Origin: Thermoanaerobaculia bacterium
GTDB taxonomy: Bacteria; Acidobacteriota; Thermoanaerobaculia; Multivoradales; JAHEKO01
Length of the DNA stretch: 64,000 nt
Reading direction: 5' to 3'
Assembly (NCBI GenBank): GCA_963781065.1
Contig: CAWAET010000017.1
Coordinates: forward strand, 90,805-154,804
Shown: positions 1 through 64,000 of the stretch, in pieces
How positions within the stretch are numbered: position 1 is the first letter of the stretch
Layout: each line of letters starts with the position of its first letter
Notes under the pieces: model-generated
Told to the model about the DNA's origin: nothing
The model's input: only the letters and a program-made list of their open reading frames with translations
The model's database searches: none
Program-made: the position numbers and the translations under genes

Positions 1-1
1 C

Positions 2-433
2 GGCAGCAAGGCGGGCATTCTGGGCCGCGAGGTCGGCGGCACTCGGCGCCCGTTCACGCTCGAGCGGGCCCAGCGCGGCGAGCACCTGGAAGTCATCATG
101 AAGGGCCGCGAGGTGTACAAGGAGGCGGTGCACCGGATGACGGCGGCGGCGAAACAGGTACTCGAGACGAGCGGCGTCAGCGCCGCCGACCTGGCGCTGG
201 TGGTGCCCCACCAGGCCAACCTGCGCATCATCAACTCGGTGCGCAAGGCCCTCCATCTGCCCGAGGAGAAGTTCTACGTCAACGTCCGGGAGTACGGCAA
301 CACGGGCTCGGCCTCGGTGCCGCTGGCGTTGTGGGAGGCGAGGAACAAGGGCTTGTGCAAACCGGGCGACCTGGTGCTCCTGACGGCCTTCGGCGCCGGC
401 TTCCACTGGGCCGCGATGTTGCTGCGGATGTAG
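2..433 (+). CDS. fabH: 3-oxoacyl-ACP synthase III (FabH), C-terminal part; 5' end lies outside the window
   Basis: The frame is open from the first base. The translation ends ...VPHQANLRIINSVRKAL...NTGSASVPLALWEA...GAGFHWAAMLLRM, which matches the conserved FabH C-terminus including the catalytic His-Asn region. Confidence 0.8.
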   Translation, partial: GSKAGILGREVGGTRRPFTLERAQRGEHLEVIMKGREVYKEAVHRMTAAAKQVLETSGVSAADLALVVPHQANLRIINSVRKALHLPEEKFYVNVREYGNTGSASVPLALWEARNKGLCKPGDLVLLTAFGAGFHWAAMLLRM

Positions 434-514
434 GACCGTACGACACCCGGTCGCCACATCCGGTCGTTATACTCACCGACCTCGCCGCCCTCGCCGCCGG
501 CAGGGGCCCCTCCA

Positions 515-856
515 ATGACCGAGCACAGATCTTCGAGCACCATGACAGAGGCAGCCCCTCCCGCCGCGACCCGGAGGCCGGAGCGCCGCCGCTACCCGCG
601 GCGCGGCATCCGCGACATGCCGCTGGTGCAGCCGGTCCTCGGCGAGGTCGTCGACATGTCGGCCGGCGGCGTCGCCGTGCTCACCTGGGACGCGCTGCCG
701 GTGCACAAGGAGCTCTTCCTCTCCTTCGGCCCGCCCGGACAGCGGGTCCGCGTGCGTGCCCGGGTGATGTGGTGCCGGCTGCGCGCCACCGAGCCCGGGG
801 TCGACTGGACCCCCAAGTACCGGGCGGGAATCGAGTTCCTGGAGTTCCCCGCGTGA
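515..856 (+). CDS. PilZ domain protein (c-di-GMP-binding type)
   Basis: 113-aa ORF with an RRYPRR...DMSAGGVAV arrangement typical of PilZ (RxxxR / DxSxxG). The start is uncertain; the internal Met at 542 is also possible. Confidence 0.55.
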   Translation: MTEHRSSSTMTEAAPPAATRRPERRRYPRRGIRDMPLVQPVLGEVVDMSAGGVAVLTWDALPVHKELFLSFGPPGQRVRVRARVMWCRLRATEPGVDWTPKYRAGIEFLEFPA

Positions 857-878
857 GCGCCGCCGGCTGGGGAGCCGG

Positions 879-1364
879 GTGAAGACCCTCCTGGTCCTGC
901 GTCACGGCAAGTCGAGCTGGGCCGACCCCGAGCTCGACGACCACGACCGGCCGCTCAAGAAGCGCGGCCGGCGCGGCGCCGTGAGCATCGGTGAGCAGCT
1001 GCGAGACGCGGGCCTGGCGCCCGATCTGGTGCTCAGCTCGACGGCCAGTCGGGCCGAGGCCACCGCCCGCGGGTGTCTCGCGGCAAGCGGCGCGGCAGCC
1101 CGGCTGGAGCCCACCCGGACGCTCTACGGCAGCGGCGCCGGGCGGCACATCGAGGAGATCGGCCGCCGAGCCCGGGACAAAGACGACATCGTCATGATCG
1201 TCGGCCACAACCCCGACCTCGAGGATCTGGTGAATCTGCTCGCCGGTGAGCCGGTGATCCTCAAGACCGCCTATCTCGCCGTCATCGTCCTCGACATCGC
1301 GAGCTGGGCCGACCTCGCCCGGGCGCGAGGCCGGCTCGACCGCCTGCTGCGGCCGCAGGTCTAG
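879..1364 (+). CDS. Histidine phosphatase family protein (SixA-like phosphohistidine phosphatase)
   Basis: GTG start. LVLRHGKS...DHDRPL..RG...IVGHNPDLEDL matches the RHG histidine phosphatase signature of SixA-like proteins. Confidence 0.7.
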   Translation: MKTLLVLRHGKSSWADPELDDHDRPLKKRGRRGAVSIGEQLRDAGLAPDLVLSSTASRAEATARGCLAASGAAARLEPTRTLYGSGAGRHIEEIGRRARDKDDIVMIVGHNPDLEDLVNLLAGEPVILKTAYLAVIVLDIASWADLARARGRLDRLLRPQV

Positions 1365-1370
1365 CCTCCC

Positions 1371-2273
1371 CTACTTCTTCTTCAGCACGATGTTGCCGCT
1401 GAAGGTCTCGAGCGACACCTCGGCGCCGCCCGAGCCGGTGGTGAACTCGGCGGTCAGGCCGGGCTCGTAGCGGTCAGAGCGCCGGGCCGGCGGCCCGAAG
1501 TCGCTGTCGATCCCGCCGCTGAAGCTGCTGAGCTCGAAGCTGGCGCTGACATCGGCCGGCAACAGCACCTCGACGTTGCCGCTGTGCGATTCGATCTCCA
1601 GGCTACCGCCGGTGCGGGGTTGGCCGTGAAAGCGGACGTCACCGGAGACGCTCTCGATCTCCACGTCGCCCACTGTCCCGGCATCGATCTCGATGTCGCC
1701 GCTGACGGTGCTCGCCTCGATGTCGCCGGAGACCCCGGCGAGCATCACCTTGCCGCTGACCGACTCCGCCGAGATGGAGCCGCTGCCGCCGGTGACGGAC
1801 ACCATGCCGCTGACCGACTCGACCTCGATCTCGCTGCCGGCCCCCGCCGCGGACACCGCGCCGCTCACCGAGGCGGCCTCGATCTCGCCGTTGACGCCGC
1901 GGATCTCGACCGAGGAGCTCACCGCCTCGATCTCCAGCGCGGCGCCCCGCGGCACCTGCACCTCGAGGTCGGCGGCGATCTCGAGGCTCCGCCGTCGGCC
2001 TTTGCCGTCGGGCACGACCACCTCGATCGAAAGATCCCGGGCATCGCCACGGATGTCGAGCTCCTCGACGTCGTCGCCCATGGTGCCGGTCACCCGCACC
2101 TCGGTGCCGTCGGTACCGACGATCGTCAGCGACCCGGCGACCGTCTCGATCGAGATCTTGGCGTCGGCCGCCACCGACCGGGTGGCGTTGACCTGCTGTT
2201 CGGCTGGCGCCGCGGCCGCGGCCGCTACGAGGATCACCAAGGACCAGAGAATCATCTTGCGCATCGTTTCCAT
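1371..2273 (-). CDS. DUF4097-like putative adhesin with signal peptide and repetitive VSG.VE/IE beta-strand repeats
   Basis: N-terminal hydrophobic signal sequence followed by about 14 repeats of (S/A)VSG.(V/I)E. It is last in an operon with an ECF sigma and anti-sigma. Confidence 0.65.
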   Translation of the reverse strand: METMRKMILWSLVILVAAAAAAPAEQQVNATRSVAADAKISIETVAGSLTIVGTDGTEVRVTGTMGDDVEELDIRGDARDLSIEVVVPDGKGRRRSLEIAADLEVQVPRGAALEIEAVSSSVEIRGVNGEIEAASVSGAVSAAGAGSEIEVESVSGMVSVTGGSGSISAESVSGKVMLAGVSGDIEASTVSGDIEIDAGTVGDVEIESVSGDVRFHGQPRTGGSLEIESHSGNVEVLLPADVSASFELSSFSGGIDSDFGPPARRSDRYEPGLTAEFTTGSGGAEVSLETFSGNIVLKKK

Positions 2274-2305
2274 CTCCCTGTTTCAAGTCGTCTCGGAACT
2301 ACCGA

Positions 2306-2833
2306 TCAAACATGGGCCAGCCGCGAGGCCCAGGCGGACTCCCGCCGATAGGCCGCCGCCAGCGCCAGCCGCAGGCGCCGATCGCCGGGGCTGGCTTCGA
2401 GCGCCGCGGCGATCTCGGCCGTCGCCGACTCGAGATCCGCCAGCCCCTTCGCCAGGGCGGCCGCGCCCGCCGCGTCGAGCCGGCCGCCGCGCCGCGCGAT
2501 CACGGTAGCCAGGTCGCGGTGTGCGTGCAGTACGCCGTCCAGCTGCCGCATCCGCGACGCGGCCAACTCGGGGGCCGCCGCCACCGCCGCCGTGACGCCC
2601 GGTCGAAGGGGCAGGGCCGTCGGACCCAGGATAACCGCCGCCAGCAGCCCGCCGGCAGTCACGATGACCGCGGCCGCCAGGCGCCACCAACCGCCGCCGG
2701 CCGCCGCCTCGGGGCGCCGCTCCAGCCGCCCGGCGATTCCGGGCCACAGGTCGCGCCGCGGGCGGAGCTCTCGCGGCAGCTCACCGAGCGCGCTGCTCAG
2801 CCTCGCCCCATCCAGCTCTTTCGGGTGGCTCAT
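2306..2833 (-). CDS. Anti-sigma factor (single transmembrane segment)
   Basis: Start placed at Met73 of the long ORF (MSHPKEL...), preceded by a GGGAGGAG RBS. The ATG overlaps the sigma-factor stop (ATGA). There is one central hydrophobic helix, WWRLAAAVIVTAGGLLAAVILG. Confidence 0.65.
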   Translation of the reverse strand: MSHPKELDGARLSSALGELPRELRPRRDLWPGIAGRLERRPEAAAGGGWWRLAAAVIVTAGGLLAAVILGPTALPLRPGVTAAVAAAPELAASRMRQLDGVLHAHRDLATVIARRGGRLDAAGAAALAKGLADLESATAEIAAALEASPGDRRLRLALAAAYRRESAWASRLAHV

Positions 2834-3369
2834 CTGTTCAACTCCTCCCTCAGTCGGCGGCGCGCCCGGTGCAGATGGGCCTTGCAGGCGCCCACCGACA
2901 GCTCGAGCAGTTGGGCGATCTCGCGATGCTTGTAGCCCTCGACGTCGTGCAGCACGAAGACCGTCCGCGCTCGCGGCGGCAGCTGAGCGATGCCCCGTTC
3001 CAGGTCCAGAGCCCCCGCAGGGTCGGCCGTCGAAGCCGTCGGCGGGCACGCCGGCTGCTCGTCGGTGAAGCGCTCGTGCCAGCGGCGGCGGGCGCGCAGA
3101 GCATCGAGCGCCACATTGACCGCCAGCCGGTGCAGCCAGGTGCCAAAAGCGCTCGTGCCACGGAACGAGGACAGCCTGCGCCAGGCGCGAACAAAGGACT
3201 CCTGGGTCAACTCCTCGGCCAGGCCGGGGTCCGCCACCATCCGCACGGTGACGGCATAGACCCGGCCGACGTGGGCCCGGTAGAGATCCTCGAACGCCTC
3301 GATCTCGCCACCCCGGGCGCGCCGCACCAGATCGGCTTCGCTGTCGGGCGACCCGGCCATCATCGGCAT
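2830..3369 (-). CDS. ECF (sigma-70 family, group IV) RNA polymerase sigma factor
   Basis: Region 2 (EDLYRAHVGRVYAVTVRMV...ELTQESFVRAWR) and region 4 (REIAQLLELSVGACKAHLHRARRRLRE) motifs are present. Start chosen at MPMMAG, giving 179 aa. Confidence 0.8.
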   Translation of the reverse strand: MPMMAGSPDSEADLVRRARGGEIEAFEDLYRAHVGRVYAVTVRMVADPGLAEELTQESFVRAWRRLSSFRGTSAFGTWLHRLAVNVALDALRARRRWHERFTDEQPACPPTASTADPAGALDLERGIAQLPPRARTVFVLHDVEGYKHREIAQLLELSVGACKAHLHRARRRLREELNR

Positions 3370-3518
3370 CCGCGCCGTCAACCCGCCGGTGGCGATGGCG
3401 TAGCTCGCTCTCACGCCCACTTGGACGGCAGTGACGGAGAAAGAGTTTACCCAGCCGTCAGGCGGCGGCGGGCGGGGCGACCCGGAGGCGAAGCCCGGCC
3501 CCGGAGCGTCTACGCTAG

Positions 3519-3700
3519 CCTGGGTTATTCACCACGGCGCGAAGCGAAAGTGCGAAATGTCTGTCAGATCGGGCCGAACCGCAGTGACGAGGGACGCAGG
3601 CGTACTTGCAGTACGTCGAGGACTGAGGAGCGAGGACGGCCCGAGATGGCGGGCAGTTCGCGCTTGCAGCCGTGGCGTGGTGAATAATCCAGGCTAGGCT
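3519..3700. repeat. Long inverted repeat (18-nt arms CCTGGGTTATTCACCACG / CGTGGTGAATAATCCAGG) with a nested perfect palindrome CGTACTTGCAAGTACG
   Basis: Arms at about 3519-3536 and 3683-3700 are reverse complements. The inner palindrome is at about 3600-3616. It lies in the divergent intergenic region between the ECF sigma and the fetAB-like operon. Confidence 0.5.
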
Positions 3701-3712
3701 CGGCCGGTCATC

Positions 3713-4387
3713 ATGCTCGAAGCGCGATCCATCGTCCGCCGCGCCGGCGATCACTGGCTGCTGCGCGATCTCGACCTGGTGGTTTCCGGCGGCGACCGGA
3801 TCGCCCTGTCGGGTCCCTCGGGCGCCGGCAAGACCGTCCTGCTGCGCGCGTTGGCGCTGCTCGACCCGCTCGACGGCGGCGAGATCCGGCTCGGCGGCCG
3901 GCCCGTCGCGGCCGCCGAGGTGCCCGCCTTTCGCTGCCGGGTCGGCTACCTGCACCAGACCCCGGCGCTGGCCGCCGGCACCGTCGAGGCCAATCTGCGG
4001 CGGCCGTTCGCGCTCGCCGCCCACCAGGGGCAGAGCTACGACCGGGCGCGAGCCGCCGGCCTGCTGCGCCGGCTGGGCAAGGATGAGGGGTTCCTCGGCC
4101 GTCGCCGCGGCGAGCTCTCCGGCGGCGAAGCCCAGATCACCGCGCTGGTGCGGCTGCTGCAGCTCGCGCCCTCGATCCTGCTGCTCGACGAGCCCACCGC
4201 GGCGCTCGACCCCGACTCGGCCGAGCTCGCCCGCACGCTGCTCGACGAGTGGCAGGCCGGCGACGGCGGCAGCCGCGCTTACCTCTGGGTGACCCACGAC
4301 GCCGATCTCGGCCGGCGGGTCGCCGACCGCCACCTGCGGCTCGCGGAGGGCCGGCTCGAAGATCGCCGCCGCGAGGAACCGACATGA
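3713..4387 (+). CDS. ABC transporter ATP-binding protein (FetA/YbbL-like putative iron exporter)
   Basis: Walker A GPSGAGKT, signature LSGGE, Walker B LLLDEPTAALD. 224 aa with no fused transmembrane domain. The stop overlaps the downstream permease start. Confidence 0.8.
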   Translation: MLEARSIVRRAGDHWLLRDLDLVVSGGDRIALSGPSGAGKTVLLRALALLDPLDGGEIRLGGRPVAAAEVPAFRCRVGYLHQTPALAAGTVEANLRRPFALAAHQGQSYDRARAAGLLRRLGKDEGFLGRRRGELSGGEAQITALVRLLQLAPSILLLDEPTAALDPDSAELARTLLDEWQAGDGGSRAYLWVTHDADLGRRVADRHLRLAEGRLEDRRREEPT

Positions 4388-5190
4388 GCACTGAATACCT
4401 GGAGCTGTCCTACTTCCAGGTCGGCGGCGCGGCGCTGCTGATCCTGATCAACGCCGCTATCTCACTGGCACTCAGGCTCGGTCTCGAGCGCCGGCTGCTG
4501 ATCGCGGCGCTGCGAACCACGGTGCAGCTGCTGCTGGTCGGGCTGGTGCTCGACTGGGTCTTCGGACTCAGCCGCTGGTACCTGGTGCTGGCGCTGATGG
4601 TCTGGATGAGCGTCGCCGCCGGGGTGGCGGCGGTGCGCCGCACGCCGCTGCGCTACCCGGGCATCTGGGTCGACAGCATCGTCTCGGTTTGGGCCAGCTC
4701 GTGGGTGATCACGGCGGCGGCGCTGTTCGGCGTCGTCGACGTCGAGCCCTGGTTCCGGCCCCAGTACGCGATTCCCTTTCTCGGCATGATCCTGGGCAAC
4801 GCGCTCAACGGCGTCTCGCTCGGGCTGGACCGGCTGGGCCAGGAGCTGCACACCCGACGGTTCGAGGTCGAGGGACTGCTGGCCCTCGGCGGCACCCGCT
4901 GGGAGGCGGCGCGCGGGCCGGTCGCCGCGGCGGTGCGCACCGGCATGATCCCGATCCTCAACTCGATGATGATCGTCGGCATCGTCAGCCTGCCCGGCAT
5001 GATGACCGGTCAGCTGCTGGCCGGCGTGGCACCGGCGCAGGCGGTGCGCTACCAGGTCGTGATCATGTTCCTGATCGCTTCGGCCACCGCGCTGGGCACG
5101 CTGGGAGTGGTGCTGCTGAGCTACCGCCGGCTGTTCACACCGGCCCACCAGTTCCGGCACGGTCTGCTGGCGGACCGGACCGGCGAGTGA
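4384..5190 (+). CDS. ABC permease of the UPF0014 / FetB (YbbM) family
   Basis: Start at MSTEYLELSYFQV (Met46 of the ORF), giving an ATGA overlap with the ATPase stop. A polytopic membrane protein of about 268 aa, typical of FetB. Confidence 0.75.
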   Translation: MSTEYLELSYFQVGGAALLILINAAISLALRLGLERRLLIAALRTTVQLLLVGLVLDWVFGLSRWYLVLALMVWMSVAAGVAAVRRTPLRYPGIWVDSIVSVWASSWVITAAALFGVVDVEPWFRPQYAIPFLGMILGNALNGVSLGLDRLGQELHTRRFEVEGLLALGGTRWEAARGPVAAAVRTGMIPILNSMMIVGIVSLPGMMTGQLLAGVAPAQAVRYQVVIMFLIASATALGTLGVVLLSYRRLFTPAHQFRHGLLADRTGE

Positions 5191-7545
5191 TGGCGCGGCG
5201 CTCCGGCGAACGCCCAACGCGGCCGCCTCTACTCGGTTGGCGACGCTGGCTCTTCCCGGCGATCGCCGCGACGCTGGCGCCGGCCCTGTTTCTGGGTCTG
5301 CTCGAGCTCGGCCTGCGCGCCGCCGGATGGGGCCACCCGGCTGGCTTCTTCGTGCCGGCTTCCGGACAGCCGGCCGAGATGACCAACCCCCGGTTCGGCT
5401 GGCGGTTCTTCCCGCCGGCGATCGCCCGCGGCCCGGTGGTCGGCCGGCTGGCGCGGCCCAAGCCGGCCGGTAGCTACCGGATCTTCGTTCTCGGCGGCTC
5501 GGCGGCGATGGGCACCCCCGAGCCGGCATTCTCCTTCGGCCGGGTGCTCGAGGTGATGCTCGAGCAGCGCTACCCGGGCAGCCGGTTCGAGGTCGTCAAC
5601 ACCGCGATGGCGGCGATCAACTCGCACGTCGTGGTGGAGATCGCCCGCGACTGCGCTCGCCGCCGGCCCGATCTTCTCGCCGTCTACCTGGGCAACAACG
5701 AGGTGGTCGGGCCGTACGGGCCGGGCACGGTCTTCGACCGCGGCCGGCGCCGACCTGGGCGCCATCCGCCTCGGGCTGCGGCTGCGCCGGCTGCGCACCG
5801 GTCAGCTGATCGCCCGCGGCCTGGCCGCAGGGCGCCGGCCGGCGACCGCGCCGGCGCAATGGCGCGGCATGGAGATGTTCCTCGACCGCCAGGTGGCGGC
5901 AAGCGACCCCCGTCTGGATCGCACCTACCGGCAGTTCGGCGACAACCTGATGGCGATCGCCCGGCTGGCGCAACGCTCCGGCGCGCCGCTGCTGCTGTCG
6001 ACGGTCGCCGTGGATCTGCGCGACACGCCGCCGTTCGCCTCGCTGCATCGGGACGGACTGGGCGAGGCGGAGCTCGAGCGCTGGCGGACCGCCAGCGAGC
6101 GCGGCAACCGGCTGGCTGCCGAGGGCCGTGCCGAGGAGGCGCTGGAAGAGCTCGCCGCGGCGCTCGCGATCGACGACCGTCACGCCGGGCTGCGCTATCG
6201 AATCGGCCGTCTCGAGCTGCTGGCCGGGGCCGCAGCGGAGGCCCGGCGCCATCTGTCGCAAGCCCGCGACCTGGACGCCCTGCGCTTCCGCGCCGACACC
6301 GGTATCAACGACACCGTCCGCCGGATCTCCGCAACCGCGCCCGGGACGGTCCGGCTGGTGGATGCCGAACGGCTGCTTGCGGCGGCCCCGGAGAGCCGCT
6401 TCGGGCTGCCCGGCAGCGAGCTGTTCTGGGAGCACGTGCATCTCCGGTTCCCCGGCAACTACCGGCTGGCCGAGGCGTTCCTCGAGCAACTCGAGCCGCT
6501 GCTGCCGGCCGAGATCCGCGACGGCGCCGCCACCGGGCCGCCCGCCTCCCTCGAGCGGGTCGCCGATCGTCTCGCCCTGACCGCCCGCGAGCGCTGGCAA
6601 ATGGCCGCCTCGATCCACCAGATGATCCGCCGGCCGCCGTTCACCGGCCAGCTCGGCCACGAACCACGGCGGCAGGCCTCGAAGCGAGAGGCGCTGCGGC
6701 TGCGCGAGAGGGCCCGGGCCGCCCGTGACGCCGACCTCGCCGCCTATCGCCGGGCGCTCGCCCGGCGCCCGGAAGACCTGCCGCTGCTCGAGCTGTACGC
6801 CCGGGCGCTCGACGCTCAAGGCGCCCCGGAGGAGGCCGTGGCCGCCTGGCGCGAGCTCGTCAGCCGGCTGCCCGAGGTCGCGCCCTGGCGCAACCGGCTC
6901 GGCTTTGCGCTGGCCGAGGCCGGCGACGCCGGCGCCGCGGCCGCCGAGCTGCGCCGCGCCCTCGAGCTTTGGCCGGGGTCCGCCGAGCCGCGGGTCAACC
7001 TGGCCACGGTGCTGGAGCAAGCCGGCGATCGGCAGCAAGCGGAACGGCTCTACCGCGAGGCGACCGCCATCGACCCGGCCGGCGCAGCCGCGCGCGCCAA
7101 CCTGGCCGATCTGCTCGACCGGGAAGGCCGCCGCGACGAGGCCGAGCGGCAGCTGCGCGAGCTGATCGAGCTCGACCCGGGCTCGGCGACGGCCCACCGG
7201 CGGCTCGGCGAGCTGCAGGACCGCCACGGTGAGGCGGCGGCGGCCGAGGCCTCCTACCGCCGGGCGCTCGAGCTCGACGACGAGCTCGCCCCGGTGCACA
7301 ACAACCTGGGCTACCTGCTGGCGGCAGCCGGACGGTTCGACGAAGCGGCGCGACAGTACCTCGCGGCGATCGACGACGACCCGGCCGGCGCCCTCGCCTA
7401 CTTCAACCTGGCCGACCTGCTGCTCGGCCTGGGCCGGGCAACCGAAGCCGCCGAGGCCTACCGGGCCGGGCTGGCGCTCGAGCCGGGCAACGAACAGGCG
7501 CACGCCAACCTGGAGCAGGCCGAACGGCTGGCGGCGGCGCGCTGA
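5190..7545 (+). CDS. SGNH/GDSL-hydrolase-like N-terminal domain fused to a long TPR-repeat domain; apparent +1 frameshift near 5735-5745
   Basis: Frame 0 (from ATG 5190, overlapping the fetB stop) reads IFVLGGSAAMGTPE ... YLGNNEVVGPYGPGTVF and then decays. Frame +1 continues sensibly (GADLGAIRLGLRLRRL...MEMFLDRQ...) into about 8 TPR repeats (AEGRAEEALEEL..., ALELWPGSAEPRVNLATVL...) ending at 7545. Confidence 0.6.
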
Positions 7546-7559
7546 GCCCCGGCGGCCCG

Positions 7560-7700
7560 GGGGGGCGGAGGCGTAGCCCGGCCCCCATTGCGCAATCGGA
7601 GGGCGTAGCCGGAGTGGGCGTCCCGCGAGGAGCGAAGCATAAACATACAGAGCGAAGCGACCGCGGGGCGACCCGGAGGCGTAGCCCGTGGCCGCTAGTG
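7560..7700. repeat. GC-rich repeated intergenic motif (GGAGGCG[T/A]AGCCCGGCCCC, three copies) plus a GCGAAGC...GCGAAGCGA box; a related copy lies at 3466-3560
   Basis: 7571-7597, 7603-7618 and 7661-7685 share GGAGGCGTAGCC. The 3466-3495 element GCGGGGCGACCCGGAGGCGAAGCCC is nearly identical to 7655-7685. Both loci also carry a downstream GCGAAGC-A-rich-GCGAA box. Confidence 0.45.
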
Positions 7701-7788
7701 GGCCATCCGCCGCCCGAGGCTGGAGCAGCAGTTTGCGTTAGACTCAGGGTCTCCCAAACCACACCTCTTGTCCGAGGAGGACCGACGA

Positions 7789-9231
7789 ATGTCCTTGAGA
7801 CGATCGCTCGTAGCCGCTGCCATCGCGCTGCTAACCCTCGCCGCCGTCCCGGCTTCGGCGGCCGAGGCGGAATCCGCCCCCGCGCTGCTCCTGATCCTCG
7901 ACGCCTCGGGCTCGATGTGGGGCCAGATCGAGGGCGAGAACAAGATCGTCATCGCCCGGCGGGTCCTGGGCGAGCTGGTCGACGGCCTCGACGCAGGCGC
8001 CGACGTCGGTGTGGTCGCCTACGGCCATCGCCGCGAGGGCGACTGTGACGACATCGAGACCGTGGTGCCGATCGGGCCGCTCGACAAGGCGGCGGTCAAG
8101 GCGACTGTCGACGGGCTCAACCCCAAGGGCAAGACGCCGCTGACCCGCTCGGTCCAGCAGGCGTTCGAGAGCCTGAAGGACCGCCCCGGCGGCGCCAGCA
8201 TCATCCTGATCAGCGACGGGCTGGACACCTGCGGCGGCGATCCCTGCGGCGCGGTGCGGGCGGCCAAGCAGATGGGGCTCGATTTCCGCCTGCACGTGGT
8301 CGGTTTCGACGTCGCCGGCGAGGACGTCTCGCAGCTCGAGTGCGCGGCGCAGGCGGGCGAGGGGCTGTTCCTGAGCGCCGAGAACGCCGCCGAGCTCTCC
8401 GCCGCCCTCGATCAGGCGGTGGCGATGGCGCCCGAGGTGCCGCCCGGACGGCTGTCGCTGAAGGCGATCGCCGACGGCGGCCTGCAGGATGCGGCGGTAT
8501 TCGTCACCGACGCCGCAACCGGTGAAGAGCTGGGCGGCGGCCGCACCTACGCCACGCCCGACACCAACCCGCGGCTCATCCCGCTGCCCGACGGCAAGTT
8601 CGACGTCCGGGTGCAGGCGGTCGGCTTCCAGGGCGACATCAGCCGCACCTTCACCATCGAGATCGTCGACGGCGGCCTGGTCGAGCGGGTGGCCGACTTC
8701 TCCACCGGCGAGCTGACCATCAGCGTGAGCCGCAACGGCGAGCTCTCGGACGCGGTCTACAAGGTCAAGCTGCCGGGCGGCGGCGCCGAAGTCGCGACCG
8801 GCCGTACCTACGCCAACGAGAGGTCGAACCCGGCCAAGGTCCGGATCACCTCCGGCACCTACGAGGTCGCGGTCGGCTCGGTGGAGATCAGCGGCAACCC
8901 CTGGGTCGAGCTGGGCACGGTCGAGATCGAGCCCGGAGGCTCCGCCGCGCTCGCGCACGCCTGGGAGTCGGGCACGCTCGAGGTGGGCGCCGCCCGCGAC
9001 GGCGAGCTGGTCGACGCCACCCTCAACCTGGTCGACGCCGCGACCGGCAAGTCGGTGGGCCAGGGACGCACCTACACCAGCGAGACGTCGAACCCCAAGA
9101 GCTTCATCCTGCTGCCCGGCGACTACCGGGTCACGGTCCAGGAGATCCGCGGCGGCAGGCGCACGATCGAGGTCTCGCTGGCCGCCGGTGAGACGGTCGA
9201 GCGGATGGTGGACCCGGCGGCCGGGGGCTGA
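7789..9231 (+). CDS. Secreted von Willebrand factor A (VWA) domain protein with three C-terminal beta-rich repeat domains
   Basis: ATG at 7789 preceded by GAGGAGGA. Signal peptide AAAIALLTLAAVPASA. VWA MIDAS motif LLLILDASGSMWG...; thrice-repeated GRTY(A/T)...SNP... module. Confidence 0.8.
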   Translation: MSLRRSLVAAAIALLTLAAVPASAAEAESAPALLLILDASGSMWGQIEGENKIVIARRVLGELVDGLDAGADVGVVAYGHRREGDCDDIETVVPIGPLDKAAVKATVDGLNPKGKTPLTRSVQQAFESLKDRPGGASIILISDGLDTCGGDPCGAVRAAKQMGLDFRLHVVGFDVAGEDVSQLECAAQAGEGLFLSAENAAELSAALDQAVAMAPEVPPGRLSLKAIADGGLQDAAVFVTDAATGEELGGGRTYATPDTNPRLIPLPDGKFDVRVQAVGFQGDISRTFTIEIVDGGLVERVADFSTGELTISVSRNGELSDAVYKVKLPGGGAEVATGRTYANERSNPAKVRITSGTYEVAVGSVEISGNPWVELGTVEIEPGGSAALAHAWESGTLEVGAARDGELVDATLNLVDAATGKSVGQGRTYTSETSNPKSFILLPGDYRVTVQEIRGGRRTIEVSLAAGETVERMVDPAAGG

Positions 9232-9346
9232 GCGGGGCCGCTCACCGGCGGCCCACGCGCCGGTCGCCACAGCGAACGGCGCCGGCCACCGGGTCCCCCG
9301 GGCGCAGCCCGGCGTGACGCCTTCGGCTCCTGATAGCGTCTGCCGC

Positions 9347-11978
9347 GTGTGGCGACGCGGTCAGCGGCAGAACGAGCGGCGGCAGCAGCGGCGCCGCCCG
9401 GGCCGCGCGCTTGCCGGGGCGCACCGGATCCTCCTCGTGGCCCTGCTGGCGGCGACCCCGGCCGTCGCGGCGGCGGCAGCCGGCAACGAGTCCGGCGCGG
9501 CTGCCACGATCGCGGATCGGCCTCTCGCCGAGGCCCTGCGCGAGCTGCGCGCCGCGGGCCTGAATCTCCTCTACACCTCCAACGTGGTGCGGCCCGAGAT
9601 GCGGGTCGCCGGCCGGCTCGGCGCCGCGGCGCCCCGCGCCGCCCTCGACGAGCTCCTGGCGCCCCACGGGCTCGAGGCGCTCGACGGGCCCAACGAGGCG
9701 ATCGTCATCGTGCCGCGCATGGCGGCGCCGGCGACCGAGGGCGCGAGCCCCGCCGGCTCGCCCGTCATCGGCACGGTCCGATCGCATCGCGACGCGAGCC
9801 CCGGTGGCCGGCGTGAGCCTGCGCCTCGCCGAGCTGGCGCGCGCGACGATCAGCGCCGCCGACGGCAGTTTCGCGATCGCCGACGTCGCCGCCGGCTCGC
9901 ACACGCTCGAGGTGCGGCGACGCGGTTTCGTGGTCGAGCGACTCGAGGGCGTCCTGGTGGAGGCCGGCCGGCCGACCCGTATCGCCGTGTTGCTCGACCC
10001 GGCCCCGATCACCGCGGAGACCCTGGTGGTCACCCCCAGCCGCCTGTCGCTGCTGCGCAAAGAGCCGCAGACGCCGCTGGCGCTGAGCCGCGAGGAGATC
10101 TTCGCCCTGCCCCATCTGGGCGACGATCCCTTTCGCGCCCTGAGCCTGCTGCCCGGAGTCGCCGCCAACGACGTCACCGCGCAGTTCCACGTCCGCGGCG
10201 GCCGGCGGGACGAGACGCGGATCCTGCTCGACGGCCAGGAGCTGTACGACACCTTCCACCTGAAGGACTTCGACAGCGCCCTCAGCGTCGTGGCCACGAC
10301 GACGCTCGAAAGCGTCGACCTCTCCACCGGCGGCTTTCCGGTCAACCACGGCGATCGGATGAGCGGCGTGCTGGACATGACGACGGTGACCCCCACCGGG
10401 CCCCGCCGCACCAGCGTTGGTTTGAGCGTCCTCAACGCCCACCTGGGCAGCTCGGGCTCGTTTGACGACCAGCGCGGCAGCTGGCTGGGACATGTCCGGC
10501 GGGGCTCGATCGATCTCGCCAGCCGGCTGCTCGGCCCGGAGCGACCGAAGTACTGGGACGCCTTTGCCAAGCTCGACTACCAGCTCACCGCCGGCCAGAG
10601 CCTGCGTGTCAACCTGCTCCACGCCGACGACGAGCTCGAGATCAGCGAAACGGTCGGTCCCGAGTCGAAGCGGATCGAGACCAACTACCAGAGCAGCTAC
10701 GCCTGGGTGACCCATCAGGCGCTGATCGGCCGTCGACTGCTGGTCGAGACCGCGGTCTCGCGCGCCAAGGTCGGCAGGGAGCGTCGCGCCGTGGAGCTCG
10801 AGGAGGACGTGCGCTTCACGATCCTCGATCGACGGGACTTCCAGGTCCTCGGACTGCGCCAGGGCTGGAACTTCCAGCTGGCGCCGCACCACTCGCTCAA
10901 GTGGGGCCTCGAGCTGCGCGATTTCGAGACCCTCTACGACTACCGCGGCACGCGCGAGTTCGACAACCCGCTCTTCCGGCTGCGCGACGACCAGCAGGCG
11001 GCGACGTTGTTCCAGAGCCGTCTCGACGAGCGCCACGACAGCGCCTATCTCGCCGGCCGGTCGCGGCTGGGCAGCCAGCTGACCCTCGAGCTCGGGCTGC
11101 GCTGGGACCACCACTCGCTGACCCGCGAAAACCGCCTCAGCCCGCGGCTCAACCTGGCCTGGGCGGTCGGCAGCCGCAGCGTCGTGCGGGCCTCGCTGGG
11201 ACGGTTCAACCAGAGCCAGCGGCCCTACGAGCTGCAGGTCGAGGACGGCGAGACCGACTTCAGCTCGATCGAGCGCTCGGACAGCCGGGTGCTCGGCTTC
11301 GAGCACCTGTTCGCCGGCCGGCGGGCGCTGGCGCTGCGGGTCGAAGCCTACTCGCGGAAGGTCCTCAATCCCCTGCCGCGCTGGGAGAACCTCTACGAGC
11401 CGATCAACATGTTCCCGGAGGTGGAGCCGGATCGGGTGCGCGTCGCCCCCGATCGCGCCCTCGCGGAGGGAGTCGAGCTGTTCCTGCGCGGGACCTTCAA
11501 CGACCGGCTCGGCTGGTGGGTCAACTACACCTGGTCGTCGACCGAGGACGAGATCGGCGGCGATCGGTCGCCACGCCGCTTTGACCAGGCCCACGCCGTC
11601 AACCTGGATCTGGACTGGCGGATCACCGATCGCTGGACCCTCAACCTGGCCTGGAGGTACCACACCGGCTGGCCGACAACCCCATTGGGACTGGTCCCCG
11701 AGCTCGACGAGGACGGAGAGGCCGTCTTCGTGCCGGTAGCGGGCCGGCGGAACAGCACCAGACTGCCCGACTACCACCGGCTGGATCTGCGGGCCAGCCG
11801 TACCTGGACGCTGCGCACCGGCACCCTCGGCTTCTTCGTCGACGTCCAGAACGCCTACGACCGCGGCAACGTCGCCGGCTTCGACTTCATGATCGACGAG
11901 GAGCTGGGAACGCTGATGCCCAACCCCGAACAGTGGGCGGGGATCCTGCCGTCGCTGGGCCTGAGCTTCGAGTTCTAG
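9347..11978 (+). CDS. TonB-dependent outer-membrane receptor with N-terminal STN (secretin/TonB N-terminal) domain and carboxypeptidase-regulatory-like domain; apparent frameshift near 9785-9805
   Basis: Frame 2 encodes a signal peptide (ILLVALLAATPAVAAAAAG) and an STN-like segment (LAEALRELRAAGLNLLYTSNVV...). Frame 0 from about 9800 encodes ...PVAGVSLRL...DGSFAIADVAAGSHTLEV, a TonB-box/plug region and a beta-barrel ending in the terminal Phe (…LGLSFEF). The frame change is at a CCCC run. The start (GTG 9347) is uncertain. Confidence 0.7.
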
Positions 11979-11997
11979 CCGGTATTTCCGGCCGGGC

Positions 11998-13011
11998 TCA
12001 TCGGGCTTGGGTGATCAGGATCGTGCCCGGCTCCAGCCGGAAGCCCAGATCGCTGCTCCTCAGCCTCCACTCCAGCGCTTCCTCCGGGCTGAAGCCCTCG
12101 GTCGAGCCGTGCAGCTCGATCCCGGGGGCCGCCCGCGCCAGCGCCGGATCGGCCCAGCGAATCTCACGCCCCATCTCGCGGGACGCCCAATCCAGGAAGT
12201 AGCTCAGCGACCGGCCCTCGACATCGATGCTCGGTGCGGTCGCGACGACCCAGTCCCACTCGGGTCCGTAGGGCTCGATCCCGGCGCGCGTGACCGAGCC
12301 GTCGGCAAGCAGGCTGAGCTGCTCGCCGCGCGCCGCCGGATGGCGGTCGGCGCCCGCTTCGAGCGAGCACCGGCCCTCTCGCACCCGCACCCTGAGCGCG
12401 GCGTCGCCCTCGCTCAGCCGCACCTCGAACTGGGTGCCGATCTCGCGCACCGTGCCGAGCACCGTGACCACCTCGACGCCGTCGCCGATCGCCGCCGGGT
12501 CGGAGTCGACGTAGAGCGTGCCGCGCTCGAGCTCGACACGACGCGCCGAGGTCAACCGCACCCGCGTGTCGCCCGCCAGCCGCAGCGACCGGCCGCCCTC
12601 GAGGCGGAGCGCCGCTCCTGCCGGCGAGCCGTCAGCCCAGCTGCCGGTCTCCACCGAGTCGCCGGCGGTCAGCTGGCTGCCGATCGCCAAATCCACCGCC
12701 CCAGCGGTGCGGACGGATCCGGCGAGCAGCTCGACGCTGGCTACCACCGATGGGGCGACCGGAGCGGTCCGGTTCGCCCACCACCAGCCGATCGCCAGGG
12801 CCAGCAGCACGCTGGCGGCGAGCGCCAGGCCGCCACGCGCCCGCAACCCCCGGCGCCGGCGCTGCTCGCGCCCCACCATCTCGCCCCACTCGGCGCGAGC
12901 CGCCGCCTTGATCCTCGCCACCTCCTCCGGGGGGACCGGGGCCCGCGGTCCGGCGCCGGCGATCAGATCGCGCACGTCCTGCTCGTCTGCAACTCCGAAT
13001 TGCTTGTTCAT
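11998..13011 (-). CDS. FecR-family transmembrane anti-sigma factor
   Basis: Start at MNKQFG (Met156 of the ORF), giving an ATGA overlap with the sigma stop. N-terminal cytoplasmic domain, one transmembrane segment (LALAASVLLALAIGWWWA), FecR-like periplasmic domain ending ...GTILITQAR. Confidence 0.75.
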   Translation of the reverse strand: MNKQFGVADEQDVRDLIAGAGPRAPVPPEEVARIKAAARAEWGEMVGREQRRRRGLRARGGLALAASVLLALAIGWWWANRTAPVAPSVVASVELLAGSVRTAGAVDLAIGSQLTAGDSVETGSWADGSPAGAALRLEGGRSLRLAGDTRVRLTSARRVELERGTLYVDSDPAAIGDGVEVVTVLGTVREIGTQFEVRLSEGDAALRVRVREGRCSLEAGADRHPAARGEQLSLLADGSVTRAGIEPYGPEWDWVVATAPSIDVEGRSLSYFLDWASREMGREIRWADPALARAAPGIELHGSTEGFSPEEALEWRLRSSDLGFRLEPGTILITQAR

Positions 13012-13643
13012 AGCGCGGTTTCCATTCTCTGAGGTTGGAACCGAGAGATCTCGGCGGGAGGCCGGGGGGCGGCGTTGAGGCGGGCGTGGACCTGCCGAAA
13101 CGCCGCCCGAGCTCGGGTGAGAAGCGACTCGGCGGCCTTGGGCCCGACCTCGAGCCGGACGGCGATCTCGTTGACCGGCAGGTCCTGCAGGTACTTCCAC
13201 TCCAGCACCTGGCCGTAGTGCGGCGGCAGCTCGTCGAGGGCGGCGTGCACCAGACGGCGGGTCTCGTTGCGCAGCGCCGCGCTGTCGGCCATCTCGGGCG
13301 CCGCGATGCCCAGCTCGGCGGCCGAGGTCTCCTCCACCACATCGAGGTCGACCTCGCGCACCGGGCGCATCTTCTTGCGGTAGTGGCCGGCGATCTCGTT
13401 GAGACAGCAGCTGCACAGCCAGGTCATCAGCGCCGCGTCGCCGCGGAATCTCGGCAAACTGGCGATCGCCTTGCACAGCGTGGTTTGGACGATGTCGGCG
13501 ATGAGCTCACGATTGCCGTCGAGGCGCCGCGCCGCGAACCGGTAGAGCGCGGGGACATAGGTGTCGGCAAACACGTCAAACGCGGACTCGTCGCCGTCGA
13601 TCATGCGGCGGACAAACTCCCGCTCCTCTGCCCTGGGTATCAT
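13008..13643 (-). CDS. ECF sigma factor (FecI-like, cell-surface-signalling type)
   Basis: Sigma-70 region 2 (FDVFADTYVPALYRFAARRL...) and region 4 (LPVNEIAVRLEVGPKAAESLLTRARAAFRQ). GGAGG RBS upstream. Co-transcribed with the FecR-like gene. Confidence 0.8.
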   Translation of the reverse strand: MIPRAEEREFVRRMIDGDESAFDVFADTYVPALYRFAARRLDGNRELIADIVQTTLCKAIASLPRFRGDAALMTWLCSCCLNEIAGHYRKKMRPVREVDLDVVEETSAAELGIAAPEMADSAALRNETRRLVHAALDELPPHYGQVLEWKYLQDLPVNEIAVRLEVGPKAAESLLTRARAAFRQVHARLNAAPRPPAEISRFQPQRMETAL

Positions 13644-14260
13644 CGCTTCAATCCGCCTCCCCGTTCTGCATCTTGCTCGCCCGATTCTCGCTCGACTCCA
13701 GGCGGCGCTCCCGCTGCGCCTGCTCTGTTGGATGCGAGGCTATCGCCAATCCTTCGGCGACGCTGCTTCCGTCCCGCAGCGGCCGGACGGCGAAGGATTG
13801 AAGCGGCCGACGCATCGAAGATGGCGTCGGCAGCGAAGAGAGTCGCTGTGAGTCGGCAAAACGCTCTGACAAAACAGCAGACGCGATGCGAGCAACCGTG
13901 ATGCCCAGCTCTACCCGAGCCGTGAGGACGCCTGAGAGATAACGGGCTTGGGCAGCCGCAGCACAGCTGAGGAACAGCTTTGAGCATCTTCTCGGATCGG
14001 CGTTCGCTGCGACAGATCGGCGGTCTGCGCGCCTACATGCGACAGGTTTCGTGGTCGTTGCGGTGGCAGTTCGAATGGCGGCGGCGGGTCCAACGCACCC
14101 TCGCCAAGCCGCTTGCCGAGCCCGCCGCATATCCGAGCAGGCCACTTGCCAATCGGGCCCGAAAGCGCGCCGTGACGCCGCCCGCGGAACCGCGCGCCCG
14201 TCCCAGCCGCGTCGCCGGTCCCCACTGAGCACCGGCGCCGGCCCGGCACGGCCCATCGCC

Positions 14261-15536
14261 CTACTGCCGGAAGAGCGGCCCCTCGGCGGCGGCGCTGGCA
14301 TCGGCACTGGGATCGGCATTGGGATCGGCAATGGGCGGGCCGCTCAGGATGCCTTGCGTCGACATCCAGTCGCCGATCTCGACCGCGATGCGGCGGCTCA
14401 TCTCGCCGCTGTAGTGCGCCGGGTCGACATAGAGCGGCTCCTCGCTACCGGCTTGCATGTCGGCGAGCCAGAGGAATCCCCTCCCGAGCTGCCCATCGCC
14501 GGCGAGGACAGCCATTCGCTCGTAGCCGGCGCGCACGTGCGGCGGCTCCTCGGCGCCGGCGAACGGGTGATGGCGCCGGTCGTAGGCATAGAACGAGACC
14601 GGCTGCCAGACGAACAGCGCCTCCACGCCGTGGGCGGACGCGACCGCTTCGATCAGCCGCCGGTTGGCCAGGTAGACGCGGGCCGTCCGGTCCGCGACGG
14701 CTTCCTCCGGCGCCGCGAGACGACTCCTCGACCGCGGCCGGCGGCCGGCGAGCGGCGCCCGCGACCGCGCGGGCCAGCCGCATCATCGGCAACCGCGCCA
14801 GCAGCGTGGAGATCGAGCCGTCACCGTCCTCGAAACGGGACCCCAGCCTGGCGCTGAAGATCGGCAGCTTGTCGGCGATCCGGCAGTCGTTCAGGCCGTC
14901 GAGGAAGACGGCCACGTCGGGCCCGGTTCCGAAGGCCAGCTGGCGCTCGAAGAGCAGCCGCTCCTGGGTCGAGAAGTAGCCCGCGCGGCCGAAGTTGTAG
15001 ACCCGCACCGGCCGCTCGAAGCCCGACCGGCCGATCCGGTCGGCCAGGTGGCGCTGCAAGTGGGCGGCCACGGTGAGGTCGTCGGGCACGCCGTAGCCGA
15101 AAGCGGTCGAGCCGCCGTAGAGAAAGACGTTGAGGGCCTCGGGGTCCGGCGGCCAGGGGCCGGCCCCCGGGTGACGGCGAAAGCCGTGCCGGTCGATCGT
15201 CACGTAGCGGCCGGCGAAGGCCTTGACCCGGAACTGGGTGAAGGGCTCGTAGACGAAGCCGGACGAGGCGAGGTAGGTCTCTTCCCACAGCGCCCGGATC
15301 TCGTCCTGTTCGAGGCCCGGATGGACCTCAGCATGGCCCGAGAGGGTCTCCGGGGAGCGGGCCTCCCGGTGCGGCCGGGCCCGGCGGCCGTCCAGCACCC
15401 AAAAGGCCAGCCAAAGCGCCAGGTTGAGCACCACCAGAAGAAGGCAGGTGTTGAGGAATACCAGCGCCAGTGAGCCCCAGACCCGGCCCAGCCGCTCGAA
15501 CTTCCCCGTCTCTGGCCCCCCTGCCTCCGGGCTCAC
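14261..15536 (-). CDS. Membrane-anchored SGNH/GDSL-like hydrolase family protein; apparent frameshift near 14700-14720
   Basis: GTG start at Val78 of the long ORF, preceded by GAGGAGG. N-terminal transmembrane helix (LALVFLNTCLLLVVLNLALWLAFWVL), then LNVFLYGGSTAFGYGVPDD...FLDGLNDC. A second frame continues ...RTARVYLANRRLIEAVASAHGVEALFVWQPVSFYAYDRRHH... to 14261. A 12-bp tandem repeat lies at the C-terminus. Confidence 0.55.
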
Positions 15537-15829
15537 GCCTACCTGCCTCCTCAACTCCTGGTCTCCGTCGACTCGGCCGTCCTGGATATGCCCATCGTAC
15601 CCTGGCGGTCGCAGCCCCCTCCGGGGGTCGGTAGCTACCCAATGACGTGGGAGAACGGCTCCGTCAACGGGGTCGGGCGAACCGCTGGCGGGTTGCCTAG
15701 ACTGGCGTTGGAGCCGACCGCCCGCGGGAATCCGCGGCCGCCGCTCGTACGACGGGAAGAACGGCACAACTCACCGTAACGGCACGGCCTCGCAAAAGCC
15801 GGCGACCAACGGTGAAGGAGGCAGGTTTC

Positions 15830-17674
15830 ATGAGCCCGGAGAGCGTGGCATCCATCACAGCAATCTGCGACTCCTTTGGCAACGACCCGAGGCGGTTGCT
15901 GGACATCCTGCTCGGTGTCCAGGCCGAGCTCGGCCATCTCGACAACCAGGCGATCGATCGCGTCGCCGAGCAGGTGGGCGTCCCGCGGGTGCGGGTCGAC
16001 GAGCTGGTCTCGTTCTACTCCTTCCTGCAGGCCGAGCCCCGGGGCAAGGTGGTCATCCGCCTGTGCGACGACGTCATCGATCGCCTGCGCGGCGCCGATC
16101 GGGTCGGCCAGGGCATCCAGGAGGAGCTCGGGATCGGTTTTGGCGAGACCACTCCGGACGGCCTGTTCAGCCTCGAGCACGCCTCCTGCATCGGCATGAC
16201 CGACCAGTCGCCGGCGGCGCTGGTCAACGACATCGTGGTGCCCAGCCTGGGGACCAGCAAGGCCCGGCGCGGCATCCAGGTGCTCAGGGAGAAAGGGGAC
16301 TTCGACGAGCTGCAGCGGATCCTGATCCGCGACCACGGCGACGGCAACAACGCCCATCCGCTGGTGCGCTCGGCGGTGCGCAACAACCTGCGCCAGCCGG
16401 GCCCGGTGATCTTCGGCGAGTCCAAGCCGGGGGCGGCGCTGGACCGCGCCCTGGCGATGAGCCCCGCGGAAGTCATCCGCGAGCTCAAGACCGCGCGGCT
16501 GCGCGGCCGCGGCGGCGCCGGCTTTCCGACCGGGATGAAGTGGGAGTTCACCCGCGCCGCCGACAGCGACGAGCGTTACCTGATCTGCAACGCCGACGAG
16601 GGCGAGCCCGGCACGTTCAAGGACCGGCTGATCCTCACCGAGCGGCCCGAAATGCTGTTCGAGGGCATGACGGTCGGCGGCTACGCGCTCGGCGCGCGCC
16701 ACGGCATCCTCTATCTGCGCGGCGAGTACGCCTACCTGCGACCGTTCCTGGAACATCGTCTCGAGCAGCGGCGGGCATCCGGCCTGCTGGGGACCGGCAT
16801 CCGCGGCCGGCCCGGCTTCGACTTCGACATCCGTATCCAGCTGGGCGCCGGCGCCTATATCTGCGGCGAAGAGACGGCGCTGATCGCCTCGCTCGAGGGC
16901 CGGCGGGGCGATCCCAAGACGCGGCCGCCGTTCCCGGCGCAGGAGGGCTACCTGGGCAAGCCGACGTCGGTCAACAACGTCGAGACGCTGTGCTGTGTGA
17001 CGCGCATCTTGGAGATGGGCTCGGGCTGGTTCTCGTCGATGGGCACGCCGGCATCGACCGGCACCAAGCTGCTGTCGATCTCCGGCGACTGCAGCCGGCA
17101 CGGCATCTACGAGGTACCGTTCGGCGTCTCCCTGCGCGAGGTGCTGGACCTCTGCTACGCCGACGAGCCCTTCGCCGTCCAGGTCGGCGGCCCCAGCGGC
17201 CAGATGGTCGGCGTCGACGCTTTCGACCGCAAGATCTGCTTCGACGACCTGGCCACCGGCGGCGCCCTGATGGTCCTCAGACAGGGCCGCGACGTGGTGG
17301 CCATCGCCGCCGAGCACATGCGGTTCTTCGCCCACGAGAGCTGCGGCTACTGCACGCCTTGCCGCGTGGGCAACGAGCTGCTGCTCGAACGGCTGCAGAA
17401 GATCCTCGACGGCAGGGGCGAGGCGGCGGACCTCGACTATCTCGAAGAGCTGGCGCGGACGGTCAAGGCAACCAGCCGCTGCGGTCTCGGCCAGAGCTCG
17501 CCGCACCCGGTCCTGTCGACGCTCGAGAGCTTCCGCGGCGAGTTCGAGAAGCGACTGATCACGCCAAGCGACGGCCGGCTGGCCGGCTTCGACATCGAGC
17601 GGGCGCTGGCGCCGGCCCGCGAGCTGGCCGGCCGCGCCACCGACCAACCGGAACCCGGGAGCCCAGAGTCATGA
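15830..17674 (+). CDS. hoxF: NAD-reducing hydrogenase diaphorase subunit HoxF (NuoE-like N-domain fused to NuoF-like FMN/NAD/[4Fe-4S] domain)
   Basis: ATG 15830 after AAGGAGG. NuoF motifs GRGGAGFPTGMKW, GEPGTFKDR, ESCGYCTPCR. The N-terminal NuoE-like domain keeps only 2 of the 4 cluster cysteines. Confidence 0.85.
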   Translation: MSPESVASITAICDSFGNDPRRLLDILLGVQAELGHLDNQAIDRVAEQVGVPRVRVDELVSFYSFLQAEPRGKVVIRLCDDVIDRLRGADRVGQGIQEELGIGFGETTPDGLFSLEHASCIGMTDQSPAALVNDIVVPSLGTSKARRGIQVLREKGDFDELQRILIRDHGDGNNAHPLVRSAVRNNLRQPGPVIFGESKPGAALDRALAMSPAEVIRELKTARLRGRGGAGFPTGMKWEFTRAADSDERYLICNADEGEPGTFKDRLILTERPEMLFEGMTVGGYALGARHGILYLRGEYAYLRPFLEHRLEQRRASGLLGTGIRGRPGFDFDIRIQLGAGAYICGEETALIASLEGRRGDPKTRPPFPAQEGYLGKPTSVNNVETLCCVTRILEMGSGWFSSMGTPASTGTKLLSISGDCSRHGIYEVPFGVSLREVLDLCYADEPFAVQVGGPSGQMVGVDAFDRKICFDDLATGGALMVLRQGRDVVAIAAEHMRFFAHESCGYCTPCRVGNELLLERLQKILDGRGEAADLDYLEELARTVKATSRCGLGQSSPHPVLSTLESFRGEFEKRLITPSDGRLAGFDIERALAPARELAGRATDQPEPGSPES

Positions 17675-18387
17675 GCGAGCGCAAGATCGCCCTCACCATC
17701 GACGGCCGGCGGATCGAGGCCCTCGCCGGCCAGACCATTCTGGAGGCGGCGCAGGCTGCCGGCGTCTACATCCCGCGCCTGTGCTGGATGGAGGGGCTGA
17801 CCCCGGCCGGCGCCTGCCGCGTCTGCACCGTGCGGGTCAACGGCCGGACGCAGTCCGCCTGCACCCAGCCCGCGGCGCCCGGCATGATCGTCGAGAACGA
17901 CAGCGAGGAGCTCCGGGGCCTGCGCCGCGACTTGATCGACATGCTCTTCATCGAGGGCAACCACTTCTGCATGTTCTGCGAGAAGAGCGGCGCCTGCGAG
18001 CTGCAGGCGCTCGCCTACCGGTTCGGCATCGCGGCGCCCAAGTACCCGTTCCGGTTCCCGCAGCGCGAGATCGACGCCAGCCACCCGGACATCCTGATCG
18101 ACCGCAATCGGTGCATCCTGTGCAGCCGCTGCGTACGCGCCTCGGAGGAGCTCGACGGCAAGAGCGTTTTCGGCGTCGTCGGCCGCGGCATCGAGCGGCG
18201 GATCGCGGTCAACGCCGCCGCCGGTCTCGGCGACACCGACGCCGCCGCCAGCGACCGGGCGATCGACGCCTGCCCGACAGGGACGCTGCTGCGAAAGCGG
18301 GGCGGCTACACCGTGCCGGTGGGGCAACGCCAGTACGATCACCGACCGATCGGCTCCGAGATCGAGCGACCGGCGACGGCAGACTGA
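17671..18387 (+). CDS. hoxU: NAD-reducing hydrogenase iron-sulfur subunit HoxU (NuoG N-terminal-like, 2Fe-2S + 4Fe-4S)
   Basis: ATGA overlap with the hoxF stop. CRVCTV, CTQP, CMFCEKSGACELQ, CILCSRCVRA cysteine clusters. Confidence 0.85.
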   Translation: MSERKIALTIDGRRIEALAGQTILEAAQAAGVYIPRLCWMEGLTPAGACRVCTVRVNGRTQSACTQPAAPGMIVENDSEELRGLRRDLIDMLFIEGNHFCMFCEKSGACELQALAYRFGIAAPKYPFRFPQREIDASHPDILIDRNRCILCSRCVRASEELDGKSVFGVVGRGIERRIAVNAAAGLGDTDAAASDRAIDACPTGTLLRKRGGYTVPVGQRQYDHRPIGSEIERPATAD

Positions 18388-18398
18388 AGGGCGAGATC

Positions 18399-18944
18399 AT
18401 GGCCAAGGCAAAAGTCGCGACGACCTCCCTGTGTGGCTGCTTTGGCTGCCACATGTCGCTGCTCGACATCGACGAGAGGATCCTGGAGCTGGTCGAGCTG
18501 GTCGACTTCGACCGCTCGCCGATCAACGACATCAAGTCGATCCGCGGTCCGGTCGACATCGGCCTCATCGAGGGCGGCTGCGCCAACGAGGAGAACGTCC
18601 GGGTGCTCGAGGAGTTCCGCCGTCACTGCAAGGTGCTGATCTCGGTCGGCGACTGCGCGATCAACGGCGGCGTGCCGGCGCTGCGCAACATGGTGCCGCT
18701 CGAGGAGTGCTTGGACGAGGCCTTCGTCGACGGCCCGTCGGTGGTCAACCCCGGCGGCAAGGTGCCAAACGACTCAGAGATCCCGTTGCTGCTCGACCGG
18801 GTCTACCCGGCTCACGAGGTGGTCCGGATCGACTATCACCTGCCCGGTTGCCCGCCCTCGGCCGACACCCTGTGGGCGGCGCTGACGGCCCTGCTGACCG
18901 AGAAGCCGGTCGAACTGCCCTACGAGCTGGTCAAGTACGACTAG
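18399..18944 (+). CDS. hoxY: [NiFe] hydrogenase small subunit HoxY (group 3d)
   Basis: MAKAKVATTSLCGCFGCHMSLLD..., GDCAINGG..., and HLPGCPP cysteine motifs of the short group-3 small subunit. Confidence 0.85.
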   Translation: MAKAKVATTSLCGCFGCHMSLLDIDERILELVELVDFDRSPINDIKSIRGPVDIGLIEGGCANEENVRVLEEFRRHCKVLISVGDCAINGGVPALRNMVPLEECLDEAFVDGPSVVNPGGKVPNDSEIPLLLDRVYPAHEVVRIDYHLPGCPPSADTLWAALTALLTEKPVELPYELVKYD

Positions 18945-18953
18945 GAGAGCGCG

Positions 18954-20396
18954 ATGCCTGAAGCCACCCGCAGAATCGTGATCGAGCCCCTGAGCCGGGT
19001 CGAGGGACACGGCAAGGTGTCGATCCTGCTGGACGAGCAGAACCGCGTCACCCGGGCGCGGCTGCACATCGTCGAGTTTCGCGGCTTCGAGCGGTTCATC
19101 CAGGGCCGGCCGTTCTGGGAGCTGCCGGTGCTGGTGCAGCGCCTGTGCGGTATCTGCCCGGTGAGCCACCACCTCTGCGCCGCCAAGGCGGTCGACGGCC
19201 TGATCGGCGTCGACCGGCTGACGCCCACGGGCGAGAAGATGCGCCGCCTGATGCACTACGGCCAGATCTTCCAGTCCCACGCGCTGCACTTCTTCCACCT
19301 CGCCTCGCCCGACCTGCTCTTCGGGTTCGACGCCCCGGTGGAGCAGCGCAACGTCGTCGGGGTCATCGCCGCCCACCCCGAACTGGCGATGCAGGGCGTC
19401 AAGATGCGCAAGTTCGGCCAGGAGATCATCAAGGCGACCTCCGGCAAGAAGGTGCACGGCACCGGCGCCATCCCCGGCGGCATCAACAAGAACCTAACCC
19501 TCGCCGAGCGCGACGCGCTGCTCGCCGAGATGGACCAGATGCTGGCGTGGAGCCTCGAGTCGGTGGATCTCGCCCGTGGCTATACCCTCGAGAACCTCGA
19601 GAAGGTCTCCGGGTTCGGCGCCTTCGACTCCAACCACCTCTCCATCGTCCGCGCCGACGGCGCCATGGACCTCTACGACGGCCGGCTGCGCGCCGTCGCC
19701 GCCGACGGCGCCACGATCCTCGACGGTGTCGACCCGCTCGACTATCTCGACGAGATCGGCGAGGAGGTCCGCCCCTGGTCGTACATGAAGTTCCCGTTCC
19801 TCAAGCGTCTCGGCCCCGAGACCGGCTGGTTCCGGGTCGGCCCCCTGGCCAGGATCAACACCTGCGACCGCATCGACACTCCCGAGGCCGAGGCGGCGCG
19901 GCAGGAGTTCCTCGGCCTGTCCGGTGGCAAGCCCAGCAACGTCACCATGGCCTACCACTGGACGCGGATGATCGAGCTGCTGCACGCGGCCGAGAAGATC
20001 CGCCTGCTGCTCGACGACCCCGACCTCCAGGGCGACGACCTGGTGGCCCCGCCGGGCGAGCGGCGCGGCGAGTTCGTCGCCATGCTCGAAGCGCCGCGCG
20101 GCACCCTCACCCATCACTACCGGGTGGACGAGAACGACCAGGTGACGATGGCCAACCTGATCGTCTCGACCACCTGCAACAACGAGGCGATGAACCGGAC
20201 GGTGGCCGGGATCGCGGCCAGCGAGCTCTCCGGCGCCCCCGAGATCACCGAGGGGCTGCTCAACAACATCGAGGTCGGGGTCCGGGCCTACGATCCGTGC
20301 CTCTCGTGCGCCACCCATGCCCTCGGCCAGATGCCGCTCGAGGTGACGCTGGTCGACGCCGGCGGCGAGGTCGTCGACCGGCGGGCGAGGCCGTGA
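18954..20396 (+). CDS. hoxH: [NiFe] hydrogenase large subunit HoxH (group 3d, NAD-linked bidirectional)
   Basis: N-terminal RVEGHG...RLCGICPVSHH (L1 motif) and C-terminal DPCLSCATHALG (L2 motif, site of C-terminal processing). Confidence 0.9.
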   Translation: MPEATRRIVIEPLSRVEGHGKVSILLDEQNRVTRARLHIVEFRGFERFIQGRPFWELPVLVQRLCGICPVSHHLCAAKAVDGLIGVDRLTPTGEKMRRLMHYGQIFQSHALHFFHLASPDLLFGFDAPVEQRNVVGVIAAHPELAMQGVKMRKFGQEIIKATSGKKVHGTGAIPGGINKNLTLAERDALLAEMDQMLAWSLESVDLARGYTLENLEKVSGFGAFDSNHLSIVRADGAMDLYDGRLRAVAADGATILDGVDPLDYLDEIGEEVRPWSYMKFPFLKRLGPETGWFRVGPLARINTCDRIDTPEAEAARQEFLGLSGGKPSNVTMAYHWTRMIELLHAAEKIRLLLDDPDLQGDDLVAPPGERRGEFVAMLEAPRGTLTHHYRVDENDQVTMANLIVSTTCNNEAMNRTVAGIAASELSGAPEITEGLLNNIEVGVRAYDPCLSCATHALGQMPLEVTLVDAGGEVVDRRARP

Positions 20397-20914
20397 TGGC
20401 GAGAACGCTGGTTCTGGGCTGGGGCAACGCGGGTCGCGGCGACGACGGCCTCGGGCCGGCGCTGGCCGAGCTGCTCGGCCGAGGGGCGCCGCCGGAAGTC
20501 GACGTGGCCTCCAACTACCAGCTGCAGGTCGAGGACGCCGCCGACTGCGCCAGCCACGAGCGAGTGCTCTTCGTCGACGCCGACCGCGCGGGCCCCGAGC
20601 CGTTCTCCTGCCGCCGCCTGGCGCCCGCCGCCGCGGAGCTCAGCTTCAGCTCGCACAGCGTCTCGCCCGGCGGGCTGCTGGCGCTGACCCGGATGCTCTT
20701 CGGCCGGGAGCCCGAAGCCTGGCTGGTGGGCGTGCGCGGCTACCAGTTCGACAGCTTTCACGAGGGGCTGAGCCGGCGGGCGCGGGCCAACCTGGCGGCT
20801 GCCGCCGACTACCTCGGCGACGCCCTGCATGGCGCAGGGCTGTGCGAGGTGCCCACCTCGCCGGGGGCGGCTGCTCCCGGCGGCTCGCCAACCGATCGGG
20901 AGGCTGCTCCATGA
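20396..20914 (+). CDS. hoxW: Hydrogenase maturation endopeptidase (HoxW/HycI family)
   Basis: Overlaps the hoxH stop (TGATG). MARTLVLGWGNAGRGDDGLGPALAELL...VLFVDAD... is typical of Ni-dependent C-terminal processing proteases. Confidence 0.8.
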   Translation: MARTLVLGWGNAGRGDDGLGPALAELLGRGAPPEVDVASNYQLQVEDAADCASHERVLFVDADRAGPEPFSCRRLAPAAAELSFSSHSVSPGGLLALTRMLFGREPEAWLVGVRGYQFDSFHEGLSRRARANLAAAADYLGDALHGAGLCEVPTSPGAAAPGGSPTDREAAP

Positions 20915-21300
20915 GCCAGCAGAAACACCGCATCCTGTGCGTCGACGACGACCCGGACTTCCTGTCGTATCTCGAGACCGTGCTCGAGGCCGAGGGCTTC
21001 GAGGTCGCCGGCGCCGCCAGCGCCGAGGAGGGCCTGCGGGCCTACCGGCGGGCCGAGCCCGACCTGATCATCCTCGACCTGATGATGGAGGAGGTGGACG
21101 CCGGCACCCGCTTCGTCAAGGAGCTCAAGCTGCTGGGCAGCGACGTGCCGATCTTCCTGCTCAGCTCGGTCGGCGACAACCTCAGCATCACGACCGACTC
21201 GACGGCGCTGGGCCTGGCGGGCGTCTTCCAGAAGCCGATCGACCGGAAGCACTTCCTCAACGTGCTGCGCGCCGCCCTGCCCGAGTCGCAGCCCGCCTAG
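20911..21300 (+). CDS. Stand-alone response-regulator receiver (CheY-like) protein, translationally coupled to hoxW
   Basis: ATG 20911 after GGGAGG; ATGA overlap with the hoxW stop. Receiver motifs ILCVDDDPDF, phospho-acceptor D in IILDLMM, and K in VFQKP. There is no output domain. Confidence 0.8.
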   Translation: MSQQKHRILCVDDDPDFLSYLETVLEAEGFEVAGAASAEEGLRAYRRAEPDLIILDLMMEEVDAGTRFVKELKLLGSDVPIFLLSSVGDNLSITTDSTALGLAGVFQKPIDRKHFLNVLRAALPESQPA

Positions 21301-22751
21301 GCTGGTCCTTCTTTCGGCGGCCCCATGGCGAGCGGCTCCGTGGCGGGCGCCCCCGGCTCCACCGGCAGCCGGACCGTGACGGTGGTCCCTTCGCCCTCGA
21401 GGCTGGTCAGCTCGAGGGTGCCCTCGTGCCGATCGACCGTCTGCTGGACCAGCACCAGACCGAGACCGGTGCCCTCGGCGGTCATCTCGCGCGCGTTGCT
21501 GGCGCGGTAGAACTCGTGGAAGAGCCGGTCGCGCTCGGCCGCCGGAATGCCGATGCCGCTGTCGCGCACGGTGAGCCGCACCCAGCCCGGCTCGGCGCGT
21601 TCGAACCGGACCGAGACCTCGCCGCCGGCGGGGGTGTACTTGATCGCGTTGGAGACCAGGTTCTCCATCAGCTGCTCGAGCAGGCCGACGCCGCTGGGCA
21701 CCGGGGGCAGGCCGTCGTCGAGGGAGACCCGCAGCTCGATCCCACGCGTCTCGGCCTCGCCGCGAAACGTCTCTTCGGCCTGTCGCGCCAGCTTGCCCAG
21801 GTCGACGTCCACGTCCTCGATCTGGCGGCTGCGGTCGCGGGTGCGGGCGATGGCCAGCAGCTTGCCGATGGTCTCGTTGAGCGAGCGCAGCCGGTGGTCG
21901 AGCTTGGCCAGCTTGTCGCGCTGGGGCTCCGCCAACTCGCCGACATAGCCTCCCAGAAGCAGATCGACGATGCCCAGCCCGGCGGCCAGCGGAGCGCGCA
22001 GATTGTGCGCCACCTCGAGGGTGAACGAGGCGCGCTCCTGCATCAACTCCTCGATCGCGTCGTGCGACCGTGCGAGGTCCGAGGTCGCCTCGGCCAGGTC
22101 GCCGACCCGCTGGTGCAGGCGCGCCGAGAGCCGGCCGATCATGTCGGCGGTGATGAACAGGGTGGCGGTGAGAAAGACCAGGATCAGGACCGCCTGCGCG
22201 GGCCGGTCGGCGTGGCCCAGGACGACGCCGCGGAAGGCGATCGGATGGTCCGGCAGCCAACCGCCGAGCTCGCCCAGGAACATCAGCCACAGGCCGCCGC
22301 TCGCCACCCCGGCGAGGGCGTAGGCGGTCCTGGCGGTGAACTGGATCGCGGCGATGACGACGTGGAAGAGCAGGAAGATGGCCAGCGGGCTCGAGGGGCC
22401 GCCGGTGAAGTAGATGAGCAGGAACATCGCCGCGTAATCCGCCGCCACCTCGGTGGTGGTGAAGATCCGGTCGAGGCGCGGATCGGCATCGAGCCGATCC
22501 CGGTAGCGGCCGAGGAGGATGGCCAGCAGGCCGTTGTAGACCGGACTGGCCAGGGCGATGGCCAGGATCGGCCCGACCGCGAAGCTGAAGCCGAGCAAAT
22601 GCCCGGCCGCCATGCCGGCGATCATCAGCGGCGCCACCGCCCAGCGCAGCCGGATCTGCCAGAAGCCGTGGCGGCCCCACAGCAGGGGCAGTCCGCTTCG
22701 CCCCGCCTTGAGATCGGGTTTGAGACGGCGTCGGCCTGGAAACGACATCAC
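21297..22751 (-). CDS. Membrane sensor histidine kinase (HisKA + HATPase_c)
   Basis: About 6 N-terminal transmembrane helices, H-box LEVAHNLRAPL, N/G boxes NLVSNAIKYTPAGGEV...RDSGIGIP...GTGLGL. Convergent with the receiver gene with a 4-nt overlap. Confidence 0.8.
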   Translation of the reverse strand: MMSFPGRRRLKPDLKAGRSGLPLLWGRHGFWQIRLRWAVAPLMIAGMAAGHLLGFSFAVGPILAIALASPVYNGLLAILLGRYRDRLDADPRLDRIFTTTEVAADYAAMFLLIYFTGGPSSPLAIFLLFHVVIAAIQFTARTAYALAGVASGGLWLMFLGELGGWLPDHPIAFRGVVLGHADRPAQAVLILVFLTATLFITADMIGRLSARLHQRVGDLAEATSDLARSHDAIEELMQERASFTLEVAHNLRAPLAAGLGIVDLLLGGYVGELAEPQRDKLAKLDHRLRSLNETIGKLLAIARTRDRSRQIEDVDVDLGKLARQAEETFRGEAETRGIELRVSLDDGLPPVPSGVGLLEQLMENLVSNAIKYTPAGGEVSVRFERAEPGWVRLTVRDSGIGIPAAERDRLFHEFYRASNAREMTAEGTGLGLVLVQQTVDRHEGTLELTSLEGEGTTVTVRLPVEPGAPATEPLAMGPPKEGPA

Positions 22752-22890
22752 TCCATCCTACGGTGCCCTACCCGCCGATTGTCCCTCCCAGGCTGGGAGA
22801 ACTCACCACCCGATGGGATAGCAGGGCGAGATCTCGAACGGGCTGCGCTTCGTCTTCGGCTCGCGCTAGCCTACCGACAAGGAGAAGACC

Positions 22891-23949
22891 ATGACGACGA
22901 TCGATCCCCAAGCCCCCGTGCTGGTCACCGGCGCGACCGGCTATGTCGCCGGGCGGCTGGTCGAGAGGCTGCTGCAAGAGGGCCACACCGTGCACGCCGC
23001 GGTGCGGGACCCCGAGAATCAGAAGAAGCTCCAGTATCTGAGCGGGCTGGCCGAGACCCTGCCCGGGGCCATCCGCTACTTCAAGAGCGACCTCCTGGTG
23101 CCGGGCTCCTACGCGGAGGCCATGGCCGGCTGCGAGCTGGTCTTCCACACGGCCTCGCCGTTCACGGTCAACGTTCGGGACCCGCTCAAGCAGCTCATCG
23201 AACCGGCGAAGCTCGGCACCCGCAACGTGCTCGAGCAGGCCAACCAGACGCCCGCGGTCCAACGGGTCGTGGTGACCTCGAGCTGCGCCGCCATCTACGG
23301 CGACAACGCCGATCTCGAGCGGACCCCCGAAGGCGTCTTCACCGAAGAGATCTGGAACACCAGCTCGTCGGTAGAGCACCAGCCCTACTCCTACTCCAAG
23401 ACCCTGGCCGAGCGCGAGGCCTGGGAGATCCACCGCCGGCAGGATCGCTGGGACCTGGTCACGATCAACCCCTCGCTGGTGATGGGACCCGGCATCGACC
23501 CGCACGGCACCTCGGAGAGCTTCGCCATCATGAAGCAGTACGGCGACGGCACGCTCAAGGCGGGGGTGCCCCGCTGGGGGATGGGCATCGTCGACGTGCG
23601 GGACGTGGCGGAGGCCCACTACCGCGCCGGCTTCACGCCCGCCGCGACGGGCCGCTACATCGTCTCCGGCCACAACGCGGACCTCGCGGACCTGGCCATC
23701 CCGCTGCGCGAGCACTTTGGCGCCGCCTACCCCCTTCCCCCACGCACCCTGCCGAAGTGGCTGCTCTGGCTGGTCGGGCCCCTGGCCAACAAACTCATGA
23801 CCCGCAAGGCCATCCGCCTCAACGCCGGCCTCCCCTTCAGGGGCGACAACGGCAAGAGCGTGCGCGAGCTCGGCATGAGCTATCGCCCGCTCGAGCGGAC
23901 CGTGGTCGAGTTCTTCCAGCAACTGGTGGATGGCGGGGCTTTCGAGTAG
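22891..23949 (+). CDS. NAD(P)-dependent epimerase/dehydratase (extended SDR; cinnamoyl-CoA/dihydroflavonol-reductase-like)
   Basis: Rossmann motif VLVTGATGYVAGRLVERLL, catalytic YSYSK, GGAGAAG-containing RBS upstream. Confidence 0.8.
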   Translation: MTTIDPQAPVLVTGATGYVAGRLVERLLQEGHTVHAAVRDPENQKKLQYLSGLAETLPGAIRYFKSDLLVPGSYAEAMAGCELVFHTASPFTVNVRDPLKQLIEPAKLGTRNVLEQANQTPAVQRVVVTSSCAAIYGDNADLERTPEGVFTEEIWNTSSSVEHQPYSYSKTLAEREAWEIHRRQDRWDLVTINPSLVMGPGIDPHGTSESFAIMKQYGDGTLKAGVPRWGMGIVDVRDVAEAHYRAGFTPAATGRYIVSGHNADLADLAIPLREHFGAAYPLPPRTLPKWLLWLVGPLANKLMTRKAIRLNAGLPFRGDNGKSVRELGMSYRPLERTVVEFFQQLVDGGAFE

Positions 23950-24169
23950 CGAGCCATCTCCCCGCCCGGCCGGGTGGTGACGGCAAGCCGGCCGGGCACG
24001 TAGCCTCGCACCTGCCTCGAGACAGCATTCCCGCGCGAAGGCCGGGGCTCGAACGCCCCGGGTCCGGAGAAAGCCTCTGGACCGCGGGGCTGCTGAAGGG
24101 CTCGAGGTTTCGGATACGGTACGGCTACCCTGGGAGGCTAGAACGGCCTCCAGACGGACGGAGGACACC

Positions 24170-25970
<1,801 letters not shown>

Positions 25971-26031
25971 CCGGCGCGCTCAACGGATGCAGCCCGCCGG
26001 GGCGCTCGAGCAGGACCGGCTAGACGGGAGC

Positions 26032-27858
26032 TCACATCATGCTCGCCCACACGTCCGAGGTGTCGGCCAGGGTGACGCGTTCCCCGACGCGGAGAGCGGC
26101 GAGATCGATGGGGAGATAGGTGGCGCCATCCCACCGGAGGAACAGCAGGCCTCGATCCTCGAGGGGTCGGTCGAGCTCAAAGCGCACCGCAGCGACGTCA
26201 TTCTCGCTGGAGGTCAGTTCGAGAACCGTGGCTGTCACCGGGGCCTTGTCGTAGACCGTACCGGTCCCGGGAATGCCTGGCGAGCGGAGCATTTTGGCGA
26301 ATATGTTGGTCAGCCAGCCCTTCCGATCGGTACGGATGACGAAGCTCCGCTCATCTGAGCGCTCGACGGTTGCGATGCCGTTGAGGGCCGAGAGAACCCG
26401 CACGTCCACCGCCCGACCCACGTAGAAATCGATGATCGGCGGTGGATAGAACACATAGAAGAGGCCCGGAGCGTTGAGCAGCAGCACGTGCTCGGGCTGC
26501 CGCTCCTGGACATGAGGCACCGCGGTTGCCACGTTCTCGCGCACGCTCTCCAGACTGGGCAGGTACATGAACGGATAGGCGGCCGACAGGATGATGCCGG
26601 GCACCAGGACGACGACGAGCACTGCCCAGCCGACGGCGCGGGTCAGGCCGGGCGCCGGCGACGCTTTGGAGGCGACCCGGCGGGCTATGGGGCCGATCTC
26701 GACGAGGAGCATGGCGAGCAGGATGCTCGAGCCGATCGCCGGGAGGTAGAGCGCTCGCTCGCTGGCCCCGGCGCTCATCTGGGGGATCAGGGCCAGGAAG
26801 AAGACGGCCAGCGCCCAGAGCGCAACCGCGCTGCGGCGCAGCCACCAGAGGCCGGCGACGAAGACCGCGAACAGGACAGCGCCGGCCACCGCCAGAGGCG
26901 GAATGGTGCCCGGCATGAACATGGCAAGGCTGGGCGGCACGGGCGACAGAGCCGCCAGCCACATGACCGGCACGTGCCACGCGAGTTGAGCCAAGAACCG
27001 ACCGGGATCCGTGAACGGGTCGATGTAGAGGCCGCTGCTCAGCCCGCCGAAACCGAGGGCCTTGAAAGCCACCAGATAGGCGACGAGGACGACGAGTGGC
27101 GGGATCCAGGACAGCCGATCGTCGAGGAATCCGACGGCTCGAGCGCGCAGCGAAACGGCAGACGTGGCCGACGCGTCTTCCGCGCGCCCACGGGGCATCA
27201 GCAGAGTCATGAGCACCAGCAGCAAAGGCGCGACGACAGCGCTCTCTTTCGACAGCAACGCCAACACCAGGGCAGCGACCGAAACTGCCAGCTGCCAAGG
27301 AGATCTCTTCCCCAGCCAGGCGGCGTGAGCCGTCAGCGCCACCATGACGAACAGCGAGCAGATGAGGTCGGTCAGGGTCGCGATCCAGCCCACCGTCATG
27401 CTGTGGTCTTCGCAGGCGAGAAAGAACAGGCCGGCCAGCAGAGCCAACAGCGGCCGGCCGGTCAGCCGACGCACGAGGAGGAAGAGGATTCCCGCTACCA
27501 GGCCGTGGGTGACGACCGCGAGCAGATGCAGCGGCAAGGCCCGCTCACCGAACAGTCGGATCGAGCCCTCGAAGATCAGCGAGGGCACCGGTCGCCAGAA
27601 GACTCCCAGATCACCGCCCTCGAACCACCAAAGGCCGGACATGGCCGAGATATCCTCGACCGCCCAGAGGCCCAGCCACCGCGAGAAGGGCAGCGGATCC
27701 TCTCTCAAGTAGTTGAGAAAGAAGAACTCGTCGGCCTGGAAACCGCCCAGCAGGTAGAACCAGTTGAGGCCGAAAGAGACGAGGATGAAGCACAGCACGA
27801 GCAGAGCCTCGCGCCTCAGCCACGGGATCCGCTCTCTCGGCCGGGCTGGATTCGTCAT
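26032..27858 (-). CDS. Polytopic integral membrane protein (about 12 transmembrane helices + C-terminal soluble domain), possibly a GT-C-type glycosyltransferase/DUF
   Basis: Start at [10 protein letters not shown], preceded by GGGAGGG. Many hydrophobic helices. Only the C-terminal 609 codons of the 1076-codon ORF look like protein. The family call is inference only. Confidence 0.55.
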
Positions 27859-28014
27859 GGAACCCTCCCCCCGCAGCCTACCGCCCTGCCCACGCCTCCC
27901 GCCCACCTCTTCAGGCGGCGCACGGCGATGCCTCGCCAGGTAGCCTGGATACCGGCACCGCGTCACGCTGGACGCGATCCACAGCCGCCGGAAACCTTCA
28001 AAAAGGAGGCTCAG

Positions 28015-29623
28015 ATGGTCGACTTCGCGTACGAGCCCCTCGCCAGCTTCGGAGAGGACGACACCGAGTACGAGCTGCTGACGAGCGACTTCGTCGCCGT
28101 CGAGAAGTTCCACGGCGAGGAAGTCCTCGTCGTGCAGCCCGAAGGCCTGACCTTCCTGGCCGAAAGAACGATGCACGACGCGTCGTTCTTCCTGCGCGAG
28201 TCGCACAACGCCAGCGTGGCCGCCATCCTGAGCGATCCCGAGGCGTCGGAGAACGACCGCTACGTGGCCCGGGCCATGCTCGAGAACGCCGTGGTCTCGG
28301 CCGAAGGCCGGCTTCCCCTCTGCCAGGACACCGGCACCGCCACCATCGTGGCCAAGAAGGGCGCCCGGGTGTTCACCGGCGGCGGCGACGAGGAGGCCCT
28401 CACCCGGGGCGTCTTCAACACCTACACCACCGACAACCTGCGCTACTCGCAGACGGCGCCGCTGAATCTGTACGAGGAGAAGAACACCGGCACGAACCTG
28501 CCGGCGCAGATCGACCTCTACGCCGCCGACGGCGACGAGTACAAGTTCCTCTTCATCGCCAAGGGCGGCGGCTCGGCCAACAAGACCAGCCTCTACCAGC
28601 AGACCAAGGCGCTGCTGAATCCCGAGACCCTGCTGCCCTTTCTGGTCGAGAAGATGAAGAGCCTGGGCACGGCCGCCTGCCCGCCCTACCACATCGGCTT
28701 CGTCATCGGCGGCACCAGCGCCGACTGGGTCATGAAGATGGTCAAGCTGGCCACGACCGGCTACTGCGACAACATGCCCACCAGCGGCGACGCCACGGGC
28801 CGCGCCTTCCGCGACCTCGAGCTCGAGCAGCAGCTCCTGGCCGAGAGCCGCAAGATCGGCCTCGGCGCGCAGTTCGGCGGCCCCAACTTCGCCCACGACA
28901 TCCGCGTCATCCGCGGCCCGCGCCACGGCGCCTCCTGCCCGGTGGGCATGGCCGTCTCCTGCTCGGCCCACCGCAACGTCAAGGCCAAGATCGACAAGCA
29001 CGGCCTCTGGATCGAGAAGCTGGACAAGAACCCGGGACGCTGGCTCGACGAGCGCGACCGCGACCGACGCCAGCGAGCCGGTGAGCATCGACCTCGACCA
29101 GCCGATGGAGGCCATCCTGGCCGAGCTCACCAAGTACCCGGTCAAGACCCGCCTCTCGCTGACCGGCACGATGGTCGTCGGACGCGACATCGCCCACGCC
29201 AAGATCAAGGAGCGGATCGACGCCGGCGAGGGCATCCCGGAGTACCTCAAGAACCACCCCATCTACTACGCCGGCCCGGCCAAGACCCCCGAGGGCATGG
29301 CCTCCGGCTCCTTCGGCCCCACCACCGCCGGCCGCATGGACTCCTACGTCGACCTCTTCCAGTCGCTCGGCGGCTCGAAGGTCATGATCGCCAAGGGCAA
29401 CCGCTCCCAGGCGGTCACCGACGCCTGCAAGAAGCACGGCGGCTTCTACCTCGGCTCGATCGGCGGCCCGGCCGCCGTGCTGGCCCAGGACAACATCACG
29501 AAGGTGGAGGTCCTCGAGTACCCCGAGCTGGGCATGGAGGCCGTCTGGAAGATCGAGGTGAAGGACTTCCCGGCCTTCATCCTGGTCGACGACAAGGGCA
29601 ACGACTTCTTCCAGGAGCTGTAG
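28015..29623 (+). CDS. Class I fumarate hydratase (FumA/FumB-type, fused alpha+beta); apparent frameshift near 29050-29085
   Basis: AAAAGGAGG RBS. N-terminal part to ...[18 protein letters not shown]. The second frame gives ...[44 protein letters not shown]...[20 protein letters not shown]..., which closely matches E. coli FumA. Confidence 0.85.
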
Positions 29624-29755
29624 CTCGGCGACTCTCGGCCCTGGCGGCGGGGCTCTGACTCACTCCTGAGCCGCCCGCCCGACTCTCGCTTGGGGTAGAG
29701 TCGCAGGCCATCCTTCGCCGCCCGAGCCATCCACAGTCCGCCGGAGGCATACCCG

Positions 29756-30637
29756 ATGCAGAAGCTGCTCGACTCGATCGACGTCTCACAACTCATGACC
29801 CAAGTCATCGCGTTCGTGCCCAGGCTCGTCGCCGCGCTGGCGCTCCTGGTCATCTTCTGGATACTGGCGCGCGTGCTGGGGAAGGTCCTGCGCCGCATCA
29901 TGACCGGGGCCGGGATGGAGAAGGCGTTGATCGGCCTCCTGGTCGACAACATCCTCTATTACGGGGTGATGGTCTTCGGCCTGGTCATGGCGGCCGCGCA
30001 GCTGGGGATCAACGTCGGGGCCGCTCTGGCCGGCCTCGGTGTGGTTGGCCTGGCGCTGGCATTTGCGGCCCAGGATTCCGTGGCCAACGTGATCTCCGGC
30101 ATCATCATCTTCTGGGACAAGCCGTTCGTGGTCGGTGACTGGATCAAGGTCGAAGATCAGTTCGGCCGTGTCAACAACATCACACTGCGCTCGACCCGCA
30201 TCCGCACCCCACGCAACACCTATGTCGTGATCCCCAACAAGGCGATCATCGACGCCGTGCTCGAGAACCTCAGCCAGCACGGCGAGCTGCGTGTCGACGT
30301 TGCCGTGGGTATCGCCTACAAGGAAGACATCCTGGCCGCGCGGCGCGTCCTGCTCGAAGCGGTGAGCAAGATCGAGACGGTCAAGAGCGACCCGGCGCCC
30401 GACGTGGTGGTCGAAGGGCTGGGAGATTCGAGCGTCAATCTGCAAGTCCGGATGTGGATCGACGCCGCCAAGGACCGGCAGGGCACCTACTTCAAGGCCA
30501 TGGAAGCGGCAAAGCTGGCCCTCGACAAGGCCGGGATCGAGATCCCGTTCCCGCACCTTCAGCTGTTCGTGGACGACGTCGAGGAGCGGGTTTGGCACAA
30601 GGCCGCGGCGCTGCGCTCCGGCGCGCCCCGCAGCTGA
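29756..30637 (+). CDS. Small-conductance mechanosensitive channel (MscS family)
   Basis: Three N-terminal transmembrane helices and an MscS beta-domain (ISGIIIFWDKPFVVGDWIKV...GRVNNITLRSTRIRT). Confidence 0.85.
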   Translation: MQKLLDSIDVSQLMTQVIAFVPRLVAALALLVIFWILARVLGKVLRRIMTGAGMEKALIGLLVDNILYYGVMVFGLVMAAAQLGINVGAALAGLGVVGLALAFAAQDSVANVISGIIIFWDKPFVVGDWIKVEDQFGRVNNITLRSTRIRTPRNTYVVIPNKAIIDAVLENLSQHGELRVDVAVGIAYKEDILAARRVLLEAVSKIETVKSDPAPDVVVEGLGDSSVNLQVRMWIDAAKDRQGTYFKAMEAAKLALDKAGIEIPFPHLQLFVDDVEERVWHKAAALRSGAPRS

Positions 30638-30684
30638 ATCGTGCGCCCGGCTGCCGGCATTCTTGTGCCGATCAGATCGGACGC

Positions 30685-31674
30685 TCAGCGCCGGGGTGGG
30701 CGGCCTCCGAGCCAGCCTCGCTTATAGAACACGAGAAGGATCGTCGCGACCACGCTCAGCATCGCACCGAGCAGGATGAAATACCCTTTGTGGTATCCGA
30801 GCTCGGGTATGAACTCGAAATTCATGCCGTAGATTCCCGCCATGAAGGTGATCGGGACAAAGATCACCGTCACGATCGTCAGCGTTTGCATGATCTGGTT
30901 CAGGCGGTGGGCGGAAAGCGAAAGATAACCGTTCATGAGGTCGTCCGTCAGCTCGTAGTACAGGCGAGCGAGACTCAGCAGGCGGTCGAGCTGCTCTTGC
31001 ACGTCCGTCAACTCGTGATCGTGCCCCCCGAGCTGCGCTGGCGTCTTCGAGCGAGCGGACGAGAAGACCTGCGCGTGATATTGCAGGATGCGGAGCACCT
31101 TCTTGAGATCGCCCTTTTGGCGCACAAGCTCTGCCAGCAGCTCGTCGTTCGGCTTCTCCAGCATCTCGGTCTCCATCTCCTCGAGCCGCTTCTCGACGGC
31201 GAGTAGCAGGGGCAAGAAGCGGTCGGCCACCGTGCGGCAGAGCAGCAGCGCCAGGCCGGCGGGAGAAAACTCCGGCGCAATCGCGCCTGATGTCAGCTCG
31301 GAGAGGATTCTTTCGCTGCTCAAGGAACGTCCGGAGCTGCGGGTGACCAGGAAGCGCTCGCCGACGAACAGCGACAGCTGAATGGTCCCGAAATCGAGTG
31401 ACGTCGAAGTGGCGTCCAGGCCCTTGAGCAGGATGAAGGTGTTGTCCTTGAACGGCTCGATCTTCGGCGGATGCCGCTCGCGCAACGCATCGGCGATCGC
31501 CAGCCGGTGCACGCCGAAACGGCTCGCCAGGAGCGCCGACTCGGACTCGGCCGGCTCCTCCTCGAGCGCGACCCAGATCGTGCTCTGCGCTGACTGATCC
31601 CACTCGTCGATCAACTCCGCTCCGCCGTCACGCAATTGCCCGCTGGCTGGGTCGTAGAGTACGGCTCGTAGCAT
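30685..31674 (-). CDS. corA: Magnesium/cobalt transporter CorA
   Basis: C-terminal two transmembrane helices with the YGMNF signature (AGIYGMNFEFIPEL). Confidence 0.85.
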   Translation of the reverse strand: MLRAVLYDPASGQLRDGGAELIDEWDQSAQSTIWVALEEEPAESESALLASRFGVHRLAIADALRERHPPKIEPFKDNTFILLKGLDATSTSLDFGTIQLSLFVGERFLVTRSSGRSLSSERILSELTSGAIAPEFSPAGLALLLCRTVADRFLPLLLAVEKRLEEMETEMLEKPNDELLAELVRQKGDLKKVLRILQYHAQVFSSARSKTPAQLGGHDHELTDVQEQLDRLLSLARLYYELTDDLMNGYLSLSAHRLNQIMQTLTIVTVIFVPITFMAGIYGMNFEFIPELGYHKGYFILLGAMLSVVATILLVFYKRGWLGGRPPRR

Positions 31675-31837
31675 GGTATTCCTCCTCGGGTCGAGTGCCG
31701 AACGCCTGGAAGAGGCGCGGCCTCGAGCCTACAGCAACTGGGATGAACTCCCACTCCGGTGCTGACAGCACTACTTCACCCGAGTGCGGAAGCGATCCCT
31801 GCCAGTCCCCGGCGAGCGGCTCTCGACAATCTTCCTT

Positions 31838-32539
31838 TTAGGAAAAGGGAAAACCCGGGTCCAGCCTTTTGGCGCCAATGGGCGGGTCTGCCTTACCGGT
31901 GAGCGGCTGCCTGAATGTGATCTTGAAGATCACCAACTCGTCTATGTACTCGCTATAGTCCCACACTTTTCCCAATGGATTGCGGATCCCATTCTGAGCC
32001 ATGATTGCATCCAGGGCCTCAGCTCGCTCAGCCTGGTTTTCCTTGTTGCTCTCCAGTATCGAGACCGTTCCAAAACCGATCACCGACCGGTAGCTCTGCC
32101 CAAAATGGCAAGGCTTTTCCGGATCATCGGGATGCTTCAATCCCTCGATTTGAGTTGTCTCGAAACAAACACTGGCATGTTCCTCGATCAGTCTGGTCTT
32201 GAGCCCCTCACATTCGGTCTTCCTGGAATGGAGATAGATCTTCTTGTGCTTGAAGCTATCGCCTTCATTCTTGTAGGCGTATCCCATCGGGATCACATAC
32301 GGCATGGGCAAGTACTTCTTGGCGAACCGGGAAGGTGTCCCTTCAACCGTGGCCTTTACCCGCCGAATCTCCCCGGTAGTATCCACCAGAGCGATTCGGC
32401 AAACCGTATTTGCCGCGAGAATCTCATCGATCTCTTTGGGATCTTGAATGTATTTTGCGAGGATAAACTCTTTCAGCTCCCAAGGCTCCGAAGCTTTATC
32501 GGACGGGCGCTTTGCGGAGATTTCAGGCGGGACTCCCAT
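31838..32539 (-). CDS. Pyridoxamine 5'-phosphate oxidase-like FMN-binding split-barrel protein (general-stress-26/Nim-like)
   Basis: 233 aa at clearly lower GC (about 50%) than the flanks. PNPOx-like signature (ANTVCRIALVD...), FMN-binding-type core. Family assignment by eye. Confidence 0.5.
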   Translation of the reverse strand: MGVPPEISAKRPSDKASEPWELKEFILAKYIQDPKEIDEILAANTVCRIALVDTTGEIRRVKATVEGTPSRFAKKYLPMPYVIPMGYAYKNEGDSFKHKKIYLHSRKTECEGLKTRLIEEHASVCFETTQIEGLKHPDDPEKPCHFGQSYRSVIGFGTVSILESNKENQAERAEALDAIMAQNGIRNPLGKVWDYSEYIDELVIFKITFRQPLTGKADPPIGAKRLDPGFPFS

Positions 32540-32731
32540 AAGTTGCTCCCATAAGTGTCAGGACCGACTGGCTGGCCGGAAACGAGGCCGAGGGCTTCTT
32601 CAAGCTGGCCCGGGGTTCCCAGGTGAACTCTTGTCCCGGGTCGCTCCTCCCCAGGCTTCACACAGCGGAGCAGTACGTCAACACCCTCAGGGGTGGGAAG
32701 TCAGGCCCGCTCAGGTCCCAGGACCGCGAGG

Positions 32732-33997
32732 TCAGGGAGACGTCTCCTTCTCGGTCTCAACCCCATCGGTGGGATCGGCGAGGATCGACAGGCGGACGCG
32801 ACGGGCCCGGTGCTGGCGCACCTCGAGCACTTCGGCCTCAAGTTCGTCGAGACGGATCTTGTCTCCGACTCTCGGAAGGCGGCCGAGCTCGGATGTCAGC
32901 AGGCCCGAGAGCGTAAACACACCAGGCCGCCCGACCCATATCTCGAGCTCCTGATTGAGCCGGGTGAGGGGTAGCTGACCCTGGGCGATCCAGGTTCCGG
33001 CGTCGCCCTCGACGAGCTCCGGCTCCTCGGCGTCGAACTCGTCCTGCACCGCACCAACGAGCTGCTCGATCACGTTCTCGAGGGTGATCACACCCACCGC
33101 CGAGCCTAGCTCGTCGACCACCAATGACATGTGCGAGCGGCTGGACTGCATCACCCGCAGCACTTTTCGAATCGGTAGGAGATCGGGGAACCGCTCGAGC
33201 GGCCTGGCGAAGGTGTCAAGATCGACGATCTCGTCACGGGACGAGCCGACCAGATCCTTGACGTGGATGACACCGACAGCGTCGTCGAGGGAGCCCCGGC
33301 AAAGTGGGTATCGGGTGTGCTTGCGCTCGTCGACCACACTCAGACACCGGTCGAGGGACCAGCCGGCGTCAATCGTGACCACCTCGTGTCGCGGCACCAT
33401 GATCTGGCGGACCGTGGTTTCGTCGAACTTCAAGACCGCGGTCAATAGCTCGAGCTCGGTCGGGCTCACCTCGCCCTCTTTGGCGCCGAGCTGGATCATG
33501 GCGAGGATCTCCCCCACCGTGGTGACCGGGGCCGAGTGGCCGCGAGTGACCAGCGATGAGAGCTTCTCGGTGACCCATATCGCCGGAGCCAGCGCCTTGC
33601 GGATTGCGAGGAGGGGCCACACCAGAAACGGCCACAGGCCTCGCCAGTGGACGGCGCCGTAGGTCTTCGGGAGGATCTCGGCGAACATCAGGATCGCAAA
33701 GGTCAGCCCGACCGAGAAGAGGGGCACGGCCCCGACCCCGAGCTCGCTAGCGGCGAGCATGCCGGCGATCGTGGCTCCGGCTGTGTTGGCGATCGTGTTC
33801 AGGATGAGGATCGCGGCCGTCGGCTCGGCGATCTCTCGCTTGAGGGCGAGGAAGGCCTCGGCGCCCTGAACATGCCGTCCCTGGGCTCTCGCCGCTTCGA
33901 GAGTGGCGACCCGGGTCGAGTAGAGGGTCGCCTCGAAGAGCGAGCAGAAAGCCGACACGAGCAGGGTTACGGCGACGACGGTCAGAAGAAGGCTCAT
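32732..33997 (-). CDS. CNNM/HlyC/CorC-family transporter (DUF21 transmembrane domain + CBS pair + CorC_HlyC)
   Basis: N-terminal 4-TM DUF21, tandem CBS (VRQIMVPRHEVVTI..., VIHVKDL...) and C-terminal transporter-associated domain. Confidence 0.8.
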   Translation of the reverse strand: MSLLLTVVAVTLLVSAFCSLFEATLYSTRVATLEAARAQGRHVQGAEAFLALKREIAEPTAAILILNTIANTAGATIAGMLAASELGVGAVPLFSVGLTFAILMFAEILPKTYGAVHWRGLWPFLVWPLLAIRKALAPAIWVTEKLSSLVTRGHSAPVTTVGEILAMIQLGAKEGEVSPTELELLTAVLKFDETTVRQIMVPRHEVVTIDAGWSLDRCLSVVDERKHTRYPLCRGSLDDAVGVIHVKDLVGSSRDEIVDLDTFARPLERFPDLLPIRKVLRVMQSSRSHMSLVVDELGSAVGVITLENVIEQLVGAVQDEFDAEEPELVEGDAGTWIAQGQLPLTRLNQELEIWVGRPGVFTLSGLLTSELGRLPRVGDKIRLDELEAEVLEVRQHRARRVRLSILADPTDGVETEKETSP

Positions 33998-34221
33998 GGC
34001 TCAGCTCCCGTAGTTTCAGAGGGTCTTCGAGGGGCGGCCGTCGAGGAGCACGGCCCGCAGGAAGGCATGGGGCGGGTCGTGAGGATATCGCGAATCCGAC
34101 CGAGCCAAAGGCCGGGCCACCGATCGTAGCGTTCTGGATTCCATGCAAGACCACGCTCAACTGGCAAAGGCCTGCCTTCGCGACGGAGGGCTCGCTGAAC
34201 CGGACGGCGCCCTCAGCCGTG

Positions 34222-34467
34222 TCAGTCCCCGGCGAGCTTGCGCTCGAGTTCCTCTAGCGAGACCGTCGCTTCCCCTCGCCGGTCCTCGATCAGCTTCCAG
34301 AGCTCGGAGCTAGTCTCCAGAACCACGGTTTCCCAATCCTGGCCTTCTACCCCGACGAGGACTGCGGCCGGCTGGCCGTGCCGCGTGACCACGACGCGGT
34401 CGTCCTGCGCGGAGTCCACCGCCTTCTTGACGCTCTTTTGAAGGTCTCGCACAGTGACTGTCTTCAT
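34222..34467 (-). CDS. Type II antitoxin, Phd/YefM family
   Basis: 81 aa, MKTVTVRDLQKSVKKAVDSAQDDRVVVTRHGQPAAVLV... Overlaps the toxin stop by 4 nt. Confidence 0.65.
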   Translation of the reverse strand: MKTVTVRDLQKSVKKAVDSAQDDRVVVTRHGQPAAVLVGVEGQDWETVVLETSSELWKLIEDRRGEATVSLEELERKLAGD

Positions 34468-34769
34468 CGGATCTCCTCCGTCGTGAGGTGCGGCGGCTTC
34501 CGCCTCACGGCCCGCACGAACACCCGCCGGTCCTCCTCGGCGACATCGTAGAAGACGCGATAGTCGCCGACACGCAGCTGCCAGATCGGCGGCACCGCCT
34601 CGAAGGGAGGTACCAGCTTGCGCAGCTGCTTGAGGTGTTTCGTGGGCCTGGTCGGCTCATGGGACAGCTTCCGCTCAATCTCGTCCAGGATCCTCTGGCG
34701 CTCGCGGGCGCGTAGCTTCTTCACGTCCTTGACGACGCTGACCGCGAAGCGAACTTCGTACACGCACAT
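34464..34769 (-). CDS. Type II toxin, RelE/ParE superfamily
   Basis: 101 aa with ...WQLRVGDYRVFYDVAEEDRRVFVRAVRRK. The toxin gene precedes the antitoxin (reverse order). A palindrome lies immediately upstream. Confidence 0.7.
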   Translation of the reverse strand: MCVYEVRFAVSVVKDVKKLRARERQRILDEIERKLSHEPTRPTKHLKQLRKLVPPFEAVPPIWQLRVGDYRVFYDVAEEDRRVFVRAVRRKPPHLTTEEIR

Positions 34770-34802
34770 ATGTTTGCATATGCAGACTCTCAGGGCAAGG
34801 CC
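34770..34802 (-). promoter_or_regulatory. Candidate toxin-antitoxin operator: palindrome TGCATATGCA immediately upstream of the toxin start
   Basis: The + strand reads ...CACATATGTTTGCATATGCAGACTCT directly 5' of ATG 34769 (minus-strand orientation). Confidence 0.4.
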
Positions 34803-35150
34803 GCCGGCTACCGGAAGCCCGCGCCCACTCGGGCTGGGCGGGCCGGCGACTCAGACCAACTGGCCCTGTCGAAGGGAAGACGCTCGTAGACCCCGGAACG
34901 AAGCGAGGTCAGGATCTCGGGCACCTCTTCCTCGGCGGCCAGGAAGAACCAGGCGGCGAGGACGAACTCGGGCTGCCAGGTGGCCAGGCCGGGCCGGGCC
35001 CTGGCGCCTAGTCGGCACCTAATCGGTAGTTGCCACCCCGCCGGGTGGTGCCTGCTTCGTCATCGACAACCTAGCCTAACCAAGCTACCTGACACGCAGG
35101 AGAGTTGCGAGTTCTCCTGCTTTCAAATGCCGGCTTCTGAGGACCAACCC

Positions 35151-37454
35151 ATGACCACGAAGGTAACTGCAATCCAAAGGAAAGTGCTCGACGCCCCGGT
35201 GGTCGAGTGCCCCGTGCTCTCCGGAACGGCGCACGATGCCTTGCTGGTGCTGACAGAGACGACACTGCAGGCGTTTGACACGAGCCTCCGTCTGTGGCCG
35301 AAGTGGACGCACAAATTCCCCGCCGGTGCCTGCCCCAAGGGCCTGACGGTGTCGAACGACGTGGCTTATTGCGTGGCCGGGAACACGCTCTACGCCCTGC
35401 ACGTCGACGACGGGACGAGACCGAAGGAATGGAAAGAAGGATTCTTCAAGAGCACCTCCGGCAACGACTTCTTGCCCCCGGTCGCGCATGAAGGCCAGGA
35501 CCACATCTATGTCATCGACGAAGGGGGCACCGTCTACAAGGTCTCACGCGACTGGGGAACTGACCGCGGCTCAGCCGGCTGGCAGGTGACTCCGCAAGCC
35601 GGCCTGGTGAACTGGCCGCCGGCCACCGACGGCACCTGGCTCTACTATCAAGTCGATCACTACCTGCTGGCCATCGACTTGGAAAGTGGTGCCGAGCAAT
35701 GGCGCTTGAATCTGAAGGAATACGATGACGCATCGGACGGGTGGACAGCCGCGTCTCCGCTGATCGCGTGGCAAAGGAGAAGCGAAGGATACATGAGTGT
35801 GATCCTGCGCGACGACCGCTCCTTCTGCTGGATACTCGTGACGCGGAGTGACCTGAGCACCAAGAAGCTACCAAGCTGCTTGACGACTTTGACAGACGGC
35901 GAGTCGAGGTCTGCAAAGGTCCTCCATCTACGGCAGGAGGCTGGCATGGCAATATGCCATCCCCCAGCAGGACAGCCTGTCATCGACCCTAGTCCGTGGG
36001 ACTTCTCGACAGCCCTATTCTCATGGATTCCTCTCGATGAACCGCAAAAAGTCAGTCCGATCGGGTGCCCGTGGTACACCGAACCGCGGTCATGGCGCCG
36101 CTTTGCCGGCAAGAGCCTTGGAACCGCGCTGTACGGCGCGGCAAACCCTCCCGCGAAGGCACCGCCGACCTTCCTGCTGGCCGTCGACGATACCGTCCAA
36201 CTCCGGCGCACCGATCACCTCGCTACCGTGATCGGCGAGTACACGATCGACCTGCAGCGCTCCCATGGCCCGGTTTGCAGTGGCGATCGCAAGGTCTACA
36301 TGACCGGGACCGCGCTCGTAGATGGAAAAGAAGCCACTTTTGTGTCGGAGTATGTCGAATTCTCTCCCGACCCCAAGGCGCCTGGCCTCACGACCTGGAG
36401 GAAGATGGACCTCGGCACGCCCTCGGTTCCCAAATGGTCGGAGTGTGCGTTCGCTCACGCCAAGTTGCCCAACACAGGCAACAACGAGAACTGGACCCGC
36501 GTGTTGATAGTAACCACGTGGGATGAGTGGGGAGGAAGCGTCGAGGTATGGCGACTAGATCAGCTTGAAGTGTCGCAACCCGTACCGGGCGGCTTCAGTG
36601 GGCCGATATCCGCAGGTGTGGGTGTCTTCGAGAGAGAGGTTGACGGGAAGACCTTTCTACTGGCCCCCGATTCGACATACAACACGGTAACCGTAGCAGA
36701 GCTGCCATCCCGGTCGAGCACGACATTGCAGGTGACGAACCCGGCCGCCATCTGCATCGACGACACTCCTGAAGGAACTGCCTACATCGTCCAAGACTCC
36801 GCCACGGTCAAGCTCGAGCTTTCCGGCGATCCCGCCAGTTGGAAGAACCGGCACACGATCCCGACGGTAAAGGAATCGATCGCGATTGCCGTCCTGCCGT
36901 GCCTATCTTGCGGGGATCATGCGCCCCACATCATCAGCCGCACGGGTTCCATGACCGCGGACTTCCCCGAGTGGAAAACGTTTTCTGTCGATCTGGGCAT
37001 GAGCCACCCCTTCCGGATCGCCGGTACCGGTTGCCCACCTTGGGCCGCCTCTCTCTATATCGCCAACCGCCCGCCGATGGCGCCCAATGCCGACTACAGC
37101 GTCCACGTGTTTCAGGTCTCAATGAACGAGAAGGGGGACTCACCCAGCTACCAGAGCGTCAAGACGATTCCGCTCATAGGCAGCGACGGCCAGCCGCGCG
37201 CACCCTATGACCTCGCCCTGGTGCCTGGCGGCAAGTGGCTGCTGGTCACCGGACAGCTCGTCCAGGGCCTGGACTATTCGGAGGGCGCTACCGGCGAGAT
37301 CTTCGTGATCGACACCCTGAGCTACCAGATCGCGGCACAACTTGCGCCCGGAATAGCAGGGGATCCACAGGGCATCGCCGTGGCCCCCGAACGGGACAAG
37401 GTGGCATGGTTGACCAGCGAGCTGAACGTCGTCGTGGCCGACCTCACCTGGTAA
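35151..37454 (+). CDS. Large beta-propeller (PQQ/BamB-like repeat) protein, 767 aa, no signal peptide
   Basis: ATG after GAGGA. Recurrent TLYALH/IYVIDEGGTVYKV/YLLAIDLESGAEQW blade-like repeats. GC about 60%, lower than the core. 38 bp upstream of the giant gene. Confidence 0.55.
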   Translation: MTTKVTAIQRKVLDAPVVECPVLSGTAHDALLVLTETTLQAFDTSLRLWPKWTHKFPAGACPKGLTVSNDVAYCVAGNTLYALHVDDGTRPKEWKEGFFKSTSGNDFLPPVAHEGQDHIYVIDEGGTVYKVSRDWGTDRGSAGWQVTPQAGLVNWPPATDGTWLYYQVDHYLLAIDLESGAEQWRLNLKEYDDASDGWTAASPLIAWQRRSEGYMSVILRDDRSFCWILVTRSDLSTKKLPSCLTTLTDGESRSAKVLHLRQEAGMAICHPPAGQPVIDPSPWDFSTALFSWIPLDEPQKVSPIGCPWYTEPRSWRRFAGKSLGTALYGAANPPAKAPPTFLLAVDDTVQLRRTDHLATVIGEYTIDLQRSHGPVCSGDRKVYMTGTALVDGKEATFVSEYVEFSPDPKAPGLTTWRKMDLGTPSVPKWSECAFAHAKLPNTGNNENWTRVLIVTTWDEWGGSVEVWRLDQLEVSQPVPGGFSGPISAGVGVFEREVDGKTFLLAPDSTYNTVTVAELPSRSSTTLQVTNPAAICIDDTPEGTAYIVQDSATVKLELSGDPASWKNRHTIPTVKESIAIAVLPCLSCGDHAPHIISRTGSMTADFPEWKTFSVDLGMSHPFRIAGTGCPPWAASLYIANRPPMAPNADYSVHVFQVSMNEKGDSPSYQSVKTIPLIGSDGQPRAPYDLALVPGGKWLLVTGQLVQGLDYSEGATGEIFVIDTLSYQIAAQLAPGIAGDPQGIAVAPERDKVAWLTSELNVVVADLTW

Positions 37455-37492
37455 CCAGTTCCGCAGAACTCCGAAGCCATAGAAAGGAACCC

Positions 37493-40400
37493 ATGAGCAA
37501 AGCGAGTACCGGCCCTTGGAAGAAGTCCTTCATCACCGAGTCCAGGAAACTCAGCACCGCGCCGCACATAGCGGGCGACGTGCTCGTCGTATCTGGCGCC
37601 AACCACCTCTACGGAGTGAGCATCTACGACTCCGCGAACGTCTGGCAGCATTCGGTCACGGCGCCCGTTACCGACCTCTCCAGCGCCGGCGGTACGGTCT
37701 TCTTCCTGGGAACTCCCGCTGATTGGGGTGGGGATGACAACCCGTTCGTGGACAACATCCTTGTCGCGATCGACGCCGGCACGGGAACGGTCAAGCAGGA
37801 GTGGCTGACGGCCACCAAGGACATTTCCGACCTGCAAAGCCCGCGCGTGGAAGGCGGTGTGGTTCTGATCAGCACCTCGGACGGCGGGCTCTATGGATTC
37901 GACAGCCAGACTGCCGACCAGCTCTGGATGACGAGAATCGGGGAGGGCGCGACGCCCCAGCACCCGAGCGTTGGGCACGGCGCGGTCTTCGCCTTCGCCA
38001 ACGACAAGCTCTATGCCGTCAACGTCCGCAGCGGCCAGCAGCGCTTCTGCTTCGACGGCGACGGCGATTCGTTGGCCGCCCGATCCGCCGCCCTGGTCGG
38101 AGACGGCCTGGTCATCGTCAGCGGCCAGGCTCACCTGCACGCCCTGGACTGGAACACGGGAGAGGCCGTTTGGAAGATCGATGTGCCGGCCGGCCAGACG
38201 TGGAACACGCCAGTTGTCTCCTGGGACGGCGGCTGCCTGTTCGTGACCAGCACCCAGGGTCATGTGTACGCTTACCCGCTCGCGGCCGACGAACGCGATG
38301 CCCTGCGAAAGGCGACCGGCGAAGCCCACTTCTGGAACAGCACGGTCGACGACCTGGCGAGATCTTCAAACCTCTCGATGACCGACCCGGCCGCGCAGGC
38401 GCCGATCCTCGAGGAGGACGTCACCCTGGTGGACGTGGCCACCGGCCGTCTGAGGAAGGGCAGCAGGGTGTTCGTGCCGGCAAGCAGCGCCGCCATGGGA
38501 GCAGTGTTCGTCCTCGATCTGACGATCGACGGCAGCCGGGCCACAGACGAGAAGTACGCCGTGGAGCTCGGCTCGCACGTCGAGGTGCAGGACCCGCCGC
38601 GGGACAAAGCTCCGGCTCCGGCTGTCGCCAACGGCACGGTGTTCACCTCCTCCCGCAGCGGCGAGGTGACCGCGACCTCCTTCGTCGAGACCACCGCGCC
38701 GTTCTTCAGCGGAAAACCGAAGGTGACCGTCCCCGAGTCCGATGACTACCTGCTAGGCGCCGGCCCCTTCAGCGTCGAGGCCTGGGTGCGCACGACCGCC
38801 GGCGGCACCGTCCCGTTCCGCTCCCCGACAACCGCCGGCAAGACCGGTTTCCGCCTCGAGGTGGTCAACGACGCGTTTTTCTCGACAACCCAGACGCCGA
38901 GCGCTACGGGGACGGGCGCGTGGTCTTCTCGCTGGGCTCGGCAGAGACGTCCGCCGCGACCTCACCCGTCGCCTCGATCCTGCTCTTCGCCCAGTCGTCG
39001 GCGACTCCCATCGCCGACGGCCGCTGCCCCTGGCCTCATCCGCAAAGGCGACGAAGTCGAGATCTTCGTCGACGGTACGAGCCTGCCGGTCGACACCATG
39101 CTCCACCTGTCCCTGGTGCCCGAGGAGCACCGGAACCAGCTGCCGCCCAATCTGAGTGTTCTTTCCCCCTTCGATCTTGCCGCGCGACCTGATCGTCCCC
39201 GAGGTGGACTCGCCCGAGGCCCTGATCATCGGCGGCGACAGCCCCTCCGATCCCGTCTTCGAAGACGCCGATGTCAAGGGCTTTACCGGGCTCATCGCGG
39301 ACGTGCGCCTGTGGAGCACGCCTCTCGGTGCCCGCCAGATTCAAGACCGCGCGAGCAAGGAGCTGAAGGGGAACGAGCCGGGCCTGCTCGGCGACTGGCC
39401 CCTCAACCAGGCGGAGCCCAAGGACTTCAAAGACCTCTGCCACCACGACCGCAAGGTCGACTCGGCCACAGGAGTCAGCCTCAAGCCGACCAACCTGAGC
39501 CTGGACAACAGCCTCTTCCCCTACCTGCTCGACAGCGTCACGGCGGAGTGGCCCAACAAGGAACGCTGGATCGCGCGCGGCGAGGACGCGCCCCGTGGTC
39601 GCCCGGCCGCCTGCGGCGAGGTGCTGGCCTTCACCACCGACCAGTGGCTCTACGCCATCGATGCCGTTCACGGCACACGCAGATGGGCGCGCGAGCTCGC
39701 GTCGCCGAGCGAGCCGGCGTCCGACCGAAAGACCTTCTACGTCACGTCGGGCACGAAGGTCGTCGCCGTCGACGCCGAGACTGGCGGCAGCCCGTGGCAG
39801 GCCATCGACCTGAGTGAGCAGAAGCCAGCCTCCGACGTACCCGCCGCCAGCGGGCCACTGCTAGCGGTTTCCAACCGGTGCGTCGTGGTCTCGGTCGATC
39901 GCAAGACGGTCTACTGGCTGGACAAAGGAACCGGCGAGGTCCTGGGCACCTACTCCGCGACCAGCGCCATCCGCGGCGAGCTGGCGGCTCGCCACGACAG
40001 CGTGTACCTCGCGGCCGACAAGCTCTACCGCTTCGCCGACGCGTCCCCAAGCGTCGTGGCGGCCTCGGCCCCCGTCGAGCTTCAGGCCGGCTCCGAGCCC
40101 CGGATGTGCGTCGAGCGCGGCCGGCTCTTCCTCTGGAGCGGCGCCTGGATCGAGTCGCTCGATGCGGGCACTCTGAAGGTGCCGCAGGTCGAGACGGCGA
40201 GCGGTTCCAAGTCCCAGGCCTGGGCACCGCCCAGCGTCCCCGCCGGCGAAGCGGTGGTGGGCCTCGCCGCTTCGGCGGCGGGCAACCGTCTGGTCGCAAC
40301 GACAGACCAAGGTCGTGTGCTGTTCCTGGATTACGGCTCGGGCGCCCAGGTGAGCACCGCCACCCTGCCCGGACTGACGATCCCATACGCCTTTGCGCCG

Positions 40401-43400
40401 GTGATCGAGGGCCAGACGGCCTACGTCACAGGCAAGGGCACCGGAGGCCAGATCCCCGGCGGCGTCTATGTCTACGATCTGGCACACGGGATGCTGCGCG
40501 CCCGTGCGGAGGTTGACTCACCCCCGGTGAGCGCGGCGTACGCCGGCTGCGGAGCGGCATACTTCGGCTGCGACGACGGTGGCCACAGCGACGCCGAAGC
40601 CATGCACTCGGTGGTCTTCGGTCAAAACCTGGCGCTTTATCGGAAAGGCAGCGAAGAGGCGCTCACCGTGCCTGGAGTAGCAGGCAAGTTCGCCGGGGCG
40701 TCCGCCTCGCCGGCGGCCAACGCCTTCGCCACCGGCACCTTCAGCCTCGAGCTGTGGATGAACGCCGCGCCGGCCGGCGACTACGAGCTGCTTTCGCTCC
40801 CGCCCTGGACTCACAGCGGCCACGACTACGGCGGCTTCCGGTTGGCCGTGAGCGGTGGAGGGCTCGTTGCCGACTTCCTCGCCGCCGGGTCGGCGCGGCG
40901 GTTCACCAGCATCGACACCGGGTTGACGGATCGGGCGTTGGCACCACGTGGCGGCGGCATTCCGAACCGGCGCCGACGGTCAACAACTTTGCCACCTCTT
41001 CGTCGACGGAGCGAAGCTCGCCAACACCAGCTACGAGGACTTGCAAGGCGTACCCGAGCCGGTGCAAGAGCCGGAGATCACCGTCGGAGGCAGTGGTGAC
41101 TCGACCTTCCGCGGAATGCTGGACGAAGTCCGCGTATGGAATACGTGGCTTCACGACGCTGAAGTGGCTGGGCGCTGCAACGTCAGGCTGTGCGGCGACG
41201 AGCCGGATCTGCTCGCCTGCTGGCGTTTCGACGATGCCGCGGTACTCGACGCCTCTCCCAATCAGCTCGGCCATGACCCGGTCGGCCCCCTGAGCCGCTG
41301 GCTCACCGACCTGAGCTTCGAGCAGCCGCGCTACCCGTTCCTGACCGCTTCGACCAAGGCCGGCGAGCTGGTCACGGCGCCCCTTTCCGAAGGCCACGGG
41401 CGAACCATCACCTCGGCCACCTTCACCACCACCATCACCGCGCGCCGGGCCGACGGTACGCCGAGGCCGGAGACAGAGCTCACAATCGACATTGCCAAGC
41501 CGGCCTCGGGAGAGATCCAGGTCGCGAGTGGAGCGACCAGTGCCGGCGGCCACGATGGCTGCACGACCTATAGCGCCAAGGCGGGAACCGACGGGCGGGC
41601 CGTTCTGCGCTGGAAGATCGAGGGAGTCGATTCGCACAAGCCGGTGGCCTCGCCGGTCCTCGAGGTCAACGCCGACTTCATGTACCCCAACGAACGCTTC
41701 CTGGTCAGCTCGGTCCGCGAGAGCCAGAGGCACGTTACGCTGCCGCCGCCGACGCTGACCGTCAAGTCCGCCATGCTCCAGGACTACGACTGGGCGCCCG
41801 GGGACACGCTCGGCACCAAGGGTGCAAACGGCGAGGTCGTTCTCCAGCCGGGCGTCGACATCACCGCGATCCGCACCACGATCACGGCGCTCTCGGGCGA
41901 CGGCAGCCCGCTGCCCGGCGAAGACCTGGAGATCTGGGCCGACGACCACGTCACCGTCGAGTGCCAGGGGACCGCCTATCCGGTCAATAAGAGCAACTCG
42001 GTCAAGCTCAAGACCGGGCACGACGGCACGGTCGTGCTGGTGATCCCCGATAAATCGACTCCCGATGGCAACCTCCTCGACGTACCCACGCTCCAGGTCC
42101 GGGCGGGGTTCATGCCGAGGAGCGCGCGCGTCGTCTTTGGCCCGGCCGAGCAGGGCCACAAGACCCTCTCCCAGGTCACTGGGGATCAGGTGGCGGGCAG
42201 GGCGAAACTCACCGCCGACCGGCCCAACCGGACTCCCCTGGTGCCGCAGGAGATCGCTAAACAAACCGACTCGAGCGAATCGGTGGCGAAGGCCTTGAAC
42301 CAGATGGCTCGGCTGACTGCCCAGCACGAGCCGCAAGGGACGACTCATGCCGGCGGCAGCGGAACGCCGCTGTGGTCGGGCGCTCAGGGCGACAACCCCG
42401 ACCTGGCACCGCCGGACGCCGTGGCGTCGATCCTCAAGGCGGCCCATCAGCGCTACCGGGCGCCGATCACGCCCGATTACATGTCGGCCAGGCACTTTGT
42501 CGTGTCCCTGGATGGCATGACCATGACCTATACGGAGTTCCACAGCGCAGAGGACCTCGACGCTCATCTGAAGACCAAGCTGGGCAAGACCTACACCGAG
42601 CTGACTCGGGACATCGCCTACGGCGGCCCCGACGACCCCGCCGGCGGCTGGTTCAAGAGCCTCAAACATCACATATCGAGTGCTTGGCACTCATTCAAGC
42701 ACGGCGTCACCCAAGCCTGGAACAAGGCCAAACACTTCGTGGTCAAGACCTGGGACGAAGCCAAGAAAGACCTCAAGCAGGTGGCGCATTTCGTGGAGGT
42801 GACGGTCGCCGACGACCTCAATGCGATCGGCAAGTGGGTCATCAAGACGGTCAAGGACGTCGTCACCCATGTGGTGGCCTTCCTCAAGAAGATCGGGACG
42901 CTGATCAAGGACGTCATCAATTTCCTGCGGGCGCTGTTCGATTGGCCGGTGACCCTGGAGATTCACGATGTGCTCAGGGAAACGATCAATCAGAACCTCC
43001 AAGGACTGAAGGCAGATCTGCAGAAGGTCCTGCCCCAGGAGGCAAAGCGCGCCTTTGCGGACGCCAAGAAGGCTCTCGACAAGGCACTCGGCGCAACGGG
43101 CAGCGGTGGTGGCGGCGCCCTGAGGGGTTACGGGCACCAGGCTTCGGGAACCTCGGCAAAGGTGCTCTCCCACGCGGGCAGCAACAAGTCGCACTACCTC
43201 CACCACAAGATCCGCGAGCACGGGCACGGCCACAGGTCGGTGCCTCGCGACCCCTTTCGTCAGGCGCCGACCGGAGACCCGCCTTTCGGAGAGATCGGCG
43301 CGCTCACCAGCCAGGGTGACCTAAACCTCAACCAAGCCTTCCAGCAGCTGGTCGGCGACCTCCAAGCCCTTCTGGATCAGCCGGGAGGCCTCACCGCGCT

Positions 43401-44466
43401 GACGCCTCACGAGCTTCTCTCGTTGGTCGAGGACTTGCTGACTCTCCTGCTCGATCTCGCCGAAGATGTCACTCTCGCCATCATGTACATTTGCGAGCTG
43501 CTCGTCGCTGGAATCAAGGACCTGCTCAATCAGGAGATCCACATCCCGTTCATCTCGGATCTCTATAAACTGATCACCGGCGGCGATTCGCTAACGATTC
43601 TCGACGTGCTTTGCCTCCTGGTGGCGATCCCGGTGCACCTCGTAGGTGCCGTGATCGGCTTGCCGAAGTTCGACAAGGGAGAGTTCAAGAGCGCTGCCGG
43701 GAGCAACGCTCTGTTCGGTAACAGCCAGGATGCGGACTTGGCGGCTCGCCAGAGCTTCGGAGCAAGTCAAACAGAGAGCGTCTCGGCCGCCACCAAGTGG
43801 TGGGACGTCAGCCACCTGATCTTCGTGTTCTTCAACGGCCTTCTATCGGGAGCACAGGACATCCTGCAGGGGAACATCAACGCCGAAGACCCGGAGGAAA
43901 CCGGCAATCAGGCCAAGGAGGAGGTGAACGTGGGAACCGGCATGTTCCTGCTCGGCCTGGCCTCTCACATCACCGCCATCTTGGCGCAAGTCAGCTTCTG
44001 GATCGTCTGCGGCCAGATCGGCAGAGGCAGTAGAATCCGGGTCGTCCGGGTTCTCGAGTTCACGCCCTCCGTCCTCCACGCGGGGGCCATGGTCTTCGGC
44101 GTGCGAAGCCAACTCGCGGGCGCCGCTCAGACCTACGGCAAGGTCTCCGTAAAGGGCCTGGGCAAGGTGCCGAAAGAGCCGCTAATGAGCCTGGTCGGTC
44201 TGGCGGCGGTCCTGGCGTCGATGGTTACCACCCTGGGGCACTGGGACCAAGAGGACGGCCAGGACCGAGCGGAGGGTTTGATCACCCTGGTTTCGGGCCT
44301 CAATCTGGCCTTCACTTTTCTCATCTGGGGGCCGGTAGCGCTGGCCTCGGAGGTTGACGGCGTTCCGACCTCTCCCCTCGCCAAAGGTGCGATGGATTTC
44401 GCCGTCTCCAGCGTCACCGCGCCCGTGGTTCACCTGATGGCAGGCTACGGCAAGGAAGTCCTGTAG
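37493..44466 (+). CDS. Giant (about 2320 aa) multidomain protein: beta-propeller, LamG/ConA-like, second beta-propeller, second LamG, bacterial Ig-like domains, and a C-terminal helical domain with 5 hydrophobic helices; reading frame broken at least 4 times
   Basis: Three overlapping ORFs (37235-39817, 39156-41099, 40948-44466) plus a short third-frame piece (38920-39192) splice into one continuous sensible protein. The frame changes are at T5 (38876-38880), C4 (about 39026-39030), C5 (39166-39170) and near 40920-40935. LamG hallmarks: FSVEAWVR, EIFVDG, FTGLIADVRLWS, GRWHHVAAAF, LFVDGAKL, GMLDEVRVWN. The C-terminus 43590-44355 has five 20-30-aa hydrophobic segments. Confidence 0.6.
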
Positions 44467-44502
44467 CGCCATGAGCCTTGGCCTGAGGCCAGGCTTCTCG
44501 GC

Positions 44503-45189
44503 TCATCGGTTGCGGAGTGCGCAGAGGAAGCCATAGGCCCGGCGCGGGTCGAGGATGTAGTCGAAGGGCACGCGCGCGTGGCCGCTGTCACCCCAGGCCG
44601 CGCCCATTGAGTTGCGGGCCACCAAGGCCGCCGAGCGTTCGTCGTAGCCCACGGCGGTCATCGCGTGGCTGCGAACCGGAAAAACATCGACGGGAAGAGG
44701 CAGCAGCCCACTCCCGCGGATCCCTCCGGCCTCGAAGACGTGGACGTTGGAGCCTGTGAGGCGCAGGCAAAACAGGAAGGGGCGCTCGTCTTCGAGGCTC
44801 GCACGTAGGATCTCCTCCCGCTGCTTCAAGGGCTCGAGGCCGAGGGCTTCGTCAGGGCCGGTCAGCGCGTAGGCGCGCGCCGGTGGTTGTTGCCGAAAGC
44901 GATCGGGCTCGTAGGGCCACAGCCGCTCGGCGCATAGACCATATCGCTCTAACGCCCGTACCGCCTCGGACGGGCGGATCGGCATATTGTGATTCTGGTT
45001 GCCGCCCAGCTTGCGGGCGTTGTAGTAGAGGAAGAGCGCCGAGGGGTCGAAGGCCTCACCCGCGCCGTCACCAAGCGATCGGGCCCCCTCCCACCAGACC
45101 AGATCGGTGACGGCCAGCGCCAGACAGGACTCGAGCCCCTTCTGGTCGCGGATGCAACGAAAACGGGAACGCAGGTCGACGGCCGACAC
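44503..45189 (-). CDS. Papain-like cysteine peptidase (C1 family), minimal mature domain, no pro-region and no signal peptide
   Basis: IRDQKGLESCLALAVTDLV (Gln/Cys of Q..C box), SHAMTAVGYD (His), ARNSMGAAWGDSG (Asn). Convergent with the giant gene, 37 bp apart. Confidence 0.65.
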   Translation of the reverse strand: MSAVDLRSRFRCIRDQKGLESCLALAVTDLVWWEGARSLGDGAGEAFDPSALFLYYNARKLGGNQNHNMPIRPSEAVRALERYGLCAERLWPYEPDRFRQQPPARAYALTGPDEALGLEPLKQREEILRASLEDERPFLFCLRLTGSNVHVFEAGGIRGSGLLPLPVDVFPVRSHAMTAVGYDERSAALVARNSMGAAWGDSGHARVPFDYILDPRRAYGFLCALRNR

Positions 45190-45191
45190 GC

Positions 45192-45758
45192 TCAGCCTCC
45201 GACGCCCGGCCGGGTTGCCGGCCCCTTTCCGGGCCCCGAATACCTCCAGCGGTTTTTCATCAGGAGCAGCAGCACGATCCGCTCCCGCGGACCAGGATTG
45301 ACCACCTCGTGGGGCAGCGTATAGTCGAAAACCTGCACCTCTCCTGCGACATAGTCTCGCCGTGCTCCGTCGACGATGATTTGAGCGCCGGGGTCGGCCT
45401 GGAGGCAGAGCGACGCCGTGACGTGGGGCTGATGGTGCACATGGCGGCGAATCCGCGCCCCCGGCGCGAGGGCCGAGAAGGAACAGGCCAGAATGCCGGA
45501 AGCTCGTTCCATCGTGGCGGCCGTCGCCGGAGCGAGCGTTCTGTTCCTCAGCAGCAGAGCCTGTGGCACCACCCCCCGGTCCTCTTCCTCGACCCGTAGG
45601 GGCAGCGCCCTCCAGGTACCGGCAGCGGCGCGGTCGTCATTGACCGTCAGCATACGGTCGCTCAGGGCCAGCGCTTCGTCTCGCATGGCCGCCCAGCGCT
45701 CGATGAACGGAGCCAGCTGGGGATATGCCTCAGGAGACTGGTACACCGCGTAAGCCAC
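45192..45758 (-). CDS. Aspartyl/asparaginyl beta-hydroxylase-like 2OG/Fe(II) oxygenase (cupin), soluble
   Basis: ...ILACSFSALAPGARIRRHVHHQP...VQVFDYTLPHEVVNPGPRERIVLLL resembles the AspH/LpxO catalytic domain. GTG start is uncertain. 2-nt gap to the C1 peptidase gene. Confidence 0.6.
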   Translation of the reverse strand: MAYAVYQSPEAYPQLAPFIERWAAMRDEALALSDRMLTVNDDRAAAGTWRALPLRVEEEDRGVVPQALLLRNRTLAPATAATMERASGILACSFSALAPGARIRRHVHHQPHVTASLCLQADPGAQIIVDGARRDYVAGEVQVFDYTLPHEVVNPGPRERIVLLLLMKNRWRYSGPGKGPATRPGVGG

Positions 45759-45812
45759 TCTACTACAGTGACTTAAACGAGTCTGGCTAGCTGGAAAAAG
45801 GAGGGAAAGAGT

Positions 45813-45865
45813 TGGTGTCCCCAGCGGGATTCGAACCCGTGTTACCAGCTTGAAAGGCTGGGTGC
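45813..45865 (-). tRNA. Partial tRNA-Glu(UUC): 3' 50 nt only (anticodon arm, variable loop, T-arm, acceptor 3' strand + CCA); att-site-like remnant
   Basis: The minus strand reads CCCAGCCTTTCAAGCTGGTAACACGGGTTCGAATCCCGCTGGGGACACCA. This is collinear with positions 27-76 of E. coli tRNA-Glu (anticodon loop CUUUCAA, T-loop TTCGAAT). No D-arm or 5' acceptor strand (GTCCCCA) is present upstream. Confidence 0.65.
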
Positions 45866-45984
45866 AGAATCCAGCAAGTCTCCCTATTTGAGTGACTTAC
45901 GAGCAGCAACTGAATGGGTGGTGACCTTCTTGGTCACCTACGCTAGCGACTTCGGCGATGGGCAGCAGCGCGTAGCTTTGCCGA

Positions 45985-48646
45985 CTAGCGGGTCCCGGCT
46001 CTGCGCTTGTGGATTCCCTTTACCCAGCGTTCTAGCTCAGCAACATCTGCGGTGAGCTCCTCCGGCTCGGGCACAGGTACATTCTCCGCTGCTGCTTGGT
46101 CGTGGCCGGGAAGCCACCGGGAGGCCTTGGACATTGCGGCCTCCAGCGTCCTGCAGTCCTTCTCGTTGATATCTGAGAGCAGGCCGACTCGGAGCGTTTG
46201 AATGGAAGGGCGGTAGCGTTGGACGACGCCAGCCAATAGGACTTCCTCGAGCGCACGCTCCCACGCCTCGCGGAGTAAGCCGTAGATGTAGATGGCTTCC
46301 TTCTCGTAGACGTCTCGAGAACTCTTCCGGAAGAGCTTCTCTACCGCCTGGCATTTCTGCTTGAGCACGCCAATTCGGTCCTTGACGCGCATGGCGACCC
46401 ACGGGAGTTCCGGTGACGCAACGCCAGCCCCAAGCGCGTCGCTCCTCACGTACTGGTACACGCACTCGCAACCAGCCTCCTCCGCTCCGCCAGCTAAGGC
46501 CAGCACGAAGACGATGTCGTGGGTGAACACTACGACTTGGCGGTGCTGCGCCTCCTGGGCTAGGCGACGTGCCACATTCTCGCGCCACACATGGTCAAGC
46601 GACGATACCGGATCGTCGAAGAGAATGGCCGACTCATCGGAGGCGGTAGCCAGCTCCGCGAAGAACGAGGCAATCGCAAGAGCACGAGCCTCCCCTTCAC
46701 TCACTACGCGATACAGCGTGGCACCGGGAGCACGCTTCAGGACCAGCCGATGGTAGAGGGCACCACGTTGACCCCCAGCAGCTTCGAGCACTACTTCGAG
46801 ATGGGTGAAGCCGATGCGTTCGAGCTCCGTCCGGAAGGCACCTGCCAGCTGGTCCGTGACAGCCCGCTTTGTAACATCCGTACTCTTGCGCGTAATGTCC
46901 CGCGTGTTCGTCTCGCGAAGACAGAGGCTGTACGCGGCTAGCTGCTTCTTTCGTTCGATCTCGGCAATGACCGCGTCCGCCCCCTTCCCGAGACTCTCCC
47001 TGGCGGAGAGCTCGCGAATCTCGCCATGGAGCTGTTCGGCGGCCGCCTGCGGTTTCTGGCCGGCCAGTTCGGAGCTACGGGCCTGCAGCGCAGCACTTTC
47101 TTCGTGGATTAGCGCTGCAAGCCCGGCCTGCAATGGCGGCAGACCAGCCGGCATCTCCGAGCCCTTGTCGAGAGTCACAACAACCTCTTGCTGGCGTTTC
47201 TCGCTGCGGCAATGAGCCCCGCGGCCTTGCTAGCCAGGGCGGTGTTCTCTAGGCGGAGTTCGGCCAGCTGGTTCTCTGTGGCTTCGTGGCGGTCGGACAA
47301 GTGCTTGAGCTCGAGGACTGAGCGCTGCCACGACACCCTCTCCTGGTCCACACTCTGTTGCAGCGTTGACCCTACGTAGTCCTCGAAGTTGCTCGAGCCG
47401 CCTCACGGCGGCGGGAGCCAGGGCCTGCTGGCAGAGCACACAGTGGGCCCCTTCGTGGATATGTGGAAACGGTTTGCCACGGTACGCACTCCCGGTCGAG
47501 AAGGCCCGTGCCGCCTCCCAGAGCTTTCGCCACAGGGGGCCACCAGACCCTGGAAGCAGGTCAGCCGGAAGAACCTGGTGGCGGTGTTCAGTCGCTGCCG
47601 ACTCTGCTTCTGAGAATGCCGTCCTCCGGTCGAACAGCGAATCCAGTCCCTCGTCACCCACGACGGAGACCACTGAGTCCACGTGCCTTGCGAGTGCCTC
47701 GACACGCTCTCCTCTCAGCCGCAGGGTCGCTGCACAGTCTCTTCGGGTCCTGTGCTCTTAGGTCGTCGAGCCGTTTGCGTAACTCCGCGAGCGCACGCTG
47801 TTCTTCCTCTGCGAGCGTGCCAAGGGAACGTACCCGTTCTGGCTGCGTGAGTGAACTCAGCGAGGCAAGTAGCTTCGCCGCCTCAGTACCCTCCGGAAGC
47901 TCAGGAAGGGCGTTCCGCTGAGCCTCAAGGACTCGCTGTTCCCGTTCGAGGATCCGCTTGACCGCCTGGCAAGCGTTGGAGAGTCCGTCAAAGAGGTCCA
48001 AGCCGAACGGCCGGAACGCTACGTCGGTCTTCTCCCGCAAGTACACGCTGGCGCAGTGGGTGTCGAAGACACTCACGTGGCCGAGCGCATTGTCAGGCTC
48101 ATCCTGGTCGGCCCACGCGAACTCCTTCTCTTCGTCTCCCGATCTGAACGAGATCGTCGCCGCCGGCCGGGCCGGCGCTTGGCTCTGGAATACATTGCCG
48201 AGAATGCTCTCAGCTCCTCGCGCGCGGCAGGCCCGCTTCAGTATGCGGGTATACCCGGACTTTCCGGCAGCGTTCGGTCCGTAGACAATCGTAAGGTCGG
48301 GGCCGAATTCGATCTGTTGCCCTGCCGCGAGTGCGTTTACGCCGGCGAGGTGGGTTAGCGAAGATAGGCTCGTTGGCGAAGATCCCGGTGTCCTTTGTGG
48401 GAGGTGACGCTTCTCTAGAGGATGGGCCACGGCGACTTCTGGGTCGGCGAGGCCATGCTCCGCTTTGCAGAGACCGGCCAACTCCTCGGCATCTTCTTGG
48501 CCGGGCTCTCCCTGGGTGACTAGACGCCGGAGGGCATCTCGTTGCCAGGCTGGAAGAGACGCTGACCAAGACAGGATCTCAGCGAGTACGTCCACGGTAG
48601 ACGGCCTCGTCTCTCCGGGTCGCGTTGGTTCCTTTGGCTTCCGCAT
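45985..48646 (-). pseudogene. Rad50/SbcC-like ABC ATPase with CxxC zinc hook (RloC/PrrC-like candidate anticodon nuclease or related defence ATPase); disrupted by a frameshift (about 47655-47682) and an in-frame TAG (47230-47232)
   Basis: N-terminal piece: Walker A IVYGPNAAGKSGYTRIL. Middle piece: coiled-coil with HCVLCQQ. C-terminal piece: signature-like VSEGEARALAIA, Walker B AILFDDPVSSLD, H-loop VVVFTHD, then a roughly 190-aa C-terminal domain containing WLPGHD. Confidence 0.55.
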
Positions 48647-48727
48647 TCGCTCCGAGAATACCTTCTCTCCAAGCTGTAGCCAGCAGATTCCAGCGAGGAG
48701 GAGAGCCGATTCCTCGGCCTCACTCGC

Positions 48728-50437
48728 CTACTCTTCCGACTCCGCGGTAGCCGCCTCCAGGGCTTCGAAGTACGGCAGGAAATCCGCCCAGATGCGACCT
48801 GCCAGCCCGGCGTCGACGACCTTGACGTTAGGCACGGGGGATTCCTGGCGCCAGACCTTGATGATCAGTGCTGCGCCGGGCCTGAAAGCCTCCGGGGGAT
48901 ACTCGTAGGCGCCGAAGAAACCGATGTCGTCCATGCTCTGCAGGCCCGCCTCCATGCTGACGACCTGAGCGATGCGGCCCGGGTGGATCGGTTGCACGAG
49001 GGTCTGGCCTCGATAGAGCTCCATCCTCTCGAAGTCGGTCTTGAACCTGTAGCGGGTGGGGACGCTCGGCCCGGCGAGTGCCACCGCCCAGGCGGATCCG
49101 GTCGTCATGCGTATTTCAGGAACGGCCTGCACCACGACCACTGGGCGGTAGTCTCCGGCATAGCGGCGCCATTCGTAGAAGTCGCCCGGATCCGAGACTT
49201 TCCTTGCGTTCGCCTTCCTCCTGGTCCTCTTGTTGCGGGTCCTTGCCGCGGCCTTCTCGACCTCGATCTCCAGTGCCGCGATAACCACCGGCGTCATGAA
49301 CTCCACATCGATCTTGCCCGCCTCCAGGTGGTAGAGATTCGGTGTCAGGTTCTTCCTCTGGGCGAGCACGCGCAGCTCTTCCGCGGGAAAGGTGAACGTC
49401 GACTCAATCGGCAGCCTTTCCAGCGGCGGCGGCGAACTCTCGCCCAGGCCGGCACGGGCCTCCTCGAGCACCGCGGCAGCGAGGTGGATCCTGACAATTC
49501 CCGACACGCCCGGGCCGACCCTGCCCGACCCTATGCCGAATGTGTTGACGCCGATCACCCGCCCGCGCGAATCGAAAAGGGGGCCACCGGAGTTCCCAGG
49601 GTTTATGTTCACGTCGCTGTAGATGGCTCCCTGCTCCACCTTGCTTACCAGGCCGCTGGTGAGAATCGTTTCCGTCACCAACGGGCTGCCGATGGCAACG
49701 ACGCGCTCTCCGACTCCGAAGGACGGCCGCTCTGGAGTCTCGCCAGCGAGCTCGAGGGCGCGCGCGTTCTTCACGGCGACCGGATTGACCTGCAGCACCG
49801 CCAGATCATTGAGATCATCCTGCGCCACGAGCTTCGCCGAGTACTTGTTCTGCTTGTCGACCTTGACCGCCAAGTACTCCGAGTCGGCCACCACATGGTG
49901 GTTCGTCAGCACCAGACCCGCTTCGGCATCGACCAGGAAGCCACTGCCGTGCCCGCCCTCGGCGGAGATCTTGAAGACACTGTCCTTGAAGCGGCGGAAG
50001 ATGTCGCCCTCGTCGAGGGCCACGCTCCGCTCGACTGACGTTTCCAGCTCGACGACCTCCGCGTTGTCGTTGGACAGCTCCACCACCGTGCCACCTTCGG
50101 CCGGTACTTCGAAGGCGAGCTCCCAGCGATAGCGCGCCCCCTCGAACTCCACCGGCGCCCGACTCGAAATGACGTACCGGCCGACAGGCAGATCAGCCTC
50201 CGCCTCGCCGGTGAAGCCGGTTGTGATCTCCGTGGGGCCACCGTCGCCGTCTTGCGGCCGGATCTCGAAAGTCTGCTTGGGCACGGGCCGCAGCGTTAGG
50301 TCCGAGGCCACAAGAATGACCCGTAGAGTGAGCCTCCCTGACGCCGGCGGTGGGTCCTCACCTAGCATCGGTGAGGCACCGGCCAACGAGAGGATCGCCA
50401 GAATCATGAGAACACACGAGGACTGTTTCAACACCAT
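48728..50437 (-). CDS. Secreted trypsin-like serine protease (S1C/HtrA-like catalytic domain) with N- and C-terminal extension domains
   Basis: Signal peptide MVLKQSSCVLMILAILSLAGA. Catalytic triad context GHGSGFLV...TNHHVV (His), DLAVLQV (Asp), GNSGGPLFD (Ser). The start is Met95 of the ORF. Confidence 0.75.
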   Translation of the reverse strand: MVLKQSSCVLMILAILSLAGASPMLGEDPPPASGRLTLRVILVASDLTLRPVPKQTFEIRPQDGDGGPTEITTGFTGEAEADLPVGRYVISSRAPVEFEGARYRWELAFEVPAEGGTVVELSNDNAEVVELETSVERSVALDEGDIFRRFKDSVFKISAEGGHGSGFLVDAEAGLVLTNHHVVADSEYLAVKVDKQNKYSAKLVAQDDLNDLAVLQVNPVAVKNARALELAGETPERPSFGVGERVVAIGSPLVTETILTSGLVSKVEQGAIYSDVNINPGNSGGPLFDSRGRVIGVNTFGIGSGRVGPGVSGIVRIHLAAAVLEEARAGLGESSPPPLERLPIESTFTFPAEELRVLAQRKNLTPNLYHLEAGKIDVEFMTPVVIAALEIEVEKAAARTRNKRTRRKANARKVSDPGDFYEWRRYAGDYRPVVVVQAVPEIRMTTGSAWAVALAGPSVPTRYRFKTDFERMELYRGQTLVQPIHPGRIAQVVSMEAGLQSMDDIGFFGAYEYPPEAFRPGAALIIKVWRQESPVPNVKVVDAGLAGRIWADFLPYFEALEAATAESEE

Positions 50438-50821
50438 TACGCGCCTCCCTCTGTACTCGAGTCTGCCAGGCTCGAGCGCGAGAGGATGCCTCCTGCCCAC
50501 AGAATCGCCCTCATGCCTTCGAGTTGGCGCCGGCGGAATCAACCGCAATCCCCCTGCCCCTCCTGGTTGGTTTCGACAGACTATGACGTAGGCGAAAGCA
50601 GTGTCGCCACCCTCACGGGTGGCCACACGCCAATATAGGGTCTCCCTACTTTTCGCCGGAGCAGCGCCGAGCACCAAAGCCACAGGCTCTCCCAGCACAT
50701 CTGTGGCGGTCGACACCACTAGAAGCCGCCCTCACACCCGATTCCTCACGACCTTCCGCCCGAAGATCCTGAGGACTCTCGGGCGCATATGAAACCTACT
50801 AATCTGGGCACCTATCTGGCG

Positions 50822-52282
50822 TCAGGGGCACTCAAGATTCGCATCCTTCGAGCGCAGGTTGAACTCTTCGTTCTGGATTCGCCAGACGTTCCGTTCCCCT
50901 ACGAAGGTCAAGACCTTGTTGCCGGTGTCGCTGAACCGGTCCGACCTGTACGCCTGGAGGAACCTGACCCGGTAGCGGCCATCCCCGGCCCGCTCGACGA
51001 TCGGCTCGGAGACTTCCACTTGCACTATGCATCTAGGCTCACCAAACCTCTCGCGCCGACGCCTCTCCCATGTAGCCCGGTCGGCGGGGCCCGCTGGCCG
51101 GAACCCGGCGGCATAGAACGATAGGTACGCCTCGATGTCCTGCTGCGACCAAGCGGCGGCCCAGTCGCGGACGCGGCCGAGAAGCTCGGTCTCGACTGCC
51201 TTCTGCGCCGGCGGCAGCGGTTCCGGCGGTCTGGGCGGCTCGGTGACTCTGTGCGCTCCCGGGCCTCGCTTCCGTTCCGCGGAAGGCGCATCCACCCGAG
51301 CGGCGCCACCCAGCGGACGCACCCAGAGTAGCGAGGTGAAGCCCTTCCCGGTCGAGTCTCGTGTATCTAGGTAGTCGAGGTACTTGCCCTTCCATGGATC
51401 GTTGATGATCCAGATTCTCTTGCCGTCGGTCGCGATGCCCTCGGGGGAGAACCTCTCGGGCTTGGGCCGCGCGTCGAGATTCAGATCGACAACCTCTCGT
51501 GCCTGGCCTTTGTCTTGACCGAGGTCCCAGAAGATCACTCGCTCCTGATTGCGCATCAAGATCAGGAGCAGGCCGCCCCTCGCCAAAGCCAGTCCGTTGA
51601 AGTTGGAATCCTCCGTGACAGCGCCTGAGAGCGAGGTCCAGTCAAGAACCAGAGAGTCCTCATCGAGTCTCGGCGCGCCGACCGCTGTCTTGAAGAGGAG
51701 CGGTCTTTCCTCGTCGTCGCGCTCGAAGGCCAGGTACAGGCTGACTCCGTCGTCACCCACCGCGCAGCCCTCGATGCGGCTGTTGTCAGGGGACCCCTCT
51801 GATTTCGACCCCGGGTAGTGCTCGATGCCCTCTATCTTGACGGCATCCTCAACGACCGCCGAATAGCCGCCCGTCTCGTTGTGCGTGACCTTGATCGTCA
51901 CGACCTGCGGTGTCTCCTCATCCTCGGTCACGGCGATGAACTTCCGCAGCTTCGCGCCACCGTCCGGCAGCTCTGCGAGGCACTCGAAGTCGGGATTGCG
52001 GATGTCCGAACGCGCTATGGGCACGGGCGGGTGCGTCAGTTGCGCGTCACCAACTCCAATGCGCAGCATGCGGCCGGTACCTTCCGCACATTCGGTGCAA
52101 TTCTGGTCGGTGATGGCCCAGAGGGCCTGGCCGCCGGTGTCACCGTCGTCGACCCAGGTGAGCCCGGAGATCTGGTAGTCCCCGAGATCCTCCCCGTTGG
52201 TGCCCTTGACCCACTGTCCGTCCTGCGGGCTCGCCGTCAGCAGAAGCGCCAACGGAACCAGTGCCAGGAACCTGCCGATCAC
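50822..52282 (-). CDS. Secreted hypothetical protein with C-terminal NTF2-like (DUF4440/SnoaL-like) domain
   Basis: Signal peptide MIGRFLALVPLALLLTASP. The C-terminal 120 aa (DWAAAWSQQDIEAYLSFYAAGF...VRFLQAY...) is NTF2-fold-like. Confidence 0.5.
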   Translation of the reverse strand: MIGRFLALVPLALLLTASPQDGQWVKGTNGEDLGDYQISGLTWVDDGDTGGQALWAITDQNCTECAEGTGRMLRIGVGDAQLTHPPVPIARSDIRNPDFECLAELPDGGAKLRKFIAVTEDEETPQVVTIKVTHNETGGYSAVVEDAVKIEGIEHYPGSKSEGSPDNSRIEGCAVGDDGVSLYLAFERDDEERPLLFKTAVGAPRLDEDSLVLDWTSLSGAVTEDSNFNGLALARGGLLLILMRNQERVIFWDLGQDKGQAREVVDLNLDARPKPERFSPEGIATDGKRIWIINDPWKGKYLDYLDTRDSTGKGFTSLLWVRPLGGAARVDAPSAERKRGPGAHRVTEPPRPPEPLPPAQKAVETELLGRVRDWAAAWSQQDIEAYLSFYAAGFRPAGPADRATWERRRRERFGEPRCIVQVEVSEPIVERAGDGRYRVRFLQAYRSDRFSDTGNKVLTFVGERNVWRIQNEEFNLRSKDANLECP

Positions 52283-52440
52283 GGGTGCCTCCCTTCTCGG
52301 CCCGCTGGCCAGCCTCGCGAGCCGCTCAACAGTGGCTGTCGCCAGCCTAGCCCTGACCTTAGCGCCAGATCGCCACCCGGACGGGTGGCTGTTCCGCGTG
52401 GACAGATGTCATGCGTTTCGGGCAGGGATGGCGCGGCAGC

Positions 52441-53845
52441 TCAGCGCTCGATTCCGAGCCCCATCCCGCGAGTGATGATCCGCGCCGGAGCCTTGGCCAG
52501 TGCCACCGTGACCCGAAGAGCGTTGAAGGCTGGGCCGGGTATGAGCCGCGCCACGGCCCGCCAACCGAGCCGCCGAACCACCGAGACCGCCTGGGCTCGA
52601 AGTCGCTTCTCCGGCGCGTAGCGTCGATCGAGCGCCTCCAGCCGTCTGAGCGCCCGTCCAAGAACCTGCCGCGCCCGACCTGCAGCCTCGAGCACCGGGT
52701 GCTTCGGATTCCGGCGGAAGGGCTCCAATCGCTGAAGCGCAGTGCGCTCCGCCTGCCGCGCCGAGGCGTAGCTGCGGATCGCCCCGGGAACCCTCTCGCG
52801 CAGAGCATCGCGAGCCTGACCGCGAGCCCGCGAGGCGACATGGCCGTGGAGCTTGCCGGCACTGGCAGGCCGCTCGCTGAGGGCTCTCAGCGTTGCCCCT
52901 GCCCCGTGACGTTCCAGGGTCGCCTCGATTCGCTGCCGGGCCGCAACGGGATCGCGATAGACCCGACCCAGCGCCGCATCCAGTTGGCGCGAGGCCTGGC
53001 TCACCCGCTCGGCTGCCCGCTCGTGGTCGGCGAGGGCCCTGCCCAGCCTCGCGAGCGAACCCTGATACCGCCCCCGCATCGCCTCCAGCCGCCCCCGGCT
53101 CATCAGCTGCCGCGAGATCTCCTGGATCTTCCGCAGATCCGGCGACGCCGGCTCGAACTTCCCCAGCCGCGCCTCGAGCCGCGGCCGGCTCATCTCCCGC
53201 TCGACCCTCGACGCCGCCACGTACCGCCGCCCATCGGTGATCACCAGCCCCCGCCCCGCCCGCGACGGCTGCAGCGTCAGCCCCTTCTGCGACAGCGACG
53301 CATGCAGCTCCTGCCAGCCCTTCGCCTCCCGAAAGCTCTCCCCCGCCAGCTCCCGCACGTTCTCGACGAACTGCCCTCTCCCCGGCCGCGTCCCCAGGTA
53401 CCGATCCTGCCCCGGCACCGGCGAATGCCGCCCCGGCACGATCCTGCAGCCCCAGCTCCCGCTCCTGCTCCCGCAGCGAGGTCTCGATCCGGTGGTAGTC
53501 GTGCGAGCCCACCCAGGCCCGCCCGGTGTCCGGGTGGACCCGGTTCACCATCAGGTGGATGTGCTGCTGGGCGCCGTCGGCGTGCTCGGCGATCAGCGCC
53601 TGGTGCTCGGCGAGGCCCAGGTCCTGGAGCAGCCGGTCGGCGACCCGCTCGAGCTCGGCCCGTTCCAGCCGCTCGCCGGGGGCCAGGCTGACCGAGAGGT
53701 GATAGACGGGCTTCTCGGTGCGGCTCGAGGCGTTGGCCGTCGCGCGCATCACGGCCGCGGCCTTCTCCGGGTCGGGGTCCGGGAGGTTCCGGGTGGCGGT
53801 CCAGATCGAGCGATCCGGCACCAAAAGGTGCCGTAGGCTTCGCAA
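52441..53845 (-). pseudogene. MOB-family conjugative relaxase (MobA/VirD2-like) with frameshift near 53440; copy 1 of 3
   Basis: N-terminal relaxase domain with VYHLSVSLAPGE and the 3-His motif HADGAQQHIHLMVNRV. The C-terminal half continues in another frame (…WQELHASLSQKGLTLQPSRAGRGLVITDGRRYVAASRV...). Confidence 0.65.
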
Positions 53846-53934
53846 GCGGGGCGGCGAGCGTCACCGACTGCTAGCCTCGCGGGTCTCGACCGTCCATTTG
53901 GGGCCGGCGGCAGACCCTGACACGACCTGGGCTC

Positions 53935-54468
53935 GTGGTGCCAAACCGACACCGTCTACGGAACGCTACCTTCCACGTCGCCGGCATCCTGATGCTGGTC
54001 GCCATGATCGGACTGCTGGTCAGTGTCTGGCAGGTGATGTTCAACTTCTGCCCGCCGACCACCGAGTGGCCGGCCGGGATCAGTAACGGCATGGCCCGAA
54101 CCTCCGACCGCCACGCGGTGGTGATCCTGCGGGGCGCCGACCGTGTCCAGGTCTACGACGAAGAATGGCGGTTCGTCCGCGGCTGGAACGTCGGCGCGCG
54201 CGGCAAGCTTTTGGGCCTGCACGTCGGCGCAGGCGACATCATCAGCCTGTTCACGTCGCGGGCCCGGATTCGATACACGATGTACGGCGAGATCGTCGCA
54301 AGCACGCCGGTGGCCGACGAGGAGCGGCCTGAACGGCCGCTCCTGGCCTGGGTACCGGGCTCTCCATGGTATTGGTTCCTGCTCAACCCGGTGGTCTGCA
54401 TGGTGATCGCCTTGCTGGGACTGTGCGCTCGGCTCTTGACCACGCCCCGCCTAGCACCGCGCGACTGA
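53935..54468 (+). CDS. Hypothetical 2-TM membrane protein
   Basis: 177 aa. Hydrophobic segments VAGILMLVAMIGLLVSVW and WFLLNPVVCMVIALLGLCA. No recognisable motif. Confidence 0.35.
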   Translation: MVPNRHRLRNATFHVAGILMLVAMIGLLVSVWQVMFNFCPPTTEWPAGISNGMARTSDRHAVVILRGADRVQVYDEEWRFVRGWNVGARGKLLGLHVGAGDIISLFTSRARIRYTMYGEIVASTPVADEERPERPLLAWVPGSPWYWFLLNPVVCMVIALLGLCARLLTTPRLAPRD

Positions 54469-54499
54469 CGCGCTGGGGTGCTCGCTCCCCTGGACACAG

Positions 54500-54870
54500 G
54501 TGCCATGCCCTTCGGGGAAGGACGGTGCGCGACCTCGGCGACATGGCCGTGGAGCTTTCCAGCACTGGCAGGCCGCTCGCCGAGGGCTCTCAGCGTTGCG
54601 CCAGCTCCGTGACGTTCCAGCGTCGCCTCGATTCGCTGTCGGGCCGCAACGGGATCGCGATAGACGCGACCCCGCGCTGCATCCAGTTGACGCGAGGTCT
54701 CGCTCACGCGCTGGGCTGCCCGTTCGTGGTTGGCGATTTCCCTGCCCAGCTTCGCCCCGAAGTGAGGTCCACCCTTCTCGGAATAGAGCCGTAGTGCTTC
54801 AGCCGGCGGGACCGAGACGCCCTCGCGAGCCTGGAGTGTCGGGCCGGAGCGATAGGCTTGCACGGTGACG
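54500..54870 (-). pseudogene. Relaxase gene fragment (copy 2; C-terminal-region segment only)
   Basis: Encodes ...ERAAQRVSETSRQLDAARGRVYRDPVAARQRIEATLERHGAGATLRALGERPASAGKLHGHVA. About 85-90% nucleotide identity to 52840-53080 of copy 1. Confidence 0.5.
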
Positions 54871-55542
54871 ACGCTTGCCATCGACATCTGGTCCGACATC
54901 GCATGCCCGTGGTGCTGGGTGGGCAAGCGGCGCCTGGAAGAAGCCATCGATGGATTCCGGGGAAACGTCGCTCTCACCTGGCGAGCGTTCGAGCTCGACC
55001 CGGCCGCCCCGACGGAGGCGCCGGAACGAGTCGACTATGCCCAGCGGCTGGCCGCCAAGTACCGCACGACCCCTGACGAGGCCCAGGCGATGATCGACCG
55101 GATGGTTGACGTCGGCCGCTCGGTCGGGCTCGAGCTGCGGTTCGACCGGGTGCGCCCGACCAACACTTTCGCCGCTCATCGCCTGCTGGCGTGGGCCGTC
55201 GGGTTCGGGCGTCAAACCGACCTCGAGGAACGGCTCTTCGCGGCCTATCTGAACGAGGGCCTGGCCATCTCGGAGCACGACGTTTTGTGCGGACTCGCCG
55301 AGAGCGTCGGCCTCGACCCCGAGGCCGCCGCCGTGGTGCTCGAGAGCGACGCCCACGCCGATGAAGTGCGCCAGGACCAGGCCCTGGCCGCGCGGCTCGG
55401 CGTCCGTGGGGTGCCCTTTTTCGTGCTCGACCAGCGCTACGCCGTCTCCGGGGCGCAGCCGGCCGAAGAGCTGTTGGCGGCGATGCGCCAAGCTACCGAC
55501 GATCTGTCACCGGCATCGGCGGCTAAACCATGCCCCTCCTGA
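54865..55542 (+). CDS. DsbA-family thiol-disulfide oxidoreductase (FrnE/2-hydroxychromene-2-carboxylate-isomerase-like)
   Basis: GTG start. CPWC active site (IWSDIACPWCWVGK). Thioredoxin fold with inserted helical domain. Confidence 0.75.
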   Translation: MTTLAIDIWSDIACPWCWVGKRRLEEAIDGFRGNVALTWRAFELDPAAPTEAPERVDYAQRLAAKYRTTPDEAQAMIDRMVDVGRSVGLELRFDRVRPTNTFAAHRLLAWAVGFGRQTDLEERLFAAYLNEGLAISEHDVLCGLAESVGLDPEAAAVVLESDAHADEVRQDQALAARLGVRGVPFFVLDQRYAVSGAQPAEELLAAMRQATDDLSPASAAKPCPS

Positions 55543-55711
55543 TCCTGCTGCTGCTGAGCACCGTCGAGCCGGCCCCAACCGGGCCCTACCTGGTCTTCGG
55601 CCTGTCGCCCGAGATGACCGGCCGCCCCGGGACCTGAGGCGAAGCTACTCAGCCTCGCGTCAAAGTCCCTTTGGGGGGGCGGAGGAGGCGGGACGGAGGT
55701 CGGAGCAGCTC

Positions 55712-56365
55712 TCAGCCGGGGTAGTTCTTGCTCAACTCCGCGCTGAGGAGCGCCGCAAGCGGCTCGAGCCCGAACGGCTCCAACGGCTTTCCATTGACGA
55801 AGAAGCCCGGAGTCAGGCGAACACCAAGAGTCTCGGCGTCGGCGAGATCCTGCTCGATGATGGCCGTGATGCGCGGGTCGTTCATATCCGCCCTGAGCCG
55901 CTCGAGGTCGAGCCCGACGGTGGGCAGGAGCTGCCAGACCTGGTCGAGCCTCACCTGATGGTGCTGAGTCCAGAGGCTCTGCGAACGATAGAGCTGGTCG
56001 AGGGTTTGCCAGTACTTCCCCTGCATCCGCGCCGCTTCCAGAACCCGGACCACATCGCTTGACCCCCCGTGGAACGGGGCGTAACGGATCACGAGCCGGA
56101 TCTTGCCCGGATGGCGGTCCATGATCTGCTTCACGAAGGGCGAGAAGGCGGCACAGGTCTCACACGCCGGATCCGTGAACTCGACGAGGTAGACCCTGGC
56201 ATCGTCGGCACCAAGAGCGGGCGAGTGAGGCCGAACGAAAGTCGAGGCTCGCTCCTGAGCCAGGAAACCCAGCTTCTCGGCGCGCCGCTTCTTGAGCTGC
56301 GACGCGCCGAACCAAAAACCGACAATCAGAATCAGGCACGTAACGATGAACAGGTTGCGCTTCAC
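55712..56365 (-). CDS. Membrane-anchored DsbA/BdbD-like thiol-disulfide oxidoreductase
   Basis: GTG start (Val106 of the ORF) after GGAGGAG. N-terminal transmembrane helix, CETC active site (EFTDPACETCAAF). Overlaps the dsbB stop. Confidence 0.75.
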   Translation of the reverse strand: MKRNLFIVTCLILIVGFWFGASQLKKRRAEKLGFLAQERASTFVRPHSPALGADDARVYLVEFTDPACETCAAFSPFVKQIMDRHPGKIRLVIRYAPFHGGSSDVVRVLEAARMQGKYWQTLDQLYRSQSLWTQHHQVRLDQVWQLLPTVGLDLERLRADMNDPRITAIIEQDLADAETLGVRLTPGFFVNGKPLEPFGLEPLAALLSAELSKNYPG

Positions 56366-56817
56366 TTGGGACTCCTCCGGTGGACGGCGAGCAGAATTCC
56401 GGTCAATGCGGTGAACCCGAGCCAAGAGAGCATCGGAATCGACAAGAATCCGAAGAGCTCCAAATACTCCTCGGTACACGACACGCCCTGGGTGCAGGGC
56501 TGCAGGCGTTCCGGGACGATCCCGGCGTATACGAGATTGTGATAGCTGGCCACGAGCCAACCCAGGGTCGCCAGAGGCAGGGCGTACCTGACCACGGCGC
56601 GATCGAGTGGGAACAGCCCTCTGGCGAGCACGATGACCAGGGGAAACAGGAAGATCCTCTGATACCAGCAGAGGACGCACGGAGCAAAGCCCATGACGTA
56701 GCTGAAGAAGAGGCTACCCGCGGTCGCGACCGCAGTGATCAGCCAAGCCGAAAAAAGCAGAACCCAGTCCAGTTCTGGCCTCTCGGCGGGGGAAGCCCCG
56801 CTACCGGCGCGATTCAT
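56362..56817 (-). CDS. dsbB: Disulfide bond formation protein B (DsbB/BdbC family)
   Basis: 4 transmembrane helices, CVLCWYQR and C...C second pair (CTQGVSCTEE). Confidence 0.8.
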   Translation of the reverse strand: MNRAGSGASPAERPELDWVLLFSAWLITAVATAGSLFFSYVMGFAPCVLCWYQRIFLFPLVIVLARGLFPLDRAVVRYALPLATLGWLVASYHNLVYAGIVPERLQPCTQGVSCTEEYLELFGFLSIPMLSWLGFTALTGILLAVHRRSPK

Positions 56818-56879
56818 CTCGTTCCGTGCTCCTGCTTGGGTCGTGGATCCGTTCGGTTTTCCATCCCATTGGCGGGAGA

Positions 56880-57600
56880 CTACCGGAAGGTGCTGAACAG
56901 GTAGACATCGAAGGAGGCCTCGAGTACTGAGTGCTTCGGATTCCGGCGAAAGGGCTCCAATCGCCGCAGAGCAGTACGCTCCGCCTGACGCGCCGAGGCG
57001 TAGCTGCGGATCGCGCTGGGAACTCTCTCGCGCAGAGCATCGCGCGCCTGACCGCGAGTTCGCGAGGCGACATGGCCGTGGAGCTTGCCGGCGCTGGCAG
57101 GCCGCTCGCCAAGCGCTCTCACCGTTGCCCCTGCTCCATGCCGTTCGATCGTCGCCTCGATCCGCTGCCGTGCCGCCACGGGATCGCGATAGACCCGACC
57201 CAGCGCCGCGTCCAGCTGACGCGAAGCCTGACTCACCCGCTCAGCTGCCCTTTCGTGATTGGCCGGAGGGGACGGCGTGGAGTTCAGCGCTCGATTCCGC
57301 GCCCCATCCCGCGGGAGATGATCCGTGCTGGAATAGTCGTGCGAGCCCACCCAGGCCCTTCCGGTGTCGGGGTGGACCCGGTTCACCATCAAGTGGATGT
57401 GCTGCTGGGCGCCGTCGGCGTGCTCGGCGATCAGCGCCTGGTGCTCGGCGAGACCGAGCTCCGTGCTGAGGCCTTGGCCAGCGCCACCGTGACCCGAACA
57501 GCGTTGAAAGCCGGGCCGGGAGTCAGCCGCGCCACGACCCGCCAACCGAGCCGCCGAACCACTGAGACCGCCTGGGCTCGAAGTTGTTTCTCAGGCGCGT
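56880..57600 (-). pseudogene. Relaxase gene remnant (copy 3; internally deleted fusion of the 3-His motif region to the C-terminal segment)
   Basis: Encodes GLAEHQALIAEHADGAQQHIHLMVNRVHPDTGRAWVGSHDY fused to ...ERAAERVSQASRQLDAALGRVYRDPVAARQRIEATIERHGAGATVRAL...PFRRNPKHSVLEA. Nucleotide segments duplicate 52460-52640, 52840-53100 and 53470-53640. Confidence 0.5.
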
Positions 57601-57791
57601 AGCGCCGATCGACACCGGGCGGATCGGGCATCCGGCGGATGCCTACCCTGACCGATGCCCGACCACTACCGGGCATCATGCCTCGAGCGCCAGGGCGGTT
57701 TGCTACGCTCTATGCAGCTTTGGCCCAAAGTCGATTCCGGTGCGCGCATCGCGCAGCTGCGGCCGCGCCACATCAAGACAGGGGGGTAGAA

Positions 57792-58307
57792 ATGCTGCTG
57801 AAACCACGCGAGGTTCTTTCCACGATGATCGTGATGGGGGCATGCGTCACGGCTCACGGAGCCCATGCGGCATCCGCTGGAACAGCGACGACCTGGGCAC
57901 CCGACCAGATCACTTTCGTCACGAGCATCGAGGGCGATTCCCTGTTGACCGTCACCGGACCGGATTTCGCCCTCCGCCTCCGAGGCCGGGGATTGCTGGC
58001 CTTCCAGCCGGTCGACGCGGAGGGACTGCCGCTGCCTGACGGGGCGTATCGCTACGAGCTGCGCGAGATCGTCGACCGTCCGGCGATGCGGGCACTGCGG
58101 CACGAATCGGACCGACAGCGGCGGCAGGAGCTGCTGCGGCAGATGAGACGCCGCGGTGAGTGGCCGCCGCGGCGCCCGAGGATCGAGCATTCCATCTTCG
58201 AGATCCGCGACGGGGCGCTCGTCGCACCGGTGCCGGCAAGAAACGACGCGGTCTCGAGCGAATCCGAATCCGCGGCGGCTCCGGCGCTCACCGAGGAGGG
58301 AAGATGA
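57792..58307 (+). CDS. Secreted hypothetical protein
   Basis: Start at MLLKPREVLSTMIVMGACVTAHGAHA (signal peptide). The stop overlaps the next gene start (ATGATG). Confidence 0.45.
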   Translation: MLLKPREVLSTMIVMGACVTAHGAHAASAGTATTWAPDQITFVTSIEGDSLLTVTGPDFALRLRGRGLLAFQPVDAEGLPLPDGAYRYELREIVDRPAMRALRHESDRQRRQELLRQMRRRGEWPPRRPRIEHSIFEIRDGALVAPVPARNDAVSSESESAAAPALTEEGR

Positions 58308-59209
58308 TGCGACCGGCCACGGCTTTCCTGTTTCTTCTGCTTGCCGTCAGCGCGGGCCTCAGGGCGGAGATCTTCAACGAAGACGTCACGATTCAGACCA
58401 CCGACCCCGACCTCTTCCTGGTCGACTCCGACGGCACGACCTGGTTGGTCGAAGCGGACCCGACGAGCGCGCCCAACGGCTTCGCGATCGCTCGCAACCC
58501 GGGCGACCACGAGGTCTTTGTCCTGGAGGACGACGCACCGGCATCAACCATCTATGTCGACTCCAGCGGCAGGATCGGCCTGGGCACCAGCGCCCCTGTG
58601 GCGGATCTCGACATCTTCGACCCGAACGGCAGCTCCATCGCCTCGCTGGGCCTCACGACCTCCACGAGCAGCTGGGTCGTCTCTACCACCAATGACGAAT
58701 TCCGGGTGACCAGCGGGGCGAACCCCAACGACCCCGCTCCCTTTCGCATCTACCCAGGAGCCCCGGCGAATTCGATCCGCATCCAGAGCACCGGAGTGAG
58801 TATCAACGGGGCCGTCGTCACGCTTTCCAGCCGGGAGAGCAAAGAGGCGTTCGAGAAGGTCGACACGCGGGAGATTCTGGATCGCGTGCTGCAGCTGCCG
58901 CTCAGCCGTTGGACCTACAAGACCGACCCCTCCGGCGCGCGTCATCTCGGACCGATGGCGGAAGACTTCCATACGGCGTTCGGCCTGGGTCCCGACGAAA
59001 CAGGAATCGCGACCATCGACGCGAGCGGCGTCGCCCTGGCCGCGATCCAGGGCCTCAAGATCGAGCACGACGCCCGCATCGCCGAGCTGATCCGAGAGCA
59101 CCAGGCCGAGACCGCCTCGCTACGGGTCGAACTGGCAGAGCTCCGGCGCCTGGTGGCCGGGCTGCTGGAGGACAGCCTCGAGGGGGCGGTCGCGGAGGCC
59201 GGGCCCTGA
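58304..59209 (+). CDS. Secreted tail-fiber-domain protein with C-terminal intramolecular-chaperone (peptidase S74-like) domain
   Basis: Signal peptide MMRPATAFLFLLLAVSAGLRA. The C-terminal ...LSRWTYKTDPSGARHLGPMAEDFHTAFGLG...IDASGVALAAIQGLK... matches the endosialidase-chaperone-type autoprocessing domain. Confidence 0.65.
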   Translation: MMRPATAFLFLLLAVSAGLRAEIFNEDVTIQTTDPDLFLVDSDGTTWLVEADPTSAPNGFAIARNPGDHEVFVLEDDAPASTIYVDSSGRIGLGTSAPVADLDIFDPNGSSIASLGLTTSTSSWVVSTTNDEFRVTSGANPNDPAPFRIYPGAPANSIRIQSTGVSINGAVVTLSSRESKEAFEKVDTREILDRVLQLPLSRWTYKTDPSGARHLGPMAEDFHTAFGLGPDETGIATIDASGVALAAIQGLKIEHDARIAELIREHQAETASLRVELAELRRLVAGLLEDSLEGAVAEAGP

Positions 59210-59739
59210 ACCGAGGCAGACGGGGCTCAGTCGACCCCAACAGGAGGTACCACCGTGACCCGGGGAGATACGTCCGACCCGACGGTATTTCCCATGAAGA
59301 CGATTCGGACGTCGTGGAGTACCAGGCCAAGTGGCGCTCCGACAGCGTGTCGTGGCCTGACGTCGAGGATCGAATCGCGTCTGGAGATTCAGCCATAAGC
59401 GATCGCTCGTGCCGAAGAACCGGGCTCCTCGGCTGGTAGAGAACACGTGGCGAGGCCCGAGGCCAGTGACCTGATCGCCCGCGGAGCGTCTCGAAACTAG
59501 TATCCCAGCGACCGAGAGGCTGCCCTGTCGATGAAAAGCGGCCGTCTGGTTTTCGATGCGAAGGCGACCTCCGCAGCCTGAGGAGCACCACGGGGCCCGA
59601 AGCGCCTCAAGTAGTAATCAAAGAACCCGAAGCGGGTGGAACCTCGGGAGGGCGCAAGCAGACCCCTCCTCGACCGGGGCCGTAGTTGCTGCCCGAGCCG
59701 CGAGGGGTCGTCCTCTCTACTGCGCCGACGTTGCCGACG

Positions 59740-60042
59740 TCACGCGAGGAACTTGCAGGACTGCTCCAAGAACGGCCCCGTGGCCACTTCGCCGGCTTGA
59801 AGCACGGCGTGCCAGCTGAAGAGGATCCTCCCACTCTTCTTCACCGAACCCGCGCATCCGCCTTCCTTTGCCCGGTTCTGGGCAACGACCGTGACGATGT
59901 TCACACCCGACTTCACGAGGCTGGAGATGTCCTTCTCGTACCTCTTCGGACTCCTGAACGCCGCGATGTTGATCGCCTTGCCGTTGATCTTGACGGTTGC
60001 CACATCATCCACATACGTAAGTGTCAAAGAGTACTTGGCCAT
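59740..60042 (-). CDS. Small hypothetical protein, 100 aa, in a sharply lower-GC (about 48%) patch
   Basis: ATG preceded by AAGGGAGAG at ideal spacing. MAKYSLTLTYVDDVATVKINGKAINIAAF... has no recognisable family. Confidence 0.4.
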   Translation of the reverse strand: MAKYSLTLTYVDDVATVKINGKAINIAAFRSPKRYEKDISSLVKSGVNIVTVVAQNRAKEGGCAGSVKKSGRILFSWHAVLQAGEVATGPFLEQSCKFLA

Positions 60043-60295
60043 TGGGAACTCTCCCTTTTTCGCGATGGCGACATCCCTGTCGCCAAGTTGACAGAGGCGC
60101 TGCCGGCCTTAACCCGCATTCTTGGAGCCGGCTGCACGCGACGAATCTGGGGAATACTAACTCAGTGCGGGCTCGACCGCGCTCGTGGCGAGGGCCGAGG
60201 GCCGGTCGCCTGATCGCCCGCCAATAGAGGTTCCACCCATTTCGGAACTCAAGAGGCGAAGATTGCCTCGGCAGAATCCGTCCAATCCCATTGAG

Positions 60296-61231
60296 ATGTC
60301 CCGCCCCCTGCGCTACGTGCCATCGGACAGCCTTGTGGAGGTCACCTGCCGCACCCTGCATGGCCGGTTCCTTCTCCGCCCTTCCCGCGACCTCAACGAG
60401 ATCGTCCTCGGCATCCTGGGCCGCGCCGCCGGGCGTTATCGCGTCAAGCTCTGCCACTTCACCTATCTCTCGAACCACTGCCATCTGCTTCTGCGACCCG
60501 CCGACGCGCGCCAGCTCGCCCGCTTCATGGGCTTCGTCAACGGCAACCTGGCCAAAGAGGCCGGCCGGCTCCACGGCTGGCGCGAACGGATCTGGGGCCG
60601 GCGCTACACGGCTATCGTGGTCAGCCACGAAGAGGCTGCCCAGGTTGCCCGGCTGCGCTACCTCCTCGAGCAAGGCACGAAGGAGGGTCTGGTTCGCAGC
60701 CCCCTCGACTGGCCTGGAGCCCAAGCGTCCCAAGCCCTCCTCGACGGCCGGCCCATGCGCGGCATCTGGTTCGATCGCACGCGGGAGTACGAGGCCCGCC
60801 GCTCGGGCCAGCGGCCCGGCAAGTACGAGTTCGCCGACGAGGAGTCGCTCGAACTCTCTCCCATCCCTGCCTGGAAGGCGCTGGCCCCCAAGGCAAGGCG
60901 CGAGGCAGTGCGGAATCTCGTGCGAGAGATCGAGCGCCAAGCCCGTAGGGCCTTGAGGGCCTCGAACAGAGCCCCGCTGGGCGTCCGGCGAATCCTCGCC
61001 CAGGATCCGCACGACCGGCCAAAAAGCACGCAGCGCTCGCCCGCCCCACGCTTCCATGCTCATGCGTGGCGCGTCCGCAAGGGCCTCGAGATCGCCTACC
61101 ACGAGTTCCGGCTCATGTTCCGTCAGGCAGCCGAAGACCTGAGACGCGGCCGGCCGGGAGTGGAGTTTCCCGCGGGTTGCTTCCCGCCTCCCTTGCCCTT
61201 CGCCCGCGGCCGACCCGCAACGCCGGTGTAG
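60296..61231 (+). mobile_element. HUH (Y1) transposase of the IS200/IS605-like / REP-associated tyrosine transposase (RAYT) type
   Basis: HuH motif YLSNHCHLLLRP, conserved ...GRFLL..., C-terminal RYTAIVV...LRYLLEQG (candidate catalytic Tyr region). No flanking IS inverted repeats were recognised. The start (Met38 of the ORF) is uncertain. Confidence 0.6.
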
Positions 61232-61505
61232 GTCAGCCTCGCGCCACAGCACACCTGGCACACCTGCAGGGCACCGGGCCTCCGAGGCACGGCCTCGCGA
61301 GCCTTCATCCAAGCCCTGGGTGATCGCGGCTCTCGTCGGCGCGCTTCCGCCTGGAACCGGCCAAGTGTGCTGCTACAAACGCTGAGTCGATCCTCCTGCG
61401 ATGCGACAGAGCCTGCTGAGGCTGATGCCTATGCAGAGAGGCCCGAAACGGATGGAACCTCTATCCTGGGGGAACCTCTATCCTGGGGGTTGTCGGCGAC
61501 GCGCG

Positions 61506-62537
61506 TTACTGCGCCGTCGGACCGCCTGGAGGAGGATTCGGGCGCCCCTCTGGACGCCGAGGACCCCGCGAGGCATCGCAGGTCTCGCTATCGTCGGTGA
61601 GCGAGCACCCAACCTCCCCGCGCAGACACCCGAGGATCTGGTTGGCGCCCGGCTCGTTCGCGTGGTAGTGGTAGCCAAGTCCGGCGACCTCGTGCCCGCG
61701 ACACTCGTCCAGATCCGAGACTGTTGATCCGCCTGCGTCGAGTCGCGCGAGAATCGGAAAGCCGTCCATGGCGATGCCGATTAGAGGCGCGCGCCCTTCC
61801 GTCGAGGGCATCTCTCTGGAGCAGCCCATGACTGCGTGATAGTGGTATCCAACGTGTAGGTTCACGTGCCCACCACAGTCGTCGAAAGGCGCCAGGGTGT
61901 GCGCGCGGAGAATCGCATCCGTCGGTGCCGGCGCTTCCAGTTTGACTCCATTGAAGGCGACGCCGATCCCCGCGCGCGGATCCAGTCGTCCTTGGCCGGT
62001 CGTCGGGACGGGCTCGAGCGGGATGACATGGGTCACCCGAACATCGCCCTCCATATAGGAGGTCAGACACTCCACACAGTAGTTGTTGTACTCCGGAGCG
62101 ACATCAGGGCGCGCAGCCGCTTCGCAGGACACCTTGCTGTCGGTGACCCTGACTGCGCCCGTGGCGGCGTCGAAGAGCTGCCACTCCTCATCACCATAGA
62201 ACTCGGCGAGATTCTCGACGAACGGGCCGTCGACATCGTAGACGGTTCCGTTGTCCAGCCATACACCGGCGACCTCGGCCGTGTCGGATGTACTGCGCGG
62301 GCACCACGGCCCCATCTCATGGTCGGTCGGTTCGGGTACCACCGTGATCTTGAAGCACGTCGTCTCGGTTCCACCGGACAGCGTGCAGGGCACGAGATCG
62401 GGTCCACCGACGACCGTCCGAGTGTCGAAGAGCCCTGCGAGCTCCCCGAGCCTTCGGTCTGCTTCGTGGCCCCATGAGGCAGTCGCCACGAAAGCAAACG
62501 TCAGTGTCGCGAAGAAGGCCCTGTATGTGAGCTTCAT
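61506..62537 (-). CDS. Secreted YHYH-motif domain protein
   Basis: Signal peptide. Two GYHYH motifs (NLHVGYHYHAV, AGLGYHYHANE). AGGAGAG RBS. Confidence 0.65.
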   Translation of the reverse strand: MKLTYRAFFATLTFAFVATASWGHEADRRLGELAGLFDTRTVVGGPDLVPCTLSGGTETTCFKITVVPEPTDHEMGPWCPRSTSDTAEVAGVWLDNGTVYDVDGPFVENLAEFYGDEEWQLFDAATGAVRVTDSKVSCEAAARPDVAPEYNNYCVECLTSYMEGDVRVTHVIPLEPVPTTGQGRLDPRAGIGVAFNGVKLEAPAPTDAILRAHTLAPFDDCGGHVNLHVGYHYHAVMGCSREMPSTEGRAPLIGIAMDGFPILARLDAGGSTVSDLDECRGHEVAGLGYHYHANEPGANQILGCLRGEVGCSLTDDSETCDASRGPRRPEGRPNPPPGGPTAQ

Positions 62538-62554
62538 TGTGTCTCTCCTAGAAT

Positions 62555-63196
62555 CTACTGGTTCTCGACGCGGTCGTACACCCTGCGAAGCTCGATCGCG
62601 GGCCGGTCCTCACTCTCGGGACGCTCGTGAATGATCTCGAGCTGGCCGTCGGCGTTGATGCGAAACGTCTCGGTCGACTCGCCGCGCGAGCCGTTCGAGC
62701 TGACAACGAGAGCCTCGCCCGTCCACTGGGCGGACTCGTTGATCTCGTCGCCACGGGGACCTTCGACCGTCGACTCACAGCCATCGGTGCAGTAGGAGCG
62801 CTCCCGGCCGCGACCGTCGGTCACGACGATCTCGTCGGCTCCATGGACGATCGCGAGCTTCGACGGTCCGTCTCCACTGTCGCCAGGGCCGCCGGGCCGA
62901 CCGCCACGGTCTCCTCCGGGGCCGCCACTCGGTCCCCCGCCGAAGCCGCCTCCGCGCCCGCCGCCACGGCCTCCCCTACCCTGTGGCCTCAATTCGCTCG
63001 GGTCGTCGCTCTGCTCCTTGTTGAGCTTCCAGTGTCCCGCCAAAGCGCCCGTATCGAACTCACCGACGCCGACGTCGGCGTTGGAACTCGAGCTCGAGAC
63101 TTGCGCGAGCGTGGCAGGCGCCGCCACTAGCGCGAGGCTTAGGGCGAGCGCTCCGGCGAGCTGCACAGCGCTGTTTCGTTGCTTCTCTGAACTCAT
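62555..63196 (-). CDS. Secreted glycine/arginine-rich hypothetical protein
   Basis: Signal peptide AVQLAGALALSLALVAAPATLA. Low-complexity GRGGRGGGRGGGFGGGPSGGPGGDRGG. AAAGGAGAG RBS. Confidence 0.5.
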   Translation of the reverse strand: MSSEKQRNSAVQLAGALALSLALVAAPATLAQVSSSSSNADVGVGEFDTGALAGHWKLNKEQSDDPSELRPQGRGGRGGGRGGGFGGGPSGGPGGDRGGRPGGPGDSGDGPSKLAIVHGADEIVVTDGRGRERSYCTDGCESTVEGPRGDEINESAQWTGEALVVSSNGSRGESTETFRINADGQLEIIHERPESEDRPAIELRRVYDRVENQ

Positions 63197-63312
63197 CGCG
63201 ACTCTCCTTTGTTAGTCGGCCACCTTGGCCAGGGGAATCTGAACTCAGAGAGATGACAGGAACCGCGACGCCTCGATGACGGATCTGTCATCGGACGAGC
63301 CACCACCGCTTG

Positions 63313-64000
63313 CTATCCTTCCGCGCAGCCCGGCAGCGTCAGGACGAAGACCGTCATCCCCGCCCGCTCGGGGCCGAGCTCCAAATCGCCGCCGTGAGCG
63401 CGGGCGATCTCCCGGGCGAGACTCAATCCCAGTCCCGAGCCGCCGACTCGCTCGTTGCGAGAGATATCTGCGCGGTAGAAACGGTCGAAGATCCGGTCCC
63501 GGTCGCGCTCCGGAATCGACTTCCCGGTATTGGCGAGCGTCACCTTCACGTTGTCGCCCTCCACACCGACTTCGAAGCGAATCACGCCATCCGGCTCTCC
63601 GTGCTTGATCGCGTTCCCGGTCATGTTGCGAACGACCTGGTTGAGCAGGTCCGGATCGGCCAGCACGTGAATTCCTGGAGCGATGGCGCTCTCGACGCGC
63701 ACCCCGGGGGCTATCGCTTCGACGTCCTCGATCGCCTCCACCAGGAGATCAGCCAGAGCTACTGGCTCTAAATGGAGGTTGAGCCGTCCGGCATCCGCCC
63801 GCGCCATCAGGAGCAGTTTGTGCACAACCGCTTTGAGCCGGCGTACCTCCTCCAGAAGGCTGCTGTACTGGCGTTGCTCGTCGGAGCCTGGGGCGGCCTT
63901 CTGAATGGCATTGTCGAGCTCGCCCTGCAGGACCGTGAGCGGGGTCTGGAGTTCATGCGCGGCGTCAGAGCTGAACCTCTGTGCCTGCGCGAAGCTTCTT
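63313..64000 (-). CDS. Sensor histidine kinase, C-terminal part (HisKA + HATPase_c); the N-terminus lies beyond the window end
   Basis: The frame stays open to position 64000 and reads ...FSSDAAHELQTPLTVLQGELD... (H-box), then ...NAIKHGEPDGVI...GGSGLGLSLAREIARAHGG... Confidence 0.75.
   Translation of the reverse strand, partial: RSFAQAQRFSSDAAHELQTPLTVLQGELDNAIQKAAPGSDEQRQYSSLLEEVRRLKAVVHKLLLMARADAGRLNLHLEPVALADLLVEAIEDVEAIAPGVRVESAIAPGIHVLADPDLLNQVVRNMTGNAIKHGEPDGVIRFEVGVEGDNVKVTLANTGKSIPERDRDRIFDRFYRADISRNERVGGSGLGLSLAREIARAHGGDLELGPERAGMTVFVLTLPGCAEG

Follow-up and report, generated by a model that had tools for sequence, protein, structure and literature searches.

Relaxases of the TraI/MobA(P) family (MOB_P), whose prototypes are RP4 TraI and VirD2 of the Ti plasmid, bear a motif-I Tyr together with an HxDxxxxHxH motif; the definitions of these motifs and the layout of the oriT as an inverted repeat plus nick site are those of PMC3772185. 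For the streptococcal IMEs and CIMEs, decayed ICE/IME remnants and the tandem accretion of integrated elements have been described (PMC5704250). BID domains (Bep intracellular delivery, PF17841) are a third point of comparison and are found in relaxases and in Bartonella effectors.

In the 64-kb window—the whole stretch of DNA analysed here—three partial copies of a relaxase gene lie within 5.2 kb of acidobacterial chromosome, all on the minus strand and in direct orientation. All three copies are dead: each lacks the catalytic Tyr, and an uninterrupted full-length relaxase frame is found in none of them, with copy 1 truncated at its 5′ end and carrying an extra G, copy 2 reduced to a 219-nt stub, and copy 3 scrambled. 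We consider it probable that the locus is a scrapyard in the chromosome where non-functional relaxase fragments of three or more alleles, related yet distinct, have gathered; these alleles would belong to a single family of small mobilisable elements (NikA/MobC plus relaxase) circulating in an Acidobacteriota (Thermoanaerobaculia-like) lineage.

Intact relatives of the relaxase

The intact relatives, found at loci of other samples (L numbers), are 485 aa long. They share the motif-I Tyr (Tyr18 in 25 of 25 full-length relatives aligned) and the HxDxxxxHxH motif with the MOB_P prototypes, and match both Pfam PF03432 and NCBIfam NF041893. With P0122, one of these intact relatives, the latter match reaches an E-value of 1e-51 and 176 bits against an equivalog cut-off of 250 bits, which marks a distant relative rather than an equivalog. 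The best annotated plasmid matches are all "TraI/MobA(P) family conjugative relaxase", yet at an identity of 27–32%, and a PDB sequence search with the relaxase gave no match. A scan of species-representative genomes returned two distant loci only. Precomputed PF17841 hits exist in some distant family members and fall on the region that corresponds to the C-terminal segment of the window copies.

Directly upstream of the intact relaxase lies a NikA/MobC-type accessory gene, followed further upstream by an inverted repeat and a conserved block. A NikA-like gene adjoins in L006, L007, L008, and L009, and RepA_C in L001. This oriT-like region (~1228–1345 in L007) consists of a covarying hairpin and the conserved block, in which the canonical MOB_P nick motif ATCCTG is absent and ACCCTG stands in its place.

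Breakage comparable to that of the window occurs in other assemblies, together with an extra fragment of a foreign allele. In L008, the relaxase carries a 71-nt deletion and is accompanied by an additional 3′-end fragment, which shares 93.6% identity with window copy 1 but 85.1% with the gene of L008 itself; in L009, the relaxase falls into two parts. Pieces from around the 3-His motif and the BID-like segment appear repeatedly, in L003, L004, L008, and L016. The small multiple matches in L003, considered as patchwork DNA, are instead paralogues or fragments of a separate gene beside toxin–antitoxin pairs. The idea of breakage at one specific site downstream of the 3-His motif was likewise dismissed, as the breakpoints are scattered across ~36 nt and the sequences on their far side have nothing in common. 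Clustering of breakpoints near this motif is only weakly suggestive, as the loci were detected through that very motif. A tblastx comparison of the loci with the window gave noise only and was discarded.

Structure of the three copies

A self-comparison of the region recovered direct repeats almost where the preliminary description had placed them. In BLAST, the copy 1 blocks 52425–53052 and 53496–53624 are repeated at 54537–54755 and 56917–57612, with E-values from 1e-14 to 1e-128, far beyond chance. The blocks had been called near-identical; their identity to one another is 85–95%. The native frames of all blocks are open and free of stops, junction overlaps between blocks measure 2–11 nt, and the 64-kb window holds no dispersed repeats besides the relaxase blocks.

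Copy 1 (52441–53822, minus strand) is a relaxase pseudogene of MOB_P-like type that corresponds to gene nt 78–1458 of the intact relatives and 92.7% identical to the L007 gene at the nucleotide level, with one gap. Homology to the intact gene begins at gene nt 78 (window 53822), with an in-frame stop just upstream, and past the stop codon it runs on, with L006 and L008, to 52409. The PF03432 match (102.6 bits, cut-off 24.6) begins at profile position 15, and PF22863 matches as well, which confirms the relaxase identity. About 26 first codons are gone, Tyr18 among them, so that the full relaxase domain including the Tyr region, as previously claimed for this copy, is not present; copies 2 and 3 have nothing of the Tyr region either. 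What is left of the nuclease domain in copy 1 is followed by TraI_middle and, at the C-terminal end, by the BID-like region. As earlier reported, the 3-His motif (HADGAQQHIH) is found at 53584–53555 on the minus strand; its residues are invariant in the alignment of relatives (H106, D108, H113, and H115). The reported frameshift corresponds to a single surplus G at 53447, between the nuclease and TraI_middle domains. It may be a genuine mutation or stem from an assembly indel, since the PEPCK gene of the same window is frameshifted too—a probable indel error, which makes single-base indels in this assembly unreliable.

Copy 2 (54537–54755, minus strand) retains 219 nt of the C-terminal BID-like segment (gene nt 849–1065, aa ~283–355) with unrelated sequence on both flanks. 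Its nearest relative is copy 1, at about 90–91% identity. PF17841 matches the copy 2 ORF weakly, at 17 bits and hence below the 29.5-bit gathering threshold of Pfam. The BID-like region is the segment common to all three copies and resembles the BID domains of relaxases and Bartonella effectors; however, the copy 2 match stays below the Pfam threshold, and the window holds no T4SS.

Copy 3 (56917–57612, minus strand) consists of four blocks out of order, B–D–A–C in gene sense. Block B (57460–57612) is the C-terminal end at gene nt ~1268–1420, and block D (57334–57462) is the 129-nt 3-His block at gene nt 276–404, 94.6% identical to copy 1 and carrying HADGAQQHIH at 57422–57393. Block A (57269–57332) comprises the last ~40 gene nt, the stop, and ~20 nt downstream (gene nt 1418–1463 and beyond), and block C (56917–57270) is the BID-like region at gene nt 868–1214. 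The blocks are 86–95% identical to copy 1, with block C at 88%, and PF03432 matches the copy at 43.3 bits (cut-off 24.6). Block D sits inside a B–A stretch that is otherwise contiguous, flanked by a duplication of ~11 bp—TCAGCACGGA at 57460–57469 in B on the left-hand side and TCCAGCACGGA at 57322–57332 in A on the right-hand side. The rearrangement noted in the preliminary description is thus real, but a simple fusion of the 3-His region to the C-terminal segment does not describe these four scrambled blocks. The B–D–A–C order requires several separate events under any model.

A 221-aa ORF of copy 3 reads blocks D and C in one frame, which raises the question of whether the Tyr-less fragments, this ORF and that of copy 2, are expressed as interference proteins against incoming related plasmids. 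Such small proteins would preserve the DNA-binding core with its 3-His motif, the secretion signal of the BID-like region, or both. Open native frames, changes biased to synonymous ones, and a BID-like region kept in three of three copies agree with such a function, which would also explain why 3-His and BID-like fragments recur in L003, L004, L008, and L016. However, open frames over 130–350 nt are unremarkable at about 10% divergence, and this ORF does not follow the native frame through blocks B and A. Of 5.8 billion proteins, none aligns over more than ~57% of the copy 3 ORF, whose architecture is hence unique and not conserved. The copy 2 ORF enters a well-supported 177-aa gene antisense and overlaps the start of dsbA. 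We regard an expressed interference protein as extremely improbable, and a mode of plasmid exclusion by relaxase decoys or relaxosome poisons, competing for oriT or the coupling protein, as hardly credible. The dead-fragment reading is that the pieces do nothing today: with Tyr and oriT missing, nicking of and covalent attachment to a cognate oriT would not be expected of the window copies.

As previously described, three Dsb-type genes and a small membrane ORF lie between the copies. The latter, of 177 aa with hydrophobic ends and good coding GC3 (53935–54468, plus strand), separates copies 1 and 2 and has no Pfam or NCBIfam match. It is followed by a DsbA/FrnE-like thioredoxin-fold protein of 225 aa (54865–55542, plus strand; PF01323, E 4.7e-44), a Thioredoxin_4/DsbA-like protein (55712–56404, minus strand), for which the coding signal favours the short form over the longest ORF (to 56680), and a DsbB/BdbC-type disulfide oxidoreductase membrane protein of 151 aa (56362–56817, minus strand; PF02600; NF002849, E 2.9e-33). 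They are either cargo of capture events or resident genes. No identical genes in other assemblies are on record for P0003, the DsbA ORF, or the 177-aa ORF; an empty site sought via the flanking 486-aa gene led to an orphan whose sole match is itself, and no syntenic relative of the locus was found.

The structure of the locus is known from a single MAG contig of 223,632 bp (NCBI/ENA), and reads of co-existing related plasmids or elements might have been stitched into a chimera, as related alleles at 85–95% identity co-occur in such communities and at least one probable indel error—the PEPCK frameshift—is present in the window. A collapse or expansion of identical repeats is, however, unlikely at 5–15% divergence between copies and with junction overlaps of at most 11 nt, far shorter than the k-mers or read overlaps of any assembler. 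The copies are kept apart by unique genes with good coding signal, namely the Dsb genes and the 177-aa ORF, and the independent JGI assembly of L008 shows a similar layout of a main gene plus a foreign fragment. Altogether, an assembly artefact appears very unlikely.

Origin of the copies

The preliminary description had proposed a decaying mobilisable element with internal duplications. Non-functional relaxase remnants, signs of recombination, and the lack of transfer machinery bear out part of this; the alleles of the copies do not fit a duplication within one element. Gene nt 868–1065 are present in three versions, one per copy. Distance matrices place copy 1 closest to the intact external alleles of L007 and L009 (92–93%), against ~91% for copy 2 and 86–88% for copy 3, and the 3′ half of block C in copy 3 shares 97.1% identity with the foreign allele L007 but 91.4% with copy 1—relationships that rest on few sites, as the shared blocks span only 130–350 nt. 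Current distances suggest that the external alleles would be placed inside the clade of the window copies. The mosaic pattern could alternatively stem from gene conversion.

The codon differences point in the same direction. Synonymous and non-synonymous differences number 27:8 between block C and copy 1, and 6:1, 8:4, and 12:9 in the other comparisons, whereas neutral decay yields roughly three non-synonymous changes per synonymous one. This mainly synonymous divergence argues that the copies were still working genes, carried by different elements, while they diverged. Open native frames and a synonymous bias are also expected under continuing selection.

A single integrated mobilisable element, whose relaxase was duplicated internally and whose copies decayed and were rearranged in place, would account for the direct orientation of all copies within 5.2 kb, for copy 2 being closest to copy 1 (90.8–90.9%), and for the blocks of copy 3, which do not overlap one another in gene coordinates and could derive from one gene. 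Such an origin is nevertheless unlikely: copy 1 resembles intact genes of other samples more closely than it does copies 2 or 3, a stretch of copy 3 shares 97% identity with a foreign allele, a mainly synonymous divergence of 5–15% is unlike the decay of pseudogene duplicates, and nothing else of an element is present, whether duplicated or single. Three or more source genes, drawn from a pool of related elements, hence seem to have contributed, which argues against in-place duplication.

Nor is an integrated plasmid or IME, as formerly suggested, recognisable: the window is without integrase, att, tRNA, oriT, NikA/MobC, or Rep. No integrase or recombinase domain occurs in any credible ORF of the window, no tRNA was found, and no att sites were found, the only repeats being the relaxase blocks. 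A search of the window for an oriT found none; the hairpin and conserved block of the intact relatives have no match in the window even with three mismatches, and YATCCTGY does not occur between 50 and 60 kb. In tblastn, NikA-like, RepA_C, and neighbour proteins of L001 and L005–L009 hit only a Y1-like ORF at 60.3 kb in the window; this Y1/RAYT-like ORF (60185–61231) is the only transposase-like gene there. The absence of intact conjugation machinery from the window, noted before, was confirmed.

For the reading as fragments of several alleles, we infer that different incoming elements or pieces might have been captured one after another at the same place. Most plausibly, they would have recombined with a resident relaxase remnant, in a Campbell-type or homology-facilitated illegitimate manner, leaving direct repeats; the direct orientation of all copies is a prediction of single-crossover integration. 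Later deletions and one templated or illegitimate insertion—block D with its surrounding ~11-bp duplication—may have followed.

This resembles the arrays of ICEs, IMEs, and CIMEs, where related mobilisation modules from different incoming elements lie side by side, mostly decayed and with cargo-like genes between them. Classical accretion, however, is site-specific, integrase-driven, and marked by repeated att sites, whereas no integrase, att site, or tRNA target is detectable at the window locus. Breakage is also much finer here, with blocks of 64–350 nt. Since the repeats are made of the relaxase gene itself, homologous or illegitimate recombination is suggested instead.

Meaning for mobile elements of Acidobacteriota

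The locus is ordinary non-functional mobile-element debris, and its importance is limited. Annotators should be aware that "relaxase" matches at this locus do not mean a mobilisable element and that single-base frameshifts of this assembly are not trustworthy. The mobile elements of Acidobacteriota are, to our knowledge, poorly known, and the relatives of the fragments document an uncharacterised, distant MOB_P-like relaxase clade in this phylum, with a NikA-like partner and a likely oriT with an ACCCTG-type nick region. The locus also documents that relaxase remnants of different alleles pile up side by side—a hint that resident relaxase debris can provide the site at which more plasmid DNA lands.

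Repeat structure and state of the relaxase copies

Self-comparison of the 52–58.5 kb region and of the whole 64-kb window reveals a single set of dispersed direct repeats, with every relaxase copy on the minus strand. Copy 1 (53822-52441) and copy 3 (56917-57612) share four blocks: A (52425-52489 in copy 1, 57269-57332 in copy 3), B (52479-52631 and 57460-57612), C (52685-53036 and 56917-57270), and D (53496-53624 and 57334-57462)—with block C recurring a second time at 54537-54755 (copy 2). The repeat coordinates in the preliminary description are essentially right; its term "near-identical" overstates the measured identity of 85-95% (E-values 1e-14 to 1e-128).

Copy 1 can be aligned to intact genes solely between nucleotide (nt) 78 of the intact gene, at window 53822, and its stop codon at 52441; immediately upstream of this homology start, the frame is closed by another stop. 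In an alignment of 25 full-length relaxase relatives, Tyr18 (LQQYLLHG) is present in 25/25 and H106/D108/H113/H115 are invariant. Copy 1 retains the histidines (53584-53555) and lacks Tyr18—contrary to the earlier reading of a full domain including the tyrosine. Motif I of MOB_P relaxases is the catalytic tyrosine (PMC3772185), and hence even a repaired copy 1 would, judging from its residues, be incapable of nicking DNA. The 5' truncation by itself leaves copy 1 non-functional. The frameshift described previously is indeed found, as a single additional G at 53447 between the nuclease and TraI_middle domains. However, the GTP-dependent PEPCK gene at 24170-26023 is frameshifted as well: the 24170 frame encodes PEPCK_N together with PEPCK_GTP up to profile position 137, the ORF 25272-25970 encodes PEPCK_GTP positions 134-354, the switch falls near 25290-25310, and GC3 changes phase at ~25.3 kb. 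An indel introduced during assembly is the probable cause, and single-base indels of this assembly are accordingly suspect; therefore, no weight is placed on the frameshift of copy 1.

Copy 2 comprises gene nt 849-1065 only, with unrelated flanks. Copy 3 is rearranged and reads, in gene sense, B (gene nt 1268-1409), D (276-404, bearing the three-histidine motif), A (1418-1463, including the stop), and C (868-1214). In a normal gene, block B runs straight on into block A. In copy 3, block D interrupts this order and has on either side one copy of an imperfect ~11-bp duplication (TCAGCACGGA at 57469-57460, TCCAGCACGGA at 57332-57322), a sequence that is single-copy in copy 1 (52489-52479). Such an arrangement is the hallmark of a templated or illegitimate insertion. 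The breakpoints of copy 3 are sharp throughout, with overlaps of at most 11 nt.

Could the locus be a chimera, joined by the assembler from reads of related elements? We regard this as improbable: such joins need exact overlaps far longer than the 2-11 nt at the junctions, and the copies are separated by unique, well-coding genes. The 5-15% divergence of the copies excludes that identical repeats were collapsed or expanded, a concern raised previously. Even less probable is that the fragments act as decoy or interference proteins. A 221-aa ORF spans copy 3 with blocks D and C in frame but blocks B and A out of it, none of 5.8 billion proteins covers more than ~57% of this ORF, and the ORF of copy 2 extends in antisense into a well-supported gene. 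Nothing positively supports such a role.

Isolated fragments with the three-histidine motif occur four times independently: at window 57334 (the end of block D) and, in loci of other assemblies, at L003/L015 ~1979, L004 ~1132, and L016 ~164. All stop 40-77 nt past the motif (gene nt ~378-414), just after a small palindrome, CCGGGTCCACCCGG; their exact breakpoints differ, and the sequences beyond them show no relationship. The chance of this clustering is ~0.02—a rough, post hoc estimate for loci that were detected via that very motif.

Intact relatives and the origin of the copies

In Pfam, the ORFs of copy 1 hit Relaxase (PF03432, 102.6 bits) and TraI_middle (PF22863), and its conceptually repaired translation retrieves intact relatives of 481-486 aa, among them P0122 (locus L007) and P0001 (L006) with 92.7% and 90% nucleotide identity to copy 1. 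By named matches and genome records, the family occurs in Acidobacteriota/Thermoanaerobaculia-type MAGs and neighboring phyla. A NikA-like/MobC gene lies directly upstream of the relaxase in the intact loci L006, L007, L008, and L009, and in L001 a RepA_C gene is found further upstream, beyond the NikA-like/MobC gene—giving a small mobilisable module. P0122 matches the NCBIfam "TraI/MobA(P) family conjugative relaxase" (E 1e-51) with a score under its equivalog cut-off, shares only 27-32% identity with its best annotated plasmid relatives (TraI/MobA(P) genes), and has no solved structure detectable by sequence. We therefore regard the family as a distant, uncharacterised MOB_P-like clade.

Gene nt 868-1065 are present in three versions in the window; thus, at least three source genes contributed. 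Relative to copy 1, synonymous and non-synonymous differences number 27 : 8 in block C, 6 : 1 in block D, and 8 : 4 in block B of copy 3, and 12 : 9 in copy 2. As these are mostly synonymous and the native frame is open in every block, the divergence arose in functional genes. Distance matrices put copy 1 at ~92-93% identity with the alleles L007 and L009 from other assemblies, at 91% with copy 2, and at 86-88% with copy 3; the 3' half of block C in copy 3 is 97.1% identical to L007 vs 91.4% to copy 1. The window copies are hence not mutual nearest relatives, which contradicts the mechanism proposed before—duplication of one relaxase gene in place, followed by decay—and renders it unlikely. 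The distances fit an origin in a pool of related elements, either through contributions made one after another or through recombination with them.

Independent assemblies show the same breakage behavior. The L008 relaxase (744-2130) carries a 71-nt internal deletion, and a separate 3'-end fragment from a different allele (4211-4331) lies ~2 kb downstream; this fragment shares 93.6% identity with window copy 1 and just 85.1% with L008's own gene. In L009 (1168-2624), a frameshift breaks the gene into two ORFs of 305 and 149 aa. L003, L004, and L016 hold isolated relaxase fragments of 160-340 nt in unrelated surroundings.

Mobility functions and neighboring genes

The intact elements share a region upstream of nikA—a hairpin and then a nearly invariant block, CGGTCTCGCACCCTGGCGGGTGCTCGGAGCGGG—which is likely their oriT. 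The hairpin arms show compensatory changes between elements (GGCAAACGTA/TACGTTTGCC, CCGAATGT/ACATTCGG, CCGGACGT/ACGTCCGG), and the block, ~45 nt beyond the hairpin, contains GCACCCTGGCGGGTGC, in which the MOB_P nick core ATCCTG takes the variant form ACCCTG. In L007 this likely oriT lies at 1228-1345, with counterparts in L008, L009, L001, L010, L013, and L014.

Neither hairpin nor block has a match in the window with three mismatches allowed or by BLAST, and the canonical YATCCTGY motif is missing within 50-60 kb. Domain scans of credible ORFs across the window yielded no integrase, coupling protein, or T4SS; tRNAs and Rfam families are likewise absent from it. Over the first ~33 kb, the gene content is that of an ordinary chromosome (sigma factors, NuoF-like, NiFe hydrogenase, PEPCK, CorA, MscS). 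Among the NikA-like, RepA_C, and neighbor proteins of the reference loci, tblastn matched the window only at a Y1-transposase-like ORF at 60.3 kb. This 348-aa ORF (60185-61231, plus strand) weakly matches Y1_Tnp/IS200-like and REP-associated tyrosine transposases. The 5' part of this gene has a homologue (61.5% aa) in the 140-aa ORF directly beside the extra L008 relaxase fragment (L008 3707-4187), and another in a short stretch of L007 (6854-7002); hence, the gene seems to travel together with these relaxase elements.

Between the copies lie DsbA/FrnE-like (54865-55542), Thioredoxin_4/DsbA-like (55712-56404), and DsbB/BdbC-like (56362-56817) genes, which, like a 177-aa ORF, are either cargo or resident genes. 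Just downstream of copy 3, the gene at 58160-59209 (plus strand) encodes a 349-aa protein with a C-terminal Peptidase_S74 domain, preceded by an ORF (57639-58307) overlapping in another frame. Peptidase_S74 is the intramolecular chaperone of endosialidases or tail fibres and typifies surface proteins or proteins that resemble phage tail fibres. An AAA_13/AAA_21/SMC_N-type ATPase with OLD/Abi-like defence-type domains (45985-48646, minus strand) is apparently split into three ORFs in succession (45985-47178, 47230-47682, and 47654-48646), reflecting either a degraded gene or more assembly indels. Pieces of 79 and 44 nt (34110-34188 and 59424-59467) are 94-95% identical to parts of a 235-aa gene that adjoins a RelE/ParE-like toxin in L003 (within 411-1487); the former adjoins a Phd/YefM-like antitoxin and RelE-like toxin pair (34222-34769, minus strand). 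These pieces are further mobile-element-type debris without relation to the relaxase.

Nature of the locus

An incoming plasmid probably recombined with a resident relaxase remnant, through either one crossover or illegitimate recombination facilitated by homology; direct orientation and mosaic identity are the expected product of both. Deletions plus one templated insertion probably pruned the locus later. The nearest described process is the integrase-driven tandem accretion known for IMEs and CIMEs (PMC5704250), which, however, is defined by att sites and an integrase, neither of which is present here. The preliminary observation is real, though partly misdescribed, and its reading as decaying mobile-element debris holds: the locus consists of ordinary wreckage of mobile elements, derived from a MOB_P-like clade that is as yet undescribed.
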